A program made the position numbers and the translations under genes. The notes beneath the pieces were generated by a model, which was given only the letters and a program-made list of their open reading frames with translations, was not told the DNA's origin and searched no databases. Below, one piece after another: positions 1 through 64,000 of a stretch of DNA of 64,000 nt; positions within the stretch are counted from its first letter, which is position 1; every line of letters starts with the position of its first letter. Origin of the DNA: a virus (lineage: Duplodnaviria; Heunggongvirae; Uroviricota; Caudoviricetes); the IMG/VR virus record IMGVR_UViG_2519899835_000003; one strand, given 5' to 3'.

Positions 1-1417
1 CGGCATAGCTAAAACGCCGGAATGGGCAGCAAAAATCACCAGCATCCCGGCAGAAAAAATTATCCAGTTGGCACGAGAGATCGGTTCAGCAAAACCTGCT
101 TATATTTGTCAGGGTTGGGGGCCACAACGACATTCCAACGGCGAGCAAACGTCCCGCGCTATTGCCATGCTTTCCGTTCTCACCGGTAACGTCGGCATAA
201 ACGGCGGCAACTCAGGTGTACGCGAAGGTAGCTGGGATCTGGGGGTAGAATGGTTCCCGATGCTTGAGAACCCTGTTAAAACGCAGATTTCCGTCTTTAC
301 ATGGACAGATGCCATCGACCATGGTAAGGAAATGACCGCGACCCGTGATGGTGTTCGTGGAAAAGAAAAACTGGATGTCCCCATCAAGTTTTTATGGTGC
401 TACGCCAGTAACACATTGATCAATCAACATGGCGACATCAATCACACCCATGAGGTGCTTCAGGATGACAGCAAGTGCGAGATGATTGTTGGCATTGACC
501 ACTTCATGACGGCCTCGGCTAAGTATTGCGATATCCTGTTGCCCGACCTGATGCCAACAGAGCAAGAAGACCTTATCTCTCATGAATCTGCAGGGAATAT
601 GGGCTATGTGATCCTCGCCCAACCCGCAACCTCTGCAAAATTTGAACGCAAACCCATCTACTGGATGCTGAGTGAAGTCGCCAAACGCTTAGGACCAGAC
701 GTTTATCAAACCTTTACTGAAGGTCGCAGTCAGCATGAATGGATCAAATATCTCCATGCGAAAACGAAGGAACGTAACCCTGAGATGCCCGACTACGAGG
801 AGATGAAAACGACCGGGATCTTTAAGAAAAAATGCCCGGAAGAACACTACGTCGCTTTCCGCGCATTCCGTGAAGATCCCCAGGCAAACCCGTTGAAAAC
901 ACCTTCGGGGAAAATCGAAATTTATTCTGAACGACTGGCGAAGATTGCGGATACCTGGGAATTGAAAAAAGATGAAATTATTCATCCCCTTCCAGCTTAT
1001 ACGCCAGGTTTTGATGGCTGGGACGATCCCCTGCGGAAAACCTATCCACTGCAGTTAACGGGCTTCCACTACAAGGCGCGTACCCACTCCAGCTACGGCA
1101 ATATTGATGTGTTACAGCAGGCCTGCCCACAAGAGGTGTGGATCAACCCCATTGATGCTCAGGCTCGCGGTATCCGTCATGGCGATACCGTGCGGGTATT
1201 TAACAATAATGGAGAAATGCTGATTGCCGCAAAAGTGACTCCGCGTATTCTGCCTGGCGTTACCGCCATCGGGCAAGGTGCGTGGCTTAAAGCGGATATG
1301 TTTGGTGACCGGGTCGATCACGGCGGCAGTATCAATATTCTGACCTCTCACCGCCCTTCACCGCTGGCAAAGGGAAACCCGTCGCACAGCAATCTTGTCC
1401 AGATCGAAAAGGTTTAA
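1..1417 (+). CDS. ynfF: DMSO reductase-family molybdopterin oxidoreductase catalytic subunit, 3' portion (5' end outside window)
   Basis: ORF 68..1417 translates to the C-terminal ~450 aa of a DmsA/YnfE/YnfF-type subunit. It is followed 10 bp later by the start of the Fe-S subunit gene (MTTQYGFFIDSSRCTGCKTCELACKD), the ynfF-ynfG arrangement. Paralogue choice rests on that synteny. Confidence 0.7.
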   Translation, partial: GIAKTPEWAAKITSIPAEKIIQLAREIGSAKPAYICQGWGPQRHSNGEQTSRAIAMLSVLTGNVGINGGNSGVREGSWDLGVEWFPMLENPVKTQISVFTWTDAIDHGKEMTATRDGVRGKEKLDVPIKFLWCYASNTLINQHGDINHTHEVLQDDSKCEMIVGIDHFMTASAKYCDILLPDLMPTEQEDLISHESAGNMGYVILAQPATSAKFERKPIYWMLSEVAKRLGPDVYQTFTEGRSQHEWIKYLHAKTKERNPEMPDYEEMKTTGIFKKKCPEEHYVAFRAFREDPQANPLKTPSGKIEIYSERLAKIADTWELKKDEIIHPLPAYTPGFDGWDDPLRKTYPLQLTGFHYKARTHSSYGNIDVLQQACPQEVWINPIDAQARGIRHGDTVRVFNNNGEMLIAAKVTPRILPGVTAIGQGAWLKADMFGDRVDHGGSINILTSHRPSPLAKGNPSHSNLVQIEKV

Positions 1418-1427
1418 GGAGTAGCCC

Positions 1428-1541
1428 ATGACCACACAATATGGATTTTTTATCGATTCCAGCCGCTGTACTGGCTGTAAAACCTGCGAACTGGCGTGCA
1501 AAGATTTTAAAGTTGGTTACGTATCGTTTAAAATCAATTAG
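1428..1541 (+). pseudogene. ynfG: ynfG 5' fragment (Fe-S subunit), truncated after ~28 native codons at the prophage junction
   Basis: ATG at 1428 with the native YnfG N-terminus and first CxxCxxC ferredoxin motif; reading frame leaves recognisable YnfG sequence after CKDFK and stops at 1541. Rest of the gene is absent from the window. Confidence 0.65.
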
Positions 1542-1948
1542 ATAGCCCGTCATTTCTGCGCTCACACGTCCCAACATTGAAAAACATGCAAAGCTTTGTA
1601 AGCCGATGCAAAGCTTTGTGTGTCTCACTTTTGTCCCAATACCAATCCGAATCCACCCTTTGTCATCATTGAGAAATGGCAAGGAAGAAAAGGATGTTAC
1701 TGCACGATTTGACAAATCCGCCAGAGCTATCGCATACTGACCGCACTACAACGTCAGCGGTCAACCGCACCCGATAGCTTTGCGGCTTTTTTTATGCCTG
1801 TTTACAGGTATCGCCATATCAATGGCGGGTCGAGAGAGCCTAATACAATACCCTTTCGGGAAATACGCTCCGCCGTCTGACGCGGTAGTTGAAGCCCGCC
1901 CCCCCCACTAAGGTGGCAGTCAATACTAAAACGTCAGGAGTCATAATT

Positions 1949-2578
1949 ATGACTAATCAACTCATTCCCGTTTTCGATGGAACCATCAACAACGAACCAG
2001 TTTTACTTTGCAATGCTCGCAATCTGCACGCTTTTCTTGGTATTGGTAAAATGTTTGCTCACTGGATCAAGGACAGGCTGGGTGAATATGGATTCGTTGA
2101 AAATCAAGATTTTGTGATTGCTTGCCAAAATTGGCAAGCAAAAGGTAGAGGCGGTCACAACCGCAAGGAATACCACCTCACCCTCGACACAGCCAAAGAG
2201 CTTGCGATGGTTGAACGTAACGAAAAAGGCCGCCAGATACGCCGCTACTTCATCGAGTGCGAAAAGAAACTTCGCAACATTCAGCCAGTACAAACTGAGC
2301 AGCAATTCACAACCGAGGAAATCATCCTCCTCTGCTACATGCAACTCTGGATGGAAAAAGCACAACAACTCAGTAAGCAGCTATACCCCGTCATGAGAGA
2401 ACTGAATTCTGATTACTACGGGAAACTGTTTGATCTGGCCTACGAGACTCGTCATATAACCAACCGGACTCGCGACACATTGCTCCGCGAAGCAGCAAAA
2501 CTTGATCCCGCCAACTATATGGTGCATAGGGCCAGAAGTATGCTGGCGCAACTAAGAGCAAGACAATTTGAATTCTGA
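1949..2578 (+). CDS. AntA-family phage antirepressor-like protein
   Basis: Internal ATG of ORF 1889..2578 preceded by AGGAG. N-terminal LIPVFDG...NARNLHAFL...YHLTLDTAKELAMVE pattern recalled as the AntA/AntB domain; the C-terminal ~75 aa (EEIILLCYMQLWMEKAQ...LRARQFEF) recur in the protein at 46568..47233. Confidence 0.55.
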   Translation: MTNQLIPVFDGTINNEPVLLCNARNLHAFLGIGKMFAHWIKDRLGEYGFVENQDFVIACQNWQAKGRGGHNRKEYHLTLDTAKELAMVERNEKGRQIRRYFIECEKKLRNIQPVQTEQQFTTEEIILLCYMQLWMEKAQQLSKQLYPVMRELNSDYYGKLFDLAYETRHITNRTRDTLLREAAKLDPANYMVHRARSMLAQLRARQFEF

Positions 2579-2583
2579 AACCA

Positions 2584-2606
2584 AAGGAGCTTCGGCTCCT
2601 TTTTTC
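2584..2606 (+). terminator. Rho-independent terminator (GGAGC-TTCG-GCTCC + T run); approximate coordinates
   Basis: Perfect stem-loop followed by TTTTTT directly after the stop at 2578; the same hairpin recurs on the minus strand after the paralogue ending at 46568. Confidence 0.6.
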
Positions 2607-2625
2607 ATGCCTGAAGGAAAGGAAA

Positions 2626-2847
2626 ATGGCAGATATCATCGACAATGCCGCTGAAATCGAAGAATTGCAGCGCAATCTCTCCCTGCAAAAATACAAATCC
2701 GATAGTAATGCCCCATCTGCTACTCATTGTTGCGAGTGTGGCGATCCGATAGATGAGCGGCGACGCCTGGCTGTTCGTGGATGCCGAGCTTGCGCCAGTT
2801 GCCAGCAGGATATTGAACTTATCAACAAACAGAGAGGTGTGAAGTGA
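2626..2847 (+). CDS. TraR/DksA-family C4 zinc-finger protein
   Basis: 73 aa with CxxC...17 aa...CxxC (CCECGDPIDERRRLAVRGCRACASC), the phage TraR-like arrangement. Confidence 0.6.
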   Translation: MADIIDNAAEIEELQRNLSLQKYKSDSNAPSATHCCECGDPIDERRRLAVRGCRACASCQQDIELINKQRGVK

Positions 2848-3161
2848 ACATCAACACCACGATAACGATCGATACAGCCCTGAACACCGGCCTGGCGCTC
2901 CTTGGTTATTTCTACATCATGTTCTGCAGCGGACGATGGCTGTCACTGTTGTTCATGAAAAAATGGAATAAACGCCGTAAGCAGGAGCAACGCCAGAAGG
3001 CAATGGATGCATTTTTCGAAGCCTTCGGGATTGACAGCATGGAACCAGGGGATCCAGCTCGCGCAATCAGCAGAGGGGGCGTAGTAATCCTTGTATATCG
3101 GAGTGAAGAGAAAAATGACGATCACAAAACAACGTGTAGAAAAAATCATATATCGCCATGA
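2844..3161 (+). CDS. Hypothetical small membrane protein
   Basis: ORF with a hydrophobic N-terminal segment (LALLGYFYIMF) and start overlapping the upstream stop; 3' end overlaps the next gene so true extent is uncertain. Confidence 0.3.
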   Translation: MNINTTITIDTALNTGLALLGYFYIMFCSGRWLSLLFMKKWNKRRKQEQRQKAMDAFFEAFGIDSMEPGDPARAISRGGVVILVYRSEEKNDDHKTTCRKNHISP

Positions 3162-3429
3162 AATGGGACTGAACAGCGATGTCACTGCCGAAGAGGTTTA
3201 TGACCTGGCTGTACTGGCGCTGAATTTATCAAATATCGCAAACCTGAAGCGATACGAGCTTGATATGGATTGTTGTGACTCGTTCGGTCAGGATTGTGGC
3301 GCTGACATGACTGAAGATTCTGATGGCGATTATGTTCTGTTTGATGACGTGGTTAAGTTGTTTGAGTTTGATACAACCACTCAAAAGTTAGAAATCCCGG
3401 CAAAGGAGGCTGCCAGTGAGCAAGATTGA
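3115..3429 (+). CDS. Hypothetical acidic protein
   Basis: Internal ATG of ORF 3091..3429; acidic C-terminal half. No motif recognised. Confidence 0.35.
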   Translation: MTITKQRVEKIIYRHEMGLNSDVTAEEVYDLAVLALNLSNIANLKRYELDMDCCDSFGQDCGADMTEDSDGDYVLFDDVVKLFEFDTTTQKLEIPAKEAASEQD

Positions 3430-4102
3430 CTATCAGGCACTGCGCGAGGCGGCGGAACAGGCAACGCAAGATGAATGGGTAGCATATATTTTGCCGGGTC
3501 ATAACGGCATTTATCCTGCGCGCACGTCTGAGGGTAGGCATTGCGGATACTTTATTGACTGGCCTGGCATCTGTCAGGGGCGGGAGAGCATCAACATGAG
3601 CATCAGAACCTACGCAGTGAATTGCAATGACGCATGGCTAAACACCGAAGGTGATGACATCTCCGGCTCATACGTTAAGTACAAAGACCATCAGGAAGTG
3701 GTTGCCGCTCTTGAGGCCAAGTGCGCGGCGCTGGCAGCGGAGAATGCGGGAATAAAGTCTGCAATTCCAGAATCACGGGATATTGAGGATGACAATGACA
3801 ATATGGATGACGTATCTCTCGCGGAAGACTTCGGGTTCAATCATGCAATAGAACGGATGAGGAGACAGATACCTGAAACGCCAACCACTGATGCTTTCCT
3901 GGCTGAAGTCCGGGCGCAGGGGGTGGATGCTGCTATAGAAGCTGCAAAAAATCTGGTGGCCCAAGAATATGAGTATAAGGATTTCAAAGCGGCGCAGAGT
4001 GATTGCTGTATGCACCCTGGTTCAGACCTGGTAGGGAAGGTTGAAATGACTGAGTGGTTAGTTGACTTTGCTGCCCAGCTTCGCAAAGGAGGCAACCAGT
4101 GA
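3416..4102 (+). CDS. Ead/Ea22-like protein
   Basis: GTG start after AAGGAGG; N-terminus MSKIDYQALREAAEQATQ is the signature start of lambda Ea22-like proteins. Confidence 0.6.
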   Translation: MSKIDYQALREAAEQATQDEWVAYILPGHNGIYPARTSEGRHCGYFIDWPGICQGRESINMSIRTYAVNCNDAWLNTEGDDISGSYVKYKDHQEVVAALEAKCAALAAENAGIKSAIPESRDIEDDNDNMDDVSLAEDFGFNHAIERMRRQIPETPTTDAFLAEVRAQGVDAAIEAAKNLVAQEYEYKDFKAAQSDCCMHPGSDLVGKVEMTEWLVDFAAQLRKGGNQ

Positions 4103-4650
4103 GCGAAATTAATTACCAGGCACTGCGTGAGGTGGCGGAACGTGCAATTCCAGCAATGGAACGCCTGTTAATGTTGCCAGCTGATGATGACTTGTTAAGT
4201 GAACAGGAACTTAAAGATTACGGTGTGGATATTGATGCGCTCAACGCCTTCAAATTTCTGACCGGACCAGAAACCGTGCTGGCACTGCTGGATGAACGGG
4301 AAAGAAACCTGCAATACATCAAAAGCAGCGATCAGGAGAACGAGGAGATTGCGTTAACGGTAGGGAAGCTGCGCGTTGAGCTTGAAGCAGCAAAATCAAA
4401 ACTCAACGAACAGCGTGAGTATTACGAGGGCGTTATCTCGGATGGAAGTAAGCGCATAGCAGAGTTAGAAAGTGATTCTCAGGCACAAAAGTTAGTTGAA
4501 GCAATCATTGTTGCGATAGAAAACGAACAGGAACGTCTTTTTGATGAAGATTACCTAATGGATTCGAAAGAATGCATTGACGTAATTCGTGAAGAAGTAA
4601 AGCGATGGAATGATTCCCGCGCCGCTGGCATTCGCATCAAAGGAGAGTGA
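4099..4650 (+). CDS. Ead/Ea22-like protein (second paralogue)
   Basis: N-terminus [16 protein letters not shown]; coiled-coil-like acidic body; overlaps upstream stop by 4 bp. Confidence 0.55.
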
Positions 4651-4651
4651 G

Positions 4652-4975
4652 ATGACCACATCGCATTCTGCAATTACCCAGAAAAAAGCCTTCCACATAC
4701 TCGAACGATTAGAGGCGCTTGCTACGGAGGAGGAGATATCCCCGGAGAAACTGGTTGAGTTCAGCCGTGTGATATTGCGTCGCAAGAACGATATGGAGCG
4801 GCTGACATCTGGCGCTCCATCCTTATCAGTCAGGCGAACACTTTGTTGCAGCTTCTGCAACAAATCCCAGTACGCCGTCAAAAAGTTAATTGCTGGGGAC
4901 GCCGTTTTCATCTGCGACGAGTGTGTGGATGTGTGCAACAGAATTATCCGGGGAGAGAAAGAGGGATCAGCATGA
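4652..4975 (+). CDS. ClpX-type C4 zinc-finger domain protein (107 aa)
   Basis: C-terminal [38 protein letters not shown] matches the N-terminal zinc-binding domain of ClpX (CSFCGKSQHEVRKLIAG...ICDECVDLCNDIIREE). No AAA+ ATPase portion present. Confidence 0.65.
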
Positions 4976-5493
4976 AATTTTCCAAATTTTCTGAGTTGGT
5001 GAATCGTATTTTGTCCAACAACCACAGCCATCGTCGCGATATGGATGTAACGATCGTTGTTCATTCGCCTGGTCGCATCGGTTCAACACCATCAGTTGAG
5101 GTTCAGTCAATTCAGGCGGGTTTTGATTGGGATGCCGGGAAGGTGATGATTTTTCCAGCACAGCCACTGACCACGCTAACACCGGAGCAGGTTGCTGATA
5201 TCACTGATAGTGTGCGCAAAGGTCAGTCTTGGCACGCGTATCAGGAATACAAGAAGCATAAAGAGCAGTTGGAAAAATTGTCGATGGAGTTGGAAGCCGC
5301 TAAACAGCGGGAAAAAGATCTGTTTATGGAAAATGTTCGACTTAAGTCAGGTATAGCCGGTCTGATACACCTCGGTATTCGATATGCAGATGTTGAGGTC
5401 ATGAAAATTGCTGGAGATGCCCAGCTTTCTACCCCATGCACTGACAGCATCATAAACAGCATTGCAACAGGCATTCGCATCAAAGGAGAGTGA
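4972..5493 (+). CDS. Hypothetical protein
   Basis: Internal ATG ([10 protein letters not shown]) of ORF 4843..5493; C-terminus ends in the shared GIRIKGE junction sequence. Confidence 0.4.
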
Positions 5494-5494
5494 T

Positions 5495-6010
5495 ATGGCG
5501 TTAACACACCACGAACTCTGTCAGATTGCGTACAAGTTCCTTAAGCGCAACGGGTTCAAGGTTTGCTTTCATGACCGCTTTATAGCTGTAACCAGTACCG
5601 GAGAACAGCCAGATGCTATGGGATTCAGAAATTCAGCATCATGCCTGATAGAGGCGAAGTGTTCTCGTGCTGACTTGTTGGCAGATAGAAAAAAGCGTTT
5701 TCGTAAAAATCCATCTCTTGGAATGGGCGACTGGCGATTCTTTATTAGTGAGCCGGGAATTATTTCAGTTGAGGATTTACCACCTGGCTGGGGATTACTT
5801 CACGTTGTTAACGGAAGAGTACGGAAAGTACATGGGTGGCCCAAGGGTAATTGCTGTTGGGGTAATCCTGACGATAAGCCATTTACTGGAAATAAGCAGG
5901 TTGAATGCGATTACATGTTATCTGCATTAAGGCGCATGGAGTTGAGAGGGCACCTTAATGAAATATATGACGGTGTAATTGTTAATAAGAAAGAAGGAAA
6001 CGCGGCATGA
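5495..6010 (+). CDS. Hypothetical protein (possible PD-(D/E)xK-like fold)
   Basis: Internal ATG (MALTHHELCQ) of ORF 5462..6010; contains D...EAK spacing compatible with a restriction-endonuclease-like fold, unverified. Confidence 0.4.
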   Translation: MALTHHELCQIAYKFLKRNGFKVCFHDRFIAVTSTGEQPDAMGFRNSASCLIEAKCSRADLLADRKKRFRKNPSLGMGDWRFFISEPGIISVEDLPPGWGLLHVVNGRVRKVHGWPKGNCCWGNPDDKPFTGNKQVECDYMLSALRRMELRGHLNEIYDGVIVNKKEGNAA

Positions 6011-6136
6011 CCACTATTACCAAAGAGCGACTGCTGACAATCAAGCAGTGGCGCGAAACATACGGACCTGGTAGCAACGTTGTACTGCCAGCAGAAGAAG
6101 CGGAAGAACTGGCACGAATTGCACTGGCATCACTGG

Positions 6137-6667
6137 ATGCGCGAACAGATTCGCCACGAGCATGTCAAATGGTCTGACTCCACATTTGGCTGCGTTGGCC
6201 CCATTGGTCCGCTGAAACATCTCTCAAAAGAGGCTCTGGAAGCTGCAGCCGAACCAGACGATCTTAGCGAGTGGGCTGATATGCAGTTTCTGTTGTGGGA
6301 TGCACAGCGCCGTGCTGGTATCAGTGATGCTGAAATTACCGCTGCTATGGAAAATAAATTGAAGATCAACATGGAACGCCAGTGGCCTGAACCAAAAGAT
6401 GGTGAGCCTCGCTTGCACATTAAAGAACGCGGCAACTCTCCGGTAACTCCGGGTGGTTGGATAAGCTGTAGTGATCGAATGCCGGAAGACACCAAAATGT
6501 TACTGGCATTTAGTCAAGGTGAAATCGTGGCCGCATATTGGAACTGGGTTGTAAATCCAATTGATTACAAAAAATATAGAGCTTTCACGTATTTATCAGG
6601 AAATATCTTGGATGACGTAACTCACTGGATGCCGCTACCAGAACCGCCGAAGGAGGTACGCCAATGA
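6137..6667 (+). CDS. DUF550/DUF551-like prophage protein (N-terminus uncertain, possible frameshift with an ORF starting near 6007)
   Basis: C-terminus ...THWMPLPEPPKEVRQ is shared with the protein at 49821..50465. An upstream 57-codon ORF (MTTITKERLL...) in another frame resembles the N-terminus of that paralogue. Confidence 0.45.
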   Translation: MREQIRHEHVKWSDSTFGCVGPIGPLKHLSKEALEAAAEPDDLSEWADMQFLLWDAQRRAGISDAEITAAMENKLKINMERQWPEPKDGEPRLHIKERGNSPVTPGGWISCSDRMPEDTKMLLAFSQGEIVAAYWNWVVNPIDYKKYRAFTYLSGNILDDVTHWMPLPEPPKEVRQ

Positions 6668-6753
6668 CCTAGCCTGAAGCATTTGCAATTGTAGTGGCTG
6701 CCATTTCGATCGCACTGATTGTTTTTGCGATTTGCCGCTGGGGGTAAAATAGT

Positions 6754-6945
6754 TCACCTGCATGGAGATTTGATGCCGGGGAATTGTGGGGGAGCATTCA
6801 AACCTCTCCCCTTCCCGGTTAAAGACTCCATTGCTTTGCGGTCAGAGAGATACATCAGCTTCATCAGCTTAATGAAACGCATAGATCCGCCATGCTTTTT
6901 CAGCAAATACGCTGCCATTTGCGCAACTTTTTCTTCATTAAACAT
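6754..6945 (-). pseudogene. Possible N-terminal remnant of a Panacea (DUF4065)-like gene
   Basis: 63-aa ORF: MFNEEKVAQMAAYLLKKHGGSMRFIKLMKLMYLSDRKAMESLTG resembles the start of DUF4065 proteins as recalled; frame then runs into unrelated sequence and stops. Confidence 0.2.
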
Positions 6946-7068
6946 AAATCGGCTCTCTGTCTCACATGAAATACTCTTTCTGACTATATGTTAATAGCTC
7001 CGGTTATTACAGGTTAATGTGTGTTTATTTCTTAATCAGCCCCGCACTTCCGTACGGGGCCATTTCTG

Positions 7069-10000
7069 TTAATCCACTCCCACTTTTTTGTTGTACTCGC
7101 GGTTAAACCGATCCACGGCAACCTTCATATCCCGCTCTACCGATTTCACCATCGCCGCCTGCTGCGCCAGACTGAGAGAACTGTCGGCATAAATGGCATC
7201 GCGCTGTTTGCGCAAATCCTTCAGTCTCTTCCGGGTATCCTGCATAAGCCCGTTCATCAACAATTTTCCGTTGTTCTCGTCAATGAACGCCGTTCTTTCT
7301 GCACCGGTCAGACTCTTCAGCTCTGCGTGATACTGCGCAACCTCTGTCATCCGGTCGTACATCTTCTGCTGGTCTGCATACGGCATCACCTCACCCGAAA
7401 TTTTCCCCAGGAAGGGCACCTGCTGTTCCGGTATATCAATACCATTCAGCGATTTCACCGCCGCATCCGTGGTTTTGGAAATGAAGCGCCCTGTCCCTCC
7501 GGAGATATAGTCAATCCAGAATTTCAGCGATTCCGGTGTGATATCCACCGCGCCGGGACGATACTGGCTGCCACCTGAGAACGCATTCAGCCAGAATGCA
7601 AACGCCTTGTACGCTTCTGGCGTTGAACGTCTTCCCAGCTGGCTGTCAGGTTTTGGTGTACCAAACGGCATGTTCTCCTGGTAAATCTGCGCCCCCATGA
7701 AGTTTTCGTTCATGGAAAGATTCGCAAACGGACGCAGAATTGTCGGTGCTGCATTTTTCAGCAATGCCCCCGACAACGTTTCCGACGTCTCGCTGCCGAT
7801 CGGGCTGAATGCCCCCAGGATACCGCCGACAACATTACCGGCAGCACGTGAAGCAGTCAGGTCGCCCGCTGCCACACCTTCAGCTGTATGACCAAGCAGG
7901 AAGAACACGTTGTACCCGTAAGGCAGAGGAATACTCCAGTACTCACCGGCCTTGCCCCCGAACATCGATTTCATGATGACGAGGTTACGCTCTTTCACAT
8001 GAGACGGTACTTTGTCGTACCAGTTAACCCCGTCATCATCCTCACCCGCCACACTGCGGTTAAGCGAGCCAAGCAGATAACCCGCTCCCACAGCTGCAAG
8101 CACGATTTTCTGCGGTACATTGAGATTCTTCCAGCGAAGGCGCTCCAGTAACGGCCCGTCGCCATTAAGATGTCCGAGCGTTCTCACCAGGTTTGCGGTC
8201 CCCTGAATGCTGGCGTTGGCAAACATGTACAGCGAGTTCATCAGCATCCCCTGCTCACCACGACGGTTAAAGTTCACCGTCATGTTTTTGGCAAGAGACG
8301 CCGCCTGCTGGCGTGACAAACCGGCATCACGGGCGTGTTTATAGGCAGAAAGACGCAGAGCGTTTTCAACCGCGCCGTTGGCATCCTCGACCAGGTTCAG
8401 GAACGAATGCCATGCACCGATACTCTGGCCTTTCCATCCGCCCTTCGCCAGCGACACAAGGCGATCCATTTCCTTCTGCTGGCCCTCAAGGTCACCCATG
8501 TTAAACCAGCCGGTTTTACCTCCGTCCTCAACAAACTCTTTCCACACTTTCTGCCACTGTGCGCCTTTGCCCGTGAGGGTTTTACCCCGCAGACTTGCGT
8601 ATACGGCTGACATGGCGGAACGGCTGTCTTTCACCACAGCCAGCGCGGATAAGTTATCCAGCTCTTTCAGTTTACCGTCGCTCCTTCCCTGCTCAGCCTT
8701 CAGGTTCATCACCGCAGTCTGCACGTCACGGATGAAGTTACTGACCAGAAATTCCGGGTTATACGACGTGTTCACCGTTGCCAGGAAGCGGTTAACTTTC
8801 CCCAGCGTACGGATTACGGCGTTACTGGTTTCCGGCCCCATGTTCTTCATCGCACGCATCAGGCGCGGATCATGAAGTTTAATGTAGTAAGTTTTGCCGT
8901 CCTTTTTGGTGGTGAAGTAGCGATCCGCCATCATTGCCATCGGCACAGGGCGCTCGACAACTTCGCGAATGGTTTCACCAGTTTCCTGGTCCTTGCGCTC
9001 TGCAATCACACGCATTGTATCCGGTCTGTCATCAGTGAATACCTGCCAGTAATCCTTGTCGGGATTATCCTGTACCAGTTTCAGGAAGGCGTTACCCACT
9101 TCATTTTTGCGATTGCGGATCAGCGATTCACTCAAATCCTGTATCGCCTGAGTGGAAGGAGACTGTGCGCGGGATGCACGCCCCATGGCCTGCTTACTTT
9201 CACGCCCGCCGATGGTGAATCCCTTGCCTGTACGTGGCTGTGACACCACACCGTCAACATCCTGCCCTTTCAGGGGGACGTAGTAACGGTAGGCTTTCTG
9301 CCAGGCATCCACCACGCCGCTCTCTTCCAGTCCTGCCTCACGGATAATCTCACGGCGACGGGCCAGCATATCGTCAATAATCCCTGCCAGACGGTCATAC
9401 TGTGCCTGTTTGCCGCTGTTACGCACACGCTGCATGATTTCCGTCGCTTCCGCGTTGGTCATCCCCGAACCGCCGTCCGGCATTTTCGGGTTGATTTTCG
9501 CAATATGCACGTTACGTTCCGGCGCGTGACGGGCGTAGAGGTACTCATCCAGATCGGCCTGCGCAATTTTGTAGTCCGCCAGCAATTTGGCCAGCGGCTG
9601 AACGTAGCGCTCCTTCATTACGTTCAGGTCGTTTTCCGCCTTCCCGTGGAAGAGTTCTTCAGCCATATAGGCGTTATTGCTGTCATCTATTTTTCCGCCA
9701 GTTTTACGGATATTCTCCTGCACCGCCTTCAGCACCTGGAATTTATCCTGCATCTGGCGAACAAAACGGGATGCAATTGTCTCTTCCGGCGTCAGACTGC
9801 TGGTGCGGGAGTAATACGGCCCCTTGCGAATATCTTCAGGATAGAGTATTTTATCAACAGAGCCGCGATAAGAATGTTCCCCTTTGGGCAATTGGAGCCC
9901 TCTGTGCAGAAGGTTATCGCGGCTTAATTTTTCTCTCCGGTACAACGTTAAACCGGTCATTTCCATACTCTTCAGTTTTTTCCCGTTTTCCGTACCGTAA

Positions 10001-13000
10001 ACAGATGCCACCTTGTTGATTTCCAGGCGCGACCGGACAGCCTTCATGTGTACCGCTGACACCACCGGATCACCATTTTTATCCACGGCATCAAGCAGCA
10101 TCACAACCGCGTTTCTTTCTGTCGCGGAACGGTAAATTGCATCCGGATCGTGCATCAGTTCCGGTAGTCTCTCGATAACATCCATCGGCACCACATGTTT
10201 CACACCATTGGTGGCCTTACGCACAGTGTCGCGGGAGATAACCAGCGGCAAATCTGGTGCGCCAAGGTGACGCAATACCGGCGGCGTACGCCCGATGTTT
10301 ACCGTTAAATCCGTTGAGCGCAGAGACTTCATCATTCTGGCAAGGTCATCACGATAACGCTCGCCCTCACCTTCCGGCACTTTGAACGGATCAGGCTTAC
10401 CGCTACGGGAGTACTGAGACGATGCGTCCGCGCCATCCTCACGCGGCGTGTAACCTTCCCGCACACGCTGGCCTAACGTGCGAATAGTTTCGCGAACAAG
10501 TCTGATATCGTTCAGTTCCGTCGGCTTCAGTAACCCCGTACGACGCAGTACCCCTTTGACCAGGGCAACAACACGCTCCCATGCCGCCACGAATTTAATC
10601 GGCTGCTTCTCTGCCATATGCGCCAGAAATTCACCCGCCTGCACTTCCGGTGATTCCTTACCATAAGACGCATCAACCTTACGCCAGGCTTCACGGATGG
10701 TGGCGTTATCACTGTCACGGGTTTTCAGCACGGTCTTAATAATCGTCTGATATTCCGCTGGCGTGACTACATGCTCCATTGCATGGTGAATAATCTCGTG
10801 ACGTAACTTCTCGCGAACGGTCCGCCCGTCAGGGATGTTATCCGCCACCAGGACAATTTCACGTTTATCCGGACGATAGAACGCGTGCACCTTGCCGTAA
10901 CCGTCGAATGATTCACCCGCCAGTGCTTCAGCCTCTTTCTGTGACTTCACCACGCGGACCTTCAGGTCACTGTCCTTAATGCCACTAATCACGCCACGGG
11001 CAACAGCTTCAACCTGCGGGACCGGACTGCCTTTGGCTTCCGCACTACGGTTAACATCCGAAATCAGATTGCCTTCAGGTGTGCGGGTCACGCCCTTACG
11101 GGAATAAAACGCAACTCCCTTGTCCGTCTCACGGGTTTTCAGTGTTCGGAACAAGTGATCGAATGCCTCACGAATACCGCCATCCAGTTCTGCATTCGTC
11201 GGATAAGCGTAGGTGTCCGGCTGTCCATGGTCATCCGCCTTACGGATATTGACCAGATAATCATTCTCCACGCCAGCCATACGCGCTTTATCCTGAACAT
11301 AACGCTCAAAGGCTCGCGCCGCCATTTCAACATCCGTTGACCAGTACGGTTTTGAACGAACGCCATCCAGGCGTTCAGAACGACGCAACATGTCACTGCT
11401 GTTAATGGCTTTCATCACGCCTTTAAACGCGTCGTAAACCTCCTGACGTACCGGATATTCCGCATCAACATACCTGCCGTCTTTAAATACGCGCACGGCA
11501 CGCTGTGCTTCCGTCATATAGTCGCCACCTGACGTGATCTTCCCGTCAGTGGAAACATCATAACGACCAAAATAATTATCCAGTGAATGGAACCATTCGT
11601 GGGCCAGCGCCCCCGGTCCGTTACCTTTTGTCAGGTTGATTGCCACCTCACCCGGCTCATAGTGTGCCGCCGCCTTACCCTTACCACGGGCACCAAAAGC
11701 AAGCCCAAGACGACCGTTCAGAGAAAGCGCTTTTGTCGGCACGTTCAGCACGTCAGCCAGGTCATGCAGCGAGTCATAAGCCCGGTTCAAATCAGCCTGA
11801 CGACGCGGACTTTCCACATAATTACCAAACTGCACACCACGAAAACCAAACGCATCACTGAACTGCTCCGGCGAAACATCCCCCTTGCGGCGTTCTGGTC
11901 CGGTACGATCGCGGTTGGTGGCGTTACGCTGCTCCTCACGCGAGACTTCACGCAGCGCCTTCACCTGATTAACCAGCTCATCACGATGTGTGCGCACATA
12001 ATCATGTGCATCACGGGCAGACTCAAAACCGCCCTTCAGTTTCTGCCTGTTTTTGCCATAACCGATAAAAATGTCGCCACTGGCCTTATGCCGGTACACG
12101 TCAAAGGTTATTCTGTCATCAGCAGAGGTTGCTGGCGTTTCCCTTTCTCTGGAGCCTTGTTCATCGAAATATGCTTTCGCCTTTTTCAGTAACTCATCCC
12201 GGCTTTCCGAGAAAAAGAGGTCGCGCCCCTTGCTATCACGAAGCGAATACATCATTTGCGGCGGATCGTAACGTTTTCCCCCGACAAACGAATAAACACC
12301 GGACCTGACACGATAGCCGGATGCTTTATCAATCTGCAATGCAGAAAGCGTACGGAGCAGTTTCCAGGTATCCGACATGCTCCGTAACCCCGGCTTACTG
12401 TCCATCATATCAGCCAGTTTCGCTGCCGGAATTTTCCCCTCCAGCATACCGGCAGTAGCTTCGCGACCGCTTTTAACAATGCTGATCCATTTCTGCATGT
12501 TACGGCTTGTTCTGGTGGGAATTTCACTGCGATACAACGCCATCATTGCCAGCGTGTCACTATCCACACCTTCTTTTTCCAGACGGGCATAATCCGGCTT
12601 TGGAAACAGTTTGCTCAGTGGTTGTGTCGCGTACTCCCCATCCTCCAGCGTTTTACCCATAGCTTCAGCAAGCTGCGCATAACGGTGTTTTGCCGCGCCC
12701 TTAATCTCCTCGCCAAAGTCTTCAATTTTCGCACCACGCACCTGCTGGTGAGTGCTCGGTTTATCTACCGGCACCGGCACCTCAGTATCCGGAACATCGG
12801 TTATGGTCTGGCGATTATCCCCGGTCTGTCTGCGTGCTTCTGCCTGCTGTGCCAGTTCCGGAAGGGAGTCACGAACCATACGAGGGAGTGATTCAGGCTG
12901 TGGCATATCAACCCCACGCTGACTTTCAGGTGCAGGAAGTCCTTCACGCACTGGTGCTGTGGCGTTCTGCTCATCCGGTGACGGCAGACCACGACGAACT

Positions 13001-15420
13001 GTTTCGCCCTCCAGTATTTCCCCCTGGCGACCAGCGGCATTTTCCGGTGCCTGCGCACGTCCTTTCTGGAAACTCTGGCCCTTCACCTCACCGGTTGTGG
13101 TAAAACGACCACCACGTCCGGCCTGATTTTCATCCGGCGTACGCGCCACTTCTCCTGGTAACGGATATCCCTGTCCGGGATGAATATCGCCGGGAGCGGG
13201 AAGGCGTGGACGCTCAGTTAACTCCTGTGCTGTCGGACCGGCATCACCTTCAGCCATCTGGGAACGCACCAGTTCTTCCGCCGTCGGCGCGTTGCCACGG
13301 GCAAGACGGGCCTGCACTTCTGTATCATCCCCCGTAAAACCACGGAATCGCGGGTCACGCATGAACGCGGGCTGTTCCATCGGATCAGCATCAGTAATAC
13401 GCTCTCCGTCAGCCAGAGTGTTAATGGTCTCCGTTGCCACATCTTCAGAGAACGCAGGATTATCCATTTCAACGGCATACTGATTCTCGCCTTTCTTCAC
13501 TACGGACGGTTTCAGGCCGGTGGCGCTGGCATTGCGGAAAACGTCGCTCCCCAGAGCACTTTTTTCATCCGTGAAATAACGGTTGTCCGGACGCACCTTT
13601 TCAATGCGTTCTGCTGGTCTGGACGCACCACTCTCGTTAATTTCAATACGAACTTCATCCGGATCGCGGAACCGCACCGTCGGGTAAATACTCCCGTCGC
13701 CATCATCCGCATTTTCCGGCTGTGGCTGTGCCTCCGGTCTGGCCTCCCGCTGAGGGCGAAGCACATCACGTATTGCCTGTAACTGCTGCTCTTCAGTATC
13801 AGTACGCCCTTCCTTCTGGCTGAGTTTTCGGTATTCCTCAAGCAGTTCAGGGCGCGGCTTCGCCTTCAGCTCATCCATCACCGCCTGTCGCTTCGCCTGT
13901 TCATCCAGTTCATTCAACAGCTGGCTGGCGGCTTCCCGGCGATGAACGGCAGACGTGTCTCCCTCATGTGCCATATCCGCATCAGCATACTGTTCCAGAA
14001 GCTGCTCGCGATTCATCCCCTGCATAGATTCACGATGCTGTGCCACCGGATCAACCGGTTCGGGTTGCGGAGCCGATTCGTCCTGAGGAACGCTTTCAGC
14101 CTCACGCATGGCTGCTTCATCTGCCGCCTGACGTTTTCCACGATATCCGGCAGCCGCACCGAATGGTGCCCCCATTGCAGCACCAAGGGCTGCACCTTCG
14201 ATCGTTGCGTCAGCCACGCCCTCCCACGGTGACACATCCATTCCGGCGGTCTCACGCAATGCCGTGTTTTCCTGATAGCGTGAATAGCCACCCTGCGCCG
14301 CATTAATCGTCCCCTGTTCCGTGGCATTTCTGACAATGCCGCTTTTAACGGTCTTCGCCGTGCCCCGCATCGCCAGATTAAGCAACTGAGCATCGCCCAG
14401 TTTTGCCGCCATGGCATTCACAGCCAGCAATTCAGGATCGGTTGCCAGTTGCGCACGCACCTCATCGGCAACACGCTCTTTTGCCAGGTCCATTTTCTGG
14501 CGGTCAGTAAGCTGCGCGTGCTGCGGATCTGCATCAATTGACAAAAAGGTCTGCTGAAATTTCGGTGACTTCGCCAGCTCAGAATAATCCGCGTTAAGAA
14601 CAGCATCTGCCGCTGCCATTGCACTCCGCCCTTGCGCACTGACAGTGGAATGGGTGATCAGGCCTGCCTGGAAAAAATCCGGCATTTTTTTATCGACAGC
14701 TTCGGCTGCCAGTGCTGTGGCTCTTTCCGGCTGCATCCCTACCGCGATGTATTTTTTCTCCAGCCCGGCGGTCAGCACTTTTCGCAGAGTGACATCACCC
14801 AGCTTTTTAGTCACACCGCCTGCAACCATATCCGGTACAAGCGCACCAATCAGGTTAACCCCTTTCGCTACCCAGACCGCTGAATCATCATATCCTTCAG
14901 TCATCGGTGTATTCAGCGCCCGCTGCGCCCCCGGCGACATCTTGCCAGTCAGCCATTCATCCGAGGCTTTAGCGCCGCCACTGACTGCCTTGCCTGTGAC
15001 CTTCAGACCTTTACCGACAGTATCAGTAACCGCATTTTTTCCATCAGGCAGAGTGTCGATGACCTCATCCGCCCCCTTGCTGCCACCGACAAAAATATCC
15101 TGAACAGTTGCTACTCCCGGCAGCCCCATACGGCTGAACTCATTTAAAATACGTGCCCCTGTTTTTACCGGGCTCTGAATCATCGCATCACCGAGTCCAC
15201 GGGCCATTTCCCCTGTCCCCCGGACGGACTGGGCGACACCTTTCCCCATAGTTGGCAATACATCGCCCAGGCTGAACGACGTGCTGTTGTCCTTCCAGCG
15301 ATTGGGATCGGAGAAAAACACATCATAGCTGTCAGTCTCTCCCGGCTGCTGAATGTTCAGGCTGTTGCGGCTCTGGTTGCCAAATTGCGCTTCAGGGCGC
15401 TGTTCATCGGAATAAGCCAT
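7069..15420 (-). CDS. Giant multidomain virion protein (2,783 aa) with two HExxH zincin-like motifs; probable injected internal/ejection protein
   Basis: Single uninterrupted 8,352-bp ORF with ATG start, last gene of the minus-strand virion module. Contains ALAHEWFHSLD (about 11,590-11,600) and LRHEIIHHAMEH (about 10,775-10,800). Confidence 0.8.
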   Translation of the reverse strand: MAYSDEQRPEAQFGNQSRNSLNIQQPGETDSYDVFFSDPNRWKDNSTSFSLGDVLPTMGKGVAQSVRGTGEMARGLGDAMIQSPVKTGARILNEFSRMGLPGVATVQDIFVGGSKGADEVIDTLPDGKNAVTDTVGKGLKVTGKAVSGGAKASDEWLTGKMSPGAQRALNTPMTEGYDDSAVWVAKGVNLIGALVPDMVAGGVTKKLGDVTLRKVLTAGLEKKYIAVGMQPERATALAAEAVDKKMPDFFQAGLITHSTVSAQGRSAMAAADAVLNADYSELAKSPKFQQTFLSIDADPQHAQLTDRQKMDLAKERVADEVRAQLATDPELLAVNAMAAKLGDAQLLNLAMRGTAKTVKSGIVRNATEQGTINAAQGGYSRYQENTALRETAGMDVSPWEGVADATIEGAALGAAMGAPFGAAAGYRGKRQAADEAAMREAESVPQDESAPQPEPVDPVAQHRESMQGMNREQLLEQYADADMAHEGDTSAVHRREAASQLLNELDEQAKRQAVMDELKAKPRPELLEEYRKLSQKEGRTDTEEQQLQAIRDVLRPQREARPEAQPQPENADDGDGSIYPTVRFRDPDEVRIEINESGASRPAERIEKVRPDNRYFTDEKSALGSDVFRNASATGLKPSVVKKGENQYAVEMDNPAFSEDVATETINTLADGERITDADPMEQPAFMRDPRFRGFTGDDTEVQARLARGNAPTAEELVRSQMAEGDAGPTAQELTERPRLPAPGDIHPGQGYPLPGEVARTPDENQAGRGGRFTTTGEVKGQSFQKGRAQAPENAAGRQGEILEGETVRRGLPSPDEQNATAPVREGLPAPESQRGVDMPQPESLPRMVRDSLPELAQQAEARRQTGDNRQTITDVPDTEVPVPVDKPSTHQQVRGAKIEDFGEEIKGAAKHRYAQLAEAMGKTLEDGEYATQPLSKLFPKPDYARLEKEGVDSDTLAMMALYRSEIPTRTSRNMQKWISIVKSGREATAGMLEGKIPAAKLADMMDSKPGLRSMSDTWKLLRTLSALQIDKASGYRVRSGVYSFVGGKRYDPPQMMYSLRDSKGRDLFFSESRDELLKKAKAYFDEQGSRERETPATSADDRITFDVYRHKASGDIFIGYGKNRQKLKGGFESARDAHDYVRTHRDELVNQVKALREVSREEQRNATNRDRTGPERRKGDVSPEQFSDAFGFRGVQFGNYVESPRRQADLNRAYDSLHDLADVLNVPTKALSLNGRLGLAFGARGKGKAAAHYEPGEVAINLTKGNGPGALAHEWFHSLDNYFGRYDVSTDGKITSGGDYMTEAQRAVRVFKDGRYVDAEYPVRQEVYDAFKGVMKAINSSDMLRRSERLDGVRSKPYWSTDVEMAARAFERYVQDKARMAGVENDYLVNIRKADDHGQPDTYAYPTNAELDGGIREAFDHLFRTLKTRETDKGVAFYSRKGVTRTPEGNLISDVNRSAEAKGSPVPQVEAVARGVISGIKDSDLKVRVVKSQKEAEALAGESFDGYGKVHAFYRPDKREIVLVADNIPDGRTVREKLRHEIIHHAMEHVVTPAEYQTIIKTVLKTRDSDNATIREAWRKVDASYGKESPEVQAGEFLAHMAEKQPIKFVAAWERVVALVKGVLRRTGLLKPTELNDIRLVRETIRTLGQRVREGYTPREDGADASSQYSRSGKPDPFKVPEGEGERYRDDLARMMKSLRSTDLTVNIGRTPPVLRHLGAPDLPLVISRDTVRKATNGVKHVVPMDVIERLPELMHDPDAIYRSATERNAVVMLLDAVDKNGDPVVSAVHMKAVRSRLEINKVASVYGTENGKKLKSMEMTGLTLYRREKLSRDNLLHRGLQLPKGEHSYRGSVDKILYPEDIRKGPYYSRTSSLTPEETIASRFVRQMQDKFQVLKAVQENIRKTGGKIDDSNNAYMAEELFHGKAENDLNVMKERYVQPLAKLLADYKIAQADLDEYLYARHAPERNVHIAKINPKMPDGGSGMTNAEATEIMQRVRNSGKQAQYDRLAGIIDDMLARRREIIREAGLEESGVVDAWQKAYRYYVPLKGQDVDGVVSQPRTGKGFTIGGRESKQAMGRASRAQSPSTQAIQDLSESLIRNRKNEVGNAFLKLVQDNPDKDYWQVFTDDRPDTMRVIAERKDQETGETIREVVERPVPMAMMADRYFTTKKDGKTYYIKLHDPRLMRAMKNMGPETSNAVIRTLGKVNRFLATVNTSYNPEFLVSNFIRDVQTAVMNLKAEQGRSDGKLKELDNLSALAVVKDSRSAMSAVYASLRGKTLTGKGAQWQKVWKEFVEDGGKTGWFNMGDLEGQQKEMDRLVSLAKGGWKGQSIGAWHSFLNLVEDANGAVENALRLSAYKHARDAGLSRQQAASLAKNMTVNFNRRGEQGMLMNSLYMFANASIQGTANLVRTLGHLNGDGPLLERLRWKNLNVPQKIVLAAVGAGYLLGSLNRSVAGEDDDGVNWYDKVPSHVKERNLVIMKSMFGGKAGEYWSIPLPYGYNVFFLLGHTAEGVAAGDLTASRAAGNVVGGILGAFSPIGSETSETLSGALLKNAAPTILRPFANLSMNENFMGAQIYQENMPFGTPKPDSQLGRRSTPEAYKAFAFWLNAFSGGSQYRPGAVDITPESLKFWIDYISGGTGRFISKTTDAAVKSLNGIDIPEQQVPFLGKISGEVMPYADQQKMYDRMTEVAQYHAELKSLTGAERTAFIDENNGKLLMNGLMQDTRKRLKDLRKQRDAIYADSSLSLAQQAAMVKSVERDMKVAVDRFNREYNKKVGVD

Positions 15421-15432
15421 ACAGACTCCATA

Positions 15433-15458
15433 AAAAAACCCGGCACAATGACCGGGTA
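15433..15458 (-). terminator. Candidate rho-independent terminator between the 421-aa gene and the giant gene (approximate)
   Basis: Minus-strand reading gives CCCGG-loop-CCGGG hairpin followed by a T run (plus strand: AAAAAAACCCGGCACAATGACCGGG). Confidence 0.35.
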
Positions 15459-15488
15459 TCAGGAAATAGTATTAACGGGAATGGTGAA

Positions 15489-16754
15489 TTACTGCGCGTA
15501 ATTCTGTTTCAGACCACGGATAAACTCAGATGCAGAGGCCGCGCTATCATCCCTGGCCTGTTCCCCCCTGGCCTTTTGAATACGGAGAAAATTCGCATAC
15601 CCGTGTTCCAGCAATTTCTGATTCTGAGGCTCCAGCATTTCTGGCTGACGGGAGGCCACTTCTCTGGCAAATGCCTGCTTATCCGGATCATCACCCGCCC
15701 AACTGGTAATCCCTTGTTGAATTTTTTGCTGCTGAATTTGCTGCTGATACTGCGGCAGTCCCATCGAAGCATAATATTGCGTCACTGCTCCCTGCGCATC
15801 ACCGCCGTCCTGTGCAACCTTTATCGCTACCTGGCTGGCTCCTTTCTGAAGTTGATCCGCAGAAAGTCCCTGCTGCTTCGGCGTGAAATAGCCGAAATTT
15901 TTCGAAATTTCCGCGAATTTACTGCGATCCCTGACAAGCTCAACAGCCTTATCAACAGGCACCGCCAGCACGGTTTGATCATCAGGATGTGCACTGCCGT
16001 ATTCCGTAACGGGTTTATGTGCTGTAGAGCCATCACTGTATGTGAGATCAAGGCCGATAAGTATGTACCCTTCCTGCTGTGCCGGTACTATACTGCCAAT
16101 CCTGGCCTCTTTTATCGTCTTTTTCCCGGTTGAATCGGGCATGCCAATACGCTGTTGCAGTTCCGGGCCAAACACCCCGGAAAGGACATCAAGATTCTCC
16201 GGCGTATTAAGTGAAGCGATAGCCCTGTCTGGCTTGTCATCAAAGATTTTTTGCAGGTTGTTCACGGCCTGACCCGCTTTCGCTACATAGCCATCATTCG
16301 CCATCAGCCTCAGCGGATTACCCTCTGACAACTGGCCGTAAAGACGCATTGCTGCATCCCGATCGCCAGCATCCACAGCCTTTCCAAGCGCCGCCATCAC
16401 AGGCTGATCGCGCGCCAGCATATCGTTATACTCAAGCCGTCGCTGGTTGTATTTCTGCATCCGGAGTCGCTGCTGCTCCATACCCAGCGACGCATTCCGG
16501 TAATTCTGGTTGGCGTTAAACTCCCTTTCCTGCAGTGCATAATTACGGTCGTCGACTTTGGCTCTGTAATCAAAGTTCCGCTGATCAACGTCTTTATTAT
16601 GTTCAAACTGCGACTGTGCAAATTCAAAATCGCGCTCGTTATTTTTCTGTTGTTGAGCAAGCTGTGCTTCTCGCAAACCAAGTTCCTTACGACGGGTCAT
16701 TGCCTGGTCAACCGTGCTGAATCCGGCAAGTAAACCCTGTGCAAATCCGCTCAT
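15489..16754 (-). CDS. Probable internal virion/ejection protein (421 aa)
   Basis: Q/N-rich low-complexity protein immediately upstream of the giant gene in the virion module; position-based call. Confidence 0.45.
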   Translation of the reverse strand: MSGFAQGLLAGFSTVDQAMTRRKELGLREAQLAQQQKNNERDFEFAQSQFEHNKDVDQRNFDYRAKVDDRNYALQEREFNANQNYRNASLGMEQQRLRMQKYNQRRLEYNDMLARDQPVMAALGKAVDAGDRDAAMRLYGQLSEGNPLRLMANDGYVAKAGQAVNNLQKIFDDKPDRAIASLNTPENLDVLSGVFGPELQQRIGMPDSTGKKTIKEARIGSIVPAQQEGYILIGLDLTYSDGSTAHKPVTEYGSAHPDDQTVLAVPVDKAVELVRDRSKFAEISKNFGYFTPKQQGLSADQLQKGASQVAIKVAQDGGDAQGAVTQYYASMGLPQYQQQIQQQKIQQGITSWAGDDPDKQAFAREVASRQPEMLEPQNQKLLEHGYANFLRIQKARGEQARDDSAASASEFIRGLKQNYAQ

Positions 16755-16764
16755 TCACCACTCC

Positions 16765-17016
16765 TTAAAACAAAGAACCAGCAATACCACCTATGACAGC
16801 ACCAATAGCCGCACCGGGGAGACCACCAACAGCAGCGCCCATAGCTGCACCCGTACCAATTCCCGTGCCGATATTCTGTTTGTTCTGCGCTTTCTGTTGC
16901 GCCGCCATCTGTTTGTTCGCGGCCTCAATTTCTTCACGTCGTCTGTCGGCATCACTTATTCCCTGTAATGCCTCACGCCGCGACTGATTCACAATATCCA
17001 GTAAACCGTATCCCAT
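16765..17016 (-). CDS. Glycine-zipper membrane protein (83 aa)
   Basis: C-terminal GTGIGTGAAMGAAVGGLPGAAIGAVIGGIAGSLF glycine-zipper segment. Confidence 0.5.
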   Translation of the reverse strand: MGYGLLDIVNQSRREALQGISDADRRREEIEAANKQMAAQQKAQNKQNIGTGIGTGAAMGAAVGGLPGAAIGAVIGGIAGSLF

Positions 17017-17025
17017 ATTGCCCCC

Positions 17026-17478
17026 TTACGCTGACACCAGTTTTCCGCCAACACTCAGTTGTTGTCTTGCAGGTGCAGAAGCCCCCGTCAGTATGTTCAT
17101 CTGGCGATCCTGCTCTGCTTCACGGATACCATTTTTCGCGCCAGCAATTGCCAGAGCATTACGCAAACCCAGTGTGTTACTGTTGGGATTATCCGGGCGG
17201 CTTACCCCGTATCTCGCCATCTGGTTATCCTGCGCCATCTGCGCTGTACGGAGACTGGAAGTGGCAAGGCCGCCCACCCGGGCAAGCTGTGCATTCATCA
17301 GGCTGTTGTTCTCGCCAAGGTCAGCCAGCCTTGCCACGCGGGGCAAATATCTGGTTCGCCAATCGTCGTATTGTTGGCGTGTCAGCGCTGCTGACGTCTG
17401 CCAGTCACCCTGTGGACGGGCAGCTCCGGTATAACCGTATCTCGCAAGTGTTTCGTATTTACCGTACTCCATAATCAC
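17026..17478 (-). CDS. Hypothetical virion-module protein (150 aa)
   Basis: ORF in operon with flanking virion genes; no motif recognised. Confidence 0.4.
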   Translation of the reverse strand: MIMEYGKYETLARYGYTGAARPQGDWQTSAALTRQQYDDWRTRYLPRVARLADLGENNSLMNAQLARVGGLATSSLRTAQMAQDNQMARYGVSRPDNPNSNTLGLRNALAIAGAKNGIREAEQDRQMNILTGASAPARQQLSVGGKLVSA

Positions 17479-18050
17479 AGTCTCCAGTTCTGAGCCTGAT
17501 GCTGAATGGCATTAGCGCCGGTGCCAGGTGTTTTAGCACCGCCACTTCCTCCGCTACCGCCAGCCTTATACATCGCATATGCACCTACCGCACCCAAACC
17601 AGCGCCAACAAGAGAGGCTCGCCCCTGCTGTTTCGTAAACGCAGCCTGTGCGTCCGATTTAGCTTTTGCCAGACTGCTGTCTGCCAGCGAGTTAAAACTC
17701 TGTAACGCATCCGCCTTTTGACCAGAACCGAGAGCAGCAACATCCTGTAGCCCGGCAACATACTTATCTGCCTGCGATACCTGCCCCCGTGTGGTTGTGT
17801 CAATCTGCCCGGTTACCTGATCACTCTGGTTCGCATTCATTACCGCGTTAAAGCGACCACTGGACGGGTCAACACCGGACTGAGCAAGATTATCCGCCAG
17901 CTCCCTTCCGTGCTTCGCCAAACTGTTTCTGATACCCAAGATTTGTGGTGCCAGCGATATTGTCGTACTGCTGCTCACTGTTAAGGTCATCGACCTTTTC
18001 CATGAAGTTATCTTCAGCCGGGCGGAGGATATTTTTGATAATCCTGCCAC
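17475..18050 (-). CDS. Hypothetical virion-module protein; N-terminal ~40 aa doubtful (frame-fragmented region 17,880-18,133)
   Basis: C-terminal 150 aa look protein-like (glycine-rich tail); the N-terminal part overlaps two other open frames that read more plausibly. Confidence 0.35.
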   Translation of the reverse strand: MAGLSKISSARLKITSWKRSMTLTVSSSTTISLAPQILGIRNSLAKHGRELADNLAQSGVDPSSGRFNAVMNANQSDQVTGQIDTTTRGQVSQADKYVAGLQDVAALGSGQKADALQSFNSLADSSLAKAKSDAQAAFTKQQGRASLVGAGLGAVGAYAMYKAGGSGGSGGAKTPGTGANAIQHQAQNWRL

Positions 18051-18226
18051 CCTTTCCAGGCCACTTCTTCCTGTGCTATTTGCGCTGCTGTTGGTTTTAC
18101 TTTGGTATCACCACCGCCTTTTTTTCCACCCATAATGGCCCCCTGGATAACAAAAAACCCTGCCGGGGCAGGGTCAGAATGTGAATTGCAATGTTGGTTT
18201 AAACACAATGATGAAAACTGTAGCAG

Positions 18227-18628
18227 TCAGACCGCTATCCTGAACACCATGAAGCCATCCTCATCATCCGGCATTCGCTCAAAGCCCAGACGTTTTCCCA
18301 GCCGGATAAATCCCCGTCTTGCCGTATGAAATTCAGCCCAGCGTCCGCCAGCCAGATGGGTTAATGTCTTCACCTCCGGCAGGTAACGCTCAACGCTGTT
18401 ACTCCCCGTACACACGCCCAGCAACACCAGAACATAAGGGATACCATCAGCACTGAGCACAGAACGCAGCACCAAAAAGCCATCAGGTGCCTCAAAACAA
18501 AACGCCTGCTTTTTAAGGCAGGCGTCTTTAACTTCATTCATAAATTCAGGGTTGCGGGAATTTCTCACAACACGCTGCATATACCGGAGAATTTTGTCGT
18601 CCATTCTCTCACCAGAAACGGGTGCCAT
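18227..18628 (-). CDS. Hypothetical protein (133 aa)
   Basis: ORF between the hok-like gene and the virion proteins; followed by a hairpin plus T run near 18,153-18,175. Confidence 0.45.
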   Translation of the reverse strand: MAPVSGERMDDKILRYMQRVVRNSRNPEFMNEVKDACLKKQAFCFEAPDGFLVLRSVLSADGIPYVLVLLGVCTGSNSVERYLPEVKTLTHLAGGRWAEFHTARRGFIRLGKRLGFERMPDDEDGFMVFRIAV

Positions 18629-18684
18629 ATCGGCTGAACCTCAGCAACCAGTTGACGGGGACTCTCGTCCCCGTCGCGGTTTTC

Positions 18685-18825
18685 CTACTGCTTACACTGT
18701 AAGAACGCCGCAAACTCCGCTCCCCACAAATTCAGCCGGAACTCACACAGTGAACCGTGCAACATCCAGATGGTGAAGATAACCGTCATGCAAATTGTGA
18801 CGGTGATAAGCGATTTTTGCGACAT
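18685..18825 (-). CDS. Hok/Gef-family type I toxin (46 aa), not in the supplied ORF track
   Basis: ATG with AAAAGGAG 7 nt upstream; MSQKSLITVTICMTVIFTIWMLHGSLCEFRLNLWGAEFAAFLQCKQ has the Hok fold signature (single TM helix, then SLCE.R...E.AAF). Frame anchored against the overlapping plus-strand ORF 18552..18776. Confidence 0.6.
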   Translation of the reverse strand: MSQKSLITVTICMTVIFTIWMLHGSLCEFRLNLWGAEFAAFLQCKQ

Positions 18826-19057
18826 AGCGCTTGACTCCTTTTACAGAGAGGCGCTAACCTTCTACTTGCTTAAGGTACGAAGTGTTAGGGCCTCGGGTTA
18901 ACGTTAAGTTGACTCGGGGCCTTTCCACATCAGGCCTTCAGGTTCACCCTCCAGCCATCAGCCGAAAGGCATCCACGCATAATTTACGGTTTTTGCCCTG
19001 TACGGGCAATAAAAAACCCGCCATCACAGCGGGTAGTAAACGGTTACCGGATACAGG

Positions 19058-19792
19058 TCAGAATTTCAGGCCAATGCCAGCAGTAACGCCACTCGTGCGC
19101 CAGTCGCCAGAGCCGGAACCTTCGTAAGCCACATCCAGTGTAACACTCTCATTCAGGTTAAACTGTGCACCTGCAGCCCACGCAAGGGAGGTTTTTTTCG
19201 TGCTGTTGCTTTCAGAAAATCCGCCACTACTGTTAATATTGTCCTTAATTTTCAGGTCAGCGCTAACTTTAGCAACGCCCATCCCTGCCATCGCATATAA
19301 ACTCATGTACTGATTAACCCGCCATGAAGGCCCCGCTAACAGACTCCAGTAATTCGCCCTGATATCCGTTCTGGCAGAAGCTGCCGGATTCTTAATCTTC
19401 CTGGTATGATCGGCTGACTGCACATCAATAAATGTCTGTGAGTTAGTGAGAGAACGCGTCCATGTAAAAGAGGTGATAACGCCAAAATCATCCGTTATCT
19501 CGTAGCGATACCTGATATTAATGCCCTGTGGATTTTTATCCTTGCCTTCATATCCACTGACCCGACCATCTGTATATTCGCCCAATGAAGAAAAGTAGTT
19601 TCTGTTGACGAAATGACTGAAAGTCTCCCTGTTATGAGCAGTCGCATCCTTTACAAAATCCTTCAGTCCCGGAAACTGAAAGTGCGCATACCCCAGAGAA
19701 ATTGTATGCTCTCCTTCTGCTGCATGTGCAGATAAATTTACACAGGCAATCCCGGAGATTGCACACACAACCAGTGTTGCTATACTCTTCAT
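19058..19792 (-). CDS. lom: Lom/Ail/OmpX-family outer-membrane protein
   Basis: Signal peptide plus Ail/Lom-type beta-barrel sequence ending ...VTAGIGLKF; located beside tail genes as in lambda. Hairpin plus T run downstream near 19,013-19,037. Confidence 0.85.
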   Translation of the reverse strand: MKSIATLVVCAISGIACVNLSAHAAEGEHTISLGYAHFQFPGLKDFVKDATAHNRETFSHFVNRNYFSSLGEYTDGRVSGYEGKDKNPQGINIRYRYEITDDFGVITSFTWTRSLTNSQTFIDVQSADHTRKIKNPAASARTDIRANYWSLLAGPSWRVNQYMSLYAMAGMGVAKVSADLKIKDNINSSGGFSESNSTKKTSLAWAAGAQFNLNESVTLDVAYEGSGSGDWRTSGVTAGIGLKF

Positions 19793-19882
19793 TTAAGATA
19801 TCCTGTATTCAGATAACACGCTAAACTTTTTAATAATACATCTTTTTAGACATTTTAAATGAATATTAAAGACTCGCTTCAA

Positions 19883-20500
19883 CTAATCATATACTGATGT
19901 ATTAATAACCAGGACCTTATCTATATACGGCTTTCGAATATCCCATGTTGCACCACCGGAATAATGCTCACAGGAATATATTTTATTTCCTGTAGCACCA
20001 GTGGATGTGGTATAAATCGGTCGATCATAAGGAGTTCTTTTCCAGTTATAATACCCGACCAGTGCAGGCATGATTGCGCATGGATATCCAAGGTCCTTTT
20101 CAAATTTGATATCAACAGGTATTAACTTCGCGTCAAGCAGCATCATTTCGCCATGATAAATCATCTCACCGTCCGGGTTATACATGGCGATACCATACTC
20201 AGAAGGTGGAGTAACCATATTCGCGAAAGCATAAACCGTCGTAACACCAGGGTTCGTTCCCCTGACAATTACATGAAGCCTTAGTGCATGATATCCATCA
20301 ATCTGTTCATGCGTGTACATGACATCGGCCTTCTTCTCTGTTCTGATAAAGAAAAAACAACTTTTGCCTGACGGGATTGATGTTTTAAAAAAAGACTTTT
20401 CAGTCGCCGGTATGGTGCCTTTGTTGATCAGACACTGCGGCGTAAAACCTGGACTTATCCATACGCTGCCATCCGGCTTCATAATGCTCAAACCGTACAT
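19883..20500 (-). CDS. Hypothetical protein with internal YG(F/L/I)-x-(I/M)-(Y/K)-(N/P)-DG repeats
   Basis: 205-aa ORF between J-like gene and lom; repeated MYGLSIMKPDGS / YGIAMYNPDGEMIY segments. Confidence 0.45.
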   Translation of the reverse strand: MYGLSIMKPDGSVWISPGFTPQCLINKGTIPATEKSFFKTSIPSGKSCFFFIRTEKKADVMYTHEQIDGYHALRLHVIVRGTNPGVTTVYAFANMVTPPSEYGIAMYNPDGEMIYHGEMMLLDAKLIPVDIKFEKDLGYPCAIMPALVGYYNWKRTPYDRPIYTTSTGATGNKIYSCEHYSGGATWDIRKPYIDKVLVINTSVYD

Positions 20501-20505
20501 AACAC

Positions 20506-20784
20506 TTATCCCCAGAATGTATAAATATAAGATCCCATACCCTGCTCAAGATTCGACCACGTCACCGTATTGTCATTAATGGTTATCTTCGGTACTTTCC
20601 GATCCGCAAATACATTATTCCAGGGAAATAAACAACATACAGCCTGCAATGATTTCCCGTCGGGTTTATTAGTGTACGTCTTTGAGCCAGACTCCGCTGT
20701 AAATCTGTCCAGGAAAAATACTGGAGTCAGCACGCCCGTAACATTAACGTTATTTCTGTTATAAATGGCAAAACCGTATTCCAA
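20506..20784 (-). CDS. Hypothetical protein (92 aa), same repeat family as downstream gene
   Basis: Starts MEYGFAIYNRNN; stop is 5 nt before the start of the next gene. Confidence 0.4.
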   Translation of the reverse strand: MEYGFAIYNRNNVNVTGVLTPVFFLDRFTAESGSKTYTNKPDGKSLQAVCCLFPWNNVFADRKVPKITINDNTVTWSNLEQGMGSYIYTFWG

Positions 20785-20798
20785 TACTCACCTCCTGA

Positions 20799-22067
20799 TC
20801 AGCGTAATCTGCCTATGCGAACAGCCAGTCGTCCATTCTGATCATAAACCTCAATTTTATCATTGCGGATCACCAGTCCTACATTCTGATTAGAGTAACG
20901 AATTGTCAGTTGCCCTTGTGACGTAACACTGAAAAGGCCTCCAATATTCAGGTTACCCTGAGAATCAACCTGAAAGTTTCCGTTCTGAATAACGGCACTC
21001 CGGATAACTGGCGAAGTGATACTTACCCCAGCTTTTACCTCATCCGCCACAACCTTCCGCGACACCAGTGTTTCAATCACCGCGTCATAAATCATCGCTT
21101 TCGGGATCACTACCTTGCCACCTGATACCGCAAACGGATAGGCTGTGTTATCCGGATTATTCGGGTCAAAGACAAACAACTGCGACGCAGAAATTGCAAC
21201 CTGACTTACAGGCCTGCCTTCACTGTCTTTTCCGGCGACAATCCCGATCCCCGCAGTGATACCATCAACTCCCGCTTTTTTTGACCACATCGCAAGGAAC
21301 GCCTCACCGCCTTCTTTATCCAGTTTAGTGATGCGCTTGTCGACCTCATTAAGCGATTCACTGGTTGACGAATCCAGTGTGCTAATGCGGGTTTCAATAC
21401 CACCAATCGTTCTTGTCGTTTCTTCCCTGAGAGTCCCCACAACTTCGGTTGTCTTAATTGCAGCATCCTTTACAGCCTGCCCCTGCGCGTTTTTTATTTC
21501 TTTACGCAGCTCGGACACAACCGGCGACTTTGCAGCCTCATCGCGGATCTGGTCAATGATGGCCTTCACGCCGATCTGTGTTTGTGCCTGAGTGCCTTTT
21601 TCAGCATTCCATGGACCTTTCACTCCTGCCGCGTTAACAAAACGTATCCAGTAAAATCCCGACCAGCCAGGGTCAACCGGATCGCCGTAAACCTGCCCCG
21701 GCGTCGTGGCAACCAGCACTGCATCAGCAAGGTCATCCTCCGTACCCCGCCAGATTTCAGTCAGTGAATGTCCGCGATAATTAGGCATATCCCATTCAAG
21801 AAGAACCGAGCCAAATCCTCCTGTCGCCTTAAAATTCAGCGGTTTTGTGGGAAAATCAACAGTCATTAAAGTACTGTCAATCTCAATACCCGGATTCAGT
21901 GCATATGAGGCACCACCCTGTGTACGACGTCGGGCAAGTTTAAGGCCAACCAGCTCTTCACGGGTCACAAAAGCATGACGACCGTCGCCACGCTGCCCGG
22001 TGCCAATTTCCATATTTTCCACAACAGCGGATAAATCCTTCCCCGCCCGCCACGGTTTTTTGCTCAT
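20799..22067 (-). CDS. Tail tip / host-specificity protein with lambda J-like C-terminal region
   Basis: PTKPLNFKATGGFGSVLLEWDMPNY fibronectin-III-like segment and ...KIEVYDQNGRLAVRIGRLR ending recalled as typical of J-family C-termini. Confidence 0.55.
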   Translation of the reverse strand: MSKKPWRAGKDLSAVVENMEIGTGQRGDGRHAFVTREELVGLKLARRRTQGGASYALNPGIEIDSTLMTVDFPTKPLNFKATGGFGSVLLEWDMPNYRGHSLTEIWRGTEDDLADAVLVATTPGQVYGDPVDPGWSGFYWIRFVNAAGVKGPWNAEKGTQAQTQIGVKAIIDQIRDEAAKSPVVSELRKEIKNAQGQAVKDAAIKTTEVVGTLREETTRTIGGIETRISTLDSSTSESLNEVDKRITKLDKEGGEAFLAMWSKKAGVDGITAGIGIVAGKDSEGRPVSQVAISASQLFVFDPNNPDNTAYPFAVSGGKVVIPKAMIYDAVIETLVSRKVVADEVKAGVSITSPVIRSAVIQNGNFQVDSQGNLNIGGLFSVTSQGQLTIRYSNQNVGLVIRNDKIEVYDQNGRLAVRIGRLR

Positions 22068-23689
22068 ATCGGTAACTCCGACATCGATGTACTCAGGGTT
22101 ATTCGTTCCACCTGCCCAAATCCGGATACCATCACCTGCCAGTTTTGCCCGGTTGCTGCCGGAAGTCTCACCACACTTCCCTTAAACGTACCCGGCGCAA
22201 AATGAATAACAGGAACATCATCAGCCATAACGGTGATCCCCACCCGCTCAGGTGCTGGAGATTTCACCCTGATACAGGAAAAAGAGGTTCTTTCAGGCAA
22301 TGAAAAAATTTTTGAATGCCACCTTATCGTGGACGGCAGAGAGCCCCCGGCAAGCACTGACATTTTGTCTCCTGTCACCACGCGCATCATATCTTTTGCG
22401 AGATCAACCCATGCGCAGTCAAACGGTGTACTGAGATAGCGGATATCCATGTTCACCGGGTTGAAGACAAACACATCCTGCTTACCATCAGGTTTCGTGT
22501 AACAGGCAATGTACTCACCACGCCATGAGTAAGCCACAATGGACGACGGATTAAACTGACTCTGCCACTGTTCTGGTGAAATGATTTTTTCCGTTACCAC
22601 GGCTGTACTGCCGCCTGCATCAACCGATACCAGGCCATTTGTTCCTGCATACAGCACGAATCCCTCCATCGCCACCATACTTCTTCGGCTCAGGCATGCC
22701 TGCATGGAAGGGATTTTGGAACCAGAAATTGTGGACGGTGATACCCCACTGAACAAATAAGGCTCCCCCTTTGTCGCCACCACCAGTGACGTTCCCAGCG
22801 GACAGATAGCCACAATATCTTCTGCCGTCGTGTGACGATTCACTTCCGGCCATGCATACGGCAGATACGCTTCCGAAAACATCACTTCATTACCGGCAAA
22901 CCCGGCGGCAATACCATTAGCCATCAGGCAAAGGCCTGTCATATTCTCTGGCGGCGGCAGGTAATCCCATGTCGCCAGGGAAGGCCCAAGGTTTTTCGCC
23001 GGTATTTTGTCCGTGTAACTGAGCACGGATGCATCCAGTTCAGCCACAAGTAAAAAATCCGCCTCCCCTCCACCTGATGCAGAGCGATAAATCCGGCGAC
23101 GTTTAATACTGGCATTCTGCAATGGTACCGGAGCCAGCGCCAGTTGTACCGCAGTTCCCGGAGTACGGAGTGTTACCTCCAGAGACGCCGGACCTGGCGG
23201 ACCTTCTTCACCATAATCTGAGACAAAGGTTTCCGTATAAAACCGGGTTTCATCATCATTCGGGTTATCGTCAGAAACATCACCGCCCTGCTGGACAGTA
23301 CAGACAGGAGCTGTCGTCGGCGCGGGGATCCCAAGACGATACGATGATGTCGGGTGATTCCCGTCCCCTTTTGTGGCAATAGTCGCATCCGTCACTTTAG
23401 GAAAACGCCCGTCAGTGTAGTAAATACGCCCGTGGGGGTCCTGAGCGATCGGACTGCGGATCACATCCACCACATCCGGCCATGCAAACCAGAAATCGTC
23501 ACGGTAATGAAAAATTGTTTTTGGCTTAATTGTGAATGTTTTCTCAACCCCGGATATCTGACGTTCTGGTGTAATAACACCAAACCGGAAATGGCAGTCC
23601 TCCGCCAGTACAGCGGAATGCTCGGACAGCATGGATGTCACAACGCGCGGCATCATCCCACGCATCGTGGTGATATCGATATAGGGCAT
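22064..23689 (-). CDS. Tail protein (541 aa from internal ATG with AAGGAA RBS)
   Basis: Overlaps the downstream J-like gene by 4 bp; start set at MPYIDITT, the first ATG with a ribosome-binding site. Confidence 0.45.
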   Translation of the reverse strand: MPYIDITTMRGMMPRVVTSMLSEHSAVLAEDCHFRFGVITPERQISGVEKTFTIKPKTIFHYRDDFWFAWPDVVDVIRSPIAQDPHGRIYYTDGRFPKVTDATIATKGDGNHPTSSYRLGIPAPTTAPVCTVQQGGDVSDDNPNDDETRFYTETFVSDYGEEGPPGPASLEVTLRTPGTAVQLALAPVPLQNASIKRRRIYRSASGGGEADFLLVAELDASVLSYTDKIPAKNLGPSLATWDYLPPPENMTGLCLMANGIAAGFAGNEVMFSEAYLPYAWPEVNRHTTAEDIVAICPLGTSLVVATKGEPYLFSGVSPSTISGSKIPSMQACLSRRSMVAMEGFVLYAGTNGLVSVDAGGSTAVVTEKIISPEQWQSQFNPSSIVAYSWRGEYIACYTKPDGKQDVFVFNPVNMDIRYLSTPFDCAWVDLAKDMMRVVTGDKMSVLAGGSLPSTIRWHSKIFSLPERTSFSCIRVKSPAPERVGITVMADDVPVIHFAPGTFKGSVVRLPAATGQNWQVMVSGFGQVERITLSTSMSELPI

Positions 23690-24029
23690 AGAAATTCCTT
23701 TGACTGCTTCAGGCTTAAAAATCAGGGGATTTATGATGGAATTCGCTAAAATCGCGATCGGTATCACTGCAACAGAGTGTTGCTATGATATTCTGGGCAA
23801 GACGTAACAACTCACTAATTGTTATCAAACTTCTTTCTTCTGGTCGGGGAGCATGTTGCTCCCCTTTTTATTGCATCATTACGGCAGCCACTGCACAGAG
23901 CGTTACCACTGCACCCAGCCACACAAAAATCTCCTGCTGTGTAGTGCTTCTTTACGTATTTCAGATTTGCCTGTTTCATGACAATTTATCAATTAGCATT
24001 AGCTAAACATTTTATACATAGTATACGAT

Positions 24030-24263
24030 TTACATTATTTGAGAGCAGGTTGTGCTGTCAAATGCTCCAGCTCCAACCCAACGCCAGTTGTAGTGATGCC
24101 CTGCATGATACAATTTATACTTCCCGCTTTTCTTAATCCCATAAATTGGCATTATAGTTTCTTCCCCACCTAAATATGCTTTACCATGGCAAAGCGGAGT
24201 TGGCAAAGATTTGCAACCAGATAATAATATCAATACAGCTAAAACACATTTGTACATTATCAA
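24030..24263 (-). CDS. Small lipoprotein (77 aa)
   Basis: Signal peptide with lipobox LLSGC (MIMYKCVLAVLILLSGCKS...); sits between the tail-fibre genes and the tail protein gene. Confidence 0.55.
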   Translation of the reverse strand: MIMYKCVLAVLILLSGCKSLPTPLCHGKAYLGGEETIMPIYGIKKSGKYKLYHAGHHYNWRWVGAGAFDSTTCSQIM

Positions 24264-24269
24264 CTCCTT

Positions 24270-24815
24270 CTAAACCTTATAAACAGATATAGTTTTTCCG
24301 TTTTGATTAAAGAGCCAGTTTTTAGAAACTATTGCACTATAATGCCGAGTATTGTTTGCAAATGATAATGGTGTGAATGAGATATTGGTTCCATCAAATG
24401 ATAGAGTAAAGTTTTGATTAGGCCCGTTCGTTAAGCCCAGATACATCTTGGTAGAGTCTTGCGTTTGAGAAAGATGCGTAATTGAACAACCTAACAACGA
24501 ACCATTTATTGAACCAGCCGGATTTTGTGTTTGCACACGGCTGGAAACGGCAGAGCCAGCACCTGTCGTTGTTGAGTTATTAGAATACCCTCCATAGTTA
24601 TTGTTTACAGGAACAATTTGTATATTTGTTGCCTGAACTAAAACAACAAAATTTGAACGACCTACAGTGATAGAAAAGTCCTGTACACTTTTCCCAACCA
24701 TTTGCGACATATAAAACGGTGTACTTAGCTTAAGTTTGGCACCTGCCGATTTCATTGACCTTTCACCAGTTACACTAACGGCAGAGGAGCCAACCCATCC
24801 GGAAGCAACCCCCAT
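24270..24815 (-). CDS. Hypothetical tail-fibre-associated protein (181 aa)
   Basis: S/T/N-rich ORF directly downstream of the collagen-repeat tail fibre gene. Confidence 0.4.
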   Translation of the reverse strand: MGVASGWVGSSAVSVTGERSMKSAGAKLKLSTPFYMSQMVGKSVQDFSITVGRSNFVVLVQATNIQIVPVNNNYGGYSNNSTTTGAGSAVSSRVQTQNPAGSINGSLLGCSITHLSQTQDSTKMYLGLTNGPNQNFTLSFDGTNISFTPLSFANNTRHYSAIVSKNWLFNQNGKTISVYKV

Positions 24816-24897
24816 TTAACATCCTCCTGTCATTCGGACGATAACACCAACCATCTTCTGCCTCAGACTAATGGTTCTCTGTTCTCTGATTGTTTTA

Positions 24898-27543
24898 TTA
24901 TTTCTCTTTAAGGTCGCTAATCTCTTTACGCAGATTTTTTATTCCTTCAACTAACAGTGCAATAACACCATTATAATTTAATCGAAATCTCTCTTCACCA
25001 GATATGATATCTGTATCAGATGTAACTAACTCTGGTTGAGCCTTTAACGCATCCTGTGCAAATAATCCCACAGATTGTTGCCAACTGCCATCAGCATTCT
25101 GTATTTCATACAAATAACCCGTTAGCAAGTCAAGCTTCTCCAGACAATTATCTATTCGTATTGCATTTCGCTTGTTGCGTTTATCCGAACGGATCTGAAC
25201 ATCGTTAAATGAGCCGTTTCCGGTCACCGTCAAATTGCCATTAATACCACCATTAAAAGTTTGTGCCTGAGTCCATGTATTGGCAGTAGTAAGCAGTTCT
25301 GTTCCTTGCCCGGGGGCTCCTGTGTCTCCCTTCGGTCCCTGCGGCCCTTCCGGACCTGCTGGACCTGCTACTCCCGGATCACCTTTATCGCCTTTCGGCC
25401 CCGGCGCACCTGCCGGACCTGCTGGTCCAGCCACCCCCGGATCGCCTTTGTCACCTTTTGGCCCCTGTGCGCCTGCCGGGCCTGCGGCTCCCGTATCCCC
25501 TTTCGGTCCCTGTGGCCCCGCCGGACCTGCTGGTCCAGCCACCCCCGGATCGCCTTTGTCACCTTTTGGTCCCTGTGCGCCTGCCGGGCCTGCAGCTCCC
25601 GTATCCCCTTTAGGTCCCTGCGGTCCTGCCGGGCCTGCGGCTCCCGTATCCCCTTTAGGTCCCTGCGGTCCTGCCGGGCCTGCGGCTCCCGTATCCCCTT
25701 TAGGTCCCTGCGGTCCTGCCGGGCCTGCGGCTCCCGTATCCCCTTTCGGTCCCTGTGGCCCCGCCGGACCTGCTGGTCCAGCCACCCCCGGATCGCCTTT
25801 GTCACCTTTTGGCCCCTGTGCGCCTGCCGGGCCTGCGGCTCCCGTATCCCCTTTCGGTCCCTGTGGCCCCGCCGGACCTGCTGGTCCAGCCACCCCCGGA
25901 TCGCCTTTGTCACCTTTTGGCCCCTGTGCGCCTGCCGGGCCTGCGGCTCCCGTATCCCCTTTCGGTCCCTGTGGCCCCGCCGGACCTGCTGGTCCAGCCA
26001 CCCCCGGATCGCCTTTGTCACCTTTTGGCCCCTGTGCGCCTGCCGGGCCTGCGGCTCCCGTATCCCCTTTCGGTCCCTGTGGCCCCGCCGGACCTGCTGG
26101 TCCAGCCACCCCCGGATCGCCTTTGTCACCTTTTGGCCCCTGTGCGCCTGCCGGGCCTGCGGCTCCCGTATCCCCTTTCGGTCCCTGTGGGCCTGCCGGA
26201 CCCGTATCGCCCTTGTCTCCCTTCGGGCCGGGAACGCCACCACCTGCAGCAACCTCTTCTGCCTTCTGTCTCGCCGCCTTGGCCTCATCCATTGCCGCCT
26301 TCACAGCCTTCGACGTGGCAGCCTTTGTTTCGTCATTACTGGCAGTATCACTACTTAGCTGCACAATTCCCTTCTGTGCCGTCGTCGCGTCCACCACATT
26401 TGCTGCGCTGCCCGCCGGACCAGGCTCCCCGCGGGGGCCCTGCGGCCCAGCTTCGCCTCGTTCACCTTTCGGACCTGCCGGACCTGTCGCACCGGCATCT
26501 CCTTTCGGTCCCTGCGGCCCCGCCGGGCCTCTCTCTCCTGCAGGTCCGCGTAGCCCCTGCTCTCCCTGAGGCCCTCGTTCTCCCGGCTCACCTTTTTCAC
26601 CTGCGGGACCGGCTGGTCCGGTGTCACCTTTAGGTCCTGCATCACCTTTCGGCCCGGGTGGTCCCCCCGGGTCTCCGGGGGCTCCTTTTTCACCTCTGGC
26701 CCCGGTTTCACCTCGTGGACCAGCAGGCCCCTGAATCCCCCGCTCTCCTTGCGGCCCCACCGGTCCTGTTTCACCGCGTGGTCCTTGTGCGCCTTGTGGA
26801 CCTGTTTCTCCACGAGGGCCTGCATCACCTTTCGGTCCGGTATCACCTTTAGGGCCTCTGGCATTCTCTGCCATACGCCTGGCCTCTTCAGCACTAACCG
26901 TAGCAGCCTCAGCACGTTTAAGAACGTCTCCGGCGGCCTCATGAGCCACTCTGGCGGTTTCAGCATGTTGTCTGGCATCATTCGCGTCTGCTGCCGCGGC
27001 CTTTTCAGACTCGCATGCCCGGGTCGCCGCTTCTGCAGCTTCACTGGCTTTTTGTCCGGCTTCAGCCGCCCTGCTGGTTGCCGTCTTTGCACTGTCAGAT
27101 GCACTCTTCGCACTGGCTGCTGCACTGTCTTTTGACTGTGTGGCCTGAGTGTTTTTTGTCGCCGTGTCTTCATTCAGGCGACGAATAGTGGCAAGGTCAT
27201 CAGCCACATTATTCTGTATCTGCCGGAAATCTGTCAGCAGTTCTCCGGGTATGCTAACCTCAACAAGACTGCGGCGTAACAGCATATTGAGCGTCACCGT
27301 ACTTTCGGTCCCCTCAATACGCACACGTCCGTAGACAGCAGTCTTCCCTTTCACCGTCACCGAAACCGCATACTCCCCCGGATCCATCGTCATTCCGTAA
27401 TATCCACCTTCACGGGTCACTGCCGACGCACTGGTGCCGCTGAGCGCATCCGGTGAAACTGTCAGCGCCGTCAGGGTAATATTTGCTCCTGATATCGCCT
27501 CACCATCAGGAGATTTCAGCGTCCCCGAAACAACAACACTCAC
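24898..27543 (-). CDS. Side tail fibre with collagen-like Gly-X-Y repeats and C-terminal intramolecular chaperone-type domain
   Basis: 881 aa; two long GXY blocks ([36 protein letters not shown] repeated); C-terminus ...[27 protein letters not shown] resembles the auto-cleaving chaperone of tail fibres/endosialidases. Confidence 0.8.
25250..26250. repeat. Tandem near-identical 108-bp (36-codon) and shorter 45-bp units inside the tail-fibre gene (approximate bounds)
   Basis: DNA lines from about 25,430 to 26,200 repeat almost exactly; the supplied six-frame track shows long artefactual ORFs on both strands here. Confidence 0.8.
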
Positions 27544-28190
27544 ACTCCACCTCCGTTAAACACTTTTTTACGGGCAGACAATGCACTGTCTGCCCCCTGT
27601 TTGATCCCAAGTTGCTCAACAAAACTCTGATAATGCTGCGCAGCCAGCCCCGATTCTGCGCCACCGGCAGCATCCTTACTGAAAGCGCGAAACAACATCC
27701 AGTCCACCAGTGGGTTAACATAAGCATCTTCCAGTGGAACTGGCGTATCATCGTCCTGCGTCAGAACATACACTGCCTCCGGTATCCGGCTTACCACTGC
27801 ATCAATACTTATCTCTTTGTCAGGGACAGGAAACAGCCAGAATACGCGCGGGGACAGGTCGTTGCTGATAAAACATTCAGGAATGCCCTTCACTGTGAGC
27901 CACTCAGGATACTGCGCATCCAGCACCTCCCGGGATAATGGTCTGACTGCACTACCGTCACTGAGGCATATCACGTCAAGAAGTTGTATTACACCATCGG
28001 GCAAAACCTGACGGGCGCCCGGAACACAACTGATTGTTTCCAGGCTTGCGCCAGCATCCGGTCTCGCCAGAATCACTGCCCTCACAGCATCATTGTAATA
28101 ATCGCACAATTCCTGCAGGGACCAGCGAACCATCATCGGGTCAACCAGTTGTGTATTCACACGTCCGATGATTTCTGTAATCGTCGTCAT
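27540..28190 (-). CDS. Virion structural protein (possible head-tail adaptor)
   Basis: Position between capsid genes and tail fibre; 4-bp overlap with tail fibre start. Confidence 0.4.
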
Positions 28191-28813
28191 CAGTAAAACC
28201 TTTGTCTGCGGACAGGATTGCGGTATGAGGAGTACGGACTTGTCGCCAGTGTGTCGCGATATGCCCGACGGATACCCTCAGAAAACAGCACAGAGAAATA
28301 CTGTGCGCGCGACGGGTCTGACCATGAAACCCCGGTCTGCATGAACAACCGTTCAAGCGCCCCTGCTGCCACTTCTTCAGACCATGCCCGCAGTTCATCC
28401 TGCACCTGACGGCTCCCTGCTTTCGGAGCAACGGCATAAAGCACACTCACCTCTCCGGGCGAACAGGCAAAATGCATTACCCGCCCCGGGCGGATTTCTA
28501 CATCATGACCGGCAAAAAGCTCACGCCCGTCAGCGAGGATACGAATAATATGTACGCACTCTTCATTCTCCGCGTCATATGGCAGCACACAGTCCTCTCC
28601 AGCTGACGGTGACAGCGTGGCTTCACGGCGGCACAACAGGGACTGACGGCAGAATGCCACTGCCGACATGGATAACGCATCCGTCATCATAATGTTCAGC
28701 GGACCACTGATATGGCGACGGACATACGGTAAAAAATCAGTCAGTTCCGCCATGCTGTTCAGTCTCCGCAACACGACGGCGAAATGCCTCACGCACACGG
28801 ATACGGAATGCAT
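28190..28813 (-). CDS. Virion structural protein
   Basis: ORF in head-completion region; function by position only. Confidence 0.4.
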   Translation of the reverse strand: MHSVSVCVRHFAVVLRRLNSMAELTDFLPYVRRHISGPLNIMMTDALSMSAVAFCRQSLLCRREATLSPSAGEDCVLPYDAENEECVHIIRILADGRELFAGHDVEIRPGRVMHFACSPGEVSVLYAVAPKAGSRQVQDELRAWSEEVAAGALERLFMQTGVSWSDPSRAQYFSVLFSEGIRRAYRDTLATSPYSSYRNPVRRQRFY

Positions 28814-29198
28814 CAGCCGTTTCTTTCGGGTCTTTGTGAATATTCAGCTCTTCTGCCTCACACAACGTTGCCAGCCGTGCGGACGTGAGTTTGCTCAAAT
28901 CCACATCCTGACCACCAACGCTAACCACAAAACTGTTCTCCGCTTCTGCAAGAGCAACCTGTTCTCTTTCCTGCGCCTGCTGTGCCTGCCGCAACTGCTC
29001 ATCCTGTTGTTGCTTTTTCAGTACGCCATCAAGCTCTTCATGACGAACCCAGACGTCAGAAAAGGCCAGCAACTGCCAAGCAAACGCATTGTCAACATGC
29101 ACCGGCTCAAGACGCGGGAACAGTGTACGACTCCCGGTAAGGGTATCCTTTTTCACGGGTTTGGGGCCGATATAGACAACGGCAATTTTTTCGCTCAT
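28737..29198 (-). CDS. Virion structural protein
   Basis: ORF in head-completion region; overlaps neighbour, start uncertain. Confidence 0.35.
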   Translation of the reverse strand: MSEKIAVVYIGPKPVKKDTLTGSRTLFPRLEPVHVDNAFAWQLLAFSDVWVRHEELDGVLKKQQQDEQLRQAQQAQEREQVALAEAENSFVVSVGGQDVDLSKLTSARLATLCEAEELNIHKDPKETADAFRIRVREAFRRRVAETEQHGGTD

Positions 29199-29248
29199 AT
29201 AATTCCCCGGGTAAAAAAGCCCGCATGACGCGGGCCAGAAGGTTTATA

Positions 29249-29638
29249 TCAGTAACCCACCACGGTATAACGCAGCAGAACATTCAGGGTGCCGGTTGCA
29301 GCGGCAGTCTTAATGGTGACAGTAACCAGCTCCCCGTCACGCAGTGTGGTGTACGGCTCCACGGGCACATATCTGGCAAATTTTGCAGAAACAGCTTCGC
29401 TGTTATCGATGAGAACATGCTCACCGGACTTAATGCTGACGGTTGCAGTACCCAGACCGCCCGTTGAAACCAGTTGCAGTGAGTTGATACGGATACCAAC
29501 TGGCAGTGAAAGAAGATGAATAACACTGTCCGCTTCCGCAGCGTTCACTGTAAACACACCTTCTGCCACCGACTCATTACCGTGCGTACCTGAATAAATC
29601 CGCTCACTCAGTGATGGAGCAAGGATAGTCTTTGCCAT
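29249..29638 (-). CDS. Virion structural protein (possible decoration/head-completion protein)
   Basis: 129-aa ORF directly downstream of the major capsid gene. Confidence 0.4.
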   Translation of the reverse strand: MAKTILAPSLSERIYSGTHGNESVAEGVFTVNAAEADSVIHLLSLPVGIRINSLQLVSTGGLGTATVSIKSGEHVLIDNSEAVSAKFARYVPVEPYTTLRDGELVTVTIKTAAATGTLNVLLRYTVVGY

Positions 29639-29692
29639 AATTAATGACTCCTGAAAAAGCCGGGCGATAACCCGGCATGGGGAAAGGAAAAA

Positions 29693-30907
29693 TCACAGCT
29701 TCACTGCGGTATCAATGGCAATCACGCCGTGATCCTGCATCTTGCCGCTCTTCTCGGGGAAACGGATTTTTTTCAGACCGTTGATCCAGCTGATTGCTAT
29801 CTCAGTACGGTTATCCATATCCGTTTTCTTCTCAACCATGTTGAAGTGACCGCCGCCCTTCTGACCGTACGCATTCGCCAGCGCCTGAGCCCCCAGCAGC
29901 ATGGCACGGTCGATGTTGGTTGCAGCAGCCTTTTCTGCCATCGTTGCCGTAAGGTCATTGTTCGACACCATAACCTTTGACCCCTGATAGAAACGGATCG
30001 GCATCCCCGCATACTTACGGACCAGAATATTGCGCCACATCGCACATTCGCCTTTGAACAGCGGATGGTTAAAACCTTTTGAGCGGTTTACGGCACGCGT
30101 CATCATCTGGTTCCAGTCCTTGCCGGACGTGGAGGTGTACCAGTCATTCCACTGACGCGGCGTGACGTAGAGGACGTAATACGGATCTTCGCCATACAAT
30201 TCATCACCGGACAGGCGTACCGGTTGTAACGGATGAGCCATCTCGTCAATAAACAACGAGAGATTATCGACCAGCGCAAGGGTGAACAGGTCAGACTGGT
30301 CAATACTCTCAAAACTCGTCGCATCCCCACCGAAAAAATGACGATCATGCGTCGGCGGCAGTACGTCGTTGATCATGATTTTTTTGAATTCAGGGTGATC
30401 TGCCGTTGGCAGAATGGTGTCATCAGCAACAAAATCACCGCGGGCACCGGCAAGATGCACTATCGCACACTGGTCTTGCAGGTCGTTAAAGTACGTACCC
30501 AGCAGCGTTCTGGCAGAGGATGCCAGGTTGAACTTCGTACGCTGCTGGCTCATACGTCCGCCCGCATCCACCAGGTGACGGCCCTGATTAATTTTCAGGG
30601 AAAAATCAGCATGGCTGAGGTCTTCACCACGGCCTTCAACGCGCTCATCCCCCATCGTCGGACGTTTAGAGAGTTTGTGCATGATGCTGAACGTCACTTC
30701 ATCACCGGCCTGTTTGTTGAGGTCCGTGATTCGCACAACCGGTGCACCTGCACTGGTCTGCTTCGTGCTTTTCTTGTCAGGCGAAACTGCTTTTGGTGCA
30801 TCCTGCTGTTCAGTGAGAATATTCACCATCGAGCGGTTTCGGTTGGCAGCCGTGAAAAGCGCCACCTGATACAGCTTATTCGCCTGGGCTGTTGTTACTG
30901 TGGTCAT
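29693..30907 (-). CDS. Major capsid protein
   Basis: 404-aa ORF following the scaffold gene in the terminase-portal-scaffold-capsid order; size and position typical. Confidence 0.6.
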   Translation of the reverse strand: MTTVTTAQANKLYQVALFTAANRNRSMVNILTEQQDAPKAVSPDKKSTKQTSAGAPVVRITDLNKQAGDEVTFSIMHKLSKRPTMGDERVEGRGEDLSHADFSLKINQGRHLVDAGGRMSQQRTKFNLASSARTLLGTYFNDLQDQCAIVHLAGARGDFVADDTILPTADHPEFKKIMINDVLPPTHDRHFFGGDATSFESIDQSDLFTLALVDNLSLFIDEMAHPLQPVRLSGDELYGEDPYYVLYVTPRQWNDWYTSTSGKDWNQMMTRAVNRSKGFNHPLFKGECAMWRNILVRKYAGMPIRFYQGSKVMVSNNDLTATMAEKAAATNIDRAMLLGAQALANAYGQKGGGHFNMVEKKTDMDNRTEIAISWINGLKKIRFPEKSGKMQDHGVIAIDTAVKL

Positions 30908-30929
30908 TACGTCAGTACTCCTTCAGTGG

Positions 30930-31937
30930 TTACCCGAGTTTTTCCAGAATCGCGTCAATTTCAGCGTCCGTCATGCCTCGCATGGCTGCTTCAATTTCGG
31001 TATGGGAAGCACCAAGTAACCGTTCAAAATTATCACCGGTTCCGACGGAAGCCGTGTTGCCAAGCTCTGACGGGGAAGCAGGCACTGCCATCTCCCGTTC
31101 AGCGGCTTTCACTTTTTCTTCTGCCGTTTTCCGGATATCCGTGTTGTCTGCCTTGTCATCAGAAGGCGGCTCACTGGCTTCACCGAAAGCGAGCTGCGTA
31201 CGGCGGGCCACTTCGGCGAAACGTTCAGTGAGCGGTTTGTCTTTCCATACGGGGTCATTCTGGAGCTTCCCGTCGATGGATACGGCAACCGAGAAGCGAT
31301 CCGGATCGGAGTTCTGCCACGTTTTCAGCACCGGCACGTCATTCATTGCATCAAGAACCGGTGATAAATCCTCACCACCATGACCTTCTGCCTGCTGTGC
31401 TGATTGCTGAACACGGGACTGGAGATAGTTATTTTTACGGATAAGCGAAGCCACCGCGTCACCAATTTCCGGATACATCTCCCTGATACGGGCAATCTTC
31501 TCATCAGAGATTTTTTCGTTTTCCGGTAACGGTGCGGGTTTCATACCGGCCTGGTGAATCTGAGACGTCAGCAGTTCAACCAGGCGTTTTTCTTCGGCTA
31601 TCTGTCCCCGAAGAAGTGCGGCTTCCTGTTCGGCCCGCTGCTTACCGGAACGTTCAGCCTCAAGGACTTCATAGGGAATGACGTGTTTACCATCGCGGGT
31701 GAGCACACCCTTCGCCTCCGGCTCCTTCACGTCCTGCGTCTGCTCAGCACTGGCATCCGGCGTCGGTGCCGCAGTGTTATCGCCCGTCTGTGTCTGTGCT
31801 GCCTCATCCGCATGATTTTCTGTGGCGGCCTCTGTCACGCCGTCCTGTTCGTGACCGTCAATATCCACATCCCCAAGTCCTTCCAGCATTTTTTCCAGTT
31901 GTTCCGGGGTTTCTTCACCCGTAAATTCAAAATCCAT
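30930..31937 (-). CDS. Scaffolding protein
   Basis: Acidic, alpha-helical, low-complexity 335-aa protein between portal and capsid genes. Confidence 0.55.
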   Translation of the reverse strand: MDFEFTGEETPEQLEKMLEGLGDVDIDGHEQDGVTEAATENHADEAAQTQTGDNTAAPTPDASAEQTQDVKEPEAKGVLTRDGKHVIPYEVLEAERSGKQRAEQEAALLRGQIAEEKRLVELLTSQIHQAGMKPAPLPENEKISDEKIARIREMYPEIGDAVASLIRKNNYLQSRVQQSAQQAEGHGGEDLSPVLDAMNDVPVLKTWQNSDPDRFSVAVSIDGKLQNDPVWKDKPLTERFAEVARRTQLAFGEASEPPSDDKADNTDIRKTAEEKVKAAEREMAVPASPSELGNTASVGTGDNFERLLGASHTEIEAAMRGMTDAEIDAILEKLG

Positions 31938-32094
31938 AAATAACTCCGCATGGTCTGTTTATCGGACAGATCCGAATGGTTGAGTAAATAAGGCTTATCG
32001 CTGCCCCCGCGAATAAGCGCACCGCTCCCGGAACGCTTACCTCCGGAAACAAAAAACCCCGTACGATGACGGGGTTCCGTTAAGTTCAGGATAT

Positions 32095-34239
32095 TCATAG
32101 CGGCAATTCATGCATCCGCTGTTGTAGTGTATGTAGCATCTGTTGCTGAAGAGCTTCCTGCTCCTGTTCCATATTCTGTATGCCGGTAATGATTTCTGCC
32201 GTATGCGCCTGGTTGAGCGCATCCACATAACGCTGTCCCTGTGCCGCGGCGACATCCCGTTGTGCGCCAGCATTATCCCGTTGCGCAGCTGCCTGTGCCC
32301 TGGCAGCTTCTGCTTCCAGTTTAGCCACCCGGCCTGCCATTTCGCGCATCTGCAGTTCTTCCTGTTGTTGCTGCTGGGCCTGTTGCTGCTGAGCGGCCTG
32401 CTGCTCTTCCGGGGTCATCTCATCCGGTGATTTTGGTGTCCCCAGCGCCGCACGAATACGTTCGACAAATTCCTGTTTCTGCGGCACATCCAGAAGGTTA
32501 ACCCACAGGTCGAGCACGACGGCCTGCACCTGAGGTGGCAGCCCCTGAATAACCTCTGACATTCGCTGTGCAAGCTGTGCCTTAAACGCCGGTGTCTGCT
32601 GAACAGGAGCCAGCGCAATATGTGTATTTAACCTTGAAATATCATTGGTCAGTTCACCATTATCACCTTCAGCATTGAGAACAATGGTCTGGCGACGCTG
32701 GCGATCATCACGATTAATCACCACCGCATGATTACGCCGCTTTTTCAGGCCATCGAGAAGATAAGCGAGCAACAGCCTTCCCACCTGCTGGCAGGCAAAC
32801 TGGTAGTTATCGTTGATTTCGGCAAGGGTTGTGGCTCCCTGCTCCACCAGGTTGCTGATCGCCACGCCGGACGATGCATTTGAATCCTGCCCGAGAAATG
32901 CGGAATAAACCCCCATCGTGTCCTGGATAAGTTTTTCCGACTCCTGCATGACCTGAAACTGCTGGCTGGCAACCTGAAAATCCTGTTCAACCCGGAAAAC
33001 ATCAGCAACGCTTTTCTGATTTTTTCGGGCCGGATTCAGTTTAATAATGCCATCCGGACGCTCGATCTGCTCCATCAGCTCGTTGTCTGACAACTGGGTG
33101 GCATCCTCGTCCATAATCACGCGTTTGGCCTGAAGCAACCACGTCAGTTTTATACGACGAAAATTCACCTCATCCTGTGCCGGAATGGCCCGGGAAATCA
33201 GCCCGTAAGGCTCCCCGGTTTTATCCTTCCGGTATCCCCAGAAGGGAACCAGCGGGAACATCCCCTGCGGCGCACTGCAGGGGCGATCCACAATAAAGTG
33301 CGGTCCCACAAACCAGGCTTCACGAATACGACTTACCCGCCCGACTCTCACCTGCACCCGCCCGGATGCCACAGCCACCGCATGCATCAGATTATTTTTA
33401 TCAAAGGCCACCACCCGTCCATTACTGAGTTCAATCACCGGAAGACGCTCGAATGTACGGTAATAAACCACCTGAAGCAGCACACGACGGCGTTCACGCT
33501 GAAGCCATTCGTTCTCCTTACGATCCCATGACTGATACTCTTCCCATGCACTCATCAACGGACTGGGCTGGCCTTCAGTAACCGTGGTATCGACAAAACC
33601 ACGCCAGTCATCAATGGCATAATCGATAACCTGAGCCATTCCCGGGAATGTGGCTTTTGCCTCATCGGTATCCATCCAGCGGCGGCGCATCAGCCAGCGG
33701 CAGTCACTTAAATCAGCTTCCCGGCTGAGCCAGTCCCAGAACACTTCATTCCGGCTGACAGTAGACACCTTAAACTCAGGCCCGAACGGATCGCTGTTCC
33801 GTCTGACCTCCACCCAGCTGAGCCCCGCCTTGATTTGTTCCGCATAGGCATCAGAGCGGGCTTTATTCATATTGCCAAGGCGGCATGCATCGGCAAATTC
33901 AGCATTAATAGCTTCAGCCAGTTTTTCAGTTTCATCATCTGGCTCGTCTGACATCACCACCAGATCAGTCCGTGTTTTGGCCTCCATTCCCAGAACACCA
34001 TCAACGGTAGGCGCGATGAGGTTATGGATAGTCATCGGCTGACCGCGATCTTTCAGTACCTGAAGAACTTCTGGTGGCAACTGGTCACCATCGTAATACG
34101 CACAGGCCTTGTTTGCGGCATCGCGCCATTTAGGCTGACTGTCAATATCAGAACAAAGCGCCTGTAACTGGCGCTGAGAAAAACGCGGCGTGGCTCCGTT
34201 GTCGTTTTTCGTCGCCATGGTATTAGTTTCATTTTTCAT
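32095..34239 (-). CDS. Portal protein
   Basis: 714-aa ORF immediately after the terminase large subunit; Q-rich helical C-terminal tail as in P22-type portals. Confidence 0.7.
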   Translation of the reverse strand: MKNETNTMATKNDNGATPRFSQRQLQALCSDIDSQPKWRDAANKACAYYDGDQLPPEVLQVLKDRGQPMTIHNLIAPTVDGVLGMEAKTRTDLVVMSDEPDDETEKLAEAINAEFADACRLGNMNKARSDAYAEQIKAGLSWVEVRRNSDPFGPEFKVSTVSRNEVFWDWLSREADLSDCRWLMRRRWMDTDEAKATFPGMAQVIDYAIDDWRGFVDTTVTEGQPSPLMSAWEEYQSWDRKENEWLQRERRRVLLQVVYYRTFERLPVIELSNGRVVAFDKNNLMHAVAVASGRVQVRVGRVSRIREAWFVGPHFIVDRPCSAPQGMFPLVPFWGYRKDKTGEPYGLISRAIPAQDEVNFRRIKLTWLLQAKRVIMDEDATQLSDNELMEQIERPDGIIKLNPARKNQKSVADVFRVEQDFQVASQQFQVMQESEKLIQDTMGVYSAFLGQDSNASSGVAISNLVEQGATTLAEINDNYQFACQQVGRLLLAYLLDGLKKRRNHAVVINRDDRQRRQTIVLNAEGDNGELTNDISRLNTHIALAPVQQTPAFKAQLAQRMSEVIQGLPPQVQAVVLDLWVNLLDVPQKQEFVERIRAALGTPKSPDEMTPEEQQAAQQQQAQQQQQEELQMREMAGRVAKLEAEAARAQAAAQRDNAGAQRDVAAAQGQRYVDALNQAHTAEIITGIQNMEQEQEALQQQMLHTLQQRMHELPL

Positions 34240-35945
34240 CAGTGAGCCATCCAGTGTGTGGTTCTGCGTTTATCCGTTTTCTGTCTTACCCTCACCGGCA
34301 TTCTGGCGCGCATCTCCTGGGCAATCATGTAGCTCATAAGCTGATCATCAAAACAGCCTTCCTGTGCATTCATGGAGCCTTTCGCGTCATAAACGTAGGT
34401 GTTCATTTCTGATAATGTGCCCGTCCAGCGGATCCCCGACAGGCCGTTATTCAGCAGCGTTTTCATTCCCTCAGTCAGGACCGGTTTACTCTGGCGGGTT
34501 GTCAGCCAGCCAAGACGGGGCGTATCGTCGTCATATGCCTGGTCAAGGTGCTGTTCGTTGTAGATATAACGCGTCGGATAGAGTTCCCGGAGTTTCAGGA
34601 TAACGGCATGTCCGTGATTGTTACGCTCCGGCCCCACAAACGCGTTGTTGTACATACGGCAGACCTGCGCAATGAGATGAGCGAAAAGCTCCGCATCGAG
34701 ATGACCAAACCAGTGGGCTACCTGCTCACCATTACTACATCTGATGATATCCAGCGATGAGCGGTCTCCGTGCTCCAGCCCCTCAGCGGTATCCGCTCCG
34801 CATACATACTCTTCATCCGGATCCGGTAGCTCCCAGACCAGCAGATAATTCATCAGCGTCCGGTGCTGTTCGGCTTTATTCCCGTCACGCAGAGACTGCG
34901 CTTTGGTCTTCGTTCCTGTAACCGGTTCAATGTCATAAACAATCAGCGGTGGCGAACAGAATGACTCTGCCTGCAGCGTGCTTTCCGCACTGAACACCCG
35001 TCGTCCGGACGTCAGAAACGCCTCCTGTGGTGTTGAGGGAAACTCCTGCTTCATTTCCTCACGCTGTTCAGTTTCCTTGCAGATGTACCAGTGTTTCTGC
35101 TCATCGGTAAGCGTGATGTTCATTGCTTTTTCAACCGCAGAAAAATACGCTGTTTTTTCCCGTGACAGCTTAAGTCCGCTTTCCGGCACTCTGGCGCTGT
35201 ATTTGAGATCCTGCCACCAGGCGTAAAAATGGAATTTATAATCCTGTGGCGTCAGCGCCAGCCCTGATGCAGTGATTTCCTGTGCCCGGTTACTCATCTC
35301 GTAAAAATCGCCACCCACACCTTCAGCAGTGGATTCATCAAAAATAATGCACTCATCAGAGACGGCATTAAGTGTACCGGTTCGCAGCTCTTTCGCCTTA
35401 GCCGGATATTTTGCGCAAATTTTGCCGTGCTCTGAGATATGCAGGCGCTGCACCGTACCTGAACGGAATGAGGTTGCCACCTGGATACTCGAGCCGTGCC
35501 CAAACAGGATATAGCCACCGCTGGCTCCGCTACGACGTTCAACGATGGTGAATGAGGCTCTCAGCCAGTCAGGAAGATGATCAAACGGTACAGCAATTTT
35601 GGTGCGGAAAATTTCACTGGCAGCCTGTTTATCCTGAGCGACAATCCCGCATTTGAGATGCGGTATGAATAATGCCTGGTCGAGAAGATAAATATCAATG
35701 GCCGTGGAAAACCCCAGCTGGCGTGCTTTCAGGATAATATTTTTATTGTGCATGCTCCGGAACAACTGGCGCTGCGCCGGTCGCATTCTGAAGGTGACCA
35801 GCTCACCTTTTTCGTTCTGTATCTTGTAGAGATGATTGAGCCGCCACCAGGGATTGCTCAGTTTAGTCATGATGAACAGACGTTGTTCGGCCTCTGTCAT
35901 TTCTGACGGTTCATCACATCGCGGTTCATTCTTCCGGAATGTCAT
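34239..35945 (-). CDS. Terminase large subunit
   Basis: 568 aa; ATPase-like N-terminal region and nuclease-like C-terminal region, placed between small-subunit and portal genes. Confidence 0.7.
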   Translation of the reverse strand: MTFRKNEPRCDEPSEMTEAEQRLFIMTKLSNPWWRLNHLYKIQNEKGELVTFRMRPAQRQLFRSMHNKNIILKARQLGFSTAIDIYLLDQALFIPHLKCGIVAQDKQAASEIFRTKIAVPFDHLPDWLRASFTIVERRSGASGGYILFGHGSSIQVATSFRSGTVQRLHISEHGKICAKYPAKAKELRTGTLNAVSDECIIFDESTAEGVGGDFYEMSNRAQEITASGLALTPQDYKFHFYAWWQDLKYSARVPESGLKLSREKTAYFSAVEKAMNITLTDEQKHWYICKETEQREEMKQEFPSTPQEAFLTSGRRVFSAESTLQAESFCSPPLIVYDIEPVTGTKTKAQSLRDGNKAEQHRTLMNYLLVWELPDPDEEYVCGADTAEGLEHGDRSSLDIIRCSNGEQVAHWFGHLDAELFAHLIAQVCRMYNNAFVGPERNNHGHAVILKLRELYPTRYIYNEQHLDQAYDDDTPRLGWLTTRQSKPVLTEGMKTLLNNGLSGIRWTGTLSEMNTYVYDAKGSMNAQEGCFDDQLMSYMIAQEMRARMPVRVRQKTDKRRTTHWMAH

Positions 35946-36741
35946 CCAGTCTCCCCGAATTACTCATTTCATGCAGCGATGACACGATGTCACTGACAGG
36001 CGTAACAACGCCCCGACGCTGGCTGGTCAGAATATCGGTTTCCGCTCTGAGTTTATCTCTGGCAGCGTTGGTTCTTTCCCGGTCAGCACGAAGTTTTGGT
36101 GCTGTTTCAGCCAGAACGTCCAGCGTCAGCAATGAGCGTTCAATTGACTCGATACGGGCAATATTCCGGTCAAGAGCCTGTTCAGCTTTGAGTATTTTGT
36201 CGTACAGAGCAACGCGGGTTTCCACGTCAGCCGCCTCTTTCAGGTCGGCGAACATTTTTTTCAGTGTTCCTGTTACTGAAAGTGCGCGGGCCCGGGTAAA
36301 CACCAGTTCATCGGCAAGTTCCATTCCGACTGCATCATCTATGAGGTTATCTGCCTCGAGATACTTCGCGTATCCACGGTGTCTGACGGCGTGGGTGTTA
36401 CGCTGAGAAAAAGCATTTGAAGGTGGCAAAAGTCTGGAACCACGAGTCCGTTTCGTTTCTGCCAAATTTGCGCATTTTTCATCACAACCATCATCGCCTG
36501 AAGGCTCGTCATGACTGGAGTTGCCGTCAGATTTCTGCGCACTTTTTTGATCATCAATTTGCGCATTTTTCTGCGCACTTTTCTCTGTATTTCTGGGGGA
36601 GTGTTTGCGCAGTTTAATGTACCGCCGAGCCGTGTCATAACTGATATTGTTCTGACGGCACCAGTCCTGAAGCTTTATGCCGGTTTTGACATGTTCGCGT
36701 CGAAATGCCTGCTCCAGCTTTTTCCAGTCCAGCTTTGCCAT
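35926..36741 (-). CDS. Terminase small subunit
   Basis: N-terminal HTH-like segment (ISYDTARRYIKL); overlaps the large-subunit start. Confidence 0.5.
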   Translation of the reverse strand: MAKLDWKKLEQAFRREHVKTGIKLQDWCRQNNISYDTARRYIKLRKHSPRNTEKSAQKNAQIDDQKSAQKSDGNSSHDEPSGDDGCDEKCANLAETKRTRGSRLLPPSNAFSQRNTHAVRHRGYAKYLEADNLIDDAVGMELADELVFTRARALSVTGTLKKMFADLKEAADVETRVALYDKILKAEQALDRNIARIESIERSLLTLDVLAETAPKLRADRERTNAARDKLRAETDILTSQRRGVVTPVSDIVSSLHEMSNSGRLDDIPEE

Positions 36742-37343
36742 GTCACCTTCTGACGTTCTCTGTTAAAAACTGATGCACAATGACTGCTGTAAATTTTCAG
36801 ATTTCACACAGCAGAGCCATGTCTGATTAATGTTTAACCTTATTTAGGTTATATCCGCTTCATTCCACTACAGCACCAGATAGGCTGCCTCGCGGATAAA
36901 TGCCAAAGTCTCCTGATATAGAAACCCGTCGCCACATCGAGCGCTGATCAACATTTGTATATTCACTGCGACAGAAAGAATTTATTTTATTGAATAGTTA
37001 GAAATACAGAATTGCATGCTTTATAAGCATTGACGCACACTTCATTTTTAGCAATATATTCTGTTCTCATAGACGATCAGCCCTGCATGCACTGCCGGAC
37101 ACCGTCGGCAATTTTACAGACCTAAGAGGCAATACCAAAAAGCTAACGCGCTTTATCAAGACTTGAGCAACCAACCAATAAAAAAAGCACCAGTACCGCT
37201 ACCAATGCCCATTTCGTCGTTGTTCACAGCATTCTGTGTACCCACTGTATTTCGCGTCATATCACCACGTCAGACAATCCTTAAGGATTACATAAGATTT
37301 ACGCATAATAATGCCCATTTTCAACACAGACAAGGGAATTTAT

Positions 37344-37925
37344 ATGTTAAATCAAACGCTAACAAAATCTCTTCTTATATTTTTACTTGTCATAATCGTT
37401 TCTGTATCCATCATATACATTGTAAGAACTCCAGTCAGACTTGATGTGAACGATGTCACTGAGATTAACCAGAAACATCCCATTATTTTTCTCATCCGGC
37501 ATGGGGAAAGATGCGATCGCTCCCAAAGAATATGTCTTTCAGCACATGAGGGAATCACAGTAAACGGAGCTAACAAAGCTCAACAATATGGAGATAAATT
37601 CAGAAGAATGTTTCCATACTACAGTCTCTATTCTACAGACACACTCCGAACAATGCAGACAGCCACTTTTTTTTCGGGAGGTAAGACAGCAACTATTCCG
37701 GACATATCGACATGTGATGATAACGCAGTAAATAATATCCTTAAAATATCAAAATCAGATCATGTTACTGTGATTTTCACACATAATCACTGTCTGTCCA
37801 GAATTGCAAAAAAAATGAATGGATGGAGATTTAAACCTGATTATATGGGCACACTGGTTCTGCATCGGGAAAATCACAATCTGATTCTCGACGGACATTT
37901 AAAACCAAACGAGCTTACCCAGTGA
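37344..37925 (+). CDS. Ais/PmrG-like histidine-phosphatase-family protein (putative LPS core heptose(II)-phosphate phosphatase), membrane-anchored
   Basis: Opposite strand to all flanking phage genes; N-terminal TM helix; catalytic FLIRHGERCDRS (RHG motif) and ...VIFTHNHCLSRIAK...FKPDY colinear with E. coli Ais as recalled. AT-rich ~570-bp upstream region. Confidence 0.65.
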   Translation: MLNQTLTKSLLIFLLVIIVSVSIIYIVRTPVRLDVNDVTEINQKHPIIFLIRHGERCDRSQRICLSAHEGITVNGANKAQQYGDKFRRMFPYYSLYSTDTLRTMQTATFFSGGKTATIPDISTCDDNAVNNILKISKSDHVTVIFTHNHCLSRIAKKMNGWRFKPDYMGTLVLHRENHNLILDGHLKPNELTQ

Positions 37926-38005
37926 TCCATTTGTTGATAATGCACTGGCATTGATTCAGGTTATATCTCTCCTCATAAAAAAGGCCAGCGATTGAGCTGG
38001 CTCTG

Positions 38006-38464
38006 TTAATCGAGGCATTGCATCCTGATGTACTCCTGCAGGTAGTTAACCTGCGCGGTTATCTTGTCGATTCCACTTCGGAGACGGTAATAATTGAGTT
38101 CAGCATCTGCTGTAAGTCCTGAGCTTTCTCCATCGCCCATGCCGCTGGCTCCGGTCGTTGACTTTGCACAGGTGGCGGCGACTTGCAGGCGCTTACGCCC
38201 AGCAGAAACATCAGCACGGAGACTTTCAATAGTCGCGTTAGCATCAGCAAGCTCCCTGGTGTATCTGGCATCGAGTGCAGCAACATCACGCTGGCGCTGC
38301 TGTATGTCAGCAATGGTGGCGTTCGCCTGGCTGAGTTTTGTCTTCGCATCATCTCGCTGCTCTTTGTAGGTGATGGCGTTATCACGGTAATGGTCTGTTG
38401 CCAGCCACAGCGATCCACAACCAAGCAGCAGGACAATAAGCACGCCATACAGCACACGATTCAT
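38006..38464 (-). CDS. Rz-type inner-membrane spanin
   Basis: MNRVLYGVLIVLLLGCGSLW N-terminal TM, coiled-coil body; last gene of holin-lysozyme-Rz order. Confidence 0.7.
   Translation of the reverse strand: MNRVLYGVLIVLLLGCGSLWLATDHYRDNAITYKEQRDDAKTKLSQANATIADIQQRQRDVAALDARYTRELADANATIESLRADVSAGRKRLQVAATCAKSTTGASGMGDGESSGLTADAELNYYRLRSGIDKITAQVNYLQEYIRMQCLD
38059..38211 (-). CDS. Rz1-type outer-membrane lipoprotein spanin, embedded in Rz in +1 frame
   Basis: Lipobox LLGVSAC followed by proline-rich CKSPPPVQSQRPEP; located wholly within Rz. Confidence 0.5.
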   Translation of the reverse strand: MFLLGVSACKSPPPVQSQRPEPAAWAMEKAQDLQQMLNSIITVSEVESTR

Positions 38465-38799
38465 ATCACCACCAACGGATTGCCCAGACCAGAACAGCAA
38501 TTGCCACAATACGAATGGCAAAAGCTGCCGCTCTTGTTAAATCCAGACTTGCTGGCGTCTCCACCTCAATGCCTTTCATAATGGACAACCTCAGAAAGAA
38601 TCTTTTATACTTCCTCACAGGGAAAGAACCTCCCTACCCATAATTTCTCCCTTGCCTTATTCAAGGTCAGAAACACAAAACCCCGCTTGCTGCCAACAAA
38701 CGGGGTTTTTACTTTTACTCACTTAAATTTTGCCAGTTCGCAGGATTTCGTGTTATCCGTTCGCGTTGGTCAACGGCATTTTTCAGCAGAATATTCTGC

Positions 38800-39333
38800 T
38801 TATCTGTCGATACTCCAGCACGCCAGCGCGCTCTCCTGGTCACGCCGCGATACCTGCCCGTAACAGTTATTTGAGCGGTTCCGACAGTCCCTGCCGCCGT
38901 CATATATCCATCGGCGGATTTCAGCACATGCACCTTTCCGGTCTCCTGCGTTCAGTTTCCGGTAAAACGTTGAGGTGAAGCATTTCGAAGGCCCGATGTT
39001 GTACGGGCAGAATGACGCGATGCCCGCTTTCTGCGGTTCGGTCAGTGGCACTCTGATGTTTTTCTCCACCCATGCCAGCGCCTTATCACGCTCAATGGCG
39101 TTAACCCGGTCGCATTTTTCCTTCGACAACTTCATGCCCGGAACGACAGGTTTGCCATCCACCAGGATGGCACCGCGGCAGATAGTCCAGATACCCGCAC
39201 CATCACGGTATGCCGTGGTGTGGTTACCTTCTTTTTCGTCAAGAAACTGGTCGAGGATTTCAGGCGCAGAAGCGCCCGCAGCAATCAGCGCCAGAACGAC
39301 CGCTGATAAACCATAGCGGAATTTCCTGCTCAT
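38800..39333 (-). CDS. Phage lysozyme (GH24 family, signal-anchor type)
   Basis: MSRKFRYGLSAVVLALIAAGASAPEILDQFLDEKEGNHTTAYRDGAGIWTICRG is a T4-lysozyme-like catalytic start (E...D...T); DLP12 RrrD-like. Confidence 0.85.
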   Translation of the reverse strand: MSRKFRYGLSAVVLALIAAGASAPEILDQFLDEKEGNHTTAYRDGAGIWTICRGAILVDGKPVVPGMKLSKEKCDRVNAIERDKALAWVEKNIRVPLTEPQKAGIASFCPYNIGPSKCFTSTFYRKLNAGDRKGACAEIRRWIYDGGRDCRNRSNNCYGQVSRRDQESALACWSIDR

Positions 39334-39337
39334 CAGC

Positions 39338-39553
39338 TTACTCTCCCCGCGCCGCCTTACGCCGGTCCTCTTTGATTTTGAAATACAGGTTAGTCAGGTA
39401 CGTCAGCAGCCCAAACAGCAGACTCCCCAGCACGCCTATTGCCGCCCACTGAGACGGGGAAACCCTGTCCAGCAACTGCAGGAACCAGTAGCCCGTTCCC
39501 ACCGCTGACGTGGTGTATGACACACCTGTTGTGATTTTTTCCATCTGGTACAT
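39338..39553 (-). CDS. Holin (EssD-like, 71 aa)
   Basis: [23 protein letters not shown]... with TM segments and charged C-terminus, directly upstream of lysozyme. Confidence 0.8.
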
Positions 39554-39629
39554 ACCCCGTCTCCCGCAATCCGGAAGCTCACAACAATATAAAGACCACC
39601 GGCACACACCGATGGTCCCTTGCGCATGC

Positions 39630-39875
39630 TTACATCATCATGTCGCTGTCAGGTGTAGGTTCACCGCCATCTGAAGCACTCCCGTCACCCGCGATACCTT
39701 CCGGCTCAGGAACCGCTGCTACGCCCAGCAGCTCATCCAGAATGGCATCCACTTCTGCATCAAGACGCGACTCAAGATTCTGGCGAAGTTTCTGTTTCAG
39801 TGCGCTCCGGACTTCTTCAGAGCGCAGGACTTCCTTCACTGCCTCTGCAGTGACCAGGGATGTGATTTCTGACAT
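39630..39875 (-). CDS. Hypothetical small acidic protein
   Basis: Internal ATG of ORF 39630..40037 between nanS-p and holin; weak RBS. Confidence 0.3.
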
Positions 39876-40222
39876 GGGATTTTCTCGCTGAAAGGGGTTG
39901 TTAAGGAGTAACGGGTTCTTCGGGTTTGCTTCCGGCTGACTGACTGGCGCTGATTTTCTCAGCGGCCCTTTTATCAATCTGCCTGCACCAGAAATCGCGC
40001 ACAGCCCTGTACCCACCCGAAAGAAGATACAGCACACAGACCGCCGTACAGAAGTACAGCATCACCTGATGAATAAATGTCATAATTTCTTACCGTTATG
40101 GTTGACAATGAGAATTGTTTTCATTTAAAAAACCAATGTACGAAAGCATCTTTTCTTTACATTCTCCATTGGGATTACCTCCGCCAGCTTCCATTCCTGC
40201 CGCTGGCGGCTTTTTTTAGCAA

Positions 40223-42133
40223 TTATGCGGCTGCTCCAGCTTTGTTTGCTTTAACTTCCACCGTATCAATAAGTACAGGGTAGGTTTCTGCACTACCTGT
40301 AATATCCGTAATGACAAACCTGTTGAGTCCATTAGCAGTATTGGCCCATTTCACCAGGTCAAACGCCTGTCCATCCACACCATCGAGCACCGGAGTAACA
40401 TTAATGCTGTTACTGCCCTTAAATTTAAATGCAAGCGTATGCCAGTCATGGTCGAATGCGCCAAACGTGCCAAGTTCTTTTTGTTGATTAACTGTATGAT
40501 GGTATGCAACATTAATACTGGCTTTATCTGTCTGGACAAAGAAAGAACTCAGATGGCCTTCACCACCCTCACCCGGCCATTCCGCTATTCGCCAGTACAA
40601 ACCAAAGGCATACTTGTTTCTGGTTGTCTCAAGATTGACGTTTTCGGGGATTTTAAACCGGACAGCAATTTCCCCGCCTTTTTCCAGTAAAAGTTTTGCC
40701 TTGTCTGCAGCAATATCACAGTACATTGACCAGGATTTCGCGCTGTTATTTTTCTCAATTCGCAGAGCTTTATTGCCGCTGTCATCAACCAGTGTGCGTC
40801 TGCCATACATACCGTCCCAGCCATAAGGTTTCAGCTGATTGTCTGTAGCTTTTTTGGCATCGTAAAAAATTACAGACTCTGAGGTGGTAACCGGCCTGTC
40901 TGGAACAACCACCCCGGCAGTACCATTAACAAACGCAGAAGACTTACCCGCGCAGCTCAGAATCGCCGTTGCCAGACGGTCGGAAATAATCCCACGGCGA
41001 GCCCATGAACTGAAATGGCTCGCCCTGTCCTGTGACGTCCAGGTGGCTGAGCTGTCACGCCATTTCGAACCGTAATATCCGATACCCGGAATGTCCGGGT
41101 CTTCTTCCGGTTTGTTCGTCGGCACATTCACCCCGTTCTCATCCGTCATGAACGGTACGAAATGGATATTCTTTTCCGTTTTATTTTTATAGCTGCCGTA
41201 CACCGTCTGGTACGTGGATTCGTTCTTCTGCTTCCAGAAATACGTCGTGTCCCCGCATATCCAGGGAACACCGCCAGCAGAGCCACCGACGCACTGGCCT
41301 GCCATATCCGCCAGGTCTGCACGGAATTTATCAACCAGCGCACCAAACTGTGCGGCATGATTTGCCGGCGTACCGCCAAAATCAAATTCCCCCTGCATCC
41401 ACACCACGGCAAACAGCACATTTTTCGGGTTCTTCTCCAGTGCCGCTTTTGTTCGACCGATAAGGTCCTTATACAGCGGCTTGTCCACACCCCAGCGGGT
41501 TGAATTCTCCGAGGCACCACTCGCGTCACTGTATGTGCCATCAGCTCCGGTGGTGAACGCTGAACCACCACGACAGCACGGAACCAGCAGAATGCCCGCA
41601 TTCGCCGGTATAAACGGCAGCAGTTTTTTGGCGATATGCAGCCCCTGCCCCACGGTTCCGTACTGCCCCTTTGACAGGTCCGCTTTCGGATGGTTAAGAC
41701 GGCTCATGTCCTGCACATCATGCAGACAATGGTCCGCCGGAATGATGTCGTTATATTTGCATGCTGCACCGCCCGGTGTCACCGTACTGCGACGCGCTAA
41801 CTGTTTAATACGTGGATCAGGGCTGTCGAATGTATCCGGTAATGGCAGTCCCTCACCGTATGACATACCATTGGACTGACCAGCAAGCGCGATCACATAG
41901 TAATATTCTGGCGCAACAGAAGGCGCTGAGGTCGTCGGACGGTTGCCTGGCTCCTCTGGTGATGAGATGCTCCCCTCACTCACAACTGGCTGGATGAACT
42001 CCGCACCATAACCAGCTGTCGAAATCAGCGCACTACCATAAGGCTGCCACCCTTCCTTCAGTTTTTGAGTTATTCGTTTCGCAAGGTCTGACGGCGACGC
42101 CGCCCTGACAACATCATAGTGTTTAAATGCCAT
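40223..42133 (-). CDS. NanS-p-type prophage esterase (DUF1737 N-terminal domain + SGNH/SASA 9-O-acetyl sialate esterase domain)
   Basis: N-terminus MAFKHYDVVRAASPSDLAKRITQKLKEGWQPYG and YYYVIALAGQSNGMSYGEG serine-esterase block; position between Q and the lysis genes as in Stx phages. Confidence 0.7.
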   Translation of the reverse strand: MAFKHYDVVRAASPSDLAKRITQKLKEGWQPYGSALISTAGYGAEFIQPVVSEGSISSPEEPGNRPTTSAPSVAPEYYYVIALAGQSNGMSYGEGLPLPDTFDSPDPRIKQLARRSTVTPGGAACKYNDIIPADHCLHDVQDMSRLNHPKADLSKGQYGTVGQGLHIAKKLLPFIPANAGILLVPCCRGGSAFTTGADGTYSDASGASENSTRWGVDKPLYKDLIGRTKAALEKNPKNVLFAVVWMQGEFDFGGTPANHAAQFGALVDKFRADLADMAGQCVGGSAGGVPWICGDTTYFWKQKNESTYQTVYGSYKNKTEKNIHFVPFMTDENGVNVPTNKPEEDPDIPGIGYYGSKWRDSSATWTSQDRASHFSSWARRGIISDRLATAILSCAGKSSAFVNGTAGVVVPDRPVTTSESVIFYDAKKATDNQLKPYGWDGMYGRRTLVDDSGNKALRIEKNNSAKSWSMYCDIAADKAKLLLEKGGEIAVRFKIPENVNLETTRNKYAFGLYWRIAEWPGEGGEGHLSSFFVQTDKASINVAYHHTVNQQKELGTFGAFDHDWHTLAFKFKGSNSINVTPVLDGVDGQAFDLVKWANTANGLNRFVITDITGSAETYPVLIDTVEVKANKAGAAA

Positions 42134-42619
42134 GAATCCTCCCGGCCGGGATAATATTGTGAGTAAAATAAGGAGCGGGCTGAAGTCCGGAAGTTACAGG
42201 ACAATGGCAGAAGGGAGACTACAGCCCGCAATTCGAAAAAGGTCGCGCAGTTGCGCAGAGTGATTACTATGGGGTATTATTCGCCAGCTGAAATATTACT
42301 TCACGTTTCATTGTTCATTCCTTGCCGCCCGCGTCTCCCAGCGCGGGCTTTTTTGTCCATAAGAAAGCCCCTCCGGAGAGGGGCTGGAGAGTGGCGCTAT
42401 GTGCCATTGCATGGTGCCGGGTGCCTCCCGGTGAGTTCAGCCCGGTGCCACTAAACCCGCGTCATTCTCGTTTTGATAATCAGAGATTATACCGTCACCA
42501 GTCGCCCCTCCGCTCAGGGGGATTCACCATGCAGTTTTTTCTAACAAATTCTCATCCGGGCAGACAACATTCAACTGACTTAATTGTGAGGTATGTAACA
42601 TTCCCGTTGAACGGATACA

Positions 42620-42650
42620 AAAAAAGCCAGCCACCAGGGGAGGCTGGCAA
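42620..42650 (-). terminator. Rho-independent terminator in the Q-nanS intergenic region (approximate)
   Basis: Minus strand reads GCCAGCC-loop-GGCTGGC followed by TTTTTTT. Confidence 0.45.
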
Positions 42651-42829
42651 ACTCGTAGAGCAAAATGCTGTTACGCAAACTTCGTTACAGGGTTATCCTG
42701 CAATACTTAAAATATACAATATTTAGAAAACTAATAGTGCCATATGAGATTTTTAAGATTTTGTTATTAATTGCGGTCGTACCTTCCTTTCTGTGTACTT
42801 TCCGTATAGCTCACAGGATTCTGGGTACA

Positions 42830-42858
42830 AAAAAACCCGCGCATCGGCGGGTTCGGCT
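42830..42858 (-). terminator. Rho-independent terminator ~45 nt downstream of Q (approximate)
   Basis: Minus strand reads AACCCGCCGATGCGCGGGTT followed by TTTTTT. Confidence 0.45.
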
Positions 42859-42898
42859 GCGTGGCAATGTAACCACTCTTATCATGATATGCAGATTT

Positions 42899-43333
42899 TT
42901 ACGATCGTAAACTATTTTTTCGCTGATAAAATACAGAGGTTCTCCCTCCCGGCAATTCACGCTCAACATACCGATCCATCTCAAGCCTCACTCCCAGCAT
43001 CATCAGCATGCCTTCAACAATCCCCTCCGCTTTGTGAAGGCGTTTACCTATACAGGTGTCAGAGCACCCATGTTTCCGTGCCAGCGCCATGAACGTCTCC
43101 CCCAACACGTAGTAATCAACCAGCAAGTCATGCAGATCGCGATTGTTCCGGTAAAGGCGGGCTATGCACCCGCATATCACCATCGCATCATCGTCACAGC
43201 ACTGTGGACGTGATTTTACTTTTTCGGGGATCAGTCCCTTAAATCCGGCAGCAATGGGCGACCATGTAACATCCTCATAGTTATTTACCGCCCATGCCCC
43301 CCAGCGCTCAAGAACCTGCCGGATATCACGCAT
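42899..43333 (-). CDS. Late-gene antiterminator Q (DLP12 QuuD-like)
   Basis: [34 protein letters not shown]...[16 protein letters not shown] matches the QuuD-type Q family; start set at internal ATG overlapping ninH. Confidence 0.75.
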
Positions 43334-43523
43334 CAGTATCTTTACCCCATCCGCGATGAACCATAAGGACGCCATTGACGACGGCGTGCTTTTTCGCATC
43401 TTTATCATCAATGTATTTTCTGACTGTAGCACGATTGCAGTTCAGTATTCTGGCGACTTCTGTCTGATTTCCCCTGGTGCAGATCAGTAATTCAGGTATC
43501 GTTTGAATTTTAGCATTCATCAA
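43326..43523 (-). CDS. ninH: NinH-like protein
   Basis: ...[30 protein letters not shown]...[10 protein letters not shown] resembles lambda NinH; directly upstream of Q. Confidence 0.65.
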
Positions 43524-43882
43524 ATGTTCTCCAGTTCGGTGATTTTTATCCCCACTCTACCGCCAGGCACTTTCACGCCGCGAATTACGCGAATGTCATC
43601 GAATTGCTCGTCGTCGTCCGCAAATCCGGCGTGGATAAGAGAGTCGAGTAAACCTTTCAGGATGTTATCGAGGTCGCGACGGCGGGAATCTGGTGGTTCA
43701 GCAATAATTGTGATGCGAAGTCGTGATTTAGTGAAAATGTCTAATCTGAGTTGCCGGATGATTTGCTGTACGTCTTTTCGGTATTTCTGGCCTTTATCGC
43801 TGATGTAGTACTGGCTTCCCCGTCTTCGCCAGTAGGTATTCACCGTCGGCGGCCAGGGAAGCACAAACTCATATTCATTCAT
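43520..43882 (-). CDS. rusA: RusA-family Holliday-junction resolvase
   Basis: 120 aa; MNEYEFVLPWPPTVNTYWRRRG...DLDNILKGLLDSL is the RusA signature. Confidence 0.85.
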   Translation of the reverse strand: MNEYEFVLPWPPTVNTYWRRRGSQYYISDKGQKYRKDVQQIIRQLRLDIFTKSRLRITIIAEPPDSRRRDLDNILKGLLDSLIHAGFADDDEQFDDIRVIRGVKVPGGRVGIKITELENI

Positions 43883-44169
43883 GACTTAATCTTCCCCTCC
43901 TTCAGCAATATCGCCTGCGTCCTGATCACGCCTTCCAGGTGGTAAAGTCTGGCGTCGTTGTTGTCGAGAATTCGGGTGCGTCGGTCGATCTCCGCGTGGC
44001 AGTCACTACAAGCCCATGCACCGATCAGGTCGTCAGGCTTCATTCCCGTTCCGCAAATTCCAGCCATCCGGTAATGTGCCAGAACTGTCGTTTCAGGATT
44101 GCCATTGCATACGCCGTAAATCCGTACCTGGCATTCTCTGCCGCGCGCTTCTTTGCGTAGGTTAGCCAT
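43879..44169 (-). CDS. DUF1364 (YbcO-like) protein
   Basis: RGRECQVRIYGVCNGNPETTVLAHYR...CSDCHAEIDRR cysteine/histidine pattern matching DLP12 YbcO as recalled. Confidence 0.55.
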   Translation of the reverse strand: MANLRKEARGRECQVRIYGVCNGNPETTVLAHYRMAGICGTGMKPDDLIGAWACSDCHAEIDRRTRILDNNDARLYHLEGVIRTQAILLKEGKIKS

Positions 44170-44897
44170 TAAGCAGCCTCCCCTGTTACTTTCAGCATTC
44201 CGTTATCGAGCGGCTTTCTGGTCAGCCACTGTTGACCACGCCCGGTGATTTTTGTGGTGAACGAGATCTGTATTCCGTGATTTGTATTGACCGCTGTTTC
44301 TTTCACTGTGAAATAGCCGCGATCCATATATTCCTGCATTGGCACATTGCGCCGGGAACCTGAAGCAATAAGGATTTTGTGATCGCGCATCCACGCAAAC
44401 AGTTTGTTTGGACCAATACCAACAACCTTTGCAAAGTTTCCAATCAAAATTCCGCTGGCCTCGCCAACTCGATCGGCAAACTCAACTTTAGGTGCTGCGA
44501 GAGCAAGCTGTTTCTCCAGTTCAGCCTTCTGGTCTTCAAGGTCGGCCGCAAGGCGCAATGCCTCAGAAAAGGTTTGTGGTATTTTCGCGGTTGCCCCTTC
44601 AAGCTCTCGCCAACGGTCAACAAGACGAGCGGTGAATTCCGGCGACAATTGGGCGACGACAATAATGCTGTCTCGCTTACCTTGTTCGCCTTCGAAGACG
44701 TAAGCCTCGACACTACGGCGCAGTCCTAAGTTATTGATTTTTTCGAAAACCTGCAATGCAGGAAGTTGAATAACTCCAGATTCAGCCAGGCGCTCTATTG
44801 ATATTTTTACGTTATCTGGACGACTCCCCACCAACTCAGCGATTTCAATGCTGGTCATTTTGATGATGCTGCTATTTATCAGCTCATTCATTGTCAT
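44169..44897 (-). CDS. Rha-family phage regulatory protein / antirepressor
   Basis: N-terminal MTSIEIAELVGSRPDNVKISIERL resembles the Rha domain start. Confidence 0.6.
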   Translation of the reverse strand: MTMNELINSSIIKMTSIEIAELVGSRPDNVKISIERLAESGVIQLPALQVFEKINNLGLRRSVEAYVFEGEQGKRDSIIVVAQLSPEFTARLVDRWRELEGATAKIPQTFSEALRLAADLEDQKAELEKQLALAAPKVEFADRVGEASGILIGNFAKVVGIGPNKLFAWMRDHKILIASGSRRNVPMQEYMDRGYFTVKETAVNTNHGIQISFTTKITGRGQQWLTRKPLDNGMLKVTGEAA

Positions 44898-44927
44898 GTC
44901 CTCTCATATTGAAAATTCAGCAATAAA

Positions 44928-44955
44928 AAACCCAGCCGAAGCTGGGTTTGTTAAG
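44928..44955 (-). terminator. Rho-independent terminator after the antirepressor gene (approximate)
   Basis: CCCAGC-CGAA-GCTGGG hairpin with T run on the minus strand. Confidence 0.5.
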
Positions 44956-44965
44956 TTGTCAATTG

Positions 44966-45649
44966 TCAGTAGCGATGCAGTGAAGGCGGCAACTCTTTGT
45001 TCTTAAGCCTTTCCCATGCCAGAAGGTTCGTCGGCCCGTCAGGCTCATAAATATCTATATCCCGCGTGTGATTAATTAAAACGCCCCTCGCCCTCCCGAT
45101 GATATACGAGAACTCATAGCCGTAGTCGTGGCATATGCCGGAATAGCCAGACTGAATCAGTTTTAATGCGGGATACAACTCACGGAACAATGCCTGTGAG
45201 CGGTTGGCATAATCCCACAGCCATACAAGGCTGTCTGTTTCTTTTGCGGAAAGCCCGTTGGGCTTCTTCTCTTGTTTGCCAGTATTTTTCTCGCACTGGC
45301 TGAAATAGCAGTCTTCCAGTTTTTCGAACACATCCCACGCCTGATCGGTTTCTAGCATTTTGGCGTGACGGGCTGCGCCTCGTTCTGTCCAGAGGATGAG
45401 GGAGCGAACGTTACGGGCAATTTTCACAGAGTAGTTAAAAGCTACTCTGTGCTTGAACTCACGTAAAGTTTCACCTTCAAGTTTGAAGAAGTGTTTTTCC
45501 TCAATGAAACGACCTTTGTTTTCGTGGTGATTCTGGCGAATACGAATAGCTTCTGTGCCGTAAAGGTGCGCCAAAAGTTCGGTAGTGATAACGGGGATCT
45601 GCTTGTAAGTAATCGTGGAGAGTGTTTCAACAGAGATTTGAGTTGTCAT
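44966..45649 (-). CDS. ORF6N-domain antirepressor paralogue 1
   Basis: N-terminal ~110 aa ([15 protein letters not shown]...[35 protein letters not shown]) nearly identical to the protein at 46568..47233; C-terminal domain differs. Confidence 0.6.
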
Positions 45650-45923
45650 AATGACGCCCTCGAGTGGTTTCTTAATAACTCACCACCGACGACGCCAATC
45701 GTCTGGTGGTGAACTGTGCAGGGTTGGCGTAACCGGGAAACCGACCGGCGCGGATCTCTCCGCCCCCACACAGCCCACCATAATTCAGATGTGCGCGTGC
45801 ATACGACAATAAAAAACACGCTCGCGGCGTGTATCTGTCGCGGTCTCTATCCAGGACGCCAATCCCGACGCCAGATTTTGCTGGCGCGTGAGGAATATAG
45901 CCCCGAATAAATCATCACGTCAA

Positions 45924-46106
45924 TCACCTTGTTTTCCTCGCACGATGTCTTAGCCACCGGATATCCCACAGGTGAGCCGTGTAATTGAAGGCTTTAACGT
46001 CAGATTCTTTTGGGATTGGCCTGGGTTTATTTCTGGAACGTTTCGTTGGAAGGTAATTGCAGTTTTCACAGACTATATCGGTAATGCTTCGTCGCTGTCG
46101 TCTCAT
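45924..46106 (-). CDS. ninE: NinE-like protein
   Basis: [36 protein letters not shown]...[17 protein letters not shown] resembles lambda NinE; start overlaps ninB stop. Confidence 0.55.
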
Positions 46107-46513
46107 TCATACCTCCTGTCGGTAAATCTGACACCCTGCTCCACAGCCCAGGAAGTTGTGTACTCAATCAGGCTTGCCATACGCTTCACGCTCATCTGCG
46201 CACTGCTTTCGCGGATATTGACGTATTCACCTTCAAGACCAGGCAAAACATCAGCTTCCTGTTTTGTCGCCACGGCATGACCGCTGATTAACAAAACTTT
46301 CCACTGTTCTGGTTTTAGCCATCTGCCGCACCACTGAACCTGTCGGGAGATATCAGCGACCATCGCGTGAAATTTGGCATTTTGATCGAGATTCCGCTTG
46401 TAATCGGTGATGCGGATCGTAACGGGTTTGTCTTTATCGAGAGTTGTTGCAAGGATGGCGTTAATGGCGAATTGTTGCTGCTGCTTACTTCGGAGGAAGA
46501 TAGTCTGGTTCAT
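46103..46513 (-). CDS. ninB: NinB recombination protein
   Basis: ...[11 protein letters not shown]...[41 protein letters not shown] colinear with lambda NinB. Confidence 0.7.
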
Positions 46514-46567
46514 TATTCCCTCTCACTGGATTTTCCCAACAAAAAAGGAGCCGAAGCTCCTTTAGTT

Positions 46568-47233
46568 TCAGAATTCAAATTGTCTTGCCCGCAGGCTTTT
46601 CAGCATTGGCATGGCCCGCTGGATAACGGAACTTGACATGTCGAGACGTGTTACCTCCCTCAGTAGCGCGTCTCTGTTCTTCGTCACCATGTAGATGGTC
46701 TCAAACGCAATGTCATACAGCTTGTTCGTGTATGAGGAGTTCAGCTCTTTCATAATGGGATACAGGTGTTTGCTGATGTCCTGGGCTTTTTCCATCCAGA
46801 GCTGCATGTAGCAAAGGAGGATGATTTCTTCGGCTGTGAATTGTGGCTGAATCTGCGGCTGCTGTTCGGTTGGTGCTGTTTTTCCCTGGCTGAAATAGCA
46901 GTCTTCCAGTTTTTCGAATACCTCCCACGCCCGATCGGTTTCGAGCATTTTTGCGTGACGGGCTGCGCCGCGTTCTGTCCAGAGGATGAGGGAGCGGGCA
47001 TTTTTACCAACTAACCCGATTGTTTCGGGTCTGTTCTTAAACTCGCGTAATTCGTTTTTTTCAATTTTAAAGTAATGCTTTCCGGGCATGAATCGCGTCG
47101 TGTTGTTCAGAAAGTTATCAGAAATGTTTTTGATTTTTGTTCCGTAAAGGTGAGCCAACAGTTCAGTAGTAATTACGGGGATCTGGTTATAGGTAACAGG
47201 GGAAAGGTTTTCGACAGAAATTTGAACAGCCAT
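46568..47233 (-). CDS. ORF6N-domain antirepressor paralogue 2 (C-terminal domain shared with 1949..2578)
   Basis: Same N-terminal domain as 44966..45649; C-terminal EEIILLCYMQLWMEKAQ...LRARQFEF plus the identical downstream terminator hairpin shared with the left-arm gene. Confidence 0.6.
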   Translation of the reverse strand: MAVQISVENLSPVTYNQIPVITTELLAHLYGTKIKNISDNFLNNTTRFMPGKHYFKIEKNELREFKNRPETIGLVGKNARSLILWTERGAARHAKMLETDRAWEVFEKLEDCYFSQGKTAPTEQQPQIQPQFTAEEIILLCYMQLWMEKAQDISKHLYPIMKELNSSYTNKLYDIAFETIYMVTKNRDALLREVTRLDMSSSVIQRAMPMLKSLRARQFEF

Positions 47234-47575
47234 AATGACCTCGCGTTTCGATAATTTTTACCTCGCCACCGTCAGGTGCTAATCATCGTGGTGGCGAACT
47301 GTGCGGGGTTAGCACTACCGGTCGAAACATCCGGCGAGCCTTTCGGCTCCCCCACACAGCCCGCCATAAATCGCGAATGTGACTGTGCTTAGCGCATAAA
47401 AAAACCGCCAGCGCGGTTATGCACCGTTTCGATATCCGGGGTGCTAATCCCGACGCCAGGTTTTGCTGGCGCGTGAGGAATATAGCCCCGAACACGCGAC
47501 GTTGTCAAACTGATGGCATTGCAGATCCCTACGCAATGTAACACTATGTGTTATACATTAATAACGGAACAAAAA

Positions 47576-47946
47576 ATGCGCATTTTTAAAAACGCCTGGT
47601 TTGAGCGATTTGCACGCAAAACAAAATATCCGACCAATCACTGCGCGAAATTGTTAAACAGGCTGATAACGGGCTTATCTCAGCAAACCTGGGTAACGGC
47701 GTTATCAAGCAACGTCTGCCACGAGTCGGTGGCGGCAAATCTGGCGGTTATCGCACAATCATTTTCTATCGCGTCGGCACAAGGGCCTTTTTCGTATATG
47801 CATACGCAAAAAATGAACGTGAAAATATAACCGCTACTGCGGAAAGTGCATTTCGGAAGGCGGCTCCTCACGTACTCAATCTAACAGATGAACAACTGGC
47901 ACAACTGATTCTACAGGGTCAGTTTACGGAGGTACCCAATGAGTAA
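47576..47946 (+). pseudogene. HigB/RelE-family type II toxin, interrupted by a 1-nt frameshift in an A-run near 47,618-47,626
   Basis: Frame 1 gives MRIFKNAWFERFARKTKY... then unrelated sequence; the adjacent frame gives ...QSLREIVKQADNGLISANLGNGVIKQRLPRVGGGKSGGYRTIIFYRVGTRAFFVYAYAKNEREN...EVPNE, ending in ATGAGTAA overlap with the antitoxin start. Confidence 0.55.
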
Positions 47947-48256
47947 AAATTACCGCAGTGATGCGCTTGCATCCGTACATGAAATGATGGAATCGCTTCA
48001 TGATATCGGCGCAGTAACGAAACAGACTATGCGAGAATTCGATGAAACTTGTCTCCAGCCAGCGCCGGTAATGTCTCCGGAAAGGATCCGTGCACTGCGC
48101 GAACGAGAGCATCTGTCTCAACCTGTTTTTGCCAGATACCTCAACGTCAGTAAAAACCTGATATCAGACTGGGAACGTGGTGTAAAACGGCCGGGAGGTG
48201 CCGCTCTTCGCCTTCTTTCAGTCGTAGAGAAAAACGGAATCCAGGTAATATCATGA
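47939..48256 (+). CDS. HTH XRE-family antitoxin (HigA-like)
   Basis: 105 aa with C-terminal HTH (LSQPVFARYLNVSKNLISDWERGVKRP); start overlaps the toxin stop. Confidence 0.65.
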   Translation: MSKNYRSDALASVHEMMESLHDIGAVTKQTMREFDETCLQPAPVMSPERIRALREREHLSQPVFARYLNVSKNLISDWERGVKRPGGAALRLLSVVEKNGIQVIS

Positions 48257-48269
48257 TACTCCAATACAA

Positions 48270-48292
48270 CAAAACCCGCCGAAGCGGGTTTT
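48270..48292. terminator. Bidirectional hairpin terminator between convergent genes (approximate)
   Basis: AAAACCCGC-CGAA-GCGGGTTTT with A run before and T run after. Confidence 0.45.
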
Positions 48293-48306
48293 CATTAGAA
48301 GCACCT

Positions 48307-48792
48307 TTAGTTTTGCTGTTCTATTTTAAGCTTGATAGTTTCATACAAAACAATAGTTGCGCCTGTTTTACATAATTCCCGGCTGTCATACGCACGAGAC
48401 CAATAACACAACCAGTTCTCGAGATCTTCTCGAGTATAGGTTTTGCAGGCCAGTCCCTCTGCCATTTCCACGATTTCATCGCCTGGTGCTGTTAACTCAT
48501 AGCCATTCAACAACAAGAAGACATAACCAGCCATCATAGCTGTTCGTTTGTTTGCATTAGCAAATGGATGATTCTGAATCAGACTTTCAATCAATACTGA
48601 TGCCAGTACAAACATGTCATTAGTCTGTTCATACCATCGAACCATGCTGGGACGAGACTGAGAAGAACTTAAATTATCAACACTCAGCACACTAACAGGT
48701 TCATCTGGTGTTTGAAGCTCAATTAAAAGGCGATTAATTTCGGTAAGATCATCAAACGAAAGGTAGTGCACTCCTTCAACAATCTCAGCCAT
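48307..48792 (-). CDS. Doc (death-on-curing)/Fic-family toxin
   Basis: HPFANANKRTAMMAGYVFLLLNGY matches the Doc motif H-x-F-x-(D/N)-A-N-K-R. Confidence 0.6.
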   Translation of the reverse strand: MAEIVEGVHYLSFDDLTEINRLLIELQTPDEPVSVLSVDNLSSSQSRPSMVRWYEQTNDMFVLASVLIESLIQNHPFANANKRTAMMAGYVFLLLNGYELTAPGDEIVEMAEGLACKTYTREDLENWLCYWSRAYDSRELCKTGATIVLYETIKLKIEQQN

Positions 48793-48810
48793 AGAGCACA
48801 ATACCCATCA

Positions 48811-48990
48811 TTACACTTTTGAAAGTTCTTCCATTGCCTTCTCGTAACGAGAAAAACCGAAATCGAAAGCATTTTTCACCTGCTCACGATGAGTGCAATT
48901 TTCATCGATAGCCGGGCGCGGAGCTGCCACAACGCTTTTATCGCGAGGGGGAATAGTCAATCGCGGGTGTTTTTTTAGTGCGTAGCTCAT
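48811..48990 (-). CDS. Putative cognate antitoxin of the Doc-family toxin
   Basis: 59-aa ORF immediately upstream on the same strand with a 6-nt gap; no family motif recognised, call by genetic context. Confidence 0.35.
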   Translation of the reverse strand: MSYALKKHPRLTIPPRDKSVVAAPRPAIDENCTHREQVKNAFDFGFSRYEKAMEELSKV

Positions 48991-49199
48991 TGGGTGTACC
49001 CTTACTTCTCCGTCCTGTTCTTTAACAAAAATCAAGTCAATACAAAATTAGTCAGGCTAATGTTGTTAGCATAGCCTAATACCAATCGTATTCACAACCA
49101 CAGTAAGTGAAAAAACCCGCCGAAGCGGGTTAAGTGCGGGTGCGTTGAGGATGCCTGACACATCAGAGGTGGCGAGGGATTTCTCCCTCGCCGGGTCTC

Positions 49200-49412
49200 T
49201 TACTCCTCAGGTTCGTAAGCTGTGAAGACAGCAACCTCCGTCTGACCGGTTCGGATTCGTACCTCGCATAGGTCTTTCCTCGTTACCAGTGCCGTCACTA
49301 CGACGGTAATACAGATGACGATCAGGGCGACTAACATCGCCTTTTGCTGCTTCATAGCCTGCTTCTCCTTGCCTTTCGGCGCGTAAGAGGCTAACCTACA
49401 TGTGTCTAGCAT
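49200..49412 (-). CDS. hok: mok/hok type I toxin locus (Hok toxin = 49200..49355, in-frame Mok extension to 49412)
   Basis: MKQQKAMLVALIVICITVVVTALVTRKDLCEVRIRTGQTEVAVFTAYEPEE is a canonical Hok/Gef; upstream in-frame MLDTCRLASYAPKGKEKQA mirrors mokC. Hairpin plus T run downstream near 49,112-49,132. Confidence 0.8.
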   Translation of the reverse strand: MLDTCRLASYAPKGKEKQAMKQQKAMLVALIVICITVVVTALVTRKDLCEVRIRTGQTEVAVFTAYEPEE

Positions 49413-49600
49413 GAAATTGGCCTCAGATTAATGTTAGGCGTCTTGCAGGACGCGTAATGTTAACTGGGGTTTTTCTCTGTCTGCCTTACGGTGGCATGCC
49501 CGAGGCAGACAGCCTCAAGCACCCGCAGCAATTCTACTTAACTCTCGCTTTACCGCAAACCGTTTTTACCCGATATGGGAATTCCCATATCGTAATGAAT

Positions 49601-49705
49601 TCAGTTCCCTAGTCGATCCATCAAAAACACAACCAGGCAGTAAACGCCCACAACAGCAATAACAGCCAGCGCACCTTCCATTGCCAGTGATATATCATCC
49701 GACAT
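49601..49705 (-). CDS. Candidate small hydrophobic peptide gene (34 aa), not in ORF track
   Basis: ATG with AAGGAGGG 7 nt upstream; MSDDISLAMEGALAVIAVVGVYCLVVFLMDRLGN, one predicted TM helix. Confidence 0.3.
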   Translation of the reverse strand: MSDDISLAMEGALAVIAVVGVYCLVVFLMDRLGN

Positions 49706-49740
49706 ATTCCCTCCTTTGGTGTTAATCCCGGCGAACGTTT

Positions 49741-49824
49741 TTACCCCCACCGACAAATAACATATACTAAAAAAGTGATAGCCATAGCAACGCCTGTAAT
49801 TGCAAATGCTTCAGGCCAGTTCAT
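49741..49824 (-). CDS. Candidate small hydrophobic peptide gene (27 aa), not in ORF track
   Basis: ATG overlaps the stop of the upstream gene (ATGA) with AGGAGG upstream; MNWPEAFAITGVAMAITFLVYVICRWG. Confidence 0.3.
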   Translation of the reverse strand: MNWPEAFAITGVAMAITFLVYVICRWG

Positions 49825-50405
49825 TGGCGCACCTCCTGCGGCGGTTCTGGTAGCGGCATCCAGTCGGTTACATTGCGGCTCTGTGTTTCGAAAAATTCAT
49901 CACCATCACGGACTACATCAAAAAACTCACCGTCTCGATATTGCGCATAAAGAACGAATGCGCCATCACATAAAATAATTACGTGCTGACCGTCATCCGG
50001 CATTCGCTCACTACAGCTTATCCAACCATCCAGAGTTACCGGATGGTTGGTTGACGTTTCCGAGATTTCCCGAAAATTATTGGTTGACGAACCCTTCTTT
50101 TCCCGAAAGTTTCCAGCCTGAAGCATGGCGGCGCTGTCTGGCGGGGCAGCATATAGCGGCACGTATATTTCCGGTTCCTTATCAGCACCGGGTTGCTCTT
50201 CCAGTGAGAATGTCTTTCCGGTAAATCGATTCATATAAAGCACGGGCTCTGCTTCCAGCGAAGCCTGAGCAACAAGGGCCAGTGCTAAATCCAACTCAAT
50301 TGCCTCGAGAGAATTTTTGAATGCTGTCTGTTTTACTGCAAATTTCATCGCCTTTACATTTTCACTAACATGACTGATTAACTGCTCTTTTGTAAAAGTG
50401 GTCAT
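49821..50405 (-). CDS. DUF551-domain prophage protein
   Basis: Start set at MTTFTKEQ after the conserved junction RBS; C-terminus ...DWMPLPEPPQEVRQ paralogous to 6137..6667. Confidence 0.5.
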   Translation of the reverse strand: MTTFTKEQLISHVSENVKAMKFAVKQTAFKNSLEAIELDLALALVAQASLEAEPVLYMNRFTGKTFSLEEQPGADKEPEIYVPLYAAPPDSAAMLQAGNFREKKGSSTNNFREISETSTNHPVTLDGWISCSERMPDDGQHVIILCDGAFVLYAQYRDGEFFDVVRDGDEFFETQSRNVTDWMPLPEPPQEVRQ

Positions 50406-50461
50406 CTCATTCTCCTTTGATGCGAATGCCAGCGACAATTGAAGCCTGATAGCTAATTTAC

Positions 50462-50872
50462 TCACAGTACCGCCTCCTGAAAATTCCCCTGATAGAAAGC
50501 CAGCACGCGCTGCATAACTTCACTATTCCGGCACTCGCGACAGATTATGTTCAGGCGTCTATCGTAGCGGCGAATTTCTCCGTCTGGTAACTTTCGAATC
50601 AATGTCTGGTCAGTTGTTTTCTCCGGTGTCTTACGCCATACGCGATACACCTGTTCTGATGCAAAAACACCGTATTTACCGGACATGTATAAATCGCCAC
50701 AAGCCAGTACATCCACAAGGCAACGTCTGACTGAATGCCAGCCTGCTCCCGTCGCTCTCTCCAGTTGCGATATCGTCATGCGTTCATTTTTGCGTACCAA
50801 TCCGATAATTCGTGCCTTCAGTTCTTCCCGCTGTTCGTGTGTAAAAGGTTTCGCCATAAGCGCCTCCGGCAA
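50462..50872 (-). CDS. Hypothetical protein (136 aa)
   Basis: ORF overlapping neighbours by 4 bp in the post-replication region; C-terminal CRECR motif. Confidence 0.45.
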   Translation of the reverse strand: MPEALMAKPFTHEQREELKARIIGLVRKNERMTISQLERATGAGWHSVRRCLVDVLACGDLYMSGKYGVFASEQVYRVWRKTPEKTTDQTLIRKLPDGEIRRYDRRLNIICRECRNSEVMQRVLAFYQGNFQEAVL

Positions 50873-51643
50873 TCACTTTTCCGACACAATACGACCGGAT
50901 GAATCGACAATCTGTCGAACAATATCCCGGTGCTTGTTCAGCTCCCGCAGCGCGGCGCAGACTCGCTCCCACTTCTGGACCTGTTTTTTGGCGCGACGAA
51001 GTTCTCGACTGGCAGCATGCAGCGATGGAAGCATCACCGAACTGGCAGATTTTTCGGTGAATGATGGAACTTCTCGGATAAACTCATCTGTACTGGCCTT
51101 TGCCGTGCTCTCTGATGCCAACGGAAAACGATTCATTTCATCGCCTGCCGCGCTGTTTTCTGCGTCATGGTGTGATTGCTTATTCTGCGATGATAAGGCG
51201 CTCAAATCGCCGTTTTCGACATCAGGCATTTTGTAACGGAATTTTCCGTTGCTGATCTCGCGTACCAGGCGTCTCGTTGCTGTTACCACCGCCAACGTGG
51301 AAGCAACCTTACGAGTGCTGACACCGAACTTCCCCGCCAGTTCCTCACAGGTTTTAGCCCCCTCCTGAGAGATAAACTCAATCATCATGTCAGCGCTAAC
51401 TTTTGGAGCGACCTCTTCGGTCAGCATATCCTGTGTTTCAGATTTTACTGGCCGCTCTTCGGTTACCCCGGCTTCACCTTCGACAGCCAGAAACCAGGTG
51501 TGACCCGTTTTATCAACAACGCCATTTTTTTTGAGCTCCCACAGTTCGTTGAGAACTTCTTCACGGCTGATATCAAGCCGCGCCGCCAGTTCAACAGAAT
51601 TGGCTTTTCCCATCGCTTTCAGTGCATGCAATACGGTTTCCAT
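50873..51643 (-). CDS. Hypothetical protein with N-terminal winged-helix-like segment (256 aa)
   Basis: N-terminal ...ANSVELAARLDISREEVLNELWELKKNGVV resembles a wHTH; common partner of O/P-type replication genes in E. coli prophages. Confidence 0.45.
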   Translation of the reverse strand: METVLHALKAMGKANSVELAARLDISREEVLNELWELKKNGVVDKTGHTWFLAVEGEAGVTEERPVKSETQDMLTEEVAPKVSADMMIEFISQEGAKTCEELAGKFGVSTRKVASTLAVVTATRRLVREISNGKFRYKMPDVENGDLSALSSQNKQSHHDAENSAAGDEMNRFPLASESTAKASTDEFIREVPSFTEKSASSVMLPSLHAASRELRRAKKQVQKWERVCAALRELNKHRDIVRQIVDSSGRIVSEK

Positions 51644-51668
51644 CGAAAATTTACCTCGTCAAAAATTC

Positions 51669-52409
51669 TCACATACCCTGACGTCCAACGTTTGACCGCC
51701 AGCTCTCCCAGTTAAAATTCACCCAACGACCACCGTTCATGGTCATCCGGTCCATAATCCTCTCACCAAGAAGCGTGCTCATTGCGGCATGATTCAGGTT
51801 TGTCAGCATCCCGACACTGCGCAGTGATGCCGTCCGGCGGTCAACAATCTGGTGCAGTACCACCTGCTCGTTTTTCGTCTCACGCTGGATGCCAATTTCG
51901 TCAAGAACCAGGAGGTCCACTTCGCACAGTTCACGCAAAAATTTTTCCCCTGACAGTCCGTCGTCATAGCTGGCATGTAACGCGCTCATCACATCCGCCA
52001 CGGTGACCACTATCACGGATTTACCGGCCTTCAGCAGACGATTACCCACAGCCGCCGCCAGATGATTTTTTCCGGTTCCCGGATTCCCGCTGAACACGAA
52101 GTTTGTATAACTGGTCATCAATTCATCGACAATGGATTTCGCCTGGCTCAGAGCATGGCGCTGACCGTCGTTCTGCACCCGGTAGTTCCCGAATGAGCAC
52201 TTCCTGTGAAGCGGCTGGATGCCCGCACGGTTCAGGATTTTTTCAACCCGCGCCTGATGATTCAGGCGGTTAATTTCCTCGCTGCGCTTACGGCCCTCAG
52301 CCAGTTGCCATTCCCGCCATTCGTCGGTCGTCCGGAACGGTGCTGCCACGTGCGGTGGTGCCAGACGGCGCACCCGTTCAAGAATCCCTCCAGTCGAAAT
52401 GTTTTTCAT
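51669..52409 (-). CDS. DnaC-like helicase loader (IstB-type AAA+ ATPase), functional analogue of lambda P
   Basis: Walker A FSGNPGTGKNHLAAAVG and Walker B LLVLDEIG. Confidence 0.8.
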   Translation of the reverse strand: MKNISTGGILERVRRLAPPHVAAPFRTTDEWREWQLAEGRKRSEEINRLNHQARVEKILNRAGIQPLHRKCSFGNYRVQNDGQRHALSQAKSIVDELMTSYTNFVFSGNPGTGKNHLAAAVGNRLLKAGKSVIVVTVADVMSALHASYDDGLSGEKFLRELCEVDLLVLDEIGIQRETKNEQVVLHQIVDRRTASLRSVGMLTNLNHAAMSTLLGERIMDRMTMNGGRWVNFNWESWRSNVGRQGM

Positions 52410-52415
52410 GGCTGA

Positions 52416-53498
52416 TTACCCCCTGAAACCCGGCGGAATTTCGGTGTCCGGTTCAGAAATGTGATTCACGCAACGCAGGCTGACTGCGCCAGCCTTCGGC
52501 AGCGACCACGGATTTTCGAAATTCCTGTTCGGGCCAAAAAACGTCGATGCCTGCTGAACAAATTCAGTTCCCGCTTTCCCGGTAGCCTCCAGGTATCTTG
52601 CGTAACGCCTCACGCCATCCAGCACGACATCCGGTGACACCCCTTCGCGTAATCTGGCCCTCCAGGCATTGAACGCGGATTTCTTCGGGTTTGACCCTGC
52701 CCGATGCGGATATTCACGCCAGACCCGTTCGAACACGTCAGGATAATCAACTCGTCCCGCAGACGGTCCCGGCATCGCCCGGGTTAACCCAATCGGCTTC
52801 CCGCTCATCGCGGAATCGGCTTCAGGCTGCTGCGGTTGGCGTTGTTGCTCCGGTTCGACGATCAGCACCTGCTGCACACAACGCCCGGAATCTGCTTCCG
52901 GTGTCGTGCCAGCTGGTCCTGGACGTTCAGTCAGAACAGGACAAAAATCCCCCTGTGGGTCCGTGGCGATTTTTTCGCCATGGACCAGAAGGGTTTTATC
53001 CCTTTCCTGTTCTTGTTCCTGTTCCTGTTCTTGGCTTGAAAGGGGCTCTGAAGGGGCTTCAATTTTCCGACATGATTCACGTCTGACATCCAGGTGGAAA
53101 TCATCCTTATATCTATCATAAAAGGATGATAAAAAAGGATTTTCCAGCAACGCGGAATATTCATTTCTTACCCCAGCACAACGGTTATCGCCAGGTTTCA
53201 GCGATTCACCAACCTGCCATGCTGCCATTTCATGCACCCATACAACCTCAGAATCATGGTCATAGCTGCAAAAACCAGCCTCGCAAGCCATTTGAAGCCC
53301 CTTAGAAGCCCCTTCAGGATCAAGTCCGGTTTCGTGAGCAATGTACAAAACAGGCAGGTAATAAAGGCCCAGCATATTGGAATGAGGCGAGGTCATCATA
53401 TACAACGCCACTACCATACTTTCCGGACCAGACTTCCTTAGTTTTCGCCCTGTATCGCCTAACCAGAACTGAGGTGAAATTGTTGCGTAATTACGCAT
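52416..53498 (-). CDS. Replication initiation/replisome-organiser protein (O-like)
   Basis: 360 aa immediately upstream of the DnaC-like gene; contains an internal (EQ)n run and a copy of the 60-bp repeat also found upstream of its start. Confidence 0.6.
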   Translation of the reverse strand: MRNYATISPQFWLGDTGRKLRKSGPESMVVALYMMTSPHSNMLGLYYLPVLYIAHETGLDPEGASKGLQMACEAGFCSYDHDSEVVWVHEMAAWQVGESLKPGDNRCAGVRNEYSALLENPFLSSFYDRYKDDFHLDVRRESCRKIEAPSEPLSSQEQEQEQEQERDKTLLVHGEKIATDPQGDFCPVLTERPGPAGTTPEADSGRCVQQVLIVEPEQQRQPQQPEADSAMSGKPIGLTRAMPGPSAGRVDYPDVFERVWREYPHRAGSNPKKSAFNAWRARLREGVSPDVVLDGVRRYARYLEATGKAGTEFVQQASTFFGPNRNFENPWSLPKAGAVSLRCVNHISEPDTEIPPGFRG

Positions 53499-53524
53499 AG
53501 TCCCCTCGCATACAAGATTTACTC

Positions 53525-53695
53525 CATACCGCAGACGGTCCCGGTATCTCCCGGGTTAACCCAATCGGCTTCAGGCTGCTGCGGTTGGTGTGACTGCACA
53601 TTGGTGTGACTGCACATCTTCACAGACGGTCCCGGTATCTCCGGGTTAACCCAATCGGCTTCAGGCTGCTGCGGTTGGTGTTGTTGCTGGCGAAA
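53525..53695. repeat. Two direct copies of a ~60-bp element plus tandem 15-mers between cII and the O-like gene; third copy inside the O-like gene near 52,740-52,850 (approximate)
   Basis: GACGGTCCCGGTATCTCCCGGGTTAACCCAATCGGCTTCAGGCTGCTGCGGTTGGTG occurs twice ~90 bp apart with GGTGTGACTGCACAT x2 between; a near-identical copy lies within the O-like coding sequence. Confidence 0.6.
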
Positions 53696-53751
53696 TTCTT
53701 CCAGATGTGGCAGAATTATTCCCGTGTATTGCTCCATGCCCTGCCTGAATA

Positions 53752-54048
53752 TCAGATGTTCATCAGGATTTGCTCAGAACGTCCGGCCCCAACCGGACGT
53801 TTTTTATTTGCATGAACGTTAATGGCATGCTGGAAAGCCCGGCTGATCGGACTGATATCAGATGCCATCTGGAACGCGCATAAAATCGCCGCGATGTATC
53901 GCCAGTCGGTACGACTGACCTTCGATTCATGGCAGCCAATCATCTTCGCCAGTCCCCTTTGCGTCAGAGCTGACAGGTTGATAAGTAAATCCGTTTCAGC
54001 GCGATCGATATCGCGCTGTGACAGTTTGCTGTAACTTGTTTGTGACAT
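53752..54048 (-). CDS. cII: CII-like transcriptional activator
   Basis: C-terminus ...NKKRPVGAGRSEQILMNI parallels lambda CII ...NKKRPAATERSEQIQMEF; position between cro and O. Confidence 0.65.
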   Translation of the reverse strand: MSQTSYSKLSQRDIDRAETDLLINLSALTQRGLAKMIGCHESKVSRTDWRYIAAILCAFQMASDISPISRAFQHAINVHANKKRPVGAGRSEQILMNI

Positions 54049-54145
54049 TTGTTAATTTTCCTATATTGATATGGGGTTAAGCGGCAATCCCCAATGGGTT
54101 TGCCACTGATGTTTGCTCACCCTGTTAGAGGTGAACGACCAGCAA

Positions 54146-54157
54146 TGTTAAAGAGCG
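54146..54157 (-). promoter_or_regulatory. nutR boxA (CGCTCTTTAACA on minus strand)
   Basis: Perfect boxA consensus 7 nt downstream of the cro stop; followed by a stem-loop (boxB candidate) near 54,120-54,140. Confidence 0.5.
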
Positions 54158-54164
54158 GTGTTAC

Positions 54165-54389
54165 TTATTCAGCCTGGTTCGGATGAGGAAACAGGTGCGG
54201 TAAGTCCGGGCGAATTTCGTAAGCCTTAACCTGACCATTGGTGGCATTAACGATAGCGAAAACTTTTTCAGGAGAAACTTTTCCGCCTCGCAACCATTTA
54301 TGAACAGCGGGCTGTGATACGCCGCAATCAGCTGCAAGTCGTTTTTGACTGCCAACAATATTCAAGGCTCGCTGAATCACTAAATTCAT
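54165..54389 (-). CDS. cro: Cro-like repressor (HTH)
   Basis: 74 aa from second ATG; ...GSQKRLAADCGVSQPAVHKWLRGG HTH; divergent from cI across a 110-bp operator region. Confidence 0.7.
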   Translation of the reverse strand: MNLVIQRALNIVGSQKRLAADCGVSQPAVHKWLRGGKVSPEKVFAIVNATNGQVKAYEIRPDLPHLFPHPNQAE

Positions 54390-54444
54390 GAGCATACCTC
54401 TACAGCAAATAAAGCATAACCAAAAATAACATGAGTTATACACC

Positions 54445-54499
54445 AGGGCAATAACAATTGTTGTTTTACTTTTGATAACCGTGGTTATAGATTACAGGT
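54445..54499. promoter_or_regulatory. OR/PR/PRM region with ATAAC-N4-GTTAT operator palindromes
   Basis: ATAACCGTGGTTAT perfect inverted repeat (about 54,475-54,488) 11 nt before the cI ATG, with related half-sites (ATAACATGAGTTAT, ATAACAATTGTT) upstream. Confidence 0.5.
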
Positions 54500-55207
54500 A
54501 TGAAAACATTCGCAGAAAGACTAAATGCCGCCATGAGTTCAGCCGGGTTGTCACAAGCACAACTTGCAGACATGGTGGGGGTATCACAACCAGCCATACA
54601 AAAGATGTCATCTGGTAAAACAACCGGATCACGTAAAATGGTCGAATTAGCCAACGCGTTAAGAGTTCGCCCTGAATGGCTAAGCTCTGGTATAGGGTCA
54701 ATGAGACCACAGAGCGCAGAAGAGCCATCTAATGCTCGGGAATCATCTTTAAAAGCTATCGCCTGGGATGATCATCAAAATGATAATGAAGAATTTGTTG
54801 CGCTCCCCCTTCTAAATATTTCACTTTCAGCTGGCGGAGGAAGTTGTGCATTGGAGGAGTCCGCAGAATTCTCTCTAGTTTTTAGGCGCTATTACCTGAA
54901 AAAAATGGGAGTTCCAGAAAAAGCGGCAAAGTTGGTCAGGGTTGTTGGGCAAAGCATGGAGCCAACACTCCATGATGGTGATGTGGTGGGGGTAAACACG
55001 CAAGATACGAGCATCAGGGATGGTAAAACATATGCAATTTGCCAAGCTGATTTGTTAAGGGTAAAAACGCTCATAGCCACGCCAACATCGGTAATTATCA
55101 GATCGATAAACCGCGAAGAGTATCCTGATGAAGTAATGAACAGAGAAGAATTCTACAAAAACGTAAGAATCATAGGGCGAGTGTTCTGGTCATCACATAG
55201 CTGGTAA
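54500..55207 (+). CDS. cI: CI-type repressor (N-terminal HTH, C-terminal S24 LexA-like autopeptidase)
   Basis: N-terminal LSQAQLADMVGVSQPAIQKM HTH; C-terminal VVGQSMEPTLHDGDVVGV with catalytic Ser and downstream Lys. Confidence 0.85.
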   Translation: MKTFAERLNAAMSSAGLSQAQLADMVGVSQPAIQKMSSGKTTGSRKMVELANALRVRPEWLSSGIGSMRPQSAEEPSNARESSLKAIAWDDHQNDNEEFVALPLLNISLSAGGGSCALEESAEFSLVFRRYYLKKMGVPEKAAKLVRVVGQSMEPTLHDGDVVGVNTQDTSIRDGKTYAICQADLLRVKTLIATPTSVIIRSINREEYPDEVMNREEFYKNVRIIGRVFWSSHSW

Positions 55208-55360
55208 TCAGACTCCAACTGAACTTTTGCTATAAGAACACTCACGAAGAACGGCCTTTTATTGTGCTCAATACCACCGATGGTAAACCATTCGCCAAGT
55301 AGCCAATTCATAAAATGCCATTTCTAAATCCCCCCGGCTCCAGTGCCGGGTTTTATTTAC

Positions 55361-55582
55361 TTAATTACACAGTCGCATATCCTGAAGTAACACATCTATA
55401 GCTAACTTCACAGCGAGATCATCCAATTCATCATGGTGAAGCACTCGGATCATTCCCGCAATAGCATCTGCTGAAATAGCTTCCCCAGTAGCAATAACCT
55501 CAAGCAACGACACCCCTAGAATTTCGACTACCCGCTGGTGCAACACACCAAATTCCCCTTCGATTAACATGCAATCACCCAT
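55361..55582 (-). CDS. Hypothetical protein encoded antisense between cI and the pL/N region
   Basis: ORF 55361..55627 (alternative start codon at 55627, internal ATG at 55582 taken as start); convergent with cI. Confidence 0.3.
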   Translation of the reverse strand: MGDCMLIEGEFGVLHQRVVEILGVSLLEVIATGEAISADAIAGMIRVLHHDELDDLAVKLAIDVLLQDMRLCN

Positions 55583-55701
55583 AACAATCAGCCTTTCCCC
55601 CTTGAAAATATCACGCGGATACCACAAAAAATAAAATATTTTTGTTATCAGTCATTTATAACGTTTTTCATAAAATGATAAATATAGTTATTGCACAACC
55701 A

Positions 55702-55717
55702 GATAACTTAGGTTATC
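55702..55717. promoter_or_regulatory. OL operator palindrome GATAACTTAGGTTATC (approximate)
   Basis: Same ATAAC/GTTAT half-sites as the OR palindrome, ~50 bp upstream of nutL. Confidence 0.4.
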
Positions 55718-55764
55718 TTCAATTCAACAGCAGGACGCTGGAAGCCAAACGGAACAGATTGGCC

Positions 55765-55805
55765 GGCTCTTTAACATTGATGGACTCTCAACCTAACCGT
55801 TGAGA
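55765..55805 (+). promoter_or_regulatory. nutL: boxA-like GGCTCTTTAACA followed by stem-loop TCTCAAC-CTAACC-GTTGAGA
   Basis: Shares the 13-mer CTCTTTAACATTG with the nutR site; lies ~110 bp upstream of the N-like gene. Confidence 0.5.
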
Positions 55806-55915
55806 CCAAAATCTAAGTGGTTTTGGGGATGACGCGAATTTCAGTTGCAAGGCCGCGATCGAGAAGAAAAACACCTCGACGCGTCATACACCAAAGCCAC
55901 TTAAAGGAGACCATC

Positions 55916-56221
55916 ATGGTAACCATAATCTGGAAAGAATCCAAAGGTACGGCAAAAAGCCGCTATAAAGCTCGCAGGGAAGAACTTATTGCAGAGCGGC
56001 GCAGTAGTGAAAGACTGACACGGAAGATTGCGCTAAAGATCTCTGGTTGCGTCGGAGCAGACAAAGCAGTATCACTCGGAAGCCTTCGCTGCAAGAAGGC
56101 AGAAGAAGTCGAGAGTAAACAGAACCGTATTTACTACCGCAAACCACGCAGTGAAATGGGTGTGACTTGCTCAGGCCGCCAGAAACAACGCGGAAAATCA
56201 ATTCCGGCTTATTACGATTGA
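55916..56221 (+). CDS. Putative antitermination protein N (arginine-rich)
   Basis: First gene after nutL; AAAGGAGA RBS; N-terminal KSRYKARREELIAERRSSERLTRK arginine-rich motif. Confidence 0.45.
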   Translation: MVTIIWKESKGTAKSRYKARREELIAERRSSERLTRKIALKISGCVGADKAVSLGSLRCKKAEEVESKQNRIYYRKPRSEMGVTCSGRQKQRGKSIPAYYD

Positions 56222-56226
56222 GGTTA

Positions 56227-56511
56227 ATGATGAAGTTCAAATTGAACGATGAAGTTAAATGGTCAAGCTCATCAAACGGTGTAACGAAGGTAAAAATCGG
56301 GTTTATCGTCGAGGTGATTCCTCCTGGTGTCAACGTAAAAAAATTCGAACTAGGCCGTCTGCTAGATGCACCTGGCCTTCCGAGGAAAGAAGAGAGCTAT
56401 ATAGTTTGTGTAGGTTCAAGACCCGGATCTCGTGCCAAGCCAAAATATTACTGGCCGCGAGTTAATAACCTGCGTCGATTACAACAAAAAACTTGCGCCC
56501 TTAAAACTTGA
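56227..56511 (+). CDS. Hypothetical protein (possible frameshift with overlapping ORF 56432..56617)
   Basis: Internal ATG pair after GAGGT; 3' end overlaps another open frame by ~80 bp. Confidence 0.35.
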   Translation: MMKFKLNDEVKWSSSSNGVTKVKIGFIVEVIPPGVNVKKFELGRLLDAPGLPRKEESYIVCVGSRPGSRAKPKYYWPRVNNLRRLQQKTCALKT

Positions 56512-56648
56512 AATTCTTCAGGCCGCCGGAAAAATGCAGCTTAAACTGGACGAATTCATCGACTGTATGGATGAAATGAATAAAGCAGTTCAGAAGCTTA
56601 AAGAGCTGACCGCCTGATATTAATAAATTGCAACTACCGGAGTTAACT

Positions 56649-57008
56649 ATGAATGAAACAGAACTGAAGCACATTATCGCCCTGCTTCTGGAAGATGCCA
56701 GACAGGTTTATCGACTTAGCCCAAATTCCGCAACGCAGGAACGCATCCGGATAGCGGAAACAGCACTGAAACAGGACAATGGAAACGGCATATCCAAATT
56801 TAGCGCCGCCAGTGAAAATGAAGTAATAGAAATAAACAGCAATATCAGCGACAGTTGCGTCGCTTACAGCCACCAAATAATTCGTGTAAGTGCAAGAATA
56901 ATGGAAGTGATGGCAAGTGAGCTTGAAAAGAACAACATCAAGCCCACTGATTGTTGTTTAAGAACCGTAATGAACGTTATTTATTACTCGATGTTCCGAA
57001 GTCGCTAA
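56649..57008 (+). CDS. Hypothetical protein
   Basis: Internal ATG (MNETELKHII) of ORF 56628..57008. Confidence 0.4.
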   Translation: MNETELKHIIALLLEDARQVYRLSPNSATQERIRIAETALKQDNGNGISKFSAASENEVIEINSNISDSCVAYSHQIIRVSARIMEVMASELEKNNIKPTDCCLRTVMNVIYYSMFRSR

Positions 57009-57186
57009 CAGCGTCGAGTTTTTCATTAAAAAATGATTCAAATGCATCGTAAAATACGGCAATAGCACCGCCCTTATCTACCGCGGCAGGAACTGCCTTT
57101 TGAGGTATATCTTTCTCCGTAAATTGTGTGTTGTAAGTATCGACAGCCAGCCGCATCAGAAACATCACTTTTTCTTCTTGTGTCAT
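56977..57186 (-). CDS. Hypothetical protein encoded antisense within the early-left operon
   Basis: 69-aa ORF with AAGGAGAG 8 nt upstream of its ATG on the minus strand; convergent with the flanking plus-strand genes. Confidence 0.45.
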   Translation of the reverse strand: MTQEEKVMFLMRLAVDTYNTQFTEKDIPQKAVPAAVDKGGAIAVFYDAFESFFNEKLDAVSDFGTSSNK

Positions 57187-57427
57187 AAATTCACTCTCCT
57201 TACGGGGTTTGTAGTTGAGGAGTTCTCCACGGGTGAGGTGGAGATCGTGCGCCGGACACGGGTGAGTTCCTGCACTCTCAGTTTACTGAACAGACATTAC
57301 CCTGAAAGCCAGGGTACTACACGAAAGCGCGAGGCGAAGACTCTTTCCCATAGAAGGATTGTCGTTAGATTTCTTCGACCGTGCGCTTCCGGTTGTGAAT
57401 AACAACATTGCTGTGTGTAACCCTTGG

Positions 57428-57465
57428 CGGATATCGGTTTGCCGATTGCTGATGTCCGCCCTTTT
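57428..57465 (+). terminator. Candidate rho-independent terminator inside the early-left operon (tL-like; approximate)
   Basis: GGCGGA..ATCGG-TTTG-CCGAT..TCCGCC compound hairpin followed by CTTTTT. Confidence 0.4.
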
Positions 57466-57642
57466 TAAAGTGAATTTTGTGATGCGGTGAATGCGGCTAT
57501 GCGCACGCGGAACAGTTAAACCGACAGGATGTCACGGAAAGTCATCGTCCCCTGACCCGGCGTTAGTTGTTAACTGGTTAACGTCACCTGGAGGCACCAG
57601 GCACCGCATCAACAAAGTTCATTTGTGAAAATGGAGATAATT

Positions 57643-57864
57643 ATGATTGCTCATCACTTCGGAACTGATGAAATACCACGTCAGTGCGTGACGCCTGGCG
57701 ATTATGTTCTTCATGAAGGTCGGACATATATCGCTTCAGCAAACAATATTGAAAAGAGAAAACTCTATATTCGTAACTTCACAACAAAAACATGCATTAC
57801 CGACTGCATGATTAAAGTTTTCATCGGGCGCGATGGCTTACCCGTAAAAGCAGCGTCGTTGTGA
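57643..57864 (+). CDS. KilR-like host-killing/cell-division inhibitor peptide (73 aa)
   Basis: [32 protein letters not shown]... recalled as matching Rac KilR; GGAGA RBS; upstream of the RecE-like gene as in Rac. Confidence 0.5.
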
Positions 57865-57947
57865 CGAGTAATAAAATACACCTTCCATATCTGTAACAGA
57901 CAAGCCGAAATAAAACCGCATTAATTATCAATCACGGAAAAATCAAA

Positions 57948-58334
57948 ATGAAAGAACTTGCGCAAAATGAAATATTTTCCAAAACCAGTCCTGATGCAAT
58001 AAATGAACTCAAAGAAATTGCAGAACGCATCAGTAAAATATGCAAAGAATACAAAATCGACTTTGTATTTTCTTTTTCAGTGCTTACAGAAGTTGGAAAT
58101 AACGAATATAAGGACAGTCGTTTTGTTTTATGTGGGTTAAATGGCAAAACACCAAGCCCATATATTCATGCTGCACGTGAAGTTGTCAGAAGCAACATTG
58201 GAGTACAACAAATCCATACACTTGCACAGGCTCTTGAGTTTGCAAGAGAAAATTCTGAGTGCGACTGCCCTGAATGCCAGCACGAAAAGGGAAAAACAAC
58301 TCACAAAACAGCAAACCAGGCAACCTTCCACTGA
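57948..58334 (+). CDS. Hypothetical protein with C-terminal CxC...CxxC motif
   Basis: 128 aa; ...ENSECDCPECQHEKG; occupies the racC/ydaE position of Rac-type operons. Confidence 0.45.
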   Translation: MKELAQNEIFSKTSPDAINELKEIAERISKICKEYKIDFVFSFSVLTEVGNNEYKDSRFVLCGLNGKTPSPYIHAAREVVRSNIGVQQIHTLAQALEFARENSECDCPECQHEKGKTTHKTANQATFH

Positions 58335-58441
58335 AATAAAAATCCGGCAGCGCAGGCTACCGGATTTCTCCCTGCGTCACCGTATTCGGAGAAATCAGAC
58401 AAAGGGTCGCTAATTCTAATCCAGCCAGAGGTTTAAATACA

Positions 58442-60514
58442 ATGAGCGCTGATAAACAGACTTTTGCACTACACTGCGAAGCAAAAAACGATAAAGTCAG
58501 AAAACGCCTTGGCATCAAAGGCGGTTTTTTCTGGACCGAGGCCAGAAAACTTTCTGTCGCAGTTTCCCGCTGCATTGCAGCCATGGACGATGCAGGCTAC
58601 GACGAGGATGATTTCAAAAAACCCGTTCGCGTAAATTTCCCCGTCGTGAATGACCTTCCACCGGAAGGCGTGTTTGATACTGAATTCTGCAACCGCTATG
58701 AAAAAGGCGGTAACGATGGCATCACCATGATGGCTATCCCCTTCGATGACAACATCAACGGTGAAGATGCCACAACTGCTGGCGATGACAACGATAACCT
58801 GGACGGAACTATTCCGGATGATGTGGAGAAAAGCGAATCCCCGGACAGCGACGATGACTGTTCTGAGTGTGAAATTCCCGTCGCCACTCTGAGCCTTACT
58901 CATCGCTTCCTTCACCTCTTCTTATTCAGCAAAGATGAAGATGGAAAATACCGGCATCATGCCACACCAGAACAACGCAATAACGTGATCCGTATGGAGA
59001 TGGACACAGAGGACAGTTACCTTCAGAGCCTGCTTACTGCTGTGCGCGCCGCGCATCATGAACTGGATAAACTGACGAACTATCACCTTAGTCGCCTGGC
59101 TGAATCTGTAGGGAAAGCATTCCCCCACTCTGCAAATCATCGCATCAGCCCGGCTGAATTCGACAAGTTCATTTCCACCTGGATGAAAACTGACTACCTT
59201 GATCAGGGCCTGCTGACAAAAGAATGGCAGAACGGAAATTATGTTTCAGGCATTACCCGTACGCCTTCCGGTGCTAACGCTGGCGGCGGAAATATTACCG
59301 ATCGTGGTGAAGGATTCAAACATGATAAGACATCACTCGCACGAGATGTAGCCACCGGCGTTCTGGCCCGTTCAATGGATGTGGATATTTATAACCTGCA
59401 CCCAGCACACGCAAAACGCGTTGAAGAAATCGTGTCAGAGAATAAGCCGCCCTTTTCTGTTTTTCGCGACAAATTTATCGCCATGCCCGGTGGGCTGGAT
59501 TATTCCCGCGCCATTGTGGTGGCTTCCGTGAAAGAAGCACCAATCGGCATTGAGGCCATCCCGGCACGCGTGACTGAATATCTCAACAAAGTGTTGACCG
59601 AAACCGATCACGCTAACCCGGATCCGGAAATCGTGGAAATTGCCTGCGGTCGCTCATCAGCACCGATGCCGCAGCGCGGAACAGCAGAAGGAAAACATGG
59701 CGATGAAGAAAAGCAACAAACATCGGACACAATGGCTAATGAACAGGCAGCGCCTGAATCAGTGGAAGAAATTCCAGTTAAACATAATGAGGACACGCAA
59801 TCACTGGAAAATGTCTCATCTGTAGAAACGAAATACCAGGAACTGAGGGAGGAACTCAATAAAGCCAGGGAAAACATCCCCCCAAAAAATCCAGTCGATG
59901 CCGACAAATTACTGGCTGCCTCGCGTGGAGAATTCGTTGAAGGCATCAGTAACCCTGCTGATCCGAAGTGGGTGAAGGGGATCCAGACTCGCGACACTGA
60001 GGACCAGAATCAGCCCAAAGTGGAACAAATTGCCCCAGAAGCGGGACAAAACAGCCCGGATACGCAACAAAACGGGCCAGAAGAGCAACAGCCAGGGCCA
60101 GTAATGCAACAGGAAGTGGAAAAGGTTTGCACCACATGCAGTCAGAACGGTGGCGGCCATTGCCCTGACTGTGGTCCAGTAATGGGAGATGAAACTTACG
60201 CTGAAACTTTTGGAGAAAATGACGCCGCTGATGGAGAAGACTCAGCACAAACTGAGGAGAAGATCATTCAGGAAAACTCTGTTGATGCCGCTCAGGAGGG
60301 CGAAACCGTTGTTCAGAACGAGCCAGGCAGTGATACGTCCGGCGATGACGCCAATTCTGAGCCAGTAACTCTCGACTGGAAAAGACAGCTCGTGATTGCC
60401 GCCGTCTATGGTTTGTGCGCCAACCCCGCATGTATAGCCACAGCGCCAGCAATCCCTGATATCGCCATCATGATTGCCAACAGGCTTGAAAATTTCGAAG
60501 GTGATAAATCATGA
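58442..60514 (+). CDS. RecE (exonuclease VIII) N-terminal-region homologue lacking the C-terminal nuclease domain (690 aa)
   Basis: Blocks [82 protein letters not shown]...[32 protein letters not shown] recalled as colinear with the dispensable N-terminal ~600 aa of Rac RecE; ORF ends 4 bp into gam. Confidence 0.55.
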
Positions 60515-60807
60515 ATGCCTGGCTTATCCCCGATCGCATTGAAGAGCAGTCATGGGCACGACACTACCAGCAAATTGCCCGTGAAGAAACTGAAGCTGAG
60601 CTGGCAGACGACCTGGAAAAAGGTCTGCCCCAACACCTGTTTGAATCGCTATGCATCGATAATCTGCAACGTCACGGGGCCAGCAAAAAAGCTATTTCCC
60701 GTGCATTTGATGACGATGTCGATTTTCAGGAACGCATGGCAGAACACATCCGCTACATGGCTGAAACCATCGCCCGTCACCAAATTAATATTGATTCAGA
60801 GGTATAA
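60511..60807 (+). CDS. gam: Gam (RecBCD inhibitor), short form
   Basis: [26 protein letters not shown]...[26 protein letters not shown] is near-identical to lambda Gam. Confidence 0.85.
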
Positions 60808-60812
60808 AACGG

Positions 60813-61598
60813 ATGAGTACAGCACTCGCAACGCTGGCAGGGAAGCTGGCTGAACGTGTCGGCATGGATTCTGTCGACCCACAGGAACTAATCACCACTC
60901 TTCGCCAGACGGCATTTAAAGGTGATGCCAGCGATGCGCAATTTATCGCATTGTTGATCGTCGCCAACCAGTACGGCCTTAATCCCTGGACGAAAGAAAT
61001 TTACGCCTTCCCTGACAAGCAGAACGGCATCGTTCCGGTGGTTGGCGTTGATGGCTGGTCCCGCATTATCAATGAAAACCAGCAGTTTGATGGCATGGAC
61101 TTTGAGCAGGACAATGAGTCCTGTACATGCCGGATTTACCGCAAAGATCGCAATCACCCGATCTGCGTTACCGAGTGGATGGATGAATGTCGCCGCGCAC
61201 CATTCAAAACCCGCGAAGGCAGAGAAATCACCGGACCGTGGCAGTCGCATCCCAAACGGATGTTACGGCACAAAGCCATGATTCAGTGTGCTCGCCTGGC
61301 CTTCGGATTTGCTGGCATCTATGACAAGGATGAAGCCGAGCGTATTGTCGAAAATACTGCATATACTACAGAACGTCAGCCGGAACGCGACATCACCCCG
61401 GTTAACGAAGAAACCATGTCGGAAATTAACGCCCTTCTTACTTCCATGGAAAAAACGTGGGATGACGACCTGTTGCCGCTCTGTTCCCAGATTTTTCGCC
61501 GCAACATTTACACATCTTCAGAACTAACACAGGCTGAAGCTGTGAAGGTTCTTGGATTCCTGAAACAGAAAGTCACAGAGCAGAAGGTAGCAGCATGA
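60813..61598 (+). CDS. bet: Bet (Red-beta single-strand annealing protein)
   Basis: [48 protein letters not shown]... essentially lambda Bet. Confidence 0.9.
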
Positions 61599-62272
61599 CA
61601 CCGGACATTATCCTGCAACGTACAGGGATCGACGTGAGAGCTGTCGAACAGGGGGATGATGCGTGGCACAAATTACGGCTCGGCGTCATCACCGCTTCAG
61701 AAGTTCACAACGTGATAGCAAAACCCCGCTCAGGAAAGAAATGGCCTGACATGAAAATGTCCTACTTCCACACCCTGCTGGCTGAGGTTTGCACCGGTGT
61801 GGCTCCGGAAGTTAACGCTAAAGCGCTGGCCTGGGGAAAACAGTACGAGAACGACGCCAGAGCCCTCTTTGAGTTCACTTCCGGCGTGAATGTTACTGAA
61901 TCCCCGATCATCTATCGCGACGAAAGTATGCGCACCGCTTGCTCTCCCGATGGTTTATGCAGTGACGGCAACGGCCTTGAACTGAAATGCCCGTTTACCT
62001 CCCGGGATTTCATGAAATTCCGGCTCGGTGGTTTCGAGGCAATAAAATCGGCTTACATGGCCCAGGTGCAGTACAGCATGTGGGTGACGCGAAAAGATGC
62101 CTGGTACTTTGCCAACTATGACCCGCGCATGAAGCGTGAAGGCCTGCATTATGTCGTGATTGAGCGGAATGAAAAGTACATGGCGAGTTTTGACGAGATG
62201 GTGCCGGAGTTCATCGAAAAAATGGACGAGGCACTGGCTGAAATTGGTTTTGTATTTGGGGAGCAATGGTGA
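61595..62272 (+). CDS. exo: Exo (Red-alpha 5'-3' exonuclease)
   Basis: [68 protein letters not shown]... essentially lambda Exo. Confidence 0.9.
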
Positions 62273-62323
62273 TAGCCAGTAGCAACGAGGTGCAAATGAT
62301 ATGACAATTAAGGAATACTACCG

Positions 62324-62575
62324 GTGTTCGTTCTAATCCAGCGCGGGCAGTCTTTCGTCGATGCCAACAACTATCCGGTTGAAGTCTGCAAAATCACTCT
62401 GACGCAGGTAATCTTCCGCAGGCTGGATGGGAGAACCAGAGCCGCTTCAATTAGCGCATTTAATGCAGAATTTGAGCGAATCGATCACAACGAACTACAC
62501 ATGATTAAAGCAGAAATTGAGAAGGAAAAGCATATTGCCAGCCTTCGAAAAATGCGCCGCATATCAATCAACTGA
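62324..62575 (+). CDS. Hypothetical protein
   Basis: 83-aa ORF between exo and xis. Confidence 0.4.
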   Translation: MFVLIQRGQSFVDANNYPVEVCKITLTQVIFRRLDGRTRAASISAFNAEFERIDHNELHMIKAEIEKEKHIASLRKMRRISIN

Positions 62576-62609
62576 CAACCGCCTTCGGGCGGTTTTTAAT
62601 GGCGAAAAT

Positions 62610-62981
62610 ATGGATTCACACAGTATCACCCTCAAAGAGGCCTGTAAGTTTCTCAAGATATCAAGGCCAACAGCTGTTAACTGGATACGAACGGGCCGAC
62701 TACAGGCAACCCGAAAAAATTCTTCCGGTAAAAGATCACCTTATCTCACAACCCGGCAAGCCTGCATTGCAGCACTTCATTCACCGCTGCATACTGTCCA
62801 GGTGAGCGCGGGTGATGGCATAACAGAGGAAAGAAAATGTCACTCTTCCGCAGAGGTGAAATATGGTACGCCTCGTACTCGCTCCCGGGCGGGAAGCGAA
62901 TTAAGGAGTCTCTTGGCACAAAGGACAAGCGGCAAGCTCAGGAGTTGCACGACAAGCGAAAAGCAGAACTCTGGCGAGTAG
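62610..62981 (+). CDS. xis: Putative excisionase (HTH); 3' extent uncertain, frame overlaps int by ~145 bp
   Basis: Internal ATG; [31 protein letters not shown] directly upstream of int. Confidence 0.45.
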
Positions 62982-64000
62982 ACAGACTGGGGGATATGCC
63001 AGATGTCACTTTCGAAGAAGCCTGCCTGAGATGGCTTGAGGAAAAAGCCGACAAGAAATCCATCGATTCCGATAAATCCAGAATCGCATTCTGGATTGAG
63101 CATTTCGAGGGAATAAGGATTAAGGATATATCGGAGGCAATGATCTACTCAGTTATCAGCAAAGCGTATAACCGAAAAACAAAGGAGAGATGGAAGTTGC
63201 AGGTGGAGGCTGCATTAAGAAAAGGGAAAGAACCACCAGCCTATATACCTAAATCGGTGAGCACGCAAACAAAAGCAACACACCTGGCAATGATCAAGGC
63301 TATTCTGCGCGCCGCAGAGCGAGACTGGAAATGGCTTGAAAAAGCACCTGTAATCAAAATACCTGCCGTAAAAAACAAACGCGTGAGATGGCTGGAAAAA
63401 GAAGAAGCCAGGAGACTCATTGATGCATGTTCTGATCCCCTGAAATCTGTAGTTAAATTTGCACTGGCAACTGGCCTGAGGAGATCAAACATTATTAATC
63501 TGGAGTGGCAACAAATCGATATGCAGCGACGTGTTGCCTGGGTAAACCCTGAAGACAGTAAGTCAAACCGCGCTATTGGGGTCGCACTGAATGACACTGC
63601 CTGCAAGGTGTTGCGTGATCAAATAGGCAAACATCACCGCTGGGTGTTTGTTTATACCACTGCTGCCAGAAGGCCTGACGGGACAATGACACCAAGCATC
63701 AGAAAGATGCGCCTGGACTATAACACATCGTGGTTAACAGCATGTCGTCGGGCAGGAATTGAAAATTTCCGTTTTCATGACCTCCGCCATACCTGGGCCA
63801 GTTGGTTAATTCAGTCAGGTGTACCACTGTCAGTACTTCAGGAAATGGGCGGCTGGGAGTCTATCGAAATGGTGCGTAGGTACGCACACCTTGCACCTAA
63901 TCATTTGACAGAGCACGCGAGGAAAATTGACGACATATTGGGTGACGATGTCCCAAATTTGTCCCACCCTGAGGTTTTTGAGGATGCAAAGAAAGCATAA
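62837..64000 (+). CDS. int: Tyrosine integrase
   Basis: [36 protein letters not shown]-terminus; C-terminal R...HDLRHTWAS...RRYAHL catalytic block (R-H-R-Y); stop at window end. Confidence 0.85.

Follow-up and report, generated by a model that had tools for sequence, protein, structure and literature searches.

Two small predicted membrane-peptide genes precede a canonical hok/mok/sok module in an Escherichia coli prophage

The locus and its toxin-antitoxin module

The window, meaning the whole stretch of 64,000 nucleotides that was analysed, belongs to a prophage whose host is Escherichia coli. An earlier note had described within it a mok/hok locus preceded by two hydrophobic mini-ORFs, and all the features listed there were recovered on the minus strand, at the same positions, from the sequence and the list of open reading frames (Table 1). 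The mini-ORFs, termed here ORF27 and ORF34, adjoin an ordinary hok/sok locus and follow a DUF551-domain gene, annotated by PGAP as WP_000206792.1 in the FORC_069 chromosome, which is 100% identical here; the surroundings form a cluster of toxin-antitoxin modules.

Table 1. Features of the hok locus and of the region upstream, in window coordinates
Feature	Position	Strand	Identification
DUF551-domain gene	49821..50405	-	Pfam PF04448, 1.1e-20
ORF27 (27 aa, MNWPEAFAITGVAMAITFLVYVICRWG)	49741..49824	-	conserved gene for a predicted single-helix peptide, previously unannotated
Direct repeat GGGTAAAAACG (11 nt), copy 1	49735..49745	-	spans the ORF27 stop codon; read from sequence
ORF34 (34 aa, MSDDISLAMEGALAVIAVVGVYCLVVFLMDRLGN)	49601..49705	-	RefSeq WP_001278450.1, 'hypothetical protein'
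Palindrome CGATATGGGAATTCCCATATCG (22 bp, perfect)	49571..49592	.	inverted-repeat scan
Direct repeat GGGTAAAAACG, copy 2	49562..49572	-	sequence; alignment with 933W
hok promoter (-35 TTTGCG, 17-nt spacer, -10 TAGAAT)	49531..49559	-	read from sequence
hok mRNA leader (Sok target and mok start)	49350..49524	-	Rfam RF01794, 110.3 bits, E 3.8e-25
Sok antisense RNA	49404..49474	+	mapped from annotated sokW of 933W, gap-free alignment
mok (70 codons, in-frame hok extension)	49200..49412	-	ORF list; PHROG 251 'MokW-like host killing', 5e-32
hok (HokD/HokW type, 51 aa)	49200..49355	-	Pfam PF01848, 1.4e-23
hok mRNA 3' end (fbi element and terminator)	49114..49143	-	inverted-repeat and terminator scans

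The description of mok/hok as canonical proved well founded. Hok scored 82.6 bits against the Pfam HOK_GEF model (cutoff 22), is 94% identical to HokD of K-12 and 86% identical to HokW, and lies in the same frame as mok, with which it shares its stop codon. The start of the hok mRNA was placed near 49524, where the match to the Rfam sok/hok-leader model (110 bits) also begins, and the promoter -10 and everything downstream of it are nearly invariant in an alignment of the window with 933W, Tritos and PPompW. On the plus strand we identified a Sok promoter (TTGCCT-17-TAACCT, 49369-49397), and the ATG of mok lies within the stretch spanned by the mapped Sok RNA, which folds with -31.8 kcal/mol (z -5.8) and terminates with a hairpin and, after it, the U-run GGGGUUUUU. 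The fbi element GCACCCGCA (49135-49143) is complementary at 9/9 positions to 49519-49527, 375 nt away, and a terminator scan found the intrinsic terminator of the hok mRNA at 49114-49131. The sequence features by which membership of the hok/sok family is recognised were all present: a Hok/Gef peptide, an overlapping mok, a Sok with promoter and terminator, and tac/fbi pairing together with a terminator. Judged by its sequence, the type I toxin-antitoxin module of this region, hok/mok/sok, is intact and canonical, and the related HokW/SokW has been found by experiment to be a working toxin-antitoxin pair (PMC8621323). A second, weak match, to an isrK-like Rfam model at 49110-49191, was rejected; at 31 bits it falls under the gathering score, and it corresponds to the 3' hairpins and terminator of hok.

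Conservation, distribution and translation of the two small genes

As described in the earlier note, both mini-ORFs carry strong Shine-Dalgarno sequences, and the ATG of ORF27 shares an ATGA with the TGA of the DUF551 gene. Its Shine-Dalgarno, GGAGG, is situated 7 nt upstream, inside the last DUF551 codons. ORF27 belongs to a family with the signature MxWP[ED]AF...Y.ICRWG, for which we recovered 29 distinct DNA versions. All 29 are intact, and each is preceded at a distance of 5-16 nt by a Shine-Dalgarno-like motif, with the ATG overlapping the preceding stop as ATGA or, in a few copies, abutting it, and the upstream neighbours represent at least six unrelated C-termini. The homologues diverge to ~52% amino-acid identity while keeping start, stop, length class and Shine-Dalgarno, and at a synonymous divergence (pS) of 0.48, near saturation, dN/dS is 0.24 in frame; the values for the remaining sense frames are 0.80 and 1.8. 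Of 26 codons, 23 vary at the third position, 15 at the first and 13 at the second. In the antisense direction, the frame whose wobble positions coincide with those of ORF27 also has a low dN/dS (0.32), as would be expected from that coincidence. These patterns identify ORF27 as a genuine, conserved small gene under purifying selection.

By tblastn, ORF27 occurs in no fewer than 92 phage records of GenBank, and it is present in at least 532 IMG/VR stretches, its carriers including lambdoid/Stx phages, P1-like phages and one phage classified in Vequintavirinae. A species scan placed it in Escherichia and Shigella only, besides a few tiny contaminant-like contigs from other taxa. By its genomic contexts, the gene represents a mobile family of tiny genes at the 3' ends of varied 'ea'/DUF551-type genes. 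It has escaped annotation: an exact look-up did not find the peptide in a 15-billion-protein collection, and none of the ~20 annotated records inspected had a matching CDS. At 84 nt it is also shorter than the 'novel gene' rows with which it was compared in S2 Table of Hücker et al. 2017 (PMC5597208), the shortest of these being 93 nt.

For ORF34, the Shine-Dalgarno is AAGGAGG, within the preceding sequence AAAGGAGGGAAT. Its 17 distinct DNA versions are nearly always found directly upstream of hok and resolve into two subtypes, ~52% identical to each other (~67% in DNA), one of 34 aa with an ATG start and the other of 29 aa with a GTG start, both of which retain the Shine-Dalgarno, the start codon and the place before hok. 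The in-frame dN/dS of 0.20 compares with values of 0.78 and 2.37 out of frame, and between the subtypes dN/dS hardly splits two frames (0.35 vs 0.40). Most copies share >87% identity and come from E. coli alone, also in a word-indexed protein search with a 51-aa, TTG-extended frame, and phmmer against 1.84 billion representatives found no relatives beyond the E. coli prophage family to which ORF34 belongs. ORF34 is thus, on the evidence of its frame, a genuine coding sequence of a narrow E. coli prophage family.

Published ribosome profiling bears directly on this gene. ORF34 is identical to the 34 C-terminal residues of XECs145, a 'novel gene' of O157:H7 Sakai, which is listed in that study as transcribed, with one predicted inner-membrane transmembrane helix, and which the classifier used there called 'real' (Hücker et al. 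2017, PLoS One 12:e0184119; PMC5597208). In LB, the values given for XECs145 in Sakai are a translatome RPKM of 346, a ribosome coverage value of 4.35 and a coverage of 0.99 (PMC5597208), and these refer to a 162-nt N-extended ORF that includes the 3' end of ORF27; O157 genomes also carry several copies of the locus, so that reads may be split among them. The data support translation of ORF34, as measured over this extended, multi-copy ORF. XECs145 as published is a 54-codon N-extended ORF without a Shine-Dalgarno; the authors assigned it no function and did not remark on its position before hok. The internal ATG, which gives a 34-aa product, is favoured over that extended start by conservation and by the AAGGAGG motif. 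A promoter scan found no minus-strand promoter that would explain expression of ORF34 in the lysogen.

It appears quite unlikely that the two ORFs are purposeless and that the DNA is conserved for non-coding reasons, among which we considered promoter-upstream sequence, a recombination linker and RNA structure, or through recent prophage kinship. The high identity of most ORF34 copies and their restriction to E. coli would fit such an explanation, as would the folding of the segment, which is better than that of shuffles (z -3.1), and the existence of broken mini-ORF copies, with W3 changed to a stop codon in POCJ13 and a frameshift in locus L005. However, the broken copies come from a pseudogene-rich prophage or from single isolates, and kinship does not fit the divergence of ORF27, all versions of which remain organised as genes with substitutions concentrated at third positions. 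The frame-specific minimum of dN/dS coincides with the proposed frame for both ORF27 and ORF34, and in the values listed (PMC5597208) 99% of the ORF34 locus is under ribosome footprints. The earlier note had proposed conservation in related prophages as a check, and had taken the lack of both translation signal and conservation as the outcome that would speak against the mini-ORFs; instead, both frames are open and under purifying selection, with many diverged relatives, and the signs of coding extend from conservation, dN/dS and Shine-Dalgarno sequences to the published RIBOseq in the case of ORF34.

The perfect palindrome reported before mok is real and longer than first described, at 22 bp; it separates ORF34 from the hok promoter. 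No second copy occurs in the window, and 100 shuffles gave 0 matches even at 3 mismatches. In relatives, variants have one arm changed with no compensation, and the palindrome is missing from the Tritos-type loci and kept in PPompW. Since there is neither covariation nor presence in the distant ORF34-hok loci, no function of the palindrome is supported, and we rejected it as a conserved structure or site; as it is not followed by a T-run, it is not an intrinsic terminator either. The two copies of GGGTAAAAACG flank a 173-bp segment comprising ORF34 and the palindrome, and in 933W-type loci GGGTAAAAACG runs directly into the hok promoter.

Relation to hok and to type I toxins

Loci with hok occur in several arrangements: ORF27 and hok without ORF34 in 933W, ORF34 and hok without ORF27 in Tritos, and hok alone in PPompW. 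Roughly one in two ORF27 versions, moreover, lacks a neighbouring hok. A functional tie of ORF34, perhaps together with ORF27, to hok is in our estimation unlikely. The peptide would in that case be a Hok-modulating membrane partner, or else ORF34 would act as an insulating upstream ORF, with the termination of its translation and a hairpin of the palindrome stopping read-through that would make untimely hok mRNA. Both ORF34 subtypes, despite their ~67% DNA identity, do lie at a fixed short distance before the hok promoter (245 or 211 nt from stop to hok ATG), which holds in different upstream contexts; hok is downstream in ~97% of the fetched ORF34 loci, and locus L087 has the trio of ORF27, an ORF34-like gene and hok once more, there with the second ORF34 subtype. 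Yet such adjacency among close relatives is expected from common descent alone, ORF34 is found without hok in two loci (L005 and L069), and the palindrome that the insulator would use is absent in the Tritos type and uncompensated in variants. Plasmid R1 hok and chromosomal hok loci are functional without ORF34. The same is true of hokW of Sp5/933W (PMC8621323; sequence alignment).

A broader version, in which ORF27, ORF34 and Hok would constitute a three-peptide membrane module whose microproteins bind Hok or its target and tune killing, seems highly improbable. It would layer a protein-level modulator on the RNA antitoxin, and one variant envisages that ribosomes slip by -1 on G GGG G where ORF27 ends (TGGGGGTAAAAAC), giving a 74-aa, two-helix ORF27-ORF34 fusion. 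Were the module to exist, expression of the early operon might through it be connected with phage release assisted by Hok, as reported for Sp5.

The earlier note had also raised the idea that the mini-ORFs are further type I toxins. Tight translational silencing is characteristic of type I toxins, and a structured, self-silencing 5' mRNA leader is typical of them. We consider it very unlikely that ORF27 and ORF34 are additional type I or otherwise membrane-depolarising toxic peptides restrained by unrecognised RNA antitoxins, even though they are short (27 and 34 aa), hydrophobic, single-helix peptides beside a bona fide type I toxin and within a cluster of toxin-antitoxin modules. Consensus scanning over the mini-ORFs, which is a weak test, gave 3 antisense promoter-like sites against 2.0 +/- 1.4 in shuffles, a terminator scan, similarly weak, gave none on the plus strand, and no Rfam model matched within 49600-49830. 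No separate untranslated leader precedes ORF27, whose probable coupling through ATGA to at least six different upstream genes leaves no room for a structured, self-silencing one. Neither peptide resembles Hok, and neither is similar to a toxin model in Pfam or PADLOC. In healthy Sakai cells without induction, ribosomes occupy the ORF34 locus strongly, with the coverage value of 4.35 listed for XECs145 (PMC5597208), which ranks it with the better-translated small ORFs and is the opposite of the translational silencing of a type I toxin. Thus, the attributes of a type I toxin found for ORF27 and ORF34 are limited to the small hydrophobic peptide, with neither an antitoxin RNA gene nor a silenced independent unit, and on current evidence they are not type I toxins; hok, for its part, functions without either of them.

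Predicted membrane microproteins and comparison with known systems

Each mini-ORF encodes a single strongly hydrophobic 17-residue stretch (best Kyte-Doolittle means 2.34 for ORF27 and 2.95 for ORF34), in agreement with the one helix per peptide that had been predicted. Searches of Pfam, PHROGs, NCBIfam and PADLOC with both peptides and 13 members of the ORF27 family returned no family match; hits to PTR2, OadG_rel_small, SecE and Cmr5 were dismissed as sub-threshold hydrophobic noise. There is no homology among ORF34, Hok and ORF27, and in K-12 the prophages Qin, Rac and DLP12, searched by local tblastn, gave only noise (E > 0.1). A full-text literature search with the peptide strings and accession returned nothing, and neither peptide is in the supplements of 'The Cryptic Bacterial Microproteome'.

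We favour, as the probable reading, a canonical hok/mok/sok module preceded by two independent microprotein genes in the rightward early (nin-region) operon. ORF27 is probably made by termination-reinitiation coupling, as we infer from the ATG/stop overlap and the GGAGG embedded upstream, and ORF34 would be translated from its own strong Shine-Dalgarno. An acidic N-terminal tail, a hydrophobic core of ~18 residues and an Arg at or near the C-terminus suggest that each peptide probably forms one helix across the inner membrane, its N-terminus facing outward and its C-terminus inward. We think that they are accessory phage membrane microproteins rather than autonomous toxins, and they may, for example, modulate a host or phage membrane protein; the small membrane regulators that the earlier note had offered as an alternative may be such a case.

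Of the two small genes, ORF34 was already on record as XECs145/WP_001278450.1; ORF27 had never been annotated. ORF27 provides a clean case of a conserved phage gene, present in hundreds of coliphage genomes, including Stx-converting ones, that has been missed by pipelines, and its annotation would fill a recurrent 'gap' beside DUF551/Ea-type genes and hokW in EHEC Stx prophages. Knock-outs of 'hokW-sokW' or of the intergenic region could unknowingly hit ORF27 or ORF34, which lie beside a system reported to affect Stx-phage release. If either peptide were to modulate Hok or a host membrane protein, phage and host would be seen to interact in a new way; at present, the result is an incremental one in gene finding and not a new kind of system.

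Compared with hokD (relF) of the K-12 Qin prophage and with hokW/sokW/mokW of 933W/Sp5, nothing essential differs in the toxin-antitoxin module. At K-12 hokD, relBE occupies the upstream region, whereas the copy in the window retains the full leader, mok and sok; unlike 933W, the window has ORF34 and the palindrome upstream of hok.

TisB, IbsC, ShoB, LdrD, DinQ and ZorO are short, hydrophobic, helical type I toxins. ORF27 and ORF34 differ from these in that no cognate antisense or sRNA gene and no long structured leader were found for them, and in that ORF27 is probably coupled to the preceding gene and the ORF34 locus is, in the RIBOseq values listed, efficiently translated and ribosome-rich in unstressed cells. 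AcrZ, MgtS, MgrB and KdpF are microproteins that cross the membrane once and modulate membrane proteins larger than themselves, and T4 Imm and lambda Kil are small phage membrane proteins. Like this group, ORF27 and ORF34 are <50 aa long, have one hydrophobic helix, are poor in polar residues at their ends and are encoded within an operon, although we found no sequence similarity to it in Pfam, PHROGs, NCBIfam or PADLOC. Within such a comparison, the putative, obligatory ATGA coupling of ORF27 to variable upstream genes is unusual.

The early operon and the hok module

The window is an Escherichia coli lambdoid prophage, and the 751-nt region matches the chromosomes of FORC_069 and its relatives at 100% identity and O104:H4 strains at 99.9%. 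In an annotated twin, the rightward early operon runs from cII, replication genes, DUF1627, DUF977 and DUF551 into the 27-aa ORF27 (unannotated) and the 34-aa ORF34 (a 105-nt 'hypothetical protein', WP_001278450.1), followed by hokD, a small ORF with a Doc-family toxin, an opposite-strand RelE/HTH pair, and finally ORF6N, ninB, ninE ... rusA, ninH and Q. Reading of the sequence confirmed the minus-strand features proposed in the earlier note at their positions.

Positions of features in the window
Feature	Position	Strand	Remarks
DUF551 gene	49821-50405	-	directly upstream of ORF27
ORF27	49741-49824	-	ATG overlaps DUF551 stop as ATGA; GGAGG 7 nt upstream, within DUF551 coding sequence
ORF27 stop context	49741-49750		TGGGGGTAA
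11-mer, two copies	49745-49735; 49572-49562		GGGTAAAAACG; at ORF27 stop and just past palindrome
ORF34	49601-49705	-	35 nt past ORF27, preceded by AAAGGAGGGAAT
Palindrome	49571-49592		perfect, 22 bp, CGATATGGGAATTCCCATATCG
hok mRNA fold-back	49519-49527 with 49135-49143		5' end pairs perfectly near 3' end; intrinsic terminator follows
Sok	49404-49474	+	promoter TTGCCT-17-TAACCT; stable terminator hairpin
mok	49200-49412	-	in-frame hok extension, 70 codons
hok	49200-49355	-	Pfam HOK_GEF, 82.6 bits
isrK-like match	49110-49191		31 bits (gathering score 50)
Small ORF	~48856-49035		second toxin-antitoxin-type module
Doc/Fic toxin	48307-48801		second module; Pfam Fic 3e-11
HTH gene	47939-48256	+	third module, partner of RelE/ParE-family toxin
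c4 a1/b1 target element	47433-47485		Rfam
isrK	47398-47472		Rfam, 74 bits
C4 antisense RNA	47287-47371		Rfam, 75 bits

The description of hok and its in-frame mok as canonical held, with matches to Pfam HOK_GEF and, for the hok leader, to Rfam sok (110 bits), together with a fold-back element and a terminator. Sok was placed by gap-free alignment to phage 933W, where sokW is annotated. The window Hok is 94% identical to K-12 HokD and 86% identical to HokW of 933W; HokW/SokW is an experimentally functional toxin-antitoxin pair that helps Sp5 release (PMC8621323). This part of the locus is already known and offers nothing new. The below-threshold isrK-like match over the hok 3' UTR hairpin and terminator probably reflects generic hairpin-terminator architecture.

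Within the nin region (47939-49530), hok/sok is one of three adjacent toxin-antitoxin-type modules. Separately, the C4, isrK and c4 target matches (47287-47485), just upstream of an ORF6N/antirepressor-type gene, form a P1/P7-style C4-ant immunity element within a lambdoid prophage.

Conservation and distribution of the mini-ORFs

ORF27 is a real, conserved and unannotated gene. Conservation of the frame had been proposed as a check on the mini-ORFs, and all 29 distinct DNA versions of ORF27 in the fetched loci were intact, each with a Shine-Dalgarno-like motif 5-16 nt before the start. Substitutions are purifying in frame (Nei-Gojobori: pS 0.48, pN 0.16, dN/dS 0.24), versus 0.80 and 1.8 in the other sense frames, and codon positions vary chiefly at the third (23/26; first 15, second 13). 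One antisense frame also gave a low dN/dS (0.32), which we read as shared wobble positions; neither a start nor a stop is conserved in that frame, as the genes upstream of ORF27 differ. The consensus is MxWPEAFAxVGVAMAxAFxVYSICRWG, with M1, P4, A6, G11 and W26 invariant and pairwise identity down to 52%. Decayed copies were found in POCJ13 (W3 to TAG) and, frameshifted, in a pseudogene-rich prophage of strain STEC299.

The start-stop overlap is kept whichever gene precedes: ORF27 shares an ATGA with the stop codon before it, a few copies instead starting right after that stop, and at least six unrelated C-termini precede it (...LPEPPQEVxQ of DUF551, ...GLISVEDVLR, ...IEQKVNQ of 933W L0139, ...ATQGENQ, ...MLKKKGMNQ and ...AVWRLEVR). 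Downstream neighbours are equally varied, and include ORF34, the hok promoter directly, an unrelated gene (MFALIQRG...), P1-like genes and others.

We identified ORF27 in 92 GenBank phage records by tblastn and in at least 532 confirmed IMG/VR stretches by pattern scan, with hosts essentially restricted to Escherichia and Shigella, plus the P1-like phage SJ46 from Salmonella; no homologue was found in the K-12 prophages Qin, Rac and DLP12. Beyond lambdoid phages, homologues occur in phage Av-05, classified in Vequintavirinae (locus L013, 801-884), and in the P1-like plasmid prophages SJ46 and 813R1 (L010, L016), again ATGA-coupled to the upstream gene and without an annotated CDS. Every annotated record inspected has the upstream gene running 4 nt (occasionally 1 nt) into ORF27 and lacks a CDS for ORF27 itself; the peptide and two homologues are likewise absent from a collection of 15 billion proteins. 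Prodigal, a common gene caller, has a minimum gene length of 90 nt, and ORF27, at 84 nt, falls below it. The family appears to be both undescribed and unannotated.

ORF34, in contrast, is known already, being annotated in RefSeq as a 'hypothetical protein' on about a thousand contigs and reported in print as a translated small ORF; what had not been described is where it truly starts, that it has subtypes and that it holds a fixed place before hok. Among 5,426 complete E. coli genomes, 748 carry its DNA. When 1.84 billion representatives were searched in full with phmmer, only its own family was recovered, and profile libraries gave no match. We distinguish a 34-aa subtype (MSDD..., ATG start) and a 29-aa subtype with a GTG start behind AGGAGG (MLVLKCALAIAAVMAIYCLAVVLMDRLSD), the latter in phages Tritos, mEp460_ev081 and HannyBb and in one IMG/VR locus (L087); it has no annotation there, or is overlapped only by calls on the opposite strand. 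Both share ALA..AV...YCL..VLMDRL and directly precede the hok promoter, with ~245 nt (34-aa) or 191-211 nt (29-aa) from ORF34 stop to hok ATG. Within the 34-aa subtype dN/dS is 0.20 in frame versus 0.78 and 2.37; the contrast is smaller between subtypes (0.35 versus 0.40 and 1.6).

Published RIBOseq coverage of the locus supports translation of ORF34. Hücker et al. 2017 list it as XECs145, extended by 20 codons at the N-terminus, with one predicted inner-membrane transmembrane helix and the classifier verdict 'real' (PMC5597208).

Expression of XECs145 (PMC5597208); the N-extended ORF also spans the last codons of ORF27, and the locus is multi-copy in O157 (median 3 places per genome), which bears on the values
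Condition	Transcriptome RPKM	Translatome RPKM	Ribosome coverage value	Coverage
LB	79	346	4.35	0.99
BHI	121	150	1.14	0.84
BHI stress	73	1.1	0.01	0.37

The ORF27 stop codon lies beside a G run that was G5 in all 126 fetched loci. A -1 slip on this run, or one extra G, opens the ORF34 frame and yields a two-helix fusion of 74 aa; proteins of this kind are rare in the databases (P0008, P0009) and could stem from sequencing error, natural variation or frameshifting.

Arrangements upstream of hok

The perfect palindrome reported between the mini-ORFs and mok is present, and is statistically unusual in a shuffle test. As RNA it is predicted to form a 9-bp hairpin with a 4-nt loop, belonging to a fold with z -3.1, and no U-run follows it on either strand. 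In relatives one arm is altered at a single site (GGGCATTCCC, GGGAATTTCC, GGGGATTCCC or loss of 1 nt) and no change in the other arm compensates; Tritos-type loci lack the palindrome wholly. Candidate explanations are a recombination scar at a module edge, a 3' stabiliser of ORF34 mRNA, or a protein-binding site.

Phages of the 933W type have the ORF27 stop passing straight into the hok promoter (...CGCTGGAGATAAAAACGGTTTGCGGGAAAAGGAGAGTTAAGTAGAAT). The 11-mer that is single in 933W is double in the window, its copies flanking a 173-bp segment with ORF34 and the palindrome; the two arrangements are thus related by an insertion, or else by loss of the segment between short direct repeats, and the change may have run either way. 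In PPompW, the paa/adfO adhesin moron lies directly upstream of hok (L009, PPompW_132418, 649-1700), its right junction falling in ORF34, so that ORF34 is cut down to its last two codons, ahead of the palindrome and hok. From the -10 element on, the hok module is nearly invariant in all four arrangements, whereas everything upstream is mosaic, indicating that hok can do without either mini-ORF.

Within 700 nt of ORF27, hok is missing in about half of the versions. ORF34 without hok is rare (only L005 and L069), a hint of linkage that common descent could also explain. Both L005 (E. coli STEC299, 1501-1900) and L069 keep ORF34 and an imperfect palindrome, with hok replaced downstream by an opposite-strand IbrB-like/PAPS-reductase pair; the ORF27 copy of L005 is frameshifted too.

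Function of the mini-ORFs

Each ORF is kept as a coding sequence with a ribosome-binding site, and the ORF34 locus is ribosome-covered. The suggestion that they might be further type I toxins appears unlikely, with no antisense RNA, promoter or terminator signal behind it. Rfam gave no match over 49600-49830, plus-strand promoter-like sites at the mini-ORFs were not above expectation (3 versus 2.0 +/- 1.4 in shuffles), no plus-strand terminator was found there, and neither peptide resembles Hok or any toxin model. Moreover, ORF27 has no leader of its own, and the ORF34 locus shows heavy translation in unstressed cells, unlike type I toxins, whose translation is normally silenced.

We consider it probable that ORF27 and ORF34 are non-toxic microproteins of an accessory membrane kind, and are much less confident of any specific target. 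ORF27 would be made by termination-reinitiation, using ribosomes of the upstream gene. Both peptides are predicted to be single inner-membrane helices with the N-terminus outside; ORF27 carries E5 in its N-tail and R25 near its C-terminus, and the ORF34 N-tail (MSDD...E) has a net charge of about -3. Our best guess is that both are early-operon accessory microproteins that may act on another membrane protein. The finding is useful for annotation and for work manipulating hokW regions in Stx phages; much greater interest would follow only from a functional link to Hok.

The ORF34 N-tail resembles those of small YidC-inserted proteins such as Pf3 coat, and ORF27 is an addition to a familiar class, the small phage membrane proteins without assigned function.

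Follow-up and report, generated by a model that had tools for sequence, protein, structure and literature searches.

The window analysed here is the whole stretch of 64,000 nucleotides, and its replication region, read on the minus strand, consists of a lambda-type cII gene, a short leader that contains repeated DNA, a replication gene in the position that O occupies in lambda and, downstream of it, a DnaC-like gene. The features on which the analysis turns are the following, in the coordinates of the window.

52416..53498, minus strand: replication initiator gene at the O position, 360 aa, phrog_1701, DnaD-like helicase loader
52757..52849, minus strand: E3, the internal copy of the element in the replication gene, delimited by local alignment
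53040..53062, plus strand: candidate iteron cluster 2, two 11-bp units, inverted with respect to the same cluster in relatives
53100..53159, no strand: AT-rich minimum between the 11-bp clusters, candidate unwinding region (GC 0.32, lowest 40-nt window 0.23)
53294..53315, minus strand: candidate iteron cluster 1, two tandem 11-bp units, GAAGGGGCTTC and TAAGGGGCTTC, on the coding strand and outside the triplicated element
53519..53737, minus strand: annotated ORF of 72 aa, phrog_2751, "hypothetical protein"
53529..53591, minus strand: E2, the upstream copy closest to the start of the replication gene, delimited by local alignment
53585..53616, no strand: two tandem 16-mers (TTGGTGTGACTGCACA), most of the 32-nt inter-unit spacer
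53623..53688, minus strand: E1, the cII-proximal upstream copy, delimited by local alignment
53688..53751, minus strand: unique 5' part of the leader, homologous to the lambda cII-O intergenic region and O codons 1-9
53720..53812, plus strand: region of an oop-like antisense RNA, with two hairpins of which the second is a terminator that overlaps the 3' end of cII
53752..54048, minus strand: lambda-type cII gene (Pfam Phage_CII), directly upstream of the leader

The replication gene had been called O-like in a sequence-only reading of this DNA, a likeness that is one of position only. Its best PHROG is phrog_1701, its N-terminal domain (residues 1-188) matches phrog_25210 and its C-terminal DnaT-like module (158-360) matches phrog_3729, while searches of Pfam at E <= 0.01, including the lambda O family (Phage_rep_O), gave no match and NCBIfam gave nothing significant; to judge from these profiles, the gene is no homologue of lambda O. 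The gap separating it from cII, put at about 250 bp, measures 253 bp (53499-53751), although it is not free of annotation, as the 72-aa ORF is placed there in the public record.

Structure of the repeated element

Local alignment confirmed a 60-66-bp element in three copies, two upstream of the replication gene and one inside it, all close to where they had been claimed. The internal copy, E3, codes for the inter-domain linker (QQRQPQQPEADSAMSGKPIGLTRAMPGPSAG) and contains a 23-nt insertion (about 52801-52823) between two direct repeats of AATCGGCTTC, the sole short repeat inside the element. The longest 3' homology with E3 is found in E2 (CCGTCTGCGG) and the longest 5' homology in E1 (GCAACAAC), and the upstream copies read as decayed coding sequence in the ancestral linker frame. 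Compared with each other, E1 and E2 are identical at 59/59 aligned bases and differ by one 1-nt indel (a deletion in E1), and each is 95% identical to E3 when the 23-nt insertion of the latter is excluded. The 20-mer GGGTTAACCCAATCGGCTTC occurs exactly three times in the 64 kb, against 0.01 expected occurrences. A 10-bp palindrome, GGGTTAACCC, is present in each unit, and the GC content over the array region (53520-53700) is 0.55-0.60.

Together, E1, the spacer and E2 form a head-to-tail array with a period of 90 bp, the element itself being 58-66 bp long, and E3 lies ~770 bp from this array. Two tandem units were indeed found between the upstream copies, as had been noticed, but they are 16-mers and not 15-mers; their number differs among isolates, with five copies in protein variant P0002. 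Tandem Repeats Finder (TRF) reported this nested 16-mer alone, because the window contains just about 1.7 units of the larger array. An exact scan of IMG/VR for a source of the 32-nt spacer matched the same loci only, and the formation pathway proposed below is therefore incomplete with regard to the spacer.

The joint with lambda-type sequence

On its cII side the array is bordered by sequence of lambda type. The 3' end of cII and the oop terminator align with lambda, and ungapped similarity continues for 50 nt beyond the cII stop and takes in codons 1-9 of lambda O, whose frame is that of the small ORF. The homology of the leader with lambda is based on this anchored alignment and on shuffling: 30/50 positions match, compared with a mean of 21 and a maximum of 28 in shuffled sequences, 0/2000 of which reached 30. 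Sensitive blastn of the unique part of the leader against phages returned six close relatives only. The similarity with lambda ends at ~53688, exactly where the similarity with E3 begins, so the start of the array marks a mosaic joint between lambda-type and non-lambda DNA; according to the alignments, this joint is the 5' end of a lambda-type O fused to a non-lambda initiator gene, with the junction at ~53688. As in a duplicate formed at a mosaic joint, the flanks come from modules of different ancestry and the duplicated segment comes from the interior of the adjacent gene.

The oop-like region retains the terminator hairpin at the end of cII, as in lambda, and here neighbours the repeat block from outside the array. 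Its second hairpin is homologous to the lambda oop terminator and the two-hairpin fold is significant. On the opposite strand to the genes, the position of lambda pO also aligns, with CAGAAT here for CATAAT in lambda; the aligned -35 hexamer is poor, and a consensus promoter scan made no call at this equivalent of pO.

Distribution and variation among related prophages

Among ~60 near-identical prophages of E. coli and Shigella, the array consists of one, two or three units of 90 bp, or of three units of 113 bp. The 57 anchored loci include 41 two-unit and 11 one-unit arrays (one of the latter a recombinant one-unit allele), as well as one array with three 90-bp units (L010) and one with three 113-bp units that carry the 23-nt insertion (L011). 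One-unit arrays with the 23-nt insertion were also found among the protein variants. A length-variable QE repeat occurs among the compared sequences as well. Identical cII and initiator haplotypes carry one-unit arrays in some genomes and two-unit arrays in others, in at least three backgrounds, and this recurrent polymorphism of head-to-tail units among close genomes places the array among the variable number tandem repeats. In two sequences, SW071619 (L009) and a metagenome contig (L048), an upstream unit has recombined with the internal copy, with the crossover at a different point in each, and both lack the replication gene's 5' two thirds. One-unit forms and the L048 junction may be artefacts of collapsed assembly where the source is a short-read draft or a metagenome of low coverage, and for this reason the argument leans on complete genomes, in which arrays of one, two and three units have each been seen.

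The array was present in 31/31 loci with this N-terminal allele, and complete E. coli genomes number 78 with the allele and 78-82 with the array. Among loci with N-terminal domains 72-80% identical to it, 0/49 share a 13-mer between the upstream 500 nt and the gene body, and a scan of the GTDB species representatives for the anchor gave no match. The core of the element travels instead with the middle and C-terminal module of the gene, even where the N-terminus is unrelated, and three genes with other N-termini carry the internal element alone. It had been foreseen that the upstream copies might turn out to belong to a longer, intact alternative N-terminus in relatives; none was found, and among 5.8 billion proteins no homologue exceeds 102 aa.

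Thirty-eight loci share an identical 244-nt two-unit allele, next to a cII gene with a nucleotide diversity (pi) of about 0.025. Constraint as the reason for the low diversity of the array was considered and dropped, because in a proper alignment the low-diversity block also spans the region coding for the N-terminal domain, a pattern for which the recent common origin of a single mosaic module is the better explanation. General concerted evolution between the upstream and internal copies, suggested by L011, in which GATGCC occurs in all four copies, was likewise rejected as a rule, given that one 244-nt array allele coexists with five internal alleles, the GATGCC type included.

Discussion

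We consider it likely that the upstream copies arose as a partial duplicate of the linker segment that was left behind at the joint between two modules and amplified into an unstable array, most probably with no dedicated function. A lambda-type segment comprising cII, oop and the beginning of O would have been joined by recombination to a non-lambda module made up of a DnaD-like initiator and a DnaC-like loader, the linker-coding segment being partially duplicated at the joint and, presumably at a later stage, multiplied to give a short array of tandem repeats. The copy number may since have shifted through slippage or unequal crossing-over, both among the 58-66-bp units and among the nested 16-mers, and exchange with the internal copy may have carried the 23-nt insertion and similar variants into the array. 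A crossover between an upstream unit and the internal copy, as in L009 and L048, removes the 5' two thirds of the initiator gene, with the candidate origin, and so disables the replication module. The phage codes for Gam-, Bet- and Exo-like proteins, the bet-like gene lying at 60813-61598, and its own Red-type recombinase may well have taken part; approximately 30 bp is cited as close to the minimum homology for Red-beta (PMC3945230, 2014). One observation counts against a neutral leftover, namely that the array is never missing from this allele lineage.

Such an origin has much in common with the mosaic joints of lambdoid phages (PMC3945230, whose reference list includes the earlier work of Martinsohn 2008 and Clark 2001): the switch between modules of different ancestry is sharp, a short homologous sequence remains at the boundary, and the phage has a Red-type recombinase for which short or diverged homology suffices. 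Unlike those joints, this one retains part of the interior of the incoming gene as a direct duplicate, which has been amplified into a tandem array with a spacer, so that direct repeats bracket most of the initiator gene and can delete it. The array also resembles the minisatellites of bacteria and phages, with head-to-tail units whose number varies among near-identical genomes, recombinant units and a nested shorter repeat (the 16-mer) that is itself variable; it differs from them in that the unit copies coding sequence of a neighbouring essential replication gene, and in that a third copy, set apart by 770 bp, is a further partner for recombination with the array.

The explanations that give the array a function have to be weighed against this one, beginning with those that concern the origin of replication. 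Iterons lie inside O in lambda (four) and in the Stx phages P27 and 933W (six), and those of lambda are O-bound, 19-bp imperfect inverted repeats clustered by an AT-rich tract in the middle of the gene (PMC7466680). The element studied here had been taken for the iterons of its gene, a premise that is probably wrong. It is, like them, repeated DNA tied to the replication-initiator gene of a lambdoid prophage, but where lambdoid iterons form helically phased clusters of short (~11-22-bp) units, adjoin an AT-rich tract and are inherited with the N-terminal DNA-binding domain of the initiator, it is a G+C-rich, linker-coding piece of 58-66 bp without a short phased repeat, spaced at 90 or 770 bp, far from the AT-rich patch and not inherited with that domain. 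The description is fitted far better by the 11-bp units elsewhere in the gene (53040-53062 and 53294-53315), with the form (G/T)AAGGGGCTT(C/T), which are kept in all relatives sampled and read in different frames; judging by this pattern they are the more plausible iterons. Control iterons outside origins, of the P1 incA and F incC type, are copies of the initiator-binding repeats of the origin itself. It is unlikely that the upstream units act in a similar way, as auxiliary low-affinity sites that titrate or handcuff the initiator, their number tuning replication or excluding related phages. In favor of such sites, the array invariably accompanies this N-terminal-domain allele and lies inside the same low-diversity block, each unit carries the palindrome GGGTTAACCC as well as AATCGGCTTC, which matches 8/10 positions of the candidate iteron core AAGGGGCTTC, and 7/8 matches to AANNGGCTTC in the window fall within 52791-53662. 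The two differences of AATCGGCTTC, however, sit in the G-tract that is invariant among the candidate iterons, and the link through AANNGGCTTC, which at first seemed an enrichment, was abandoned: the motif had been derived post hoc from data already seen, and the window has 20 matches to the 11-mer with up to two mismatches, in line with the number given by chance (16.7 +/- 3.9). Moreover, GAAGCCGATT represents PEAD(S) linker codons, also occurs where the N-terminal domain is unrelated (genes of the Tritos type) and is missing from relatives that have the same N-terminal domain and a different C-terminal module. Relatives do without the upstream units altogether, and the number of units drifts on identical backgrounds. 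Plasmids with oop and iterons of lambda inhibit related phages (PMC3349717), and the units share with that oop-ori "inhibition phenotype" and with control iterons the condition of replication-region repeats outside the origin proper; they are nevertheless not copies of the candidate iterons. Very unlikely, in our opinion, is an array of weak putative initiator sites, variable in copy number and located between pR/cII and the initiator gene, that would titrate or handcuff the initiator or, once bound, shut off its own transcription; were it true, slippage between one, two and three units would tune prophage replication and superinfection exclusion, a contingency-type control of a phage origin. 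Three readings had originally been offered, of which the footprint of recombination finds support in a modified form, as the joint between a lambda-type O remnant and a non-lambda gene. Neither extra initiator-binding sites nor an origin-based incompatibility element is supported, given the composition, length and location of the units, the absence of upstream copies in the 49 relatives, the inheritance of the core with the middle and C-terminal module, and a copy number that drifts from one to three among near-identical phages.

Two further possibilities concern expression. The small ORF might be functional, whether by encoding a short protein or as a leader that passes ribosomes from cII to the initiator gene and thereby sets the level of initiator expression, with the number or frame of the repeats as a switch, which we regard as quite improbable. 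Its start lies 14 nt past the cII stop, behind a weak Shine-Dalgarno-like AGGG, the 90-bp period preserves its frame with one, two or three units (42, 72 and 102 aa), its stop falls 20 nt before the initiator ATG in the common alleles and 4 nt after it in the 1-nt-shifted ones, and every close relative has it annotated, with a PHROG of its own. Against this, isolates agree only over the first ~28 residues, the sequence beyond them varying by frame, and in L011 (where a stop lies inside unit 1) and in variant P0009 the ORF ends early and leaves about 300 nt untranslated; RefSeq annotates no gene at this position in L011. Even the unique part differs from that of L011 by amino-acid changes (E to V, Q to K). 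The homologues of the ORF form 10 protein clusters of 42-102 aa, all from this E. coli lineage, and it has no Pfam or NCBIfam match. Its first codons are the remnant of the lambda O leader, and the pO/oop region on the opposite strand can account for the conservation of its 5' part. On the alignments, the ORF is a chimera whose frame begins in what is left of the lambda-type O and continues through the repeat units, and it would have arisen by accident where the O start was retained. The array could instead act at the level of RNA or transcription, as a structured element of the pR transcript or of an antisense one, to modulate the expression of cII, oop or the initiator gene, and of this we are most doubtful. 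It lies directly upstream of the pO-equivalent position, and its antisense strand folds somewhat better than shuffled sequences (z = -2.1, with 7/200 shuffles as good) through pairing of the palindromic GGGTTAACCC segments of two units. This pairing is impossible in one-unit arrays, yet those are common; the sense leader mRNA has a fold z of only -0.8, the sense strand of the array has no terminator-like site, and the oop-like RNA is located outside the array. In Rfam no family matched positions 51000-56000 at E <= 1, apart from a chance microRNA-family match below threshold.

A duplicate at a mosaic joint, as preferred above, is in the overall picture ordinary biology of such joints, of which this locus offers a clean worked example. 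Searches of the literature turned up neither an account of this repeat nor a mapped origin for this replicon type, and the module is not covered in the paper on Eru replication types (PMC8044961). The joint is found in Stx-converting and related prophages (POCJ13, 75/02 Stx, phiSTEC1589 and a prophage of O104:H4 strains), in which its direct repeats drive changes in copy number and the occasional deletion of the initiator, one route by which prophages lose replication. For annotation, phrog_2751, the "hypothetical protein" placed between cII and the initiator gene, should not be given the status of a conserved gene, as neither its frame and sequence are maintained nor wider homologues exist, and short-read assemblers can collapse the 90-bp array. 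A by-product of the analysis may matter more than the array itself: the 11-bp repeats around an AT-rich patch provide a testable candidate for the origin of the widespread, uncharacterised replication module of DnaD-like/DnaC type in Stx phages.

Results

The repeat block belongs to the early-right operon, encoded on the minus strand, of a lambdoid prophage. Local alignment placed all three copies of the element, upholding the triplication that the sequence-only reading had described, in the following surroundings:

60511-62272 and 62837-64000 (+), lambda Red-type recombination module (Gam-like, Bet-like annealing protein, exonuclease) and integrase, pL arm
54500-55207 (+), CI-like repressor gene
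54165-54443 (-), Cro/YdaS-like gene
53752-54048 (-), lambda-type cII (Pfam Phage_CII, E = 6.5e-26)
53720-53812 (+), oop-like antisense RNA region, two-hairpin fold significantly better than shuffles (z = -3.6)
53519-53737 (-), small ORF, 72 aa
53623-53688, E1, cII-proximal upstream copy
53529-53591, E2, gene-proximal upstream copy
52416-53498 (-), replication gene, 360 aa
52757-52849, E3, internal copy
51669-52409 (-), DnaC/IstB-like ATPase gene
50873-51643 (-), DUF1627 gene

The pL arm codes for N-like, Gam-like, Bet-like, exonuclease and integrase proteins, and a 690-aa exonuclease-family protein is encoded at 58442-60514. The nearest annotated phages are PhiR5_2, phiSTEC1589-Stx1c, POCJ13 and 75/02 Stx (98-99% identity). 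The label 'O-like' suits the replication gene by position only: Pfam gives no match, and the fit is to phrog_1701 (DnaD-like helicase loader); the N-terminal domain (residues 1-188) and the C-terminal DnaT-like module (158-360) match a separate PHROG each. E1 and E2 differ by one 1-nt indel, and each is 95% identical to E3 once the 23-nt insertion of E3, bordered by two AATCGGCTTC direct repeats, is left out. For a 20-mer of the element, the 64 kb contain three occurrences where 0.01 would be expected, and positions 53585-53616 are two perfect 16-mers; these and the copy positions make the upstream block a head-to-tail array of 90-bp period (~58-bp element plus 32-bp spacer).

Of 5,426 complete E. 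coli genomes, 82 contain the repeat block by sensitive search; because match lengths differed among them, variant loci were fetched. Among these complete genomes, G6/7 and SW070917 have one-unit arrays and TOE17 a three-unit array; the array of 23CRST047 consists of three 113-bp units with the 23-nt insertion in each, and in SW071619 a deletion runs from an upstream unit to the internal copy, leaving a replication-gene residue that RefSeq labels 'missing N-terminus'. Another 47 loci came from IMG/VR and metagenomes, with the unique left flank as exact anchor, which was not found in GTDB species representatives. Two-unit arrays make up 41/57 loci, 38 of the 41 carrying a single identical 244-nt allele; 11/57 have one unit, in three alleles of which one is a unit 1/unit 2 recombinant, one locus has three 90-bp units, another three 113-bp units, and L009 and L048 are deletion joints. 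Further alleles, known from protein-level variants, have five 16-mers, or a single unit that bears the insertion. Identical cII and initiator haplotypes bear one-unit and two-unit arrays alike in at least three backgrounds, and copy-number changes are therefore recurrent. The array is a variable-number tandem repeat (VNTR); short-read drafts may collapse such repeats, and our core conclusions are based on complete genomes.

The two deletions have different crossover points and look like independent events. The joint of upstream unit and internal copy in L009 (E. coli SW071619, NZ_CM129853.1) is out of frame and annotated as a pseudogene. In L048 (metagenome contig ERZ791741 NODE-9481) the deletion fuses the small ORF in frame to the C-terminal DnaT-like domain; this joint may be an assembly collapse, because the contig is a low-coverage, short-read one.

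Exchange between array and internal copy occurs, though not as a rule. All four copies in 23CRST047, whose flanking genes are 96-99% identical to those of the window, have the GATGCC variant and the insertion in common, and its array looks as if it had been converted by the internal copy. Five different internal alleles, the GATGCC type among them, are found together with the common two-unit allele, so there is no steady homogenisation.

The replication gene holds a second, in-frame VNTR, the hexanucleotide repeat CARGAR (QEQEQE linker; 52999-53033, minus strand), whose unit number ranges from 3 to 8 in loci that are nearly identical otherwise; this explains gene lengths of 1077/1083/1089 bp in close phages. 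In G6/7 (L007, NZ_CP060061.1, locus 914-2019; one-unit array) this repeat has 7 units, and RefSeq marks the gene as a frameshifted pseudogene. A hairpin-forming stretch adjoining the repeat overlaps a weak Rfam match to the plant MIR7532 family (52928-53021, plus strand; 28 bits vs gathering score 100, E = 0.077), which is almost certainly due to chance.

The left edge of the array coincides with a change of ancestry. Lambda's oop terminator aligns well with the 3' end of the window's cII and the plus-strand terminator hairpin (53776-53803 plus T run), which is homologous to lambda's and overlaps that end; Rfam matched no family in the oop-like region. CAGAAT at ~53711-53716 is the aligned counterpart of CATAAT, the -10 hexamer of lambda pO. 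Beyond the cII stop, 30/50 ungapped positions match lambda (shuffles: mean 21, maximum 28; 0/2,000 reach 30), a stretch comprising the lambda cII-O spacer and O codons 1-9, which align in frame with codons 9-17 of the small ORF. Lambda similarity ends at ~53688, exactly where similarity to E3 starts; the edge is therefore the joint of a lambda-type O 5' end to the linker of a non-lambda initiator. The recombination footprint suggested previously is thus supported, in a modified form. The 32-nt spacer was not found elsewhere in IMG/VR. Relatives have other junctions at this place: an unannotated gap of ~217 nt between a YdaT-like gene and the replication gene (L092-type), and a small Cys-rich ORF (CSFCG...CQKC), resembling a zinc ribbon, that ends 14 nt upstream of the replication gene (L118-type).

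The replication gene also contains an 11-bp unit, (G/T)AAGGGGCTT(C/T), present in every sampled relative (L092, L095, L135, L115 and L118 included) as two tandem copies at gene nt ~184 and two or three at ~438-472. In the window the two clusters flank the AT-rich minimum, and no exact copies of the unit were found elsewhere in it:

53294-53315 (-), 11-bp cluster 1
53100-53159, AT-rich minimum (GC 0.32; lowest 40-nt window 0.23)
53040-53062 (+), 11-bp cluster 2

Because the period is 11 bp, the copies are read in different frames, 'VRGFEGAFKGLRS' in L092 being three units in three frames; cluster 2 of the window is inverted and therefore encodes EAPSEPL, not EGASKGL. The DNA unit is kept whatever its frame or orientation, as expected of initiator sites.

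Discussion

The upstream copies had been proposed to be extra initiator-binding sites, and the array does accompany the window's N-terminal allele, in 31/31 of such loci among the 80 fetched for that domain; in complete genomes the allele occurs in 78 and the array in 78-82. Nevertheless, in the 49 loci whose domains are 72-80% identical, the gene body and the 500 nt ahead of it do not have even one 13-mer in common. In the genes of Tritos, 640R1 and OkiPb01711, with unrelated N-termini, the internal element is plain linker-coding sequence and upstream copies are missing, and relatives with the same N-terminal domain and another C-terminal module wholly lack the GAAGCCGATT motif. Inheritance of the element thus follows the linker/C-terminal module rather than the presumed DNA-binding domain; the element is also G+C-rich and distant from the AT-rich minimum. 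The AATCGGCTTC of the element is like the 11-bp unit at 8/10 positions, and 7/8 matches of AANNGGCTTC in the window are in the replication-gene/array region, but this motif was defined post hoc and the 11-mer, with up to 2 mismatches allowed, matches no more often than by chance, so the resemblance was not counted as support. The distribution makes it unlikely that the units are iterons or auxiliary initiator sites. Nucleotide diversity is low in the array (~0.0006 vs 0.025 in cII); proper alignment found it equally low in the N-terminal-domain coding region, so this is not specific to the array, and the two are better seen as one recently spread module.

Nor does the small ORF (phrog_2751, 'hypothetical protein'), which is the frame from the lambda-type O remnant on through the repeats, behave as a conserved gene. 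Among 5.8 billion proteins its homologues form ten clusters only, in E. coli only (42-102 aa), with the first ~28 residues in common and divergence by frame beyond; conservation of the 5' part can be put down to the pO/oop region on the opposite strand. In 23CRST047 the frame ends within unit 1, and 410 bp carry no annotation. No longer protein containing it was found in the same collection, so the check for a longer intact N-terminus, which the sequence-only reading had named as its refutation, came out negative. The small ORF reads E2 in the linker frame of relatives (WVNPGDTGTVCG vs RVVPENTGQSVG); in the equivalent stretch the resident gene is now shifted by one frame, through compensating -1/+1 indels. 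At 52757-52823 (minus strand), one -1 and one +1 indel, with total length unchanged, shift 17 codons (SGKPIGLTRAMPGPSAG) relative to Tritos-type and L092-type genes (QREADRVVPENTGQPVG), and the linker sequence, this suggests, is barely constrained. A functional leader ORF or small protein is accordingly quite improbable. An RNA-level element is more doubtful still, for the array antisense strand folds only marginally (z = -2.1) and the leader mRNA not significantly better than shuffles (z = -0.8).

The duplicate is probably a by-product of the recombination that installed the module, and since then an unstable minisatellite. The event placing the replication module beside the lambda-type cII-oop segment would have left it behind, and its visible effects are copy-number change, a drifting chimeric ORF and the occasional loss of the initiator gene together with the candidate origin. 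The driver may have been the phage's own Red-type system, which is plausible given that ~30 bp is close to the minimum homology of Red-beta (as cited in PMC3945230).

No published description of this repeat was found in the literature. Mosaic joints and VNTRs are both known phenomena, of which this repeat adds a new example, in itself of modest interest. The more useful lead is the 11-bp origin candidate: canonically, iterons and an AT-rich tract lie midway within the initiator gene (PMC7466680), a picture that the 11-bp clusters and AT-rich patch match, and the clusters are, on sequence grounds, strong candidates for the true iterons in the origin of this DnaD-like/DnaC-type replication module.

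Follow-up and report, generated by a model that had tools for sequence, protein, structure and literature searches.

What does the N-terminal region of RecE do when it is kept without its nuclease domain? This region (~560 residues) has been labelled 'of unknown function' for decades. The question is raised by a 690-aa RecE-like ORF that stands directly upstream of lambda-type gam, bet and exo genes in the window, the whole 64,000-nt stretch of Caudoviricetes DNA analysed here (IMGVR_UViG_2519899835_000003).

A RecE-family ORF and its missing nuclease domain

The ORF (58442..60514, on the plus strand like all features below) is an E. coli prophage gene with an ATG start and AGAGG 11 nt upstream. 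A first-pass annotation of the locus had described it as colinear with the N-terminal part of RecE, and this is borne out by profile and BLASTP comparisons. Residues 1-637 align only to positions 1-598 of the NCBIfam model NF007259 (exodeoxyribonuclease VIII equivalog, 877 positions), with a score of 740.4 bits, below the curated cutoff of 1269 bits, and Pfam PF06630 is matched at E=1.8e-12. Against RecE of the K-12 Rac prophage (exonuclease VIII, b1350, 866 aa), BLASTP gave E=5e-178 and 51% identity; the homology extends over ORF residues 51 to ~600 and RecE residues 43 to ~555, and a lack of significant similarity is thereby excluded. The stretch in common includes acidic linkers; the first ~45 residues of the two proteins differ.

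Beyond this region we found no trace of the RecE nuclease. PF12684, the PD-(D/E)XK nuclease, had no Pfam match in the ORF, positions 599-877 of NF007259 were left unmatched, and a search of the ORF against the PDB, which includes the RecE nuclease domain, gave no match. A frameshifted nuclease domain, in an adjacent frame or elsewhere in the window, was considered and ruled out: with RecE 564-866 as tblastn query, the six-frame translation of the window returned nothing better than E=0.4. Because the catalytic domain is absent, 5'-3' dsDNA exonuclease activity is not expected of the predicted product. Judged by these alignments, the ORF is a RecE N-terminal region without nuclease domain. RefSeq nevertheless gives such proteins the label 'RecE family exodeoxyribonuclease', and intact genes of this type are sometimes flagged as pseudogenes ('missing C-terminus', PGAP). 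Our literature search found no report on the function or architecture of a nuclease-less RecE form, PF06630, YdfE or the DEDDh fusion described below.

To describe the constraint on the protein we calculated dN/dS for the ORF with eight aligned relatives, all of them intact. The values were 0.18-0.29 for the whole ORF and 0.04-0.2 for the conserved blocks. The N-terminal block (aa 1-100, 58442..58741; 0.04-0.20) is common to a long RecE (P0115), a DEDDh fusion (L008) and a Citrobacter RecE (L009), and is followed by a first acidic low-complexity linker of net charge -17 (aa 101-145, 58742..58876; 0.75-0.9). Residues 146-265 (58877..59236; 0.13-0.21 among close members) are helical in a low-confidence model only. 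The most conserved part is the core (aa 266-410, 59237..59671; 0.06-0.14 at dS 0.24-0.91), with a G-rich loop, SGANAGGGN; it is nearly invariant in the alignment with Rac RecE, close to 90% identical as judged by eye. A second acidic linker (aa 411-460, 59672..59821; 0.5-1.4) precedes a block beginning YQELR that is conserved in all RecE types (aa 461-520, 59822..60001; 0.05-0.13), and then comes a Q/P/E-rich low-complexity stretch that is indel-rich in the alignment (aa 521-560, 60002..60121; 0.1-0.74). The zinc-ribbon-like CxxC-x7-CxxC motif (60122..60211; Cys 563, 566, 574 and 577) had been assigned to a new tail in the first-pass annotation; it lies instead at aa 563-577, in the region common to Rac RecE, and its four Cys columns do not vary across 13 sequences, one of them Rac RecE. 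Next is a hypervariable acidic linker of net charge -15 (aa 591-643, 60212..60370; 0.35-0.65), which corresponds to the linker running up to the RecE hinge, (D/N)ETGE, and the ORF closes with a conserved orphan module (aa 644-690, 60371..60511; 0.09-0.17 at dS up to 1.9). The product is strongly negative, its acidity having been noted in the first-pass annotation (pI 4.56; 126 Asp+Glu versus 67 Lys+Arg). Most of the charge is in the fast-evolving linkers, and its four acidic low-complexity segments (net charge -7 to -17 each) remain acidic despite fast evolution. An AF2 model of the full ORF, built on a 19-sequence alignment, reached a mean pLDDT of only 33 (pTM 0.21), too low to be of use for fold searching.

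Constraint sits in the non-acidic blocks and not in the acidic linkers, which span 0.35-1.4 overall. Since dS across the compared members is high (0.2-1.9), what is constrained is the protein rather than the DNA. The frame is undisrupted, dN/dS is well away from 1, and length is held at 671-700 aa in members down to 77% identity. The low values for tail and core argue that the predicted product is functional. Viable phages carry tail-type genes (PhiR5_2, 75/02 Stx, POCJ13 and phiSTEC1589-Stx1c), and together with the kept length and the dN/dS of 0.06-0.2 in conserved blocks they back the earlier suggestion of an independent function for the RecE N-terminal region. Given this purifying selection, the front part of RecE appears to function in the absence of its nuclease.

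The hinge and the 47-residue C-terminal module

The ORF had been said to stop where the RecE nuclease domain would begin. While the domain is indeed absent, the protein continues through the acidic linker at aa 591-643 into a conserved 47-aa module that alignment shows to be absent from full-length RecE. The switch occurs at a hinge corresponding to Rac RecE 581-585, past which Rac RecE has its PD-(D/E)XK domain (~586-866) and the ORF its orphan tail. The hinge is common to all forms compared. It reads DETGE and then VADP in Rac RecE, and DEAGE and then TTAP in a long nuclease form (L020); NETGE and then ATDP in the DEDDh form (L008); and DETGE followed by AAASSLEKLDWKRQ (L004) or NETGE followed by DELNWKKQ (L026) in tail forms. 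Retention of the RecE N-terminal region alone is thus only part of the story: its own function is supported, but the nuclease domain has been swapped for a conserved orphan module, and the ORF is no simple truncation.

Searches with the module gave no homologue outside the ORF family, either among 1.84 billion (1.84e9) representative proteins or in 50,697 phage records. The seven matches among the representatives were six C-termini of the ORF family and one repetitive 1245-aa protein. No match was found in any frame of the Rac, lambda, DEDDh or long-RecE loci, and there was no profile similarity to Gam (hhalign probability 0.3% for tail versus Gam), Bet, Exo, RecT, the RecE nuclease domain, AAA_24 or lambda kil, cIII, ea10 and ral. 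An internal similarity of the tail to core residues 351-363 was judged to be chance, since it was marginal (shuffle p~0.04) and missing in two tail variants.

Two other families share the front part and show what else can follow the hinge. The long RecE of DicB-type prophages (P0115, 1049 aa) shares 87% identity with ORF aa 1-611, and over aa 121-520 the two hardly differ; unlike the ORF, it carries PF12684 past the hinge and is paired with RecT (350 aa) in the next gene. By this measure no full-length relative lies closer, and P0115 is the probable partner in a recent recombination that involved the N-terminal part of the ORF. A RecE-N::DEDDh 'exonuclease' (812-823 aa) of Qin/DicB-type prophages has the N-terminal blocks, the zinc ribbon, the acidic linker and the hinge (NETGE) of the ORF, but its core block is a divergent allele, its C-terminus is an Rv2179c-like 3'-5' exonuclease (PF16473, E=2.7e-67), and neither an annealing protein nor gam lies beside the gene. 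DNA of this fusion is present in 4051 of 5426 complete E. coli genomes (~75%), and the tail in 106 of them. Clusters of tail-type proteins number more than 110 (680-700 aa, 77-99% identical, PF06630 only). A peptide-based scan of genome contigs returned four loci only, as the chosen peptides were too specific, and informed on L008 and L009. Fusion to a 5'-3' PD-(D/E)XK exonuclease in some prophages and to a 3'-5' DEDDh exonuclease in others indicates that RecE-N is, by its architecture, a portable module, and the tail form and the DEDDh fusion taken together show that it is exchanged at one hinge.

The joint to gam, bet and exo

Upstream, the operon had been called Rac-like. This is so for a KilR-like FtsZ inhibitor gene of Rac type (57625..57864, 79 aa; NF008465, E=5.6e-46), with 90% aa identity to Rac KilR and 83% identity to Rac kilR/kilS over DNA 57381-57878, and the ORF, like Rac recE, lies downstream of kilR in the early-left operon. 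It does not hold for the gene between them, which encodes a 128-aa protein with a C-terminal CDCPEC motif (57948..58334; phrog_2016, E=1.9e-78) that matched neither Rac RacC nor YdaE; a 128-130-aa gene is the constant neighbour just upstream of the RecE-N gene and is also found there in six other loci (L002, L010, L012, L015, L016 and L017). A promoter/terminator scan and an Rfam search gave nothing informative.

Downstream there is no cognate recT, the gene that follows Rac recE, but a short-form gam (60511..60807, 98 aa; PF06064, E=4.8e-65), then bet (60813..61598, 261 aa; TIGR01913, E=2e-49) and exo (61595..62272, 225 aa; PF09588/YqaJ, PF09588 E=2.9e-30), in the order of the lambda Red/Gam genes. 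The cassette is close to lambda but, contrary to the first-pass annotation, not identical to it: DNA 60532-62273 is 92.6% identical, and the Gam, Bet and Exo proteins are 83.7, 94.3 and 98.2% identical to their lambda counterparts. No relation to lambda is left in the first ~20 nt of gam or anywhere ahead of them; lambda itself has kil and cIII before gam and lacks a RecE-related gene, where the window has the RecE-N ORF. With Rac-like DNA at 57381-57878 and lambda-like DNA at 60532-62273, the profile and BLAST comparisons thus agree with the proposed mosaic joint between a Rac-type and a lambda-type recombination module. The overlap of the ORF with the start of gam was also found as described, the stop codon (60512-60514) sharing ATGA with the gam ATG (60511-60513). 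A gam Shine-Dalgarno sequence, GAAGGTGA (60497..60504), reads within the last codons of the tail, and relatives have GGAGGTGA at the equivalent position.

The arrangement is kept elsewhere. Across the loci examined, gam, which often overlaps the tail-type ORF, starts between -23 and +2 nt from its end in 12 out of 12, and in most of them bet and exo come after gam. In one locus (L026) the tail-type ORF is intact (646 aa), and behind it come Gam and an AAA_24 ATPase, without bet or exo; of the three AAA_24 loci, two have a damaged RecE-N part, through a frameshift (L005) and a deletion in the core (L023). Most gam genes have no RecE-N-tail partner, gam being present in 3177 genomes versus 106 for the tail. 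Co-variation between the Gam N-terminus and tail type was given no weight, since neighbouring DNA is inherited together and the two partly overlap. The linkage of tail and gam could reflect nothing more than history, a single old joint that homology in the flanks has spread. If the RecE N-terminus were itself Gam-like, its co-occurrence with Gam would call for further explanation.

Possible roles of the RecE N-terminal region

Full-length RecET is the tool of choice for direct cloning between linear molecules, owing to the RecE N-terminus (PMC11611040, PMC11610958), and the description of this part as recombination-dispensable is only half true. We regard the ORF as encoding a RecE-family protein that lacks the nuclease and is nonetheless functional. 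Our leading, still tentative, reading is that this protein is a DNA-end accessory factor working with Gam, in which the tail serves as a protein-protein adaptor. We infer a nuclease-independent mechanism, in which the RecE N-terminal region would have an activity at linear double-stranded DNA ends. The same putative activity would make full-length RecE better at end-to-end recombination and RecET insensitive to Gam. In the tail-type loci it would be supplied in trans, beside Gam and whichever recombinase comes next (Bet-Exo or the AAA_24 ATPase). The tail might bring back the self-association that went missing along with the tetrameric nuclease ring, or it might dock a partner; Gam would be the first to consider, since the tail is always found together with gam.

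A rather doubtful alternative, raised in the first-pass annotation, is that the ORF product is a dedicated anti-nuclease or anti-defence protein, strongly acidic and partly disordered, that inhibits a host nuclease or defence system or serves as its decoy. It would then either complement Gam on a non-RecBCD target or neutralise a system that senses Gam/Red activity. The low pI, the acidic segments that stay acidic while evolving fast and the position in an early-left accessory region beside Gam and KilR are consistent with such a role. So are a proposal that full-length RecE has Gam-like activity (bioRxiv 10.1101/2022.01.13.476211) and the finding that racC, the neighbour of Rac recE, is a retron-toxin blocker and RecE a retron trigger (bioRxiv 10.1101/2020.06.22.160242), which places this gene neighbourhood in defence interplay. 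However, the ORF had no sequence or profile similarity to Gam, PADLOC models or PDB structures, and its conserved parts are the non-acidic blocks. RecE-N also usually comes joined to an exonuclease, of one polarity or the other, as would suit a DNA-end enzyme platform better than an inhibitor alone.

It is unlikely that RecE-N acts as an autonomous effector on DNA ends or on a host nuclease, with the tail docking Gam (or Gam-RecBCD) so that the two-protein unit protects linear ends and channels them to the recombinase. If true, such a unit would account for the independence of Rac RecET from Gam and for the retention of the RecE-N::3'-5' exonuclease fusion in 75% of E. coli genomes. Less probable again is a RecE rebuilt from two pieces, with the tail holding the N-terminal platform to lambda Exo (or Bet) through non-covalent contacts. 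The usual position of bet and exo after gam suggests this, as does the covalent joining of the platform elsewhere to an exonuclease exactly where the tail begins; yet the intact ORF of L026 is followed by no bet, exo or other exonuclease, and the tail lacks profile similarity to Bet, RecT regions or Exo.

That the ORF is a dead remnant of an exchange, illegitimate or homologous, of nuclease-domain-plus-recT for gam-bet-exo, its frame open only for translation coupling to gam, is hardly credible: PGAP flags, the gam ribosome-binding site and start within its end and the two damaged copies (L005 and L023) are in keeping with it, but it is largely refuted by a dN/dS of 0.06-0.2 in every structured block, with dS reaching ~1.9 and linkers near neutral, a domain-wise pattern of protein constraint and not mere frame openness, by the full length held in divergent members, by the intact frames of 'pseudogene'-labelled ORFs (671 aa in L004; 646 aa in L026) and by tail conservation that extends well beyond the ribosome-binding site. 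Just as remote is membrane tethering, with the hydrophobic tail as a C-terminal anchor or re-entrant hairpin that would place RecE-N at the inner membrane; here two hydrophobicity scales disagree. The highest Kyte-Doolittle mean over 19 residues anywhere in the protein (1.75, above 1.6) falls at aa 650-668, flanked by WKRQ and NRLE. This segment is Ala-rich and not Leu/Ile/Phe-rich, has Asp and Pro in its second half and scores +3.7 kcal/mol on the additive Hessa biological scale, unfavourable for insertion because of a central invariant Asn-Pro.

For annotation, the practical point is that nuclease-less proteins are being named exodeoxyribonuclease, or intact genes called pseudogenes. For the biology of RecE, the tail-type family represents a natural separation-of-function allele, in which the RecE N-terminus alone is kept by selection in inducible phages open to genetics (PhiR5_2 and 75/02 Stx). 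Tail-type genes thereby make the old question of what the RecE N-terminus does directly testable.

The RecE-like ORF and its C-terminal tail

The 690-aa ORF at 58442-60514 (+ strand) begins with ATG, 11 nt downstream of AGAGG. Upstream are an N-like gene, a cI-like repressor gene, a KilR-like gene (57625-57864) and a 128-aa gene (57948-58334); downstream are gam (60511-60807, 98 aa), bet (60813-61598), exo (61595-62272), a DUF4222 gene and an integrase gene. The ORF thus belongs to a lambdoid prophage's early-left operon.

The first-pass annotation had described the ORF as RecE-like without a nuclease domain, and database searches bore this out. Residues 1-637 match only positions 1-598 of the 877-position NCBIfam exodeoxyribonuclease VIII equivalog, scoring 740 bits, below the cutoff of 1269; the match to PHROG 607 covers positions 1-617 of 883, and a Pfam search found PF06630 and not PF12684. 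BLASTP against RecE of the E. coli K-12 Rac prophage (E=5e-178) aligned ORF residues 51-~600 with RecE 43-~555, and the core (aa 266-410) is ~90% identical by eye. We also looked for the nuclease domain in an adjacent frame. No frame of the 64-kb window yielded a match to the RecE domain (564-866; best E=0.4), and the ORF matches nothing in the PDB, which contains this domain, so a simple frameshift is excluded.

To locate the divergence, nuclease-less proteins were aligned with the full-length RecEs of Rac, P0115 (1049 aa) and P0120 (915 aa). Homology extends through a zinc-ribbon-like CxxC-x7-CxxC motif and into an acidic linker; the motif, listed earlier as a feature of the ORF, is no novelty since Rac RecE has it too. 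In the lineage of loci L004 and L010 and protein P0123, the linker tracks Rac RecE as far as the hinge DETGE (RecE 581-585) and then switches sequence, where Rac goes on VADPVIVEDIEPGIYYG into the nuclease domain. Every family member ends in a C-terminal module of ~47 aa (the tail, aa 644-690 of the ORF), of which four sequence types were seen. The nuclease domain has been replaced, and the protein is not merely truncated.

The 47-aa tail is an orphan module. A HMMER search of 1.84 billion representative proteins gave seven matches, six of them C-termini or fragments of the nuclease-less RecE family and the seventh a repetitive 1245-aa protein, and among 50,697 phage records the tail was found only in the four phages carrying the ORF. 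The Rac, lambda, long-RecE and DEDDh-fusion loci contain no match to it in any frame, and in profile comparisons it resembles none of Gam, Bet, Exo, RecT, the RecE nuclease, AAA_24 and lambda kil/cIII/ea10/ral. It is weakly similar to core residues 351-363, but not significantly so.

Pairwise Nei-Gojobori comparison of eight family members gave dN/dS of 0.04-0.20 for aa 1-100, 0.06-0.14 for the core, 0.05-0.13 for aa 461-520 and 0.09-0.17 for the tail (at dS 0.2-1.9), and 0.35-1.4 for the acidic and low-complexity linkers. The constrained blocks have high dS, so it is the encoded protein that is under constraint rather than an overlapping DNA signal. These data show that the ORF encodes a RecE-family protein that lacks the nuclease, ends in an orphan module and is maintained by selection. 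More than 110 protein clusters of 680-700 aa (77-99% identity) have PF06630 only, 106 of 5426 complete E. coli genomes carry the tail DNA, and the gene also occurs in phages whose complete genomes have been deposited (PhiR5_2, Shigella 75/02 Stx, POCJ13 and phiSTEC1589-Stx1c). The RefSeq product name is 'RecE family exodeoxyribonuclease' despite the absent nuclease domain; RefSeq/PGAP also flags intact tail-type ORFs as pseudogenes ('incomplete; missing C-terminus'), with the feature stopping before the tail (L004 3147-5162, 671 aa; L026 2722-4662, 646 aa).

Linkage to gam and mosaicism of the operon

The ORF is tightly linked to gam. In all 12 loci inspected gam begins -23 to +2 nt after the tail; in the window the ORF stop and gam start share ATGA, the 4-bp overlap reported previously, and the gam Shine-Dalgarno (60497-60504) lies inside the last codons of the ORF. 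The usual block order is KilR, (YdaE), 128-aa protein, RecE-N/tail (the N-terminal region with the tail), Gam, Bet, Exo, and the phages whose flanks were inspected differ in immunity region and attachment site (ynfG and the wrbA/yccJ side among them). In three loci RecE-N/tail and Gam are followed by a 365-aa AAA_24 ATPase, which may be a Sak4-like recombinase, and bet and exo are absent (L026 2722-6039, L023 1906-4815, L005 4353-7671); L026 has an intact RecE-N ORF (646 aa), L023 one with an internal deletion and L005 one with a frameshift. What stays constant next to the tail is therefore gam, not Exo or Bet. On the other hand, gam is found in 3177 genomes and most gam genes have no RecE-N/tail neighbour.

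DNA homology to Rac covers 57381-57878, 59184-60029 and 60092-60210, and homology to lambda covers 60532-62273 (92.6%). The cassette had been called lambda-identical; with Gam, Bet and Exo 83.7%, 94.3% and 98.2% identical to the lambda proteins, it is lambda-type, not identical. The dS between one gene pair ranges from 0 to >1.8 depending on the segment; the gene itself is therefore mosaic and still swapping pieces with full-length recE. P0115 is near-identical to the ORF over aa 121-520. The first ~14 gam codons (60511-60552) are unlike common E. coli gam, megablast homology to gam beginning at ~60553 in most genomes, and co-vary with tail type, in part through the 4-23-nt overlap of the two genes.

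Between the 128-aa gene and the ORF, a hairpin then a T run (AAATCCGG-CAGCGCAGGCTA-CCGGATTTCTCCC, 58336-58366) may be a terminator read through by N antitermination; it is absent from the consensus scan output, and Rfam and promoter/terminator scans gave nothing informative. The 128-aa protein belongs to phrog_2016 (function unassigned), ends in CDCPEC and is not related to RacC or YdaE of Rac. Six further loci have a 128-130-aa gene directly 5' of the gene for the nuclease-less RecE, and upstream of their RecE-type genes L024 (E=1.5e-4) and, by eye, Citrobacter L009 (5517-5858) have weakly related ORFs of 107-113 aa.

The window is E. coli DNA. Strains FORC_069, FORC_043 and NCCP15648 have the ORF unchanged, and the O104:H4 outbreak lineage has it at 99.7% identity. 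The FORC_069 prophage is inserted in ynfG and has a Stx-phage-like backbone; the 32-kb stretch examined (2468000-2500000, window ~32000-64000 in reverse) has no annotated stx gene. Its late region is Stx-phage-like, with a SASA/NanS-p esterase after Q, and the prophage also encodes hokD, a Doc-family toxin and a RelE/ParE toxin with an HTH partner.

RecE-N is an exchangeable module

A genome scan found, in L008, an 812-aa protein with the RecE-N blocks, zinc ribbon, linker and hinge NETGE followed by an Rv2179c-like DEDDh 3'-5' exonuclease (PF16473, E=2.7e-67). Such fusion genes (812-823 aa) lie at L008 6001-8439, L018 4269-6740 and L019 4266-6737. In Qin/DicB-type prophages the fusion is an 823-aa 'exonuclease' between ydfD and xis without a nearby annealing protein. 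The full-length forms (Rac, P0115, Citrobacter L009) join RecE-N to a PD-(D/E)XK domain and are paired with RecT. A search of 5426 complete E. coli genomes found DNA spanning the zinc ribbon, linker and DEDDh domain of the fusion in 4051; our literature search found no paper on the function of the fusion. Thus one hinge carries three C-termini: a 5'-3' exonuclease, a 3'-5' exonuclease or the 47-aa tail, showing that the N-terminal part of the ORF is an exchangeable module. The L008 contig (JAGZPX010000007.1) is labelled a Veillonella parvula metagenome-assembled genome, yet holds an E. coli-type lambdoid prophage end with the fusion gene and an integrase; the label is probably a binning error.

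Possible roles of the protein and its tail

The RecE N-terminus is stated to have no known function, and full-length RecE improves linear-linear recombination (PMC11611040, PMC11610958). RecET linear assembly is unaffected by Gam, which was interpreted as supporting the idea that RecE has Gam-like activity (bioRxiv 10.1101/2022.01.13.476211). The most economical reading, which we favor tentatively and at slightly less than an even chance, is that RecE-N has a nuclease-independent function at linear DNA ends (e.g. end protection, tethering or partner recruitment), and that this function can work together with a covalently joined exonuclease of either kind, or in trans as for the ORF. The tail would then be an adaptor standing in for the contribution of the tetrameric nuclease ring, via self-association or docking, with Gam as first candidate partner.

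A dedicated anti-nuclease or anti-defence protein would suit the acidity of the ORF and its place in an accessory region, but is rather unlikely given that the ORF resembles no inhibitor and its conservation lies outside the acidic parts. A two-piece RecE, formed by docking onto Exo or Bet, is improbable, being weakened by L026, where an intact ORF occurs with Gam and the ATPase and no bet or exo. That the tail is a membrane anchor is very doubtful: the Kyte-Doolittle value (1.75) would allow it, but the Hessa scale gives +3.7 kcal/mol. Equally hard to credit is a dead remnant whose frame is kept open for gam translation, which the dN/dS analysis contradicts. An AF2 model of the ORF with 19 relatives reached pLDDT 33, and profile searches of the PDB and PADLOC gave no matches.

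Overall, the original observation is real and more structured than first described. The ORF is not categorically new, because it is a RecE-family member already in public databases under a misleading name. Our literature search found no paper on the RecE-N/tail architecture, and the ORF is an undescribed variant in which the unexplained RecE N-terminus stands alone as a protein that is under selection and coupled to Gam.
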